This document shows positions 1-24,688 of a stretch of DNA of 24,688 bases, piece after piece (position 1 is the first letter of the stretch; each line of letters starts with the position of its first letter). Position numbers and translations under genes: made by a program. Source of the DNA: a virus. Lineage: Duplodnaviria; Caudoviricetes. The stretch lies in the IMG/VR virus record IMGVR_UViG_3300035135_002966, positions 1 through 24,688 of that record; one strand, 5' to 3'. The notes beneath the pieces were generated by a model, which was not told the origin of the DNA, ran no database searches, and saw only the letters and a program-made list of their open reading frames with translations.

Positions 1-1
1 G

Positions 2-862
2 AGAGATTTTTTGGACAGTCTTAAAAGTTTGATCTGGACATGCTTTTCTGAAATAGTGCAGAATAGATTGATCATCATTCCAAGAAAATTTACTTATTTT
101 ATTTACACCTAAACGATATAACTTTTCCACCATTTGATATTTAGAATCAGTCAGTTTTGCTACGTAATAACCAAATACCTGCGGAATACAAATACCACTC
201 TTGTCTTTCCACCACTCGTCAACAGAGCATCCTTTAGCGACTTGGCCCACAAAGGCAGGCAACTCAGACCTGGGTATGCCGAGCCTTTTGCAGTGTTCCG
301 AGAGAGTCATAAACACAGCCGCATTGTATTTGCCGTCCGCAAGCATCCAGTTATCAGGCTTGTTCTTGTTCCAGGCTTCGCAAAGGTCTTTCCAAGAATC
401 TTTAGGATCAATCCCGGTTGGCTTCTGATTTGGCTTTTCCTCTACAGCATTACGGATCGTAAAGTCATCGGGCTGTGGCGCTTTCTTGACTGGCTCAAGA
501 ATATCAGGTGGTTCCTCTTTGACCTTCTCAAGCGGCTCAGGAGCGACAGGAGTCTCCTTCTCGACCTTCTGAATTTCATCATATGCCCAAGGAAATAAAA
601 GTCTATGTCCATCTTCAGATTCTTCTAGGTAACCCTTGGCCTTCAACCCTCTAATTGAGCGCAGCAGGGAGGTGTATGGGACAGAAAAGATACTGGCTAT
701 TTCCACAAAACCTCTGCGGAAAAGCTTGTAGTCGCGACCGAAGCAAATCGATTCAAGCTGACACCAAGTCAATCTTTCCTGAGGGGTCAGTTCATTCGCA
801 AAGAGAATCTCGTTTGGGATTTTTGAGAACTGACATGTTGCGTTCCATGGTTCCAGCTTCAT
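2..862 (-). CDS. Putative phage replication initiator (N-terminal winged HTH, lambda-O/replisome-organiser-like); 3' end truncated by window edge
   Basis: Hand translation from ATG at 862 is open to the window edge (>=287 aa): MKLEPWNATCQFSKIPNEILFANELTPQERLTWCQL...EIASIFSVPYTSLLRSIRGLKAKGYLEE, then a Pro/Glu-rich linker and a C-terminal domain. The F-x-x-IPN..L..ER..HTH..L..KGYL pattern is typical of phage initiators, and the gene abuts the iterons. Missing from the ORF track because it has no stop in the window. Confidence 0.75.
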   Translation of the reverse strand, partial: MKLEPWNATCQFSKIPNEILFANELTPQERLTWCQLESICFGRDYKLFRRGFVEIASIFSVPYTSLLRSIRGLKAKGYLEESEDGHRLLFPWAYDEIQKVEKETPVAPEPLEKVKEEPPDILEPVKKAPQPDDFTIRNAVEEKPNQKPTGIDPKDSWKDLCEAWNKNKPDNWMLADGKYNAAVFMTLSEHCKRLGIPRSELPAFVGQVAKGCSVDEWWKDKSGICIPQVFGYYVAKLTDSKYQMVEKLYRLGVNKISKFSWNDDQSILHYFRKACPDQTFKTVQKIS

Positions 863-942
863 CTTGATCCAAAAAGGACTTGCGGGCGACCCAGAAAGCT
901 TAGAGACCAATCCTGGAAACGCATCCATCAATTTCAGGAAAC

Positions 943-958
943 GGTATCGGTTGCTACC
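943..958. promoter_or_regulatory. NtcA-type operator (GTA-N8-TAC) within an 8-bp inverted repeat
   Basis: GGTATCGGTTGCTACC: GTA 944-946, N8, TAC 955-957, inside AAACGGTA...TACCGTTT (939-962). Its reverse complement matches 22615-22630 at 14/16. Confidence 0.55.
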
Positions 959-964
959 GTTTTA

Positions 965-993
965 TTTCCATATATGGTGACCACATATGGAAA
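965..993. repeat. 29-bp near-perfect palindrome adjacent to the iterons
   Basis: TTTCCATATATGGT-G-ACCACATATGGAAA, 13 of 14 pairs complementary. Confidence 0.85.
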
Positions 994-994
994 C

Positions 995-1100
995 CCACTA
1001 GTCAAAAGTGAAAGTGCCAGTAGTCAAAAGTGAAAGTGCCAGTAGTCAAAAATGAAAGTCCACTAGTCAAAAGTGAAAGTGCCAGTAGTCAAAAGTGAAA
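995..1100 (+). repeat. Five tandem ~22-bp iterons; putative replication origin
   Basis: Units CCASTAGTCAAAARTGAAAGTG at 995, 1017, 1039 (21 bp), 1060 and 1082 (19 bp, partial). No spacers, period about two helical turns, followed by an AT-rich tract (~1107-1160) and next to the initiator gene. Confidence 0.8.
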
Positions 1101-1232
1101 CCGACTCTATATATACAAGACTTTTACTTAAGACCATAAAAGAAAAGACTCTTAAGGAATACGTCGGAGCAAGACGGTCAAAATCGGTTCAAAAGGGGGA
1201 AGGAAAACTAAAGCCATCGAAAACGGAAGAGA

Positions 1233-1607
1233 ATGGAAAGAAGGCCACCAGGATGGAAGGGCGACGCTAAGGTTCGGCTCGCATACGAAGAAGGCGGTCG
1301 TGGCATCGGCAAAGCCCTGCTCTGGGATCCCACAAGAGAGCCAGCTATCTGGGCTCTCATCGACGGCACAGACATTTGGCCACGCTGGTATCTTTCAGCG
1401 TTCAGGAGTTTTTACATCGCGGAAAATCGCCTGGAGTACCGACGCTGGGTAGACGGCAGGCATCGTCAGAGGCAAAAAGTGTCCAATAGGACACAAAAAA
1501 AAGACCTGACAAAAAAAGCTGCCGAGGCCCTTATACTCAAACAAGAAGATCCAAAAATTCACACCGATGGCAAAGAAGCCGAACCTCAAGGGACTGATCA
1601 AAGCTGA
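1233..1607 (+). CDS. Hypothetical protein (124 aa)
   Basis: ORF filling the gap between the origin and the SSAP gene; no recognised motif; the 3' part overlaps the next gene's upstream region. Confidence 0.45.
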   Translation: MERRPPGWKGDAKVRLAYEEGGRGIGKALLWDPTREPAIWALIDGTDIWPRWYLSAFRSFYIAENRLEYRRWVDGRHRQRQKVSNRTQKKDLTKKAAEALILKQEDPKIHTDGKEAEPQGTDQS

Positions 1608-2241
1608 TCAGGTAAAGACAATTGGCAGTGGCAACTATGCTCAGGACTATGTTCCATGGTCAGTCATCCAGGCATTGGTGAACGAGCACTGCACTGGTTG
1701 GAAGCTGGTCATTGTGCGCGATCCAGAAGGCAGCATGATCTGGCGCGTCGGCAATACAGGCTTTGTTTGCGTTCGCTACGAACACGAAGATGGCACAGTG
1801 GATACTGAGTGGACTCAGTCCGTTATGGACAATCGCCACAAGTCCATTCCTTGGGACAAGATCGATTCGCGTGCATTCACTGACACGCATCGACGCGCAT
1901 TGGTTGCATGTTCAGCAGCAACCTTTAATCTAGGCATTGAGCTTTGGACCCGCGAAACACTGGACGACGGCTACCTTGACGGCTCTGAATCGGCTGCGAC
2001 TCAATCTCAGCCCGTGTCTCAATCCAAGCCTCCGATGAAAGAGGCTGGACCAAGCGAGACTACCTTTCGGGAATTCTGTCTCGAATTTGGATTGCAAACA
2101 ACTGCAATCGATGAGCTTGTCAAAGTCGTCAACTCCAAGATGTCAGGAAACTGGCAAAACGGAATTGCTCAGGTCAAAAAACAAGGCAAAGACGTACTCA
2201 ACAACAAGTACGCCAAGCCAGCCAAAGCAGCCTCTTGGTGA
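1567..2241 (+). CDS. Sak-like single-strand annealing protein (DUF1071/Rad52 superfamily)
   Basis: DYVPWS...SVMDNRHKSI...FTDTHRRALVACSAATFNLGIELW follows the DUF1071 pattern (Y-x-x-W...VMD-x-RN...G-LGL); near ssb and a RecE-like exonuclease. Confidence 0.75.
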   Translation: MAKKPNLKGLIKADQVKTIGSGNYAQDYVPWSVIQALVNEHCTGWKLVIVRDPEGSMIWRVGNTGFVCVRYEHEDGTVDTEWTQSVMDNRHKSIPWDKIDSRAFTDTHRRALVACSAATFNLGIELWTRETLDDGYLDGSESAATQSQPVSQSKPPMKEAGPSETTFREFCLEFGLQTTAIDELVKVVNSKMSGNWQNGIAQVKKQGKDVLNNKYAKPAKAASW

Positions 2242-2295
2242 GCTTTTTGATGCTGCTGATCTTTTAGCGTTTTGCTTCCAAGGTTCAGTTATTCA

Positions 2296-2319
2296 GGCAG
2301 ATTCTCAATAGGGTCTGCC
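2296..2319 (+). terminator. Intergenic hairpin (weak terminator or processing element)
   Basis: GGCAGATTCT-CAAT-AGGGTCTGCC, 10-bp stem with G-U pairs, poor U-tract. Confidence 0.35.
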
Positions 2320-2342
2320 TTCATTCACCTTTCAAGGACACG

Positions 2343-3182
2343 ATGGCAACCGACCAAATTGGTATGTGGCTTGAAAATGCCGCAAAACTCAGGACAAAAT
2401 ATGGCGACAAATGCCCTGAGTATTTTAAGGAGCTTGAGTCTGGATGCAGTGATGCCAGAAGAAAGTATTTGGTTGATTGCATTTGTAAAGCCAATCTTTC
2501 TTTGGTGGCCAAAGTTGTCAAGGACCACGTAGCAAAAAAACAGTTCCTATCAAGTGCTGCTTGGACTCCTGATAAGACCCTTGAGCTGTACCAGGAAGGT
2601 TACTTTGGACTTAAGAGAGCAGCCGAAGGTTTTGAATTCTCAAGAGGACATGCGTTCTCCACTTATGCCGTTTGGTGGATTAGGCAATCGATTGTTAAGT
2701 ACGACAAGAGAAATCAAACCTTAATTCATGTCGCTGATAATTCTTTGTCTGAAGTCTTCTATAGGGTGAAGCACGGAAAACCAAGCACTAATAAGCACGC
2801 TCCCAGTAGTGAGTATCTTGTTACCTTAGCCGCTTACTCCTTAAACGTTGACAGCCTCGACAAACGTCTCCCAATAGGTATTAATCGCGGAGAAGGTCAA
2901 ACCGTATTGGATACAATCGTTGACGAAGGCGAGGATCCTGTCTCTACAAGTGCCAAAAACTTTCTTGACCATAAAATGAATGAAGCAGAATTGACAGAAA
3001 TAGAGAAAGAGTTGGTTTTGCTTTATGCGTATAAAGGCCGAAAGATGATTACGCTGTCTTATTACGAGAAAGCACATCCCGGTTGCTACTTACTCGGGAG
3101 AAAAGCCTTGGATTCTGGATTGGCCAAATTAAAGACACTTGCCATGAATGAAAAGACACTTGCCATGCAGGAATGTGCATAA
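2343..3182 (+). CDS. Phage sigma70-family factor 1 (RpoD/RpoS-like region 2)
   Basis: ANLSLVAKVV...LYQEGYFGLKRAAEGFEFSRGHAFSTYAVWWIRQSI is a clear region 2; region 4 is degenerate. Confidence 0.92.
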   Translation: MATDQIGMWLENAAKLRTKYGDKCPEYFKELESGCSDARRKYLVDCICKANLSLVAKVVKDHVAKKQFLSSAAWTPDKTLELYQEGYFGLKRAAEGFEFSRGHAFSTYAVWWIRQSIVKYDKRNQTLIHVADNSLSEVFYRVKHGKPSTNKHAPSSEYLVTLAAYSLNVDSLDKRLPIGINRGEGQTVLDTIVDEGEDPVSTSAKNFLDHKMNEAELTEIEKELVLLYAYKGRKMITLSYYEKAHPGCYLLGRKALDSGLAKLKTLAMNEKTLAMQECA

Positions 3183-3226
3183 AGCTGGCTATACTAAAAG
3201 GTCACCTTATTTAAGGACAAGCTCCA

Positions 3227-3577
3227 ATGGCTACTATTGCAATCGCTGGCAAAATCACCTGTAAAGAAGGCGATCCAGCGGTCACAATTCGCGAATTCGG
3301 TAACGGCGGAAAGATCGCCAAATTCAGCGTTGTAGACAAGCAGTATTTCTACGTCAAGGAAGGAGATGACCGCAAAGGTCAGTTCTATTCTGTAGAAGTT
3401 TCTGGCAAGCAAGCTGACATTGTGGTTGATCGGCTAAATCGTGGTGATCGAATCAGTGTTACTGGTCAACTCGTTCAGCGGGACTACAATGACCGTACTT
3501 ACCTTGATGTAAAACAAGGCCAAGTAACCTTCTTGGAAGATCGCAAAGAAGGCATGGAAATGACCCCTGCCTTTTAA
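3227..3577 (+). CDS. ssb: Single-stranded DNA-binding protein
   Basis: OB-fold pattern IAIAGKI...IAKFSVV...FYSVEVSGKQAD...LNRGDRISVTGQL, C-terminal PAF; upstream -10 TATACT at 3190. Confidence 0.9.
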   Translation: MATIAIAGKITCKEGDPAVTIREFGNGGKIAKFSVVDKQYFYVKEGDDRKGQFYSVEVSGKQADIVVDRLNRGDRISVTGQLVQRDYNDRTYLDVKQGQVTFLEDRKEGMEMTPAF

Positions 3578-3596
3578 TAGACCAAAGGGAAACCTT

Positions 3597-3620
3597 AAGG
3601 AGGGCTTGTCCCTCCTTTTG
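3597..3620 (+). terminator. Intrinsic terminator after ssb
   Basis: AAGGAGGG-CTTGT-CCCTCCTT followed by TT. Confidence 0.7.
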
Positions 3621-3630
3621 CGTCTTTGAT

Positions 3631-4080
3631 ATGAATCTTTCTGAGTCTGAAATGTGCCCCAGTTGTCTTGGCCACATGTTTGAGGAAATCCCAAGACTTA
3701 ACACCGCAATGGTTCGCCCCTTCGTCTGGGCAAACCTTCTTTATAGAGGTGCTACCAGACCAGATGAAGTTGTTGCAGCACTTGCTCATGTCTGCAGTTG
3801 GGAGGACTTGAAAGTTGCAAATTGGGAAGATGCAGATCCCGATGAACAAAGGACTTGGGCTGAGGCTTGTGTAGAAGAAGTGCTAGGCGAAATGCTTTCC
3901 GAAGGTCTTTGCCGTTACAACGAAGAGCTTGACATCTGGGTTCTGACGGCAGGTATCAACAGAAAGAATGTACCTACAGTGATAGGAGCTGTCACCAGCT
4001 TGAACGGACAAATGCCAAAACACTTGCTTGTAGAGATGTCTCGCTATGACGGAAAAAAAGTACAGAGTTTACAATCCTAA
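3631..4080 (+). CDS. Hypothetical protein (149 aa; start uncertain)
   Basis: Long ORF in the plus-strand gene block; no recognised motif. Confidence 0.75.
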   Translation: MNLSESEMCPSCLGHMFEEIPRLNTAMVRPFVWANLLYRGATRPDEVVAALAHVCSWEDLKVANWEDADPDEQRTWAEACVEEVLGEMLSEGLCRYNEELDIWVLTAGINRKNVPTVIGAVTSLNGQMPKHLLVEMSRYDGKKVQSLQS

Positions 4081-4192
4081 AACGACTCTAACCATCAGAG
4101 ACTTGACCTGGCATCAAGCCATCAAATACTGGAAAGAATGTAAAGACTGTTTGGTTTTAAGTAATGAGGGTCCTGAAAGACGGCACGATTAA
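4046..4192 (+). CDS. Small hypothetical protein (48 aa, MTEKKYRVYNPKTTLTIRDLTWHQAIKYWKECKDCLVLSNEGPERRHD)
   Basis: Hand-translated; bridges the gap between neighbouring ORFs and overlaps both; below the ORF-track cutoff. Confidence 0.45.
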   Translation: MTEKKYRVYNPKTTLTIRDLTWHQAIKYWKECKDCLVLSNEGPERRHD

Positions 4193-4418
4193 GTACAAAG
4201 GCTCTGCGATGAAAGCTGCTGAATGGATGCAGCAGCAGCCGTTGCCAATGCGCAGCTTCCGAAAAGGGACCATGGTAAAAGTGTTCATGGGGGCTGGGTG
4301 GGAAAAGGGAAAAGTTTCTGAATGGAACAGGGACTATGTATCTGTCTGGATGCTTCGCAGGCAAAAGGTCGTTATAGTGAGAGACAACAGGAATATCAAA
4401 GAGGAATCTGAAAAATGA
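4164..4418 (+). CDS. Hypothetical protein (84 aa), possible SH3/Tudor-like beta-barrel
   Basis: RKGTMVKVF...WEKGKVSEW...YVSVW beta-strand pattern; ATGA overlap with tmk. Confidence 0.65.
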   Translation: MRVLKDGTIKYKGSAMKAAEWMQQQPLPMRSFRKGTMVKVFMGAGWEKGKVSEWNRDYVSVWMLRRQKVVIVRDNRNIKEESEK

Positions 4419-5188
4419 CGACAGGGCGTGGAAAATTCATTGTGCTTGAAGGCATTGATGGATGTGGCAAAACTACCCAGGCCAATATTTTGGCTGAGGA
4501 GCTTCCTAAAAGTGGCTTGATGCCTCCGGGTGCGAAAGTAATCCAGACAAGTGAACCTGGAGGGACGCCTTTTGGGCAGGCGTTGCGGCAGCTCTTGCTG
4601 CACCCCCCTGAAGCGGCGGCTCCTTGTTCAGTGGCTGAATTGCTGTTGTACGCCGCCGATCGGGCCCAGCATGTGGAACGGGTGATTCGTCCGGCACTGG
4701 AGCGCGGCGATTGGGTGGTGAGTGATCGCTTTGCGGTATCCACCCTCGCCTACCAGGGGTATGGACGCGGACTGGATCGCACCTTGATCACACAGCTGGA
4801 ACAAATCGCCACTGGAGGATTAAAGCCTGATTTTACATTTTGGCTACAAATACCCGTACAGCTCAGCCTGGATCGTCGGGCCAACCAGGCTGATGACCGG
4901 ATCGAAGCTGCTGGTCAGGGCTTTCTGCAACGGGTTTGCGACGGCTACGATGAAATCGGTGCAGAGAGACGACTTGAGGAGAATTGGTGGGCTGTTGATG
5001 CAACTTGTTCCGAAATTTCAGTAGCAAGGGAGATTTGCGTAGGTCTGCGTCTTCTTTTGCGGGCAGCTCAGATTAAAATGAATAAAGCATATAACCAAAT
5101 ACTAGAGGACTCTGCAAGCTATTCATCACAAACAGGCGAAGAGTATTTGAAAGAATATGGGAATGGTTATGATGATCCCCTAAGGTAA
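4415..5188 (+). CDS. tmk: Thymidylate kinase, cyanobacterial type, with C-terminal extension
   Basis: P-loop EGIDGCGKTTQ, EPGGT, ELLLYAADRAQH, VVSDRF-x-x-ST-x-AYQGYGRGL, DRIE. Confidence 0.96.
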   Translation: MTTGRGKFIVLEGIDGCGKTTQANILAEELPKSGLMPPGAKVIQTSEPGGTPFGQALRQLLLHPPEAAAPCSVAELLLYAADRAQHVERVIRPALERGDWVVSDRFAVSTLAYQGYGRGLDRTLITQLEQIATGGLKPDFTFWLQIPVQLSLDRRANQADDRIEAAGQGFLQRVCDGYDEIGAERRLEENWWAVDATCSEISVAREICVGLRLLLRAAQIKMNKAYNQILEDSASYSSQTGEEYLKEYGNGYDDPLR

Positions 5189-5216
5189 AGTTTGGCACAC
5201 TTACCTTAATGGCTAA

Positions 5217-5582
5217 GTGTATGTGGAACTTATAAGTACCTTAGAGATTCGGATGCCTCTATTCTCCAAGGCAAGGCCAAGAGTGACAGTAAAAGGTACG
5301 TTTATGCCGAAAGAGTATAAGGCCAAGCAAAAGGAAATGTTGAGACAAGTCAAGGAACAATGGCCTTGGCCACCTCTTCAGGGACCAATAAGGGTTGAAA
5401 TCGACATCGCTGGAGAGGGTCGTGCTGATGGAGACAATATCATTGGCGCGTTGTTTGACAGCCTGAACAAAGTCGTCTGGGCCGACGATAGGGTTACGAT
5501 CATTCCAGAACTTGAAGTGAAGTGGAAAAAAGCATCTCGTGCAGATTCTCTATGGGTTGTAAGACTTTACGCACTAGACTAA
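5217..5582 (+). CDS. rusA: RusA-family Holliday junction resolvase (start may be GTG 5223)
   Basis: SKARPRV...GPIRVEIDI...ADGDNIIGALFDSLNKVVWADD matches the RusA D-x-DN...D-x-L...DD motif. Confidence 0.85.
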   Translation: MYVELISTLEIRMPLFSKARPRVTVKGTFMPKEYKAKQKEMLRQVKEQWPWPPLQGPIRVEIDIAGEGRADGDNIIGALFDSLNKVVWADDRVTIIPELEVKWKKASRADSLWVVRLYALD

Positions 5583-5602
5583 GATGAACGACATAAATGT
5601 AG

Positions 5603-6445
5603 ATGGCCGAAATCTGTTACAACCAGCCAGATTTTGATTATCGGCGTGAAGCTGGCCTGAATCAATCCTCTCTCAAGAAAATCCTTAATAGCCCTGCTCA
5701 TTATCAGGTTGCCTTAAAGCATAGGTTCCTGCCAACTCCTGCGATGGAAATTGGTACAGCGGTTCATAGTCTGGTGCTTGATGGAGAAGATGCCTTCAAC
5801 GCTAGCTATGTCAAGAAACCAGACAATATCAACCTTACGACAAAAGACGGCAAAGCTTGGAAGGCCGATCAAGGCAGGAAGAAAATTCTGACCACTGGCG
5901 GCAAAGACGATACCTGGAATGCGATCCATGGGATGGCTAAATCTTTGCAAAGGCTTGACTGGTACAGAAACACAGGAGATGAATACATTAAGCGGAATGA
6001 AGTCTCGATTTATTGGGATTGGCTTGGACAAAAGTGCAAGGCTAGGTTAGACAGCATCTTGGTTGATGAAGGTATTGTCCTAGATTTGAAGAGTACTGAC
6101 AGCATCGATCCTACCCTTTTCACAAAGAAAGTGGTATCTCTTGGGTATGACTTTCAGGCTGGTTACTATACAAAAGCAGCAGAAGAGGCTTACGGCAAGC
6201 CCTTTAGATTTATTTTCGTAGCCGTTGAGCGAAAACCTCCTTATGATGTGGACCTGTTTGAGGTTGACCAGGAAATGATGGAAGAGGGTCTGGTCAAGTG
6301 CGTCGCTGCTTTGCGCACTTACAGCACCTGTAAATCATTGGACATGTGGCCAAGCAAGGATCCAACTATTAAGATGCTTTCGTACCCGGCATGGCACAAA
6401 AAATACGGCACCCTAAACACCGAACCTGAGGAGGTTTGCTTCTGA
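5603..6445 (+). CDS. RecE/exonuclease VIII-like PD-(D/E)XK nuclease (DUF3799)
   Basis: LNQSSLKKILNSPAHY, AMEIGTAVHSLVL, EVSIYW...CKARLD...VLDLKST...YDFQAGYY...FIFVAVERKPPY. Confidence 0.9.
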   Translation: MAEICYNQPDFDYRREAGLNQSSLKKILNSPAHYQVALKHRFLPTPAMEIGTAVHSLVLDGEDAFNASYVKKPDNINLTTKDGKAWKADQGRKKILTTGGKDDTWNAIHGMAKSLQRLDWYRNTGDEYIKRNEVSIYWDWLGQKCKARLDSILVDEGIVLDLKSTDSIDPTLFTKKVVSLGYDFQAGYYTKAAEEAYGKPFRFIFVAVERKPPYDVDLFEVDQEMMEEGLVKCVAALRTYSTCKSLDMWPSKDPTIKMLSYPAWHKKYGTLNTEPEEVCF

Positions 6446-7197
6446 TGCGCCCTGTTACTCCAGAACAAATCCTTGCAGCAGACGAGCGCCTTGAAGTTGT
6501 TCCGCTGCAATATTATCCTGAGCCAGAAAAAATTGTCTATCAAGCAGCCAAGTGTGACTACAGTGAAATAGCTGTTCACCTCCGAAGTCTTGAGGGCGTT
6601 GATTTCGGTAGGTTTGTCGTCGATGAGTTGCTTGGCAATGACCGTGGTCATTGGGGACCGCTGGAGCATCCTCACGTAACTTTTAGTATTGCTGGGTTTG
6701 ACCACAGTGTTGCGATGCAAGCCAGGACTCATCGGGTAGGCGTAAGTTTTGACGTGCAGTCCCAAAGATATACCGGCAAGCGAGTTTGTAAAGTTGCCAA
6801 AGGTGAGTTAGAGGTTGAAGATGTGTTCTACTTCCGTATTCCTGGTCTCTACTTGGATAGACAGGGGAAGAAGTATGAATATGATGAAAAGCATTTGTCG
6901 ATGGATAAGGAGAAGTGCTATGACTCGACTTGTTGGTACAGGCACCAAGTTGACAACTTGGGCTATGCTGAGGAACACGCTCGTTTCATGCTCCCTCAAA
7001 ATATCCGCCAGAACTATGTATTCACTGCAAATCTAAGGAGCCTACTGCACTTCCTAGATTTGAGGAGCAAAAAGGATGCTCAGATTGAAATTCAAACACT
7101 CTGTACGGCGATGTTCCCTTTCCTTGAGGCTTGGTCTCCAAATGTCTGGGATTACTATTCCAAGAAGCGACTTTATAAAGCACGTTTAGCGCCATGA
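6445..7197 (+). CDS. thyX: FAD-dependent thymidylate synthase, cyanobacterial type
   Basis: GHWGPLEH, QARTHRVGVSFDVQSQRY, EHARFMLP, NLRSLLHFLDLR, AQIEIQ; TGATG overlap with the upstream gene. Confidence 0.96.
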   Translation: MRPVTPEQILAADERLEVVPLQYYPEPEKIVYQAAKCDYSEIAVHLRSLEGVDFGRFVVDELLGNDRGHWGPLEHPHVTFSIAGFDHSVAMQARTHRVGVSFDVQSQRYTGKRVCKVAKGELEVEDVFYFRIPGLYLDRQGKKYEYDEKHLSMDKEKCYDSTCWYRHQVDNLGYAEEHARFMLPQNIRQNYVFTANLRSLLHFLDLRSKKDAQIEIQTLCTAMFPFLEAWSPNVWDYYSKKRLYKARLAP

Positions 7198-7274
7198 GCG
7201 GATTGGTTCTACTGCTTTTGATCTTCATAATCGCTATACTGGGAGCAATCTTTTGGACTGAGGAAAATCGATGA
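7194..7274 (+). CDS. Small single-pass membrane peptide (26 aa, MSGLVLLLLIFIIAILGAIFWTEENR)
   Basis: ATGA overlaps with both thyX and the next ORF; one hydrophobic helix. Confidence 0.6.
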   Translation: MSGLVLLLLIFIIAILGAIFWTEENR

Positions 7275-7564
7275 TGTATTTTGAATACATCACAAAGCAT
7301 CTGTTTCATTCTTGGTTTCAAGATATGAAATACAACTTCAATATCTGGGCAGACCTAATGACTGGCAACTATGAGGAATATGCTCTCTCGGAGAAGGATG
7401 ATCCATACCAAGAGTGTTATGAATATTTTTGGGAATATCTCAATTCGGATGAGACACTCTCCAAAGAGTTTCTTGAAGAACTGCTTCGGCGAATCAATGA
7501 TGTTGATAATGAAACATACCCCTTTAATCCCTTTGATGATCAACTATGGGAGGACACTCCCTAA
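7271..7564 (+). CDS. Hypothetical acidic/aromatic protein (97 aa)
   Basis: Coupled ORF that ends just before a terminator. Confidence 0.75.
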   Translation: MMYFEYITKHLFHSWFQDMKYNFNIWADLMTGNYEEYALSEKDDPYQECYEYFWEYLNSDETLSKEFLEELLRRINDVDNETYPFNPFDDQLWEDTP

Positions 7565-7573
7565 ACCTTCCAC

Positions 7574-7601
7574 CACCCCTACGATAGAGGGGTGTTTTTT
7601 T
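7574..7601 (+). terminator. Intrinsic terminator ending the nucleotide/recombination operon
   Basis: CACCCCT-ACGATAG-AGGGGTG followed by a T7 run. Confidence 0.85.
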
Positions 7602-7606
7602 GTTTT

Positions 7607-7616
7607 GGCATACTAG
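7607..7616 (+). promoter_or_regulatory. Candidate phage-sigma promoter element GGCATACTAG upstream of the terminase genes
   Basis: Directly after the terminator and 28 nt before ATG 7635; related motifs at 18903, 22356, 22913 and 15131(-). Confidence 0.55.
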
Positions 7617-7634
7617 CACGCGAGATGCATTGCT

Positions 7635-8273
7635 ATGACAAGTGATCCAAACAGTTGGCCAGAATCAAAGGCAACAGTAGCTCCTGGCCCTATTTGGAAT
7701 TTTACTCGTGGCTATGTTGTAGAAAAAGCTGGGAGACACGAAAACGAAAAACAATTTCGTGCATTTACTTTTTATCTAAACTCTGGCGATAATCGAAATT
7801 ATGTTGATACCGCCAAGTTTGCAGGCGTAGGTACTAGCACCGTTCACAAGTGGGCTCATACGTATAACTGGGACCGGAGGTGCGCGGCTTACGACAAGAA
7901 AGAAATGGCAATAGCTTTCAAAGAAGCTAGCAAATTACGGCGACAGGCACACCGAAAAGATATCGATGACTTCCGTAAAGCTAATGAAGAACAAGCCCGT
8001 CTGATGATGGGAGTCAGTTCTGATTTGATGGGAGTTATTCAAAAAAAGATCGCTAAATTAGAAGAAGAAGGAGAAGAAGTTCCTCTACATCTTGTTTCTG
8101 GCCTGCTTCGTGCTGCATCAAACATTTCCGATTCTGGCAGACAGGCTTGGGCAACCTCTCTTGGTGTTAATGAACTTATGTCAGTTGTAGAACAGGAGAT
8201 TGAAGAAGTACAAGTAGAAATCATAGATGAAGAAGTCGATGAAGCTTACGAAATCCCATTGGATGAGGAGTAA
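7635..8273 (+). CDS. terS: Putative terminase small subunit
   Basis: HTH YVDTAKFAGVGTSTVHKWAHTYNWDRRCAAYD followed by a coiled coil; TAATG-coupled to terL. Confidence 0.7.
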   Translation: MTSDPNSWPESKATVAPGPIWNFTRGYVVEKAGRHENEKQFRAFTFYLNSGDNRNYVDTAKFAGVGTSTVHKWAHTYNWDRRCAAYDKKEMAIAFKEASKLRRQAHRKDIDDFRKANEEQARLMMGVSSDLMGVIQKKIAKLEEEGEEVPLHLVSGLLRAASNISDSGRQAWATSLGVNELMSVVEQEIEEVQVEIIDEEVDEAYEIPLDEE

Positions 8274-10804
8274 TGTCAGTAAAATACGGTAATGACTACC
8301 TTGAGTTTGCGGCAAAAGGCCAGCAGCTTATCAAGGAAGTAAAAACTAAAAAAGCAAACCGAGGAACAAACAAACGTGTCATTCTCTGGAAATTCATCAA
8401 AAAGGTTTTTCCAAACTACAAATTCTACAAATTTCATGCAACTGTTATTCAGCAACTTCAAAGAGTCCTTGACGATGGCTGTAAAAGGATCATCTTGCAG
8501 GTCCCACCTCGCCATGGTAAACTAGCAGCCCATTCCACCCCTATCCTGACTTCAAAAGGTTGGACAACTCACGGCCAACTTCGAGTGGGTGACAGGGTTT
8601 TTCACCCTTCTGGCCGACAGGTAGAAGTTGTCGCGCTTTCTCCTGAGGTTCAATCAAACGCTCGGGTTCATTTAGGTAATGGCGAGACAATTGAGTGTCA
8701 TTTGAATCACGAATGGACCGTTTACGACCGTGGGCGGCACAAGTGGAGAACCGTAGAAACCAGCGAGCTAGTGGAATGGAGCAAGCTGGGCGCGGAACGG
8801 GCTCGGTATCAGCTACCTGATGTTGAGGCGCTGCAGTTCGACTCAAAGGATTTAGTGATGAATCCCTACGTCCTGGGTGTGTGGCTGGGGGACGGTCGCA
8901 CTAATTCCAACTCCTTTTGCGGAGCTGAGGCCGACAATGCTATTGCTGATGCTATTGAAGATTGCGGCTATAAAATCACCAGCAAGAATCAACAGAAGGA
9001 AACAGGGGTTTGGTATTACATTCTTGATGGTCAGCGAACTGGGGGTGATGGCCGGTTCAGTCGTGAGCTAAAGGTCCTTGGGGTTCGCCGCAATAAGCAC
9101 ATCCCCGAGAGCTATCTCCGCTCTTCCATTCCCCAGCGCCTGCGCCTCCTAGCAGGTCTTATGGATACCGATGGCAACATGTGCCCTAAGACGGGGCGGG
9201 CACGAATTGTGACGGCTTCTGAGCGGCTTGCAGAGGACATCATGGACCTATGCACCACTCTTGGCTTCCGCCCATACTTGACGAGTCAGGAACCTTATCT
9301 ATCGAGTAGTGGCATCCAAGGTAAGTCCACTGTTTATACCGTTAATTTTCAGCCAAACCTTGAAATTCCTTGCACTCTTGAAAGAAAACGTGTCAAGCGC
9401 CACGCTGTCAGACGCAGAATCGGAATTGCCTCTGCGGAGGTTACGTTGGATGGGGAGATGGGACGCTGCATCCAAGTATCTTCGCCTGATGGATTGTACC
9501 TTGTCGGAAAGAAATTAAATGCAACACACAACTCTCTTCTTGCTTCGCAGCTTTTGCCTGCTGCTTACTTGTTGGCTCATCCTGATCGTTACGTCGGAAT
9601 CAGTAGCTACTCAGCAGAACTTGCCGAAGGGTTCTCCAGGAAGGCGAGAGAATATTTTCGTGAGGGCGGCGGACTGATCAGTGCCAGCAGTCAAGCCGTC
9701 AACGCATGGGGAACCGAGGCTGGTGGTGGTCTCTGGGCTGCCGGTGTGGGCGGTGCCATCACTGGTCGGTCTGGTCATCTACTCATCATCGATGACCCTG
9801 TCAAAAACAGGGAAGATGCTGAGAGTGACAGAATGATGGAAAAGCTTAATGATTGGTACACATCCACTCTCTATACTCGCCTGGAGCCCAAAGTAGGTGC
9901 AATCGTCGTCATTCAAACGCGTTGGTCCGAAAATGACATGATTGGACAGCTCGTTGAAAACGAATTTAACGTTTCCGAGAAAGGACGTGAAGATTGGACT
10001 ATCGTGGACCTTCCAGCACTTTACGAGGATCCCGATGATAGACCAAAGCTTCCTGCCCACTGTGAAACCATTCCCGATTGGCGAGAAGAAATCGGAGAAG
10101 CTTTGTGTCCGCAGAGATACAACCAAGAAGACTTGGAGCGTATTAGGGAGGCTATTGGAAGTCGGGATTTCGCATCGCTCTATCAACAACGTCCTGCTCC
10201 CGATGGGGGCAATATGTTTAACCCGAACTGGTGGCAATATTACGATTGGGATACACCGTTGCCGCCGTTTCAGCGTGTCATCTTATCAGTTGACTGTACG
10301 TTTACAGATAATAAAAAAAGTGATTATGTCGTTGGGGCTGTCATTGCCCAAGCGGGTGCGAGGTTCTATGTACTGGACTTGGTCAGAGAGAAGCTAGACG
10401 TACTGGGTACGATGGCAATGATTTCAAGGATGTACAAAAGACACCAATTGTCGGGTACGATCATTGAGCTAGCAGCATCTGGCTATGCTGTCTATCAAAT
10501 GATGCAGAAAAAAGTACCTGGGCTAATTGGTTTTAAGCCAGATAAGAGCAAGGAATCAAGAGCAGCCAGTGTCGTGCCCATGGTAGAAGCTGGGAATGTT
10601 TATTTGCCAGCAAGCGAAGCCTGGCTTGACTCATTCATTAATGAATTTAACCTGTTCCCCGCTTCTAAAAATGACGACCAAGTTGATGCTATAACAATGG
10701 GTTTAAATTATTGCACGCAAAGAACTTCTCCTCAACTAACGCAAGTGACATGGGGTAGAGGAATTAAGCCAATAATTGATACAAAACATGAAAGAACGTG
10801 GTAG
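8273..10804 (+). CDS. terL: Terminase large subunit with intein (843 aa precursor, 506 aa spliced)
   Basis: Walker A PPRHGK|S split by the intein, Walker B LLIIDDP, QTRW coupling motif, nuclease residues ILSVD and NDDQVDA. Confidence 0.96.
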   Translation: MSVKYGNDYLEFAAKGQQLIKEVKTKKANRGTNKRVILWKFIKKVFPNYKFYKFHATVIQQLQRVLDDGCKRIILQVPPRHGKLAAHSTPILTSKGWTTHGQLRVGDRVFHPSGRQVEVVALSPEVQSNARVHLGNGETIECHLNHEWTVYDRGRHKWRTVETSELVEWSKLGAERARYQLPDVEALQFDSKDLVMNPYVLGVWLGDGRTNSNSFCGAEADNAIADAIEDCGYKITSKNQQKETGVWYYILDGQRTGGDGRFSRELKVLGVRRNKHIPESYLRSSIPQRLRLLAGLMDTDGNMCPKTGRARIVTASERLAEDIMDLCTTLGFRPYLTSQEPYLSSSGIQGKSTVYTVNFQPNLEIPCTLERKRVKRHAVRRRIGIASAEVTLDGEMGRCIQVSSPDGLYLVGKKLNATHNSLLASQLLPAAYLLAHPDRYVGISSYSAELAEGFSRKAREYFREGGGLISASSQAVNAWGTEAGGGLWAAGVGGAITGRSGHLLIIDDPVKNREDAESDRMMEKLNDWYTSTLYTRLEPKVGAIVVIQTRWSENDMIGQLVENEFNVSEKGREDWTIVDLPALYEDPDDRPKLPAHCETIPDWREEIGEALCPQRYNQEDLERIREAIGSRDFASLYQQRPAPDGGNMFNPNWWQYYDWDTPLPPFQRVILSVDCTFTDNKKSDYVVGAVIAQAGARFYVLDLVREKLDVLGTMAMISRMYKRHQLSGTIIELAASGYAVYQMMQKKVPGLIGFKPDKSKESRAASVVPMVEAGNVYLPASEAWLDSFINEFNLFPASKNDDQVDAITMGLNYCTQRTSPQLTQVTWGRGIKPIIDTKHERTW
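8522..9532 (+). mobile_element. Class 3 intein (337 aa) with LAGLIDADG homing endonuclease in TerL Walker A
   Basis: Starts LAAHSTPILT and ends ATHN|S; WCT triad present (block B NHEW, block F RCIQV, block G THN); endonuclease motifs VLGVWLGDG and LLAGLMDTDG. Confidence 0.92.
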
Positions 10805-10807
10805 AAT
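10799..10807 (+). promoter_or_regulatory. Extended -10 promoter element for the sigma factor 2/primase operon
   Basis: TG-G-TAGAAT, 20 nt before ATG 10828. Confidence 0.45.
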
Positions 10808-10827
10808 GAAGTAAAAGAATTATCAAT

Positions 10828-11562
10828 ATGGCACGTAAAACTGCTAAGTTCAAGATGAACAGAGAGCAGCAAAATCTTGCTGCCGACAACATGAATCTCG
10901 CAAGACGTGAAGCTTGGAGGATTCAAAGGACGACTGGTATTGAGTATTCCACTCTGGAATCCGTTGCTTTTGAGGGATTATGCAAAGCTGCTTATCGTTA
11001 TGATGCAAGTCGCCCTCATCCGATAACGGGCAAGAGCATGAAATTTTCAAGCTTGGCTATACCGACAATACGGGGAGAGCTTTTGCATTGGGTGAGGGAT
11101 AGTACCTATGCTGTAAGGCTTAGCCATAAGATGCGTGAACGTTGGGTCAAAGGTAGAAAGCTCCTCTATAGAGGCGCTACTGACCTAGAGGTTGCTGAAC
11201 AACTTGAAATCAGCGTAGAAGATTGGATTGAAGTCAGAAAGGTATGTTCTGGGCCGCCCTTGGAATTGAAGGAACAAGCGAAGCCGACAGACCCACTCGA
11301 ACCAACGGAAGTAAATTTCGGACAACTTTACATTGAAATGGCAGAAGATGTCATGGAAACCATGAGGGAAGAACATGGCAGTACCTTGGATGAAGTTGAA
11401 ATTTATCTTTCTGGCACTGGCAGTCGAGTACCGAGAGAATCTGTAGATAATCTTTTAACTGCTGCAGGATGCTATACAACGAACTGGGATGAAGAAGAAA
11501 TTAAGATCTTGGAAGGGTGGGAAGAATTGGGTAATGGCAGATTGCAGGGGGCTCTCTTCTGA
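10828..11562 (+). CDS. Phage sigma factor 2 (group 3, SigF/SigB-like)
   Basis: NMNLARREAWR...LESVAFEGLCKAAYRYD...KFSSLAIPTIRGELLHWVRD...VRLS, plus region 3 ATDLEVAEQLEIS. Confidence 0.9.
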   Translation: MARKTAKFKMNREQQNLAADNMNLARREAWRIQRTTGIEYSTLESVAFEGLCKAAYRYDASRPHPITGKSMKFSSLAIPTIRGELLHWVRDSTYAVRLSHKMRERWVKGRKLLYRGATDLEVAEQLEISVEDWIEVRKVCSGPPLELKEQAKPTDPLEPTEVNFGQLYIEMAEDVMETMREEHGSTLDEVEIYLSGTGSRVPRESVDNLLTAAGCYTTNWDEEEIKILEGWEELGNGRLQGALF

Positions 11563-11575
11563 TTACACTCACTAG

Positions 11576-13186
11576 ATGGGTGTATCGCAAACGACAATTG
11601 ACGCAGTCAAGGCTGCGCCACTTTCATCCTTGATTCAGCAGCTTGGAGGCTCTCTCAAAAGGGTTGGTCGAGAGCATGTTACAAAATGCCTGTGGCACGA
11701 TGACAAAAGGCCGTCCCTGACGGTCAGTGATCAAAAGGGATTCTGTTACTGTCACGTCTGTTCTTGTGGCTGGGATGGGATTGATTATGTTCAACAAAAG
11801 AAAGGCTTAGGCTTCCAAGAGGCGGCTGAATTGGCCTGTGAAATTCTAGGTATTCGTTTTGAGGTTGAAAATGAAGACCCTGTAGAACGAGAAAGGAAAA
11901 AGAAAGAGCGACAAGACTTTATCGCAACGCTAGAAAAACAACAGCAAACTTTTAAGGATAATCTTTTCGATGATCGTGCTGACAGGATTAGAGTAATACT
12001 TAAGGGCCGAGGAATCGAGAAGCAAGCTGCATTAGAATTTGGCCTTGGATTCGCTTCTACTGGATTCTTTGAGGGAAGAATCACAATTCCTATTCATGAT
12101 CACAAGGGAAGTTTGGTTGGATTTACTGGTCGCGCTACAAAGGAAGACCAGGAAGCGAAGTACAAAAATAGTTCGGATAGCCTTCTGTTTCAGAAAAAGA
12201 ATCTTCTTTTTAATGAACATCGTGCATTTGATGCTGCGGTGGAAGCTGGTTCAATTGTTTTTGTTGAAGGGCACTTAGACGTTGTCTCAATGTGGCAAGC
12301 TGGTATCAAGAATGTAGTAGCCGCTCAGGGCACTGCTGTACCGGAGGCTAGTGCTTTTCAAAGACTTTGCAGGAGAGTCAACAACTTTGTCCTGTGTTTT
12401 GATGGTGATAATGGCGGGAGAACTGCGGTAACCAATTTTCTCAAGGTACTAGGCCCTTTGGCTCATCGAGGTGAAATAAACGTCAGTATTGCAGTATTAC
12501 CTGATGGAAAAGATCCTGATGACATGATTAGGTCTGGAGCTGATCTTTATAGGCATATTTGCAAGGCTGTACCTTGGCTTGACTGGATTATTGATGACTG
12601 GGCCTCTTCATTGGATCATGATGACACGAAGATGATTACTGAAGTGGAATCTAGGCTTCATGGGTTGATTTCTCAGATTCGCTCAAATGCGCTCAGGACT
12701 CACTACATTGACAAAGCTTCAAGGATACTTGGCCAAACAGAGAAGGAAGCAAAGGAACTTGCTCGTAATTGGGGTGGGTCAAGTTATTACGCTGAGCAAA
12801 AGTATGAGTGGAATCCAAGATCTTTTCTGGAAACGAGAAATGCTGCTGAACGCAGACTGCTTAGGACTTATATCCACATTCCTTCAACCCGGCAGGCCCT
12901 ATTACCTTTGTTTGACAAGATTCAAAGTGCTCCACATGTCTGGCTGGCAAAGAGGATCGTTGAATTAGAAGAACATTGTGCAGTTGATCTGACACCATTC
13001 AGTGTCATGGCGGTTCTGTCAGTTGCTGAGGGGCATTTTGTCGAACAACTCAGGACTTTAGTGAGACCCAAGGTGATTATTGACGTGAACGATCAAGTTA
13101 TTGAGCATTTACACACTACACTGAACTTAACACTTTCAGTATGTGATGAAGATCAAACTGAGTCAAGGGGATATTCGGATCTGTGA
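11576..13186 (+). CDS. dnaG: DnaG-type DNA primase
   Basis: CHC2 zinc finger (CLWHDDKRPSL...CHVC), GRITIPI...GFTGR...KYKNS, TOPRIM VEGHLDV, LCFDGDNGG, KDPDD. Confidence 0.96.
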   Translation: MGVSQTTIDAVKAAPLSSLIQQLGGSLKRVGREHVTKCLWHDDKRPSLTVSDQKGFCYCHVCSCGWDGIDYVQQKKGLGFQEAAELACEILGIRFEVENEDPVERERKKKERQDFIATLEKQQQTFKDNLFDDRADRIRVILKGRGIEKQAALEFGLGFASTGFFEGRITIPIHDHKGSLVGFTGRATKEDQEAKYKNSSDSLLFQKKNLLFNEHRAFDAAVEAGSIVFVEGHLDVVSMWQAGIKNVVAAQGTAVPEASAFQRLCRRVNNFVLCFDGDNGGRTAVTNFLKVLGPLAHRGEINVSIAVLPDGKDPDDMIRSGADLYRHICKAVPWLDWIIDDWASSLDHDDTKMITEVESRLHGLISQIRSNALRTHYIDKASRILGQTEKEAKELARNWGGSSYYAEQKYEWNPRSFLETRNAAERRLLRTYIHIPSTRQALLPLFDKIQSAPHVWLAKRIVELEEHCAVDLTPFSVMAVLSVAEGHFVEQLRTLVRPKVIIDVNDQVIEHLHTTLNLTLSVCDEDQTESRGYSDL

Positions 13187-14141
13187 AAAAGTGGCTCTGG
13201 AAAGAAGGACTTCAGCTTTGAACAAAAATCGCCCTCAACCCTATGGCCCAGTGAACGGGAATCACATGAAAACTGAAATCCAGGCGTGCATTGCTGAGCG
13301 AGGCGTAGCACAGTTGCTTGGCAAGAAGTGGCATGATTATGCAGAAGATATTTCAACACTGCCTGCTGATGTGGGTGATGATATTCAGGTGCGGTGGACC
13401 AGTTATCATACTGGACACTTGATTCTTCACGGCAAGGATCCTAGTGAGCATTTTTACGTACTTGTTACAGGCACTTATCCTAATATGCAAATAAAAGGAT
13501 TCCTTCGCGGCCACCAGGCTAAGCAAAAAAAATATTGGAAAGAAAAGGGGTTCGATGGCAGGCCGTGTTATGCAGTGTCGCAGAAAGATCTTGACAGTTT
13601 TAACTATCTTTACTACAAAGATAAACATTTTTTTGACTGCTGGAGTTTGGAAGAATTGCGAAATTATTTTCGCTATGACCCAGATACGGGATTTATTTAT
13701 GAAAGAAAAGCAGGCAAAAAGCTTGGCACTAAAGGCGGAAATAGCTACATTATGATAACACGAAAGGATTCTTCAAGAAACATCGAAAAAAAGGTTACAG
13801 CGCATACTCTTGTTTGGTATTTGCATTACGGTGTCAAGCCAAGGGGGAAAATTGATCACAAAAATGAAATCAAAATAGATAACCGGATAAATAATTTGGA
13901 AGATGTTACACATAGAGAAAATATTAGCAGGGCGCATTTAAACAAAAAGAAAGCAAGGCTTCCAGTAGGAGTGTCTTTTGAAAAAAGATATAGTAAAAAC
14001 CCTTTCAAGGCGAGAATAACTGTATATGGAAAGGAACGCCACTTAGGCTGTTTCACCACTGCGGAAGAAGCCTCAATCGCCTACCAAAAAGCACTCGCTA
14101 AAATTCAACCAAATGCAAGCCACCATCCACACGCTGCCTGA
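13146..14141 (+). CDS. Fusion protein: N-terminal restriction-endonuclease-like domain plus C-terminal HNH-AP2 homing endonuclease
   Basis: C-terminal half: YFRYDPDTG, AHTLVW, IDHKNEIKIDNRINNL (HNH_3), GVSF...KARITVYGKERHLGCFTTAEEASIAY (AP2). N-terminal half: AE...ADVGDDIQVR...FYVLV, PD-(D/E)XK-like. Confidence 0.8.
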   Translation: MKIKLSQGDIRICEKVALERRTSALNKNRPQPYGPVNGNHMKTEIQACIAERGVAQLLGKKWHDYAEDISTLPADVGDDIQVRWTSYHTGHLILHGKDPSEHFYVLVTGTYPNMQIKGFLRGHQAKQKKYWKEKGFDGRPCYAVSQKDLDSFNYLYYKDKHFFDCWSLEELRNYFRYDPDTGFIYERKAGKKLGTKGGNSYIMITRKDSSRNIEKKVTAHTLVWYLHYGVKPRGKIDHKNEIKIDNRINNLEDVTHRENISRAHLNKKKARLPVGVSFEKRYSKNPFKARITVYGKERHLGCFTTAEEASIAYQKALAKIQPNASHHPHAA

Positions 14142-14307
14142 TTGCCCCTGGTGCGTCAAGGCAAAACACCTTCTGTCCTCTTTTGGAATCCCATACACAG
14201 AACTAGATGGAAAATCCGACAACTGGCCAACAGTTCCCTACATCGAAATTGATGGCAAATCCATTGGAGGCTTTCTTGAGCTTGCCAATTACTGTCGTTC
14301 GCTATGA
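14113..14307 (+). CDS. Glutaredoxin
   Basis: CPWC active site, TVP, IDGKSIGGF. Confidence 0.92.
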   Translation: MQATIHTLPDCPWCVKAKHLLSSFGIPYTELDGKSDNWPTVPYIEIDGKSIGGFLELANYCRSL

Positions 14308-14468
14308 CTTTATCGGCTTCTGACAACTACACTGTCATTTATACAGATGGCAATGGTAAAAGGCGTGAACAATATATTCGCGCCAAGTCAGCGGCTCATG
14401 CAACGATCCTCGCACGCGAAACACTTCCTGAAAGTTGTGACATAACTCGCGTTTATCTCAATCCTTAA
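14304..14468 (+). CDS. Small hypothetical protein (54 aa, MTLSASDNYTVIYTDGNGKRREQYIRAKSAAHATILARETLPESCDITRVYLNP)
   Basis: Hand-translated; ATGA-coupled to glutaredoxin and fills the gap. Confidence 0.65.
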   Translation: MTLSASDNYTVIYTDGNGKRREQYIRAKSAAHATILARETLPESCDITRVYLNP

Positions 14469-14477
14469 GACAAAACT

Positions 14478-14711
14478 ATGGTTGGATTCTATTCGCTGTG
14501 TATTTTGCTGACAGTATGTTTACTGGTTGACGCAGATGCCACGATTAAAGTCATTACAATGGCCAGTCTTAAGATCCAAGTTTATTGGGTTAATTGGCGA
14601 ATGAAATGTCAAGCTCGTAAAATTCACCGTGAGCTAACTAGAATGTCTAAGAAGGCAGGATGGCCTGAACCTCCACCATTTACTTTCAAGAACATTTGGG
14701 AACGCGACTGA
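14478..14711 (+). CDS. Hypothetical protein (77 aa) with hydrophobic N-terminus
   Basis: In-operon ORF with an N-terminal hydrophobic stretch. Confidence 0.65.
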   Translation: MVGFYSLCILLTVCLLVDADATIKVITMASLKIQVYWVNWRMKCQARKIHRELTRMSKKAGWPEPPPFTFKNIWERD

Positions 14712-14714
14712 ATT

Positions 14715-14870
14715 ATGGCATTTACTCCTCTCCCTAAAAAAGGATCTTCCTATGCCCGTGACGGGCACAAGCTTGGCGATCTGCCCAAGCGAACTTCAAT
14801 CGGCAACGGTAAGCGCAAAAGGGGATCCTACAAAGGATCTAAGGCTTATCGAGGACAAGGAAGGCGATGA
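14715..14870 (+). CDS. Small basic protein (51 aa) ending in YRGQGRR
   Basis: MAFTPLPKKGSSYARDGHKLGDLPKRTSIGNGKRKRGSYKGSKAYRGQGRR; the PK.TS.G...YRGQG pattern is recalled from small phage proteins. Confidence 0.65.
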   Translation: MAFTPLPKKGSSYARDGHKLGDLPKRTSIGNGKRKRGSYKGSKAYRGQGRR

Positions 14871-14998
14871 TTCCATTCTTCTGCCTTGATCGTCTGAATT
14901 ATCGCTATAACACTATGGCTGAGAAGAAACCATGTAAAAAATGCAAAGACTGTAAACCTGATAGCCCTTGTAAGAACAAGACTAAGGAGCCTTCTTAG
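14867..14998 (+). CDS. Small Cys/Lys-rich peptide (43 aa, or 27 aa from ATG 14915)
   Basis: ATGA-coupled; ...MAEKKPCKKCKDCKPDSPCKNKTKEPS; stop lies within the terminator hairpin. Confidence 0.45.
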   Translation: MIPFFCLDRLNYRYNTMAEKKPCKKCKDCKPDSPCKNKTKEPS

Positions 14999-15104
14999 GC
15001 TCCTTTTTCTTTGGCTTCAAGTGCTTGTCAGAAGCAGTCTCTGTCACTAAAGTCATCCCTGACTTAATAAAGTCTTTACTTTTATCGACCGGAGAATTTC
15101 CCAT
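14982..15104 (-). CDS. Small antisense-oriented protein (40 aa, MGNSPVDKSKDFIKSGMTLVTETASDKHLKPKKKEPKKAP)
   Basis: Hand-translated; fills otherwise empty DNA; preceded by GGAACTATAA (15131-15122) 27 nt upstream; N-terminus resembles small cyanophage proteins as recalled. Confidence 0.6.
   Translation of the reverse strand: MGNSPVDKSKDFIKSGMTLVTETASDKHLKPKKKEPKKAP
14984..15010. terminator. Terminator hairpin between convergent small ORFs
   Basis: AAGGAGCCT-TCTT-AGGCTCCTT plus a T tract on the + strand. Confidence 0.8.
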
Positions 15105-15197
15105 AGTTTTAAGGACTCTTTTTATAGTTCCTGAGCTGTAAAAGCCGCATTGAGCCATACACTCTATAGGTAGCCTTTACCTACCCGTTCCAGTTCG

Positions 15198-18100
15198 ATG
15201 CAAGAGTTTCGAGATACAGCACCTTCTGCCGAAACCGTGTTCCTCCGTACATATAGCCGCCGCAAAGAAGATGGCACTAGGGAGAATTTTCAAGAGGCGA
15301 TGACCCGGACCATTGACGATATTGGCCGGATCGGTAAATTCACGCCAGAAGAACATGAGCTGGTAATGGAACAGGCATTGGAGCAACATGCCTTTCCGTC
15401 TGGCCGTGCATTTTGGGTAGCAGGTACAGAATGGGGTAAAAAGCCTGAGAACTTCAGTGGCTACTACAACTGTACGAACACTCATATTGAGGACCTGGAA
15501 GCGTTTGGCTTAATGGTTGATCTTGCAATGCAAGGTTCTGGGACAGGGGCCGTCTTGGAACAAAGGGTAATCCGTAAGCTACCTACAATTGCTCGACGAC
15601 TCAGTATTAAAAACATCACATCAGTAGGGGATAAACCTGGAAACCCAAAGACAACTTATCTGTCTGATAATGATGCTCTCTGGATTCGTGTTGGCGATTC
15701 TCGTAAAGGTTGGGTTGACGCTTATATGGCTTTACTTTATGAGTCGGTAAATCTACTTCCTCAGAATCCTCTTGATGTTTATATCAATCTTCAAGAGGTA
15801 AGGCCGTCAGGAGAGCCTCTGAAGGGCTTTGGAGGGACTGCTAATCCAATCAAGCTGGAAGCTATGTTCCGGCGCGTTGTAGACGTTCTCAATGGCGCTA
15901 ATGGCCGTCAGTTGACAAGTATTGAAGCTTGTCTGTTGATTGACGAAGCTGCTGCATGTGTTGTAGCCGGAAATATTCGCCGCTCCGCAGGTATGCGTCA
16001 GTTCAGCGATTATGACCAGGAAGCCGCAACAGCTAAACAAGGTCTTTATACACAAGACGAAGAAGGAAATTGGAAAGTTGATCCGGTCAAAGAAAACCTA
16101 CGTATGGCAAACCATACAAGGTGTTACCATACAAAGCCTTCTTTTGAAGACGTAAAAGACGCAGTTAGCAAGCAGTTTTATAGTGGAGAAGGTGCCATTC
16201 AATATGTACCTGAAGCAATTGCAAGAGCGAATGTTGACCTTCTCGATACAGCAGCTCTGAAGAAAGAATTTTTGGATACGTATGTTAATGACGGCAGGGA
16301 AGAAGCTAGGGAATATTTGAATACCGTTGCGTTGAATCGTACTGAGATTTTATCTGATTGTGAACTATCGCATCGCATGGATCGGTACGGACTTAACCCA
16401 TGCCTGACAGGCGACACTCCGATCTTGACTGTTCACCAAGGCGTCAAGACTTTTGAGGAGCTAGCCAAGGCTGGTAAAGACGTGCTGGTATGGTGTGTTA
16501 ACAAGGAAACGAACGAAGCTGCCGTCCGCATGATGCGCAATCCCCGCGTCACTGGCTACGATCAGCCCATCCTTGAAGTGAAATTCGACAGTGGGCTTAA
16601 AGTCCGCGCTACGCACAACCACAATTTCTTTACGCTGCAGCGCAATAAGGTGCAGGCGAAAGATCTTAAGATCGGACAGTCCGTCTCGGCTTTCGCTATC
16701 CATCAGCATCGCGACGGTCACCTTCGCATTACTCGCAACAACAAGCTGACCGACTCCGTTCGCCAGCAATTCTGCCATCGGGTAATTGCCGAGTACCACG
16801 GCATTAAAGGTGAGGTGATCCATCATATCGATGGGGATCCCACCAACAATCTACCCAAGAACCTTGAGGCAACCACACATCTTGAGCACAATCAGGAGCA
16901 CTACGCCGACCGCTGCCGCAATGGCTTCTTCCACGGCACCCCTGGCCCCGTTGCCGCAGAGCACATAGCCAACCATAAGGTTGTCGCTATCCGTGATGCA
17001 GGTACTGCGACCGTCTACAACGGAACCGTTGACGAGCACCACAACTACGTGGTTGTTGATCCATCCTCGGTGGGAAAGAGCCTTGTCTCTGGCATTCTGT
17101 CCGCCAACTGTGGTGAGATATGTGGTCGCGACTTCCACTGCAACCTTTCAGAAGTCCATCTGAACACAATTGATCCAGCCGACAATGAAGCACAAACACG
17201 GGCTTTCTATGCTGCAGGCTTACAGGTTGCTGCATTACTCCAACACGAATTCGTTCATGAAAGATACCAGTACTCTCGGGAAATCGATCCAATTGTTGGT
17301 GTCAGTTTTACTGGTTTGTTTGATTTCCTCGTACATGCTGGCGGAAGTGCTTGGTTAGAGTGGATGATGAATGGTCGGCCCAAAGGCAGGGCTGCCGATG
17401 CGTTTTCCGCAATGGAACGCAATTATCTTCAGCGTTGGCGTCGTGCTGCGATTCGTGGTGTTCGCGAATACTGCGAAAAACACGGCATCCGCATTCCCAA
17501 CCGCATCACCACGGTACAGCCAGCGGGCACCAAGTCCCTACTGACTGGAGCCTCCTCTGGTTGGCATCCACCCAAAGCTCAACGTTTCATTCGGAGAATC
17601 ACTCTTGGCGTTAAAGATCCTCTCGTACCTGCTCTTATTGAGCATGGCTATTCAGTCATTCCTGCCCAGTCCGCTAGGGATGACGATGGCAATCTTCTTG
17701 TTGACATTAGTGACCCTAGAGTTCTTGAGGTGCTCGTGGAAATCCCGACCGAAGTAAGCTGGGCGAACCTGCCTGGGTGCGACAGGTTTGACCTAAGCAA
17801 ACTTAGCGTAAAGGCACAATGGGGTCTTTATATGCAGGTTCAGAACAATTACACTGATCACAACACTTCTGCAACCATTGAAATGCGAGAATGTGAAATC
17901 GACACTTTGTCGGAGCTGATCCACACAAACATTGATAAAAATGGTGGATACATTTCTGCGGCATTGTTGGCACGCTTTGATGCTAACGAAACCTTTCCTC
18001 GCCTTCCTTTTGAACCTATTTCTAAAGAAAAATATGACAAGCTCATGAAGGTTCAAAAAGCTTCTCGCCTTGGCGATGATCGAACCTTGCTTGAAATACT

Positions 18101-18203
18101 AAAAAAATATGATAGTGAAGACTGGACCATTGAATCTGTTGCTGGCTGCACAAATGCTGCCTGCATTGCTAAAGCTGAAGCCGAAGAGCGGGAGGGTAAG
18201 TGA
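15198..18203 (+). CDS. nrdJ: Class II (adenosylcobalamin-dependent, RTPR-type) ribonucleotide reductase with intein (1001 aa precursor, 765 aa spliced)
   Basis: FPSGR, YNC, CVVAGNIRRSA, NP|CGEI, FHCNLSE, TTVQPAGTKSLL, C-terminal GCTNAAC. Confidence 0.96.
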   Translation: MQEFRDTAPSAETVFLRTYSRRKEDGTRENFQEAMTRTIDDIGRIGKFTPEEHELVMEQALEQHAFPSGRAFWVAGTEWGKKPENFSGYYNCTNTHIEDLEAFGLMVDLAMQGSGTGAVLEQRVIRKLPTIARRLSIKNITSVGDKPGNPKTTYLSDNDALWIRVGDSRKGWVDAYMALLYESVNLLPQNPLDVYINLQEVRPSGEPLKGFGGTANPIKLEAMFRRVVDVLNGANGRQLTSIEACLLIDEAAACVVAGNIRRSAGMRQFSDYDQEAATAKQGLYTQDEEGNWKVDPVKENLRMANHTRCYHTKPSFEDVKDAVSKQFYSGEGAIQYVPEAIARANVDLLDTAALKKEFLDTYVNDGREEAREYLNTVALNRTEILSDCELSHRMDRYGLNPCLTGDTPILTVHQGVKTFEELAKAGKDVLVWCVNKETNEAAVRMMRNPRVTGYDQPILEVKFDSGLKVRATHNHNFFTLQRNKVQAKDLKIGQSVSAFAIHQHRDGHLRITRNNKLTDSVRQQFCHRVIAEYHGIKGEVIHHIDGDPTNNLPKNLEATTHLEHNQEHYADRCRNGFFHGTPGPVAAEHIANHKVVAIRDAGTATVYNGTVDEHHNYVVVDPSSVGKSLVSGILSANCGEICGRDFHCNLSEVHLNTIDPADNEAQTRAFYAAGLQVAALLQHEFVHERYQYSREIDPIVGVSFTGLFDFLVHAGGSAWLEWMMNGRPKGRAADAFSAMERNYLQRWRRAAIRGVREYCEKHGIRIPNRITTVQPAGTKSLLTGASSGWHPPKAQRFIRRITLGVKDPLVPALIEHGYSVIPAQSARDDDGNLLVDISDPRVLEVLVEIPTEVSWANLPGCDRFDLSKLSVKAQWGLYMQVQNNYTDHNTSATIEMRECEIDTLSELIHTNIDKNGGYISAALLARFDANETFPRLPFEPISKEKYDKLMKVQKASRLGDDRTLLEILKKYDSEDWTIESVAGCTNAACIAKAEAEEREGK
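16401..17108 (+). mobile_element. Intein (236 aa) with HNH endonuclease, inserted at the RNR thiyl-radical cysteine
   Basis: Starts CLTGDTPILT, block B ATHNH, HNH HRVIAE...IHHIDGDPTNNLPKNL, block F VYNGTVDEHHNY, ends SAN|CGEI. Confidence 0.93.
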
Positions 18204-18397
18204 TGGTCAAAAGGATTGAACGCCGCCATGAAGATCCTGAGCTGCAAAAAGCTTACGAGATTTATGAAGACATTTACTCTCGCTACAACCGTAAAGAACA
18301 ATTTCACCGTAAAGGGGCCAGTCATTATGACTATGAGGCCCTTGCTACGGCTTGGAATTACTACCTGAAACTCCGTAAACAAATTGAGGGAAAGTAA
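18200..18397 (+). CDS. Hypothetical protein (65 aa)
   Basis: Overlap-coupled to nrdJ (GTGA) and dcd (TAATG). Confidence 0.7.
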   Translation: MMVKRIERRHEDPELQKAYEIYEDIYSRYNRKEQFHRKGASHYDYEALATAWNYYLKLRKQIEGK

Positions 18398-18897
18398 TGT
18401 CTACTATCGTTGATTGGCAAATTCGTGAGCTGTGCAGAAGTTCTGGACTAGTGGAACCCTTTGATGTTGAGATGGTTAATCCTGCCAGTATTGATGTGAC
18501 TATTGGGGATCATATCAAGGTTGAGAACGATCACGGGGAATTTACAGATGTCAACATCAAAAACCAAGATTTCTACATGCCCCCAGGGGCATTTGTTCTT
18601 GCCCACACCGCAGAATATGTACGGATACCGAACAATTTTGAATGCGTGTTTCAGCTTAAATCATCCCGTGGTAGAGAGGGTTATGAACATGCCCTGGCGG
18701 GATACATTGATGCTGGCTTCCATGGCAGGATCACCCTTGAGTTGTCCAATCTGCGCCGCTTTAAGGAGTTACCATTACGAGCTGGGATGCGAATCGGGCA
18801 GTTGCGTTTTTCTCGTTTAGACAACTTGCCAATGCGTCCATATTCACTGACAGGTAGATATCATCTAGCTGAAACAGTTGAAGAGTCAAAAGGTTAG
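18397..18897 (+). CDS. dcd: dCTP deaminase
   Basis: VNPASIDV, PGAFVLAHTAEYV, LKSSRGREG, AGYIDAGFHGRITLEL, GMRIGQL. Confidence 0.93.
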   Translation: MSTIVDWQIRELCRSSGLVEPFDVEMVNPASIDVTIGDHIKVENDHGEFTDVNIKNQDFYMPPGAFVLAHTAEYVRIPNNFECVFQLKSSRGREGYEHALAGYIDAGFHGRITLELSNLRRFKELPLRAGMRIGQLRFSRLDNLPMRPYSLTGRYHLAETVEESKG

Positions 18898-18984
18898 CTG
18901 CTGGCATCCTAATTAGAAGGGTCGTGCGTGATGCCGTCTCTGCAATTCACTTAGGCGGTGAACGCCACAAACGCAGCGATTGCC

Positions 18985-20577
18985 ATGTCTTACGGAATCA
19001 GTCATCCGATCAATGATCCTTCTCTGGTTTCATATCATCGACCTGAACTTGTCAGGATTCTTCCTCAACTTGAGCAGGCGAAAGATTGTTGGTGTCTTTT
19101 GAACACTGATGGACTGAATTCAGCTAAAGAAAAGTATTTACATCGAGAGCCTGCTGAGCCTTCAGAAGCTTATAAGGCTCGTTTGGAACGGTCTACCTAT
19201 GCTCCAATGTATAGGGATAGTATCCGTGCATATGCTGGCCTTCTGAGTCGTTTTCAGGTCATGGGTGCTCCTCAGAGCATGATTGACAATGACGACAATG
19301 TGGACTTGCAGGGTTCTAGTATGCAGTCATTTATGACGCAAGCGGACGAACTTGCCTTGCGCGATGGCGGTGCTTTTGTCATGATTGACATGATGCCGGA
19401 GAATGGCGCTGATAATTTCTTTGATCAACTAGGAGATGGCCGTCATCCGTATCTAAGCTGCATCCAAAGAGCAGATGTTATTAACTGGAAAGTCAGCTAT
19501 GATCGTGGTATTGAGACAATCGAGCAGGTAACAGTAAGACAGCTCAAAAGTGTTCCTGATCCGAAGGGTGCTTTTGGTGTTAAGGTTGAGCCTATTTACT
19601 ACGTCTTAAGTCCTGGCAAGGTTCAACCTTATCGTTTAACGAAAACTGATGTAAGCCGTTGGGAGAATCAAAAGCTGGACGAAGTCACTACTTCTCTGCC
19701 GATTGTACCGATTGTTTGGTATGGAGCAACGACAACTCGATTCGCTCAAGGGGATCTGCCAATGGATGGTCTTGCAGATTTAAGCCTGCAACACTTCCAG
19801 ATGCGCTCTGACTTGGGTGAGTTGCTCCATAAGTGTGCGATGCCCGTCCCGGTAAGAAAAGGTGCTCCTGTGGGGCCTGACGGTCAACCTCCGCCGCTTG
19901 TGTTGGGTCCAAACACTGCCGTTGACCTAAGTGCTGAAGGTGGTGAATTTAAGTTTGCTGAGCCTTCTGGAACAAGCCTTCAACGCCACCAGGATGAAAT
20001 CAGACATGTAGAGGAATTGATGGATCGCAGTAGCTTGAACTTCCTTTATGGAGCAAACGTAAAGACTGCAACAGAAGCTAGTCTCAGGGCAAGCCAAATC
20101 GCGTCAAGTGTGTCATCATTGATCCGCAACAAGATTGCGATGTTTAATGTGGTAATGAGAGCTTGGGCTTGGTATGCCGGTGAGACGGATCAAATTACAG
20201 ATGAATCCGGCTTGTCTATTAATGATTCGTTGATCAATCGTCCACTTGAAGCCAGTGAGATTGCACAGCTAGTCAACCTTTACAGTAACGAGCTGCTTTC
20301 TAGGCAGTCGGTATTAGATGAGCTTCATCGCGGGGGTGTGCTTGATCCTGACCTAGTTGTTGAAGAAGAATTGAAGCGTATTGAAGAAGAACACTCCGAC
20401 AAGCAAGACCTGATGATGTCAGATGCTGAAAACAAGCTAAAACAAGATTTGAAACGAGCTGAAGAGTTTCAGGCAGTAGCGCCACAGGAAAATCAAAATC
20501 AACCTGAAGATTCATCTAAAGCAAAAGAAAAAACTGAGCAAGAAAAGGTAGCACAGGCTGCAAAAGTAGCTCAATGA
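18985..20577 (+). CDS. Phage portal protein (DUF4055-like)
   Basis: YLHREPAE...YKARLERS, IVPIVWY, LADLSLQHFQMRSD...LHKCAMPV, KFAEPSG, KTATEA, LSRQSVLDELHRGGVL; ATG 18985 preferred over GTG 18958. Confidence 0.85.
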   Translation: MSYGISHPINDPSLVSYHRPELVRILPQLEQAKDCWCLLNTDGLNSAKEKYLHREPAEPSEAYKARLERSTYAPMYRDSIRAYAGLLSRFQVMGAPQSMIDNDDNVDLQGSSMQSFMTQADELALRDGGAFVMIDMMPENGADNFFDQLGDGRHPYLSCIQRADVINWKVSYDRGIETIEQVTVRQLKSVPDPKGAFGVKVEPIYYVLSPGKVQPYRLTKTDVSRWENQKLDEVTTSLPIVPIVWYGATTTRFAQGDLPMDGLADLSLQHFQMRSDLGELLHKCAMPVPVRKGAPVGPDGQPPPLVLGPNTAVDLSAEGGEFKFAEPSGTSLQRHQDEIRHVEELMDRSSLNFLYGANVKTATEASLRASQIASSVSSLIRNKIAMFNVVMRAWAWYAGETDQITDESGLSINDSLINRPLEASEIAQLVNLYSNELLSRQSVLDELHRGGVLDPDLVVEEELKRIEEEHSDKQDLMMSDAENKLKQDLKRAEEFQAVAPQENQNQPEDSSKAKEKTEQEKVAQAAKVAQ

Positions 20578-20606
20578 TCGCTATACTCAGATAACGCAAC
20601 AGTTAA

Positions 20607-20828
20607 ATGACAATTCTCGCTCGTTTCACCTTTAAGCCTGAACACGCTGCAGACTTCCTGATGGAAGGTCAGCAGGTCACACAGCTTGATTTCGATGAAG
20701 TTGAAGAGCTGATAGAGTACACCAAAAGTTTCGAAAATGCTTTGGAAGACGTTACGGTTTTATACCAAGGCAAGACCTATAGTTCTTCTAGCTTCCCGCT
20801 AATCGAAGCTAAAAACAAAAAACGCTGA
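20607..20828 (+). CDS. Hypothetical protein (73 aa)
   Basis: Preceded by a -10 element GC-TATACT at 20582. Confidence 0.7.
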   Translation: MTILARFTFKPEHAADFLMEGQQVTQLDFDEVEELIEYTKSFENALEDVTVLYQGKTYSSSSFPLIEAKNKKR

Positions 20829-20835
20829 GGATTTC

Positions 20836-21150
20836 ATGAGTGTATCTGAGTGTACCGTCATTATCAGCCTTGCTTATTCTAGTGAGAACTTAAAACGCTT
20901 AGATGCTGTGAAGTATTTATGGGCTTTGCCTCCCTTGCCTTTGAAAAGAGTTTATGATCTATATACTGGCACTGAAGGTCTTCAGCACATTATCAGACAT
21001 ACCCTTATCTTGGAACATGGCCCTTATGACAGCGAGGGAGACAGTTACGTTTGTAAGTTGCTCGGATGCTCTCCTGATGACTTGCTGAATACTTTGCATG
21101 TCACTGATGAAATGTTTTTTGTTAATTATCCTTCCGGTGAAAACTTATAA
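20836..21150 (+). CDS. Hypothetical protein (104 aa)
   Basis: In-operon ORF with upstream GAGG. Confidence 0.7.
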   Translation: MSVSECTVIISLAYSSENLKRLDAVKYLWALPPLPLKRVYDLYTGTEGLQHIIRHTLILEHGPYDSEGDSYVCKLLGCSPDDLLNTLHVTDEMFFVNYPSGENL

Positions 21151-21191
21151 TGAAAACTAATAATGGAAATTTATAATGAAAACTAATAATG
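21145..21191 (+). repeat. Tandem duplication, 21-bp exact core with 26-bp period
   Basis: TTATAATGAAAACTAATAATG at 21145 and 21171. Confidence 0.9.
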
Positions 21192-21533
21192 AAACAGTTC
21201 AACGATAGAATCGTTTCACCAGGCGGATCTTTCTCTTATATTGTTGAGGGTCCTGTTTGTATTCTTTACGACCGTGAGCAACTGCCTTGGCCCTGCTGCT
21301 CTCTTCAATGGAAAGGAAAACAACCTAGCTGGAATCGTATCGGCAAGCGTTTTGTCCCTGACATGGCTGCTAGCAGGTGTCACGCATACGCCGTTAAAGG
21401 GAACGATCTTTGGGGCACCGAATGGAAGCAGGTGTTGATACAATACAATCGACGCTTGAGCCGCCAGGAGAAAAACTGGTGGTATTGGCGTTTCGTCCCG
21501 AACCGTGAGCCACCCAATCATGTCGAACTATGA
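21189..21533 (+). CDS. Hypothetical Trp-rich protein (114 aa)
   Basis: In-operon ORF; no assignable family. Confidence 0.75.
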   Translation: MKQFNDRIVSPGGSFSYIVEGPVCILYDREQLPWPCCSLQWKGKQPSWNRIGKRFVPDMAASRCHAYAVKGNDLWGTEWKQVLIQYNRRLSRQEKNWWYWRFVPNREPPNHVEL

Positions 21534-21678
21534 AAAACGTGTTGACAAACAGAAAAAACCACATAGAGGCATTGATTGGAATGCCATTTTTAGGCGCAGG
21601 CCCGACTTAATCCCCCCTGGATACGAAAAAACCATTAAGGAGATGTATTCAGAGGGCCAGTCCGAGGGCAATCAGTAG
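21520..21678 (+). CDS. Small hypothetical protein (52 aa, ...IDWNAIFRRRPDLIPPGYEKT...)
   Basis: Hand-translated; overlaps the previous stop; the IDW..IF..RPDL.PPGY pattern is recalled from cyanophage small proteins. Confidence 0.6.
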   Translation: MSNYEKRVDKQKKPHRGIDWNAIFRRRPDLIPPGYEKTIKEMYSEGQSEGNQ

Positions 21679-21748
21679 CCAACGACCCACTTGATGATGT
21701 ACTATTCGGTGGGGATAACAAGAAAACACTACTTTAAGGTTAAAACCT

Positions 21749-22291
21749 ATGACTATTGAGACCTATACGCCGTCTTACTCTCGTCATCGTAAGCTTCCTG
21801 TTCGCGGCGACAGCTCGTTTCAGGAGCGTCGATCAGCGTTCCCTTTGATGATGTTGCGTGAGTTTATTAAGAATGGAGATGTGCCAGACACCTACCACGG
21901 CAACTATACGGCCACTGCATTTCGTGATGAGAAGAGCGGTCGGCGGCATTTTCAGATCATGTTCCATGGCAACCCGATCTTTGAATTGACAGATGCAGCA
22001 ATCACCCTGTCAATAGGAGAAAGGCTTGATGGCTATGGCCGTCCTAGTAAGACCGTGATGCACGTACTGAATGAGCTACTTAAAAGTGCTGCGTATTTCA
22101 AGCTGATACCTGAGGGTGTAAGGATCTTCCATGGCAGACGTGAATTTCATGCTATGGCAAATGTTGGAACACTGCAGCCGGTCGAGAAATTTGCACATTT
22201 CTGGCGGGAAGAACCCAGGGTCGCAATCCTGCGTGATCCTGAGAAATTGATTTTCCCATTGAATGAGACGCATTTTCCTGACCTGACATAG
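21749..22291 (+). CDS. Hypothetical protein (180 aa)
   Basis: Long ORF with upstream AAGG; no motif recognised. Confidence 0.75.
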   Translation: MTIETYTPSYSRHRKLPVRGDSSFQERRSAFPLMMLREFIKNGDVPDTYHGNYTATAFRDEKSGRRHFQIMFHGNPIFELTDAAITLSIGERLDGYGRPSKTVMHVLNELLKSAAYFKLIPEGVRIFHGRREFHAMANVGTLQPVEKFAHFWREEPRVAILRDPEKLIFPLNETHFPDLT

Positions 22292-22318
22292 TACAAGCCG
22301 AACTTAACCTGTACGGCA

Positions 22319-22352
22319 AACCCCTCTCCCTGACTGGCGAGTGGGGTTCTTT
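22319..22352 (+). terminator. Possible terminator
   Basis: AACCCC.CTC...GAG.GGGGTT followed by CTTTATT. Confidence 0.45.
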
Positions 22353-22381
22353 ATTGGCAACTTAAAAATAGTTAAGTAATT

Positions 22382-22588
22382 ATGATGTTCCACACATTTG
22401 ACCTTTTTCTTAATCGCCCTGCCTATACTGCACCTGTCACTCCTATCTACGTGATGTCTGACAGCGATTACAAAAAGCGGCTTGACCGCCAAGACCAACT
22501 TCACATTCAAGCACTTGAATCCAGGAAAGCAGAACATGAAAAAATGATTAAGTCAATTGATGCTGAACTTGAAAGGATGAAAACATAG
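22382..22588 (+). CDS. Small coiled-coil protein (68 aa)
   Basis: F..FD.F....P...IYVMSDS followed by a coiled coil, resembling small picocyanobacterial/cyanophage proteins as recalled; GGCAACTTAA 26 nt upstream. Confidence 0.7.
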   Translation: MMFHTFDLFLNRPAYTAPVTPIYVMSDSDYKKRLDRQDQLHIQALESRKAEHEKMIKSIDAELERMKT

Positions 22589-22597
22589 CGGTATAAT
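22569..22597 (+). promoter_or_regulatory. Near-consensus sigma70 promoter
   Basis: TTGAAA (22569) -17 nt- TATAAT (22592); predicted TSS ~22604. Confidence 0.8.
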
Positions 22598-22606
22598 ATG
22601 GGTAAG

Positions 22607-22668
22607 CGTTGAATGGTAGCAACAGCTACCATTGCAGTCCATCCCAAGCCATGCAACGGGGACTTGGG
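22607..22668 (+). ncRNA. Glutamine-II (Downstream-peptide)-like riboswitch
   Basis: P1 CGTTG(22607)/CAACG(22654); P2 ATGGTAGC/GCTACCAT; conserved-like TGCA; pseudoknot CCCAAG(22643)/CTTGGG(22663); lies between the promoter and the GGAG RBS of a YRG-motif peptide. Confidence 0.7.
22615..22630. promoter_or_regulatory. NtcA-type operator coincident with riboswitch P2
   Basis: GGTAGCAACAGCTACC: GTA 22616, N8, TAC 22627; about +13 to +26 from the predicted TSS. Confidence 0.5.
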
Positions 22669-22685
22669 TACTGTGGAGCGTTCCT

Positions 22686-22862
22686 ATGAACTTCCTGTCT
22701 CTGATCAAAGAGCAGCAAACTCGGCGTAATCGTTTGAGTGCTGCTCAGCGCCTGATGGCAAAAGCCTACAGAGGTGTTGAGTACAAAGAGCCATTTACCG
22801 AAAATCCCAAAGGTAATTACGAGCTTATGTACCGAGGGCACAAACACGTTGTCAAAAACTGA
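22686..22862 (+). CDS. DUF4278-like YRG-motif peptide (58 aa)
   Basis: MNFLSLIKEQQTRRNRLSAAQRLMAKAYRGVEY...ELMYRGHKH with two YRG motifs; RBS GGAG 22675-22678; real start is ATG 22686, not the track's 22632. Confidence 0.8.
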   Translation: MNFLSLIKEQQTRRNRLSAAQRLMAKAYRGVEYKEPFTENPKGNYELMYRGHKHVVKN

Positions 22863-22868
22863 ATTTAG

Positions 22869-22895
22869 GACCCCTATCAAGGGGTCTTTTTTTTT
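22869..22895 (+). terminator. Strong intrinsic terminator closing the riboswitch cassette
   Basis: GACCCCT-ATCA-AGGGGTC plus T9. Confidence 0.9.
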
Positions 22896-22941
22896 GTCCT
22901 GACTACACTTAGGGAATCCTATTGTATTGAATAGCTGACAA

Positions 22942-23115
22942 ATGTTTGATGAGACTACTCCTTGGACAACACAGCTAGGAGCACTGGTGCAGCAGCTCAA
23001 CTATGTCAGAGCCCCACAGAAGTTTATTGATGAATATCAGATGGAATTGATTCATGCGATCCAATGCGTGAAGTTCGTCCGCAAATGCTATGACTTACCG
23101 TCTTATCATAAGTAA
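22942..23115 (+). CDS. Small hypothetical protein (57 aa, MFDETTPWTTQLGALVQQLNYVRAPQKFIDEYQMELIHAIQCVKFVRKCYDLPSYHK)
   Basis: Hand-translated; fills the gap; GGAATCCTAT 29 nt upstream. Confidence 0.65.
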   Translation: MFDETTPWTTQLGALVQQLNYVRAPQKFIDEYQMELIHAIQCVKFVRKCYDLPSYHK

Positions 23116-23149
23116 GTCCTCGCTATACTGGACTAGATGATGCAGTTTG

Positions 23150-23818
23150 ATGGATTGGAAGGACAAACATCGTGAAAGAATCAAAGAATATAGAAGGGCA
23201 CAACAGGCTGAGTATTATGAAAGAAATAAAGAAAAGTTAAAGGCACAACAGGCTGAGTATCGTAAAAATAACAAAGAAAAGATAGCTGAGTATCGTGAGA
23301 GAAACAAAGAAAAGATAAAGGCAAAAAATGCTGAGTATCGTGAAAGAAACAAAGAAAAGATAAAGGAACTGAATGCTGAGTATCATGAAAGAAACAAAGA
23401 AACGCTAAGAGAACGAGACGCGCGTCGTCAATCTGCAAAACAAGCTCGCAAATTTTCCTTAATACAACAATTAGGAGGCAAGTGTGTGCGATGCGGAGAG
23501 GATCATCTGCTCGTTTTGGACTTTCATCATCAAGATCCATCAGCTAAGGAAAATGAAGTACCTAAATTACTAAATGCAGCTAGTAAATATAAAGAAGCAC
23601 AGGAAGAAGCTCAAAAGTGCATCCTGCTTTGCTCTAACTGCCACCGGAAAGAGCATCACGAACTTTCATGGCTTGCAAACTTCCCAGGCTCTGACCTTTA
23701 TATTTGCCCTTGGGAACATTCTGCCTTTACAAAAAAGAAGACAAAAGAAAAGCAAGAGCAAGAGATGGAAGTATTTATTGATACACAATTGAACTATTCA
23801 GCACCATACCTAACATGA
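23150..23818 (+). CDS. HNH endonuclease with N-terminal AEYxERNKEK repeats
   Basis: GGKCVRCG...LDFHHQDP...KCILLCSNCHRKEH zinc-HNH; five charged helical repeats. Confidence 0.88.
   Translation: MDWKDKHRERIKEYRRAQQAEYYERNKEKLKAQQAEYRKNNKEKIAEYRERNKEKIKAKNAEYRERNKEKIKELNAEYHERNKETLRERDARRQSAKQARKFSLIQQLGGKCVRCGEDHLLVLDFHHQDPSAKENEVPKLLNAASKYKEAQEEAQKCILLCSNCHRKEHHELSWLANFPGSDLYICPWEHSAFTKKKTKEKQEQEMEVFIDTQLNYSAPYLT
23207..23410 (+). repeat. Coding tandem repeat (45/33-bp units)
   Basis: GCTGAGTAT at 23207, 23252, 23285, 23330 and 23375. Confidence 0.85.
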
Positions 23819-24030
23819 AAAACGCTAGGCATTACCAGGAAAAAATGGCCCTTTGGTTGCAAAGGGCTCAGGAAGCCATAACAAGGAAAGATGCCAAGAG
23901 GGCTATTAAGAAATTCAAGAAGTCACAGCAACGCTATAAAGAGTGCTATGATTCGGAAGTCGATACCGGCAACCCTTATGGTGATCAGCACCCCAACCCG
24001 AAAACCAGTAGTCAACAAGACCTGCTCTGA
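23815..24030 (+). CDS. Hypothetical protein (71 aa)
   Basis: ATGA-coupled to the HNH gene. Confidence 0.6.
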   Translation: MKNARHYQEKMALWLQRAQEAITRKDAKRAIKKFKKSQQRYKECYDSEVDTGNPYGDQHPNPKTSSQQDLL

Positions 24031-24280
24031 CCCAATTAACAGTTGGCCAGAGCTGTTTGATCGTCTTGATCAATTTGAGATTGAGTGCCAGCCTTACGAA
24101 AACGAAAAGCTTGTTCAGACAGGCTCTATTAATTTTGAGAACAACGTAAAGACTGGTACTGCCATTGAGGCCAGAGTCTCTCAGATTATCAGAGGTGATC
24201 GGACCTATACCACGAAAGTCTTGTTCTATATCCAAGGCAAGCGTGTCTCTAAAGATCACGTAGTCAGACTACTTGCATAA
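23948..24280 (+). CDS. Hypothetical protein (~110 aa; start uncertain)
   Basis: Open frame; ATG 23948 chosen to limit overlap with the previous ORF. Confidence 0.6.
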   Translation: MIRKSIPATLMVISTPTRKPVVNKTCSDPINSWPELFDRLDQFEIECQPYENEKLVQTGSINFENNVKTGTAIEARVSQIIRGDRTYTTKVLFYIQGKRVSKDHVVRLLA

Positions 24281-24296
24281 AGTTTCCTGACGGCAC

Positions 24297-24326
24297 TTGA
24301 CAGGCCCCTCCCTCAGGGGCCATACT
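24297..24326 (+). promoter_or_regulatory. sigma70-type promoter with palindromic spacer
   Basis: TTGACA -18 nt- CATACT; the spacer forms GGCCCCT/AGGGGCC. Confidence 0.6.
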
Positions 24327-24351
24327 GAATATGTACCAAAGGGCTTGACCC

Positions 24352-24555
24352 ATGGAGTTTTCACCAAAAGAACTTTGCATCATCTCTAACTTGGCTAGAG
24401 CCTATGTCACAGGTGCCGATGCTCATGTACTTGTTGAAGATCAAGAAGTATTTAAACTTTTGCGTCGGCTTGACGCAAGTCAATCCATTCAAGATTATCT
24501 TGAAGGTCAGCACACAGCTGCTGATACCAGCTCCACAATGGTCGATTACCAATGA
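24352..24555 (+). CDS. Hypothetical protein (67 aa)
   Basis: Downstream of the promoter; ATGA-coupled to the next ORF. Confidence 0.65.
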   Translation: MEFSPKELCIISNLARAYVTGADAHVLVEDQEVFKLLRRLDASQSIQDYLEGQHTAADTSSTMVDYQ

Positions 24556-24688
24556 CTGACGAAGAACTTGAACTTGCTGAAAACTACAGCAGAGTCAAAG
24601 ATTTCCTTGAGGACAATTACGGTCCCTGGGAACCATCCAAACTCCAGGAAGCCGTCGAAGACATTCTTGACAGCTTAGAAGGCATCGA
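24552..24688 (+). CDS. Hypothetical protein, 3'-truncated (MTDEELELAENYSRVKDFLEDNYGPWEP...)
   Basis: Open to the window edge; coupled start. Confidence 0.6.
   Translation, partial: MTDEELELAENYSRVKDFLEDNYGPWEPSKLQEAVEDILDSLEGI

What the first reader, a model, noticed from the sequence alone, without database searches (positions are those of the whole stretch)
939..962. Twin NtcA-type operators link the replication origin/initiator to the glutamine cassette 21.7 kb away
Seen: 943-958 read on the minus strand is GGTAGCAACCGATACC and 22615-22630 is GGTAGCAACAGCTACC. They are 14/16 identical, both GTAnC-N4-GnTAC, and both in non-coding regulatory DNA. An 8-fixed-base pattern is expected about 0.4 times in 24.7 kb at uniform composition. 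Known: NtcA, the 2-oxoglutarate-sensing CRP-family regulator, binds GTA-N8-TAC. Inference: host C/N status may gate initiator expression or origin firing, a nitrogen counterpart of cyanophage Pho-box control. The site centre is about -60.5 from a candidate minus-strand -10 (TAAGCT, 902-897), close to the class I activation position. A phage-encoded repressor is an alternative binder.
Basis: partly seen in the sequence, partly recalled or inferred. Interest (0 to 1): 0.85.

Follow-up and report, generated by a model that had tools for sequence, protein, structure and literature searches.

The report
Nitrogen operator beside phage replication origin
A virus of marine cyanobacteria carries two strong matches to the DNA box of the host's nitrogen regulator NtcA, one beside its replication origin and one forming a stem of a glutamine-sensing RNA, so the host's nitrogen state likely tunes both, although no binding has been tested and the pair is not kept together in related viruses.

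Summary
The window is a fragment of an S-CBS2/S-CRES-like Synechococcus siphovirus. Both sites are real and non-coding. The 14/16 identity alone is common, but they rank first and second under a matrix built only from host boxes (0 of 200 shuffles reach site 1).

Site 2 (22616-22629) is the P1 stem-loop of a glutamine-II riboswitch, at +13 to +26 of a promoter for a DUF4278-like peptide. Four other related phages also use such a box as P1. No cyanobacterial genome matched that pattern. It is likely a dual-coded repressor operator.

Site 1 (944-957) lies between five iterons and the initiator promoter. The sister lineage (41% initiator identity, different iterons) keeps it at 12/14. Twenty other origins lack it.

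The twin link is not conserved: both boxes occur together in 1 of 11 lineages. Site 1 lacks class II geometry and sits at -60.5 versus -57.5 (or -70.5) in the sister, so its sign is uncertain. Best reading: two independently selected NtcA operators, with site 1 likely activating initiator transcription under nitrogen shortage. NtcA boxes in cyanophages were predicted before; these two placements were not found in my searches.

The parts
2..862 (-). Replication initiator gene (5' part; runs off the window). Start is ATG at 862.
   Evidence: 22-31% identical to S-CRES1/S-CRES3 'DNA replication protein' and S-CBS2 gp57, each followed by a helicase. Atlas feature hits include Phage_rep_O and HTH_36 clusters at 0.96. 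No Pfam or PHROG hit. A 1-base loss at 871 in 5 of 8 laid runs breaks the longer frame, and P0002 starts at the same Met.
897..925 (-). Inferred initiator promoter: -10 TAAGCT (902-897), 17 nt spacer, weak -35 GATGCG (925-920); inferred start about 890
   Evidence: Only TAnnnT within 10-59 nt of site 1 on this strand. Aligns with TACACT/TGCG in the sister. Relatives have a TAnnnT at the equivalent place. Start not mapped.
944..957 (.). Site 1: NtcA-type box GTATCGGTTGCTAC, with palindromic A/T flanks 939-962
   Evidence: 13/14 to host boxes in L149, L162, L190. 12/14 kept in L007/L228.
965..993 (.). 29-bp palindrome (two inverted TTTCCA-N4-TGGT); binder unknown
   Evidence: Among listed strain differences only the central base 979 changes. 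Absent from the sister.
996..1100 (+). Five iteron-like direct repeats (18-bp core, 21-22 bp period)
   Evidence: Related origins carry their own repeats at this position.
1106..1145 (.). A/T-rich tract with TATATA, a candidate unwinding region
   Evidence: Similar tract beside the repeats in relatives. Function inferred.
22569..22597 (+). Sigma-70-type promoter TTGAAA-17-TATAAT; inferred start about 22604
   Evidence: 11 of 12 consensus match.
22604..22668 (+). Glutamine-II riboswitch aptamer (RF01704)
   Evidence: 45.4 bits against gathering score 33, E 3e-8.
22616..22629 (.). Site 2: NtcA-type box GTAGCAACAGCTAC, which is also the core of the P1 stem-loop (arms 22612-22620 and 22625-22633)
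   Evidence: Identical to host boxes in L098 and L108. Same dual placement in L240, L246, L260, L315.
22686..22862 (+). 58-aa DUF4278-like (IF17-like, YRG) peptide gene
   Evidence: phrog_545 E 9e-15. PF14105 16.7 bits, below its 25.3 cut-off. 57% to S-CBS2 gp99.
22867..22897 (+). Intrinsic terminator-like hairpin closing the cassette

Best explanation
Both sites are likely genuine, separately selected operators for the host regulator NtcA: site 2, which forms the P1 stem of the glutamine-II riboswitch, would repress the small-peptide gene, and site 1 would likely raise transcription of the replication initiator when the host runs short of nitrogen. Shown: positions, motif strength, the riboswitch, the iterons, conservation of site 1 in one sister lineage, and recurrence of box-as-P1 in five phages. 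Inferred: under low nitrogen, 2-oxoglutarate-loaded NtcA binds site 2 at +13 to +26 and blocks transcription, while glutamine switches the RNA on under high nitrogen (host gifB-like logic). In the ancestor of this phage and its sister, about 100 bp were added between the iterons and the initiator gene. This moved the promoter away from the iterons; its -10 lacks the TG extension common in relatives and its -35 is weak, and NtcA bound upstream of -35 would supply activation. The two sites resemble each other because one protein reads both, not because they form a conserved pair. The sign at site 1 is the weakest step.
For: Host-only matrix ranks the two sites first and second; 0 of 200 shuffles reach site 1. 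31 of 38 cyanobacterial riboswitch loci and 16 of 27 distinct other viral ones carry such a box near the aptamer start. The sister origin keeps 12/14 and this is the best 14-mer match between the two spacers, chance about 6e-4, although initiators are 41% identical and form a 97/96 clade. Changes fall mostly at free positions: position 11 is C, T (run X14) or A (L007). Both sites have the C5/G10 pair whose guanine NtcA R191 contacts (PMC11850224, section 15). Box-as-P1 recurs in L240, L246, L260, L315 with different flanks, on contigs whose portals are 46-72% identical to the window's. All 5 embedded boxes keep inner pairing versus 5 of 12 upstream viral boxes (Fisher p 0.044). NtcA repression from +16 is documented for syr6 (PMC5714215, section 23). 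The identical site-1 14-mer lies at -51.5 of a TTGCCA-17-TATAAT promoter in Synechococcus phage Sf-FR1, the best hit among 50,697 phage records.
Against: No binding or expression data. 20 of 22 origins lack the box, so conservation rests on two lineages. No TAnnnT lies 20-23 nt from site 1 on either strand; 71% of NtcA-activated sites lie at -41/-44 while repressed ones span -69 to +83 (PMC5714215, passages). Spacing differs by 3 bp in the sister unless it uses its second -10 (-70.5). NtcA did not contact the RNA polymerase alpha subunit in the class II structures discussed (PMC11850224, passage). The sister's box has lost G10 in one half and scores only 6.6-12.7 bits. The pairing test loses significance when host boxes are included (p 0.14). 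The matrix comes from one promoter family, mostly Prochlorococcus, not from validated sites. The sister, S-CRES3, L242, L244 and L245 have no strict box at their riboswitch.
Confidence: 0.45

Rival explanations
1. Same operators, but site 1 represses or remodels the initiator promoter (blocking the upstream element region, or bending DNA so that proteins on the 29-bp palindrome or iterons reach the promoter). Both sites would then shut genes under nitrogen starvation and delay phage replication.
For: Repressed NtcA targets range to -69 (PMC5714215, passage). Helical phase is not kept in the aligned sister promoter. NtcA bends DNA about 80 degrees (PMC11850224, passage). Site 1 lies midway between two TTTCCA-N4-TGGT copies 74 bp apart.
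Against: The box does not overlap -35 or -10. The promoter-proximal repeat copy is mutated in runs X14 and X8 and the motif is absent from the sister. A weak promoter gains little from repression.
Confidence: 0.22
2. Site 1 is an architectural part of the origin: NtcA acts like IHF, bending DNA next to the iterons and gating firing directly.
For: It lies 38 bp from the first iteron core. L211 has four DnaA-box-like words in its own long insert at this position (motif recalled), which suggests this zone collects host-factor sites.
Against: The box is on the promoter side, opposite the A/T tract. The iteron-to-box distance is not fixed between the two lineages. 20 of 22 origins lack it.
Confidence: 0.1
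3. Site 2 is only an RNA hairpin, and site 1 is a chance or relic palindrome (for example a copied hairpin) with no current binder.
For: Hairpins are palindromic by nature and P1 sequence is free (PMC6698751, passages). Site 1 with flanks resembles the P1 of L246 (17 of 20 by eye). S-CRES1 keeps the P1 hairpin with N7 spacing. 935-998 folds into two strong hairpins.
Against: Pairing does not explain exact identity to host boxes, loop included, or N8 spacing in five phages. The sister's site 1 keeps the box but not the hairpin (z +0.8). Site 1 has a mismatch at positions 4/11.
Confidence: 0.13
4. Another protein reads both sites: a phage repressor, or a different host CRP-family regulator such as PtrA (recalled, motif not checked).
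For: Only about a third of the genome is held, so a phage regulator outside the window cannot be excluded. Site 1 has longer perfect arms (8 bp) than NtcA needs.
Against: The same 14-mers occur in host chromosomes and in an unrelated large Synechococcus phage. The long arms are not kept in the sister.
Confidence: 0.1

Closest known systems
NtcA-repressed glutamine-II riboswitch/DUF4278 (IF17-like) genes of marine picocyanobacteria, e.g. Prochlorococcus MED4 WP_071812974/PMM1846 (PMC6212724, PMC6316151; passages read)
   Same: Sigma-70 promoter, GTA-N8-TAC box near the start, RF01704 aptamer, short YRG peptide. The window's site-2 14-mer is identical to host boxes.
   Different: Host boxes lie 13-30 nt before the aptamer (31 of 38 loci). 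Here the box is inside the aptamer as P1. A scan of 185,579 genomes for that placement with the standard tail gave 2 hits, neither cyanobacterial. The peptide scores below the Pfam cut-off, and its target is untested.
Predicted NtcA sites in T4-like cyanomyoviruses (PMC3037559; passages read)
   Same: GTA-N8-TAC boxes in intergenic phage DNA, proposed to exploit host 2-oxoglutarate signalling.
   Different: Those are myoviruses and motif predictions (1-16 per genome). The passages I read do not place a box at an iteron origin or initiator promoter. I did not see the paper's figures or supplements.
Canonical class II NtcA-activated promoters (PMC3898017, PMC5714215; passages read)
   Same: Same box consensus, with A/T-rich outer flanks.
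   Different: Site 1 is at -60.5, not -41.5, and has no TAnnnT 22 nt downstream.
Iteron origins with an adjacent initiator (lambda O type, P1 repA, pSC101) and their host-factor sites (DnaA, IHF); recalled from general knowledge
   Same: Direct repeats next to an HTH initiator gene and an A/T tract; in most relatives the repeats run up to the initiator promoter.
   Different: The extra site is a match to a nutrient-sensing regulator. Origin function is inferred here, not tested.

Membership tests
NtcA operator | GTA-N8-TAC core | tested here: met
   Both sites.
NtcA operator | Score above chance under an independent matrix | tested here: met
   Ranks 1 and 2; 0-4 of 200 shuffles reach site 1. 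The matrix comes from unvalidated boxes of one promoter family.
NtcA operator | Non-coding, promoter-proximal position | tested here: met
   start sites inferred.
NtcA operator | Conservation in relatives | tested here: inconclusive
   Site 1 in 2 of 22 origins, which are sisters. Riboswitch-side box in 7 of 11 lineages, at varying positions.
NtcA operator | 2-oxoglutarate-enhanced binding and nitrogen-dependent expression | not testable with these tools
   Needs EMSA, ChIP or reporters.
Class II NtcA-activated promoter (site 1) | TAnnnT about 22 nt after the box; centre at -41.5 | tested here: not met
   Gaps are 41 nt (minus) and 15 nt (plus) in the window, 38 and 51 nt in the sister.
Class I CRP-type activated promoter (site 1) | Centre at about -61.5 or -71.5, phase kept (positions recalled for CRP) | tested here: inconclusive
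   -60.5 in the window; -57.5 or -70.5 in the sister depending on the -10.
Glutamine-II riboswitch (RF01704) | Covariance-model score above gathering threshold | tested here: met
   45.4 versus 33 bits.
Glutamine-II riboswitch (RF01704) | Pseudoknot pairing between the 5' CGUU strand and the AACG loop | tested here: met
   CGUUG pairs with CAACG, a two-sided change from the model's CGUUC/GAACG (read).
Glutamine-II riboswitch (RF01704) | Glutamine binding and switching | not testable with these tools
   Needs in-line probing or a reporter.
DUF4278 (PF14105) | Score above Pfam gathering cut-off | tested here: not met
   16.7 versus 25.3 bits; phrog_545 matches at E 9e-15. Called DUF4278-like only.
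Iteron replication origin | Direct repeats beside an initiator gene and an A/T tract | tested here: met
Iteron replication origin | Initiator binding and origin activity | not testable with these tools
   Needs footprinting or a mini-replicon.

The most novel reading that the evidence does not exclude
One siphovirus lineage has placed a host NtcA operator at its origin-initiator junction, so that host carbon/nitrogen status acts as a checkpoint on phage DNA replication (start now or wait). Its relatives have also fused a DNA operator and a riboswitch helix into the same 14 bases, read as DNA by NtcA under starvation and as RNA by the glutamine aptamer under plenty.
Probability: 0.3. Interest if true: 0.85.

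Novelty: new variant of a known kind. Interest (0 to 1): 0.6.

Why it matters
Nitrogen limits much of the ocean, and how cyanophages sense host nitrogen is open. Earlier NtcA sites in cyanophages were motif predictions in myoviruses (PMC3037559). Here are two specific, testable sites with comparative support. One could tie phage DNA replication to 2-oxoglutarate. The other is a compact case of dual coding, a transcription-factor operator that is also a riboswitch helix, seen in five phages. S-CBS2 and S-CRES1-3 are cultured relatives that lack the origin box and can serve as natural controls.

Tried and rejected
The 14/16 identity as evidence of a link: rejected, such pairs are common. Plain GTA-N8-TAC enrichment: none. 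A conserved twin arrangement: rejected, 1 of 11 lineages. The long initiator frame starting at 931/928: rejected. A plus-strand promoter with TATGGT 15 nt after site 1: not kept in the sister. A three-copy repeat loop around site 1: weakened. Single-protein search for initiator relatives in viral contigs found nothing; the metagenome scan gave one locus, a near copy of L007; the genome scan gave none. The scan for site 1 with long arms in genomes was uninformative (of 80 loci listed, 2 were cyanobacterial, both Nostoc). In one search, 64 of 68 hits did not look like riboswitches by eye; the one I checked, L250, had no Rfam hit. No RNA holder was listed for 700-1400. Earlier-finding look-ups by place, by sequence and by the full word set were empty. 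In one search the start of L212 was mis-picked and several others were picked slightly upstream; the strict-box check for those rests. L220 and L224 are truncated and were left out of the 22 origins.

Full report
Context. The window is a 24.7-kb virus record from an S-CBS2/S-CRES-like Synechococcus siphovirus. Its recombinase, initiator and gene order match S-CBS2 and S-CRES1-3. The ORF running off the left end on the minus strand is the replication-protein homolog, followed by a helicase in those phages. It starts at 862: five of eight laid runs lose a base at 871, which breaks the longer frame, and a 91%-identical protein starts there. Five direct repeats at 996-1100 and an A/T tract adjoin it. 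Origin function is inferred.

Observation. Coordinates and the 14/16 identity are right, and both sites are non-coding while the other three GTA-N8-TAC matches are coding. The identity itself means little (115 direct and about 90 inverted such runs in the window), and the plain box is not enriched (5 versus 2.41). For an independent test I took the 38 of 121 pattern-matched genome loci whose titles are cyanobacterial; 31 of 38 carry a GTA-N8-TAC box 13-30 nt before the glutamine-II aptamer. A matrix from the 13 distinct boxes (one further upstream match dropped) ranks site 2 first and site 1 second in the window, and 0 of 200 shuffled windows hold a site as good as site 1; no site in the whole S-CBS2 or S-CRES1 genome scores as high. 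Site 2 equals the host boxes of L098 and L108; site 1 differs by one base from those of L149, L162 and L190. These host boxes are not experimentally validated; the MED4 one is described as a perfect NtcA site overlapping the start (PMC6212724, passages).

Site 2 is a riboswitch helix. Rfam places a glutamine-II aptamer at 22604-22668 (45.4 bits), seven bases after a TTGAAA-17-TATAAT promoter and before a 58-aa DUF4278-like gene and a terminator. The box is the core of the first stem-loop, P1 in the naming of the crystal-structure paper, where all conserved bases lie in the pseudoknot (PMC6698751, passages). So a palindrome is expected there, but not this sequence. Among 27 distinct other viral aptamers, 16 have a box within 70 nt upstream or straddling the start and none has it wholly in P1. 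Further searches found four more phages with the box as P1: L240, L260, L315 (43-46 bits) and L246 (28.1 bits, below the cut-off). Their contigs encode the window's portal at 46-72% identity, and their flanks differ. These four were found by targeted searches, so no frequency can be given, and they may share one origin. S-CRES1 has the same stem with N7 spacing and a separate box at -32. A scan of 185,579 genomes for box-in-P1 with the standard tail gave two non-cyanobacterial hits; tail variants would be missed. All five embedded boxes keep pairing at the inner positions, against 5 of 12 upstream viral boxes (p 0.044) or 15 of 25 with hosts added (p 0.14). NtcA represses syr6 from +16 in Synechocystis (PMC5714215, section 23), so +13 to +26 is a workable repressor position. 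I infer a dual-coded element.

Site 1 is lineage-specific. I compared 22 distinct origins. Only the window and L007 (with its near copy L228) have a box between the repeats and the initiator; the best matrix score in the other 20 is 5.3 bits. L197 has a low-scoring GTA-N8-TAC on the far side of its repeats and L201 one inside the next gene. The two box-bearing initiators are sisters (97/96 support, 41% identity). Their iterons and flanks differ, and the box is the best 14-mer match between the spacers (12/14; chance about 6e-4). Both have about 100 bp more between A/T tract and start codon than most relatives, where repeats run close to a -10 that often has a TG extension. In strain-level contigs the box is unchanged in X3, X4, X8, X10 and X11, and X14 changes only the free position 954 among listed differences. 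That is weak evidence at 93-98% identity, and a few differences of X12 and X14 were not displayed. The neighbouring 29-bp palindrome changes only at its centre. The best hit to the 41-bp site-1 region among 50,697 phage records is an intergenic stretch of Synechococcus phage Sf-FR1 (E 4e-3), with the same 14-mer at -51.5 of a consensus promoter. That is a single case, and Sf-FR1 is not enriched for the pattern (5 versus 6 control).

Geometry. There is no class II arrangement on either strand. The window's box is at -60.5 from TAAGCT. The aligned -10 in the sister (TACACT, same TGCG 17 nt upstream) gives -57.5; its second, TG-extended -10 gives -70.5. In Synechocystis 71% of activated sites are at -41/-44 and repressed ones range from -69 to +83 (PMC5714215, passages). 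NtcA bends DNA about 80 degrees and was not seen to contact the alpha subunit (PMC11850224, passages and section 15). I favour activation because the promoter is weak and the box does not overlap it, but only narrowly.

The twin link. For 11 lineages I hold both regions. The origin box occurs in 2, a strict riboswitch-side box in 7 (window, S-CBS2, S-CRES1, G004, G007, G010, G017), and both in 1, the window. In S-CBS2 and G017 the GTA half comes from the -10 itself, so those two are weaker. The sister's riboswitch (L235/L236) has no box; it is tied to L007 by overlapping contigs, with one join at only 94% identity. The sites are therefore best seen as independent matches to one regulator.

What is known. 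NtcA sites were predicted in 16 cyanomyoviruses (PMC3037559, passages; repeated in PMC9083009, passage). The NtcA-riboswitch-DUF4278 unit is known from hosts (PMC6212724, PMC6316151, passages), and glutamine riboswitches from a few phages (PMC9004378, passages). Earlier notes of this scan describe such cassettes in other cyanophages (unchecked). Searches for NtcA with origin, iteron and DnaA terms, for cyanophage with NtcA binding, for riboswitch-operator overlap and for class I NtcA promoters listed nothing describing either placement; for these I saw listings only, most subscription papers are not in the library, and I read no supplements (the MED4 site is in a supplementary figure of PMC6212724).

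Verdict. The feature is real and is a new variant of known parts. Binding by NtcA at both sites is likely; nitrogen control of phage replication is plausible but rests on two lineages and has no settled sign.

Noticed in passing
L211, between its repeats and the initiator start: A long insert with four TGTGGAAA words resembling DnaA boxes (motif recalled). Another lineage may have added host-factor sites at the same spot.
   Followed up: partly
window 906-919, 965-978, 980-993: TTTCCA-N4-TGGT occurs three times around site 1 and nowhere else in the window; two copies are 74 bp apart with site 1 midway. Binder unknown.
   Followed up: partly
window 23771-23784: Third-ranked GTA-N8-TAC (12.6-14.0 bits with the viral and combined matrices), at the 3' end of the HNH gene, 30 bp before ORF 23815; no class II -10 seen by eye.
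   Followed up: partly
L005 1198-1259 (S-CRES1), L241, L238/L239: The box position shifts across the family: before, straddling, or inside the aptamer, with N7 and longer decayed forms in P1.
   Followed up: partly
host and viral riboswitch promoters, about 45-65 nt before the aptamer (e.g. L090, L108, L190, L031, L015): A recurring GTA-N8-AAC word upstream, possibly a second, imperfect NtcA site (seen by eye).
   Followed up: no
G015:C1:2853-2866 (L317): The sister population has a GTA-N8-TAC just after its portal gene that the window lacks.
   Followed up: no
window 8273-10804 and 15198-18203: The large terminase carries a LAGLIDADG-like insertion and the class II ribonucleotide reductase an intein with an HNH domain.
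   Followed up: no
window 23147-23818: HNH endonuclease gene with an N-terminal run of repeated AEYRERNKEKIK-like units, inserted right after the riboswitch cassette.
   Followed up: no
L323 1507-1520 (Sf-FR1): Same 14-mer as site 1 upstream of a consensus sigma-70 promoter for unannotated small genes.
   Followed up: partly
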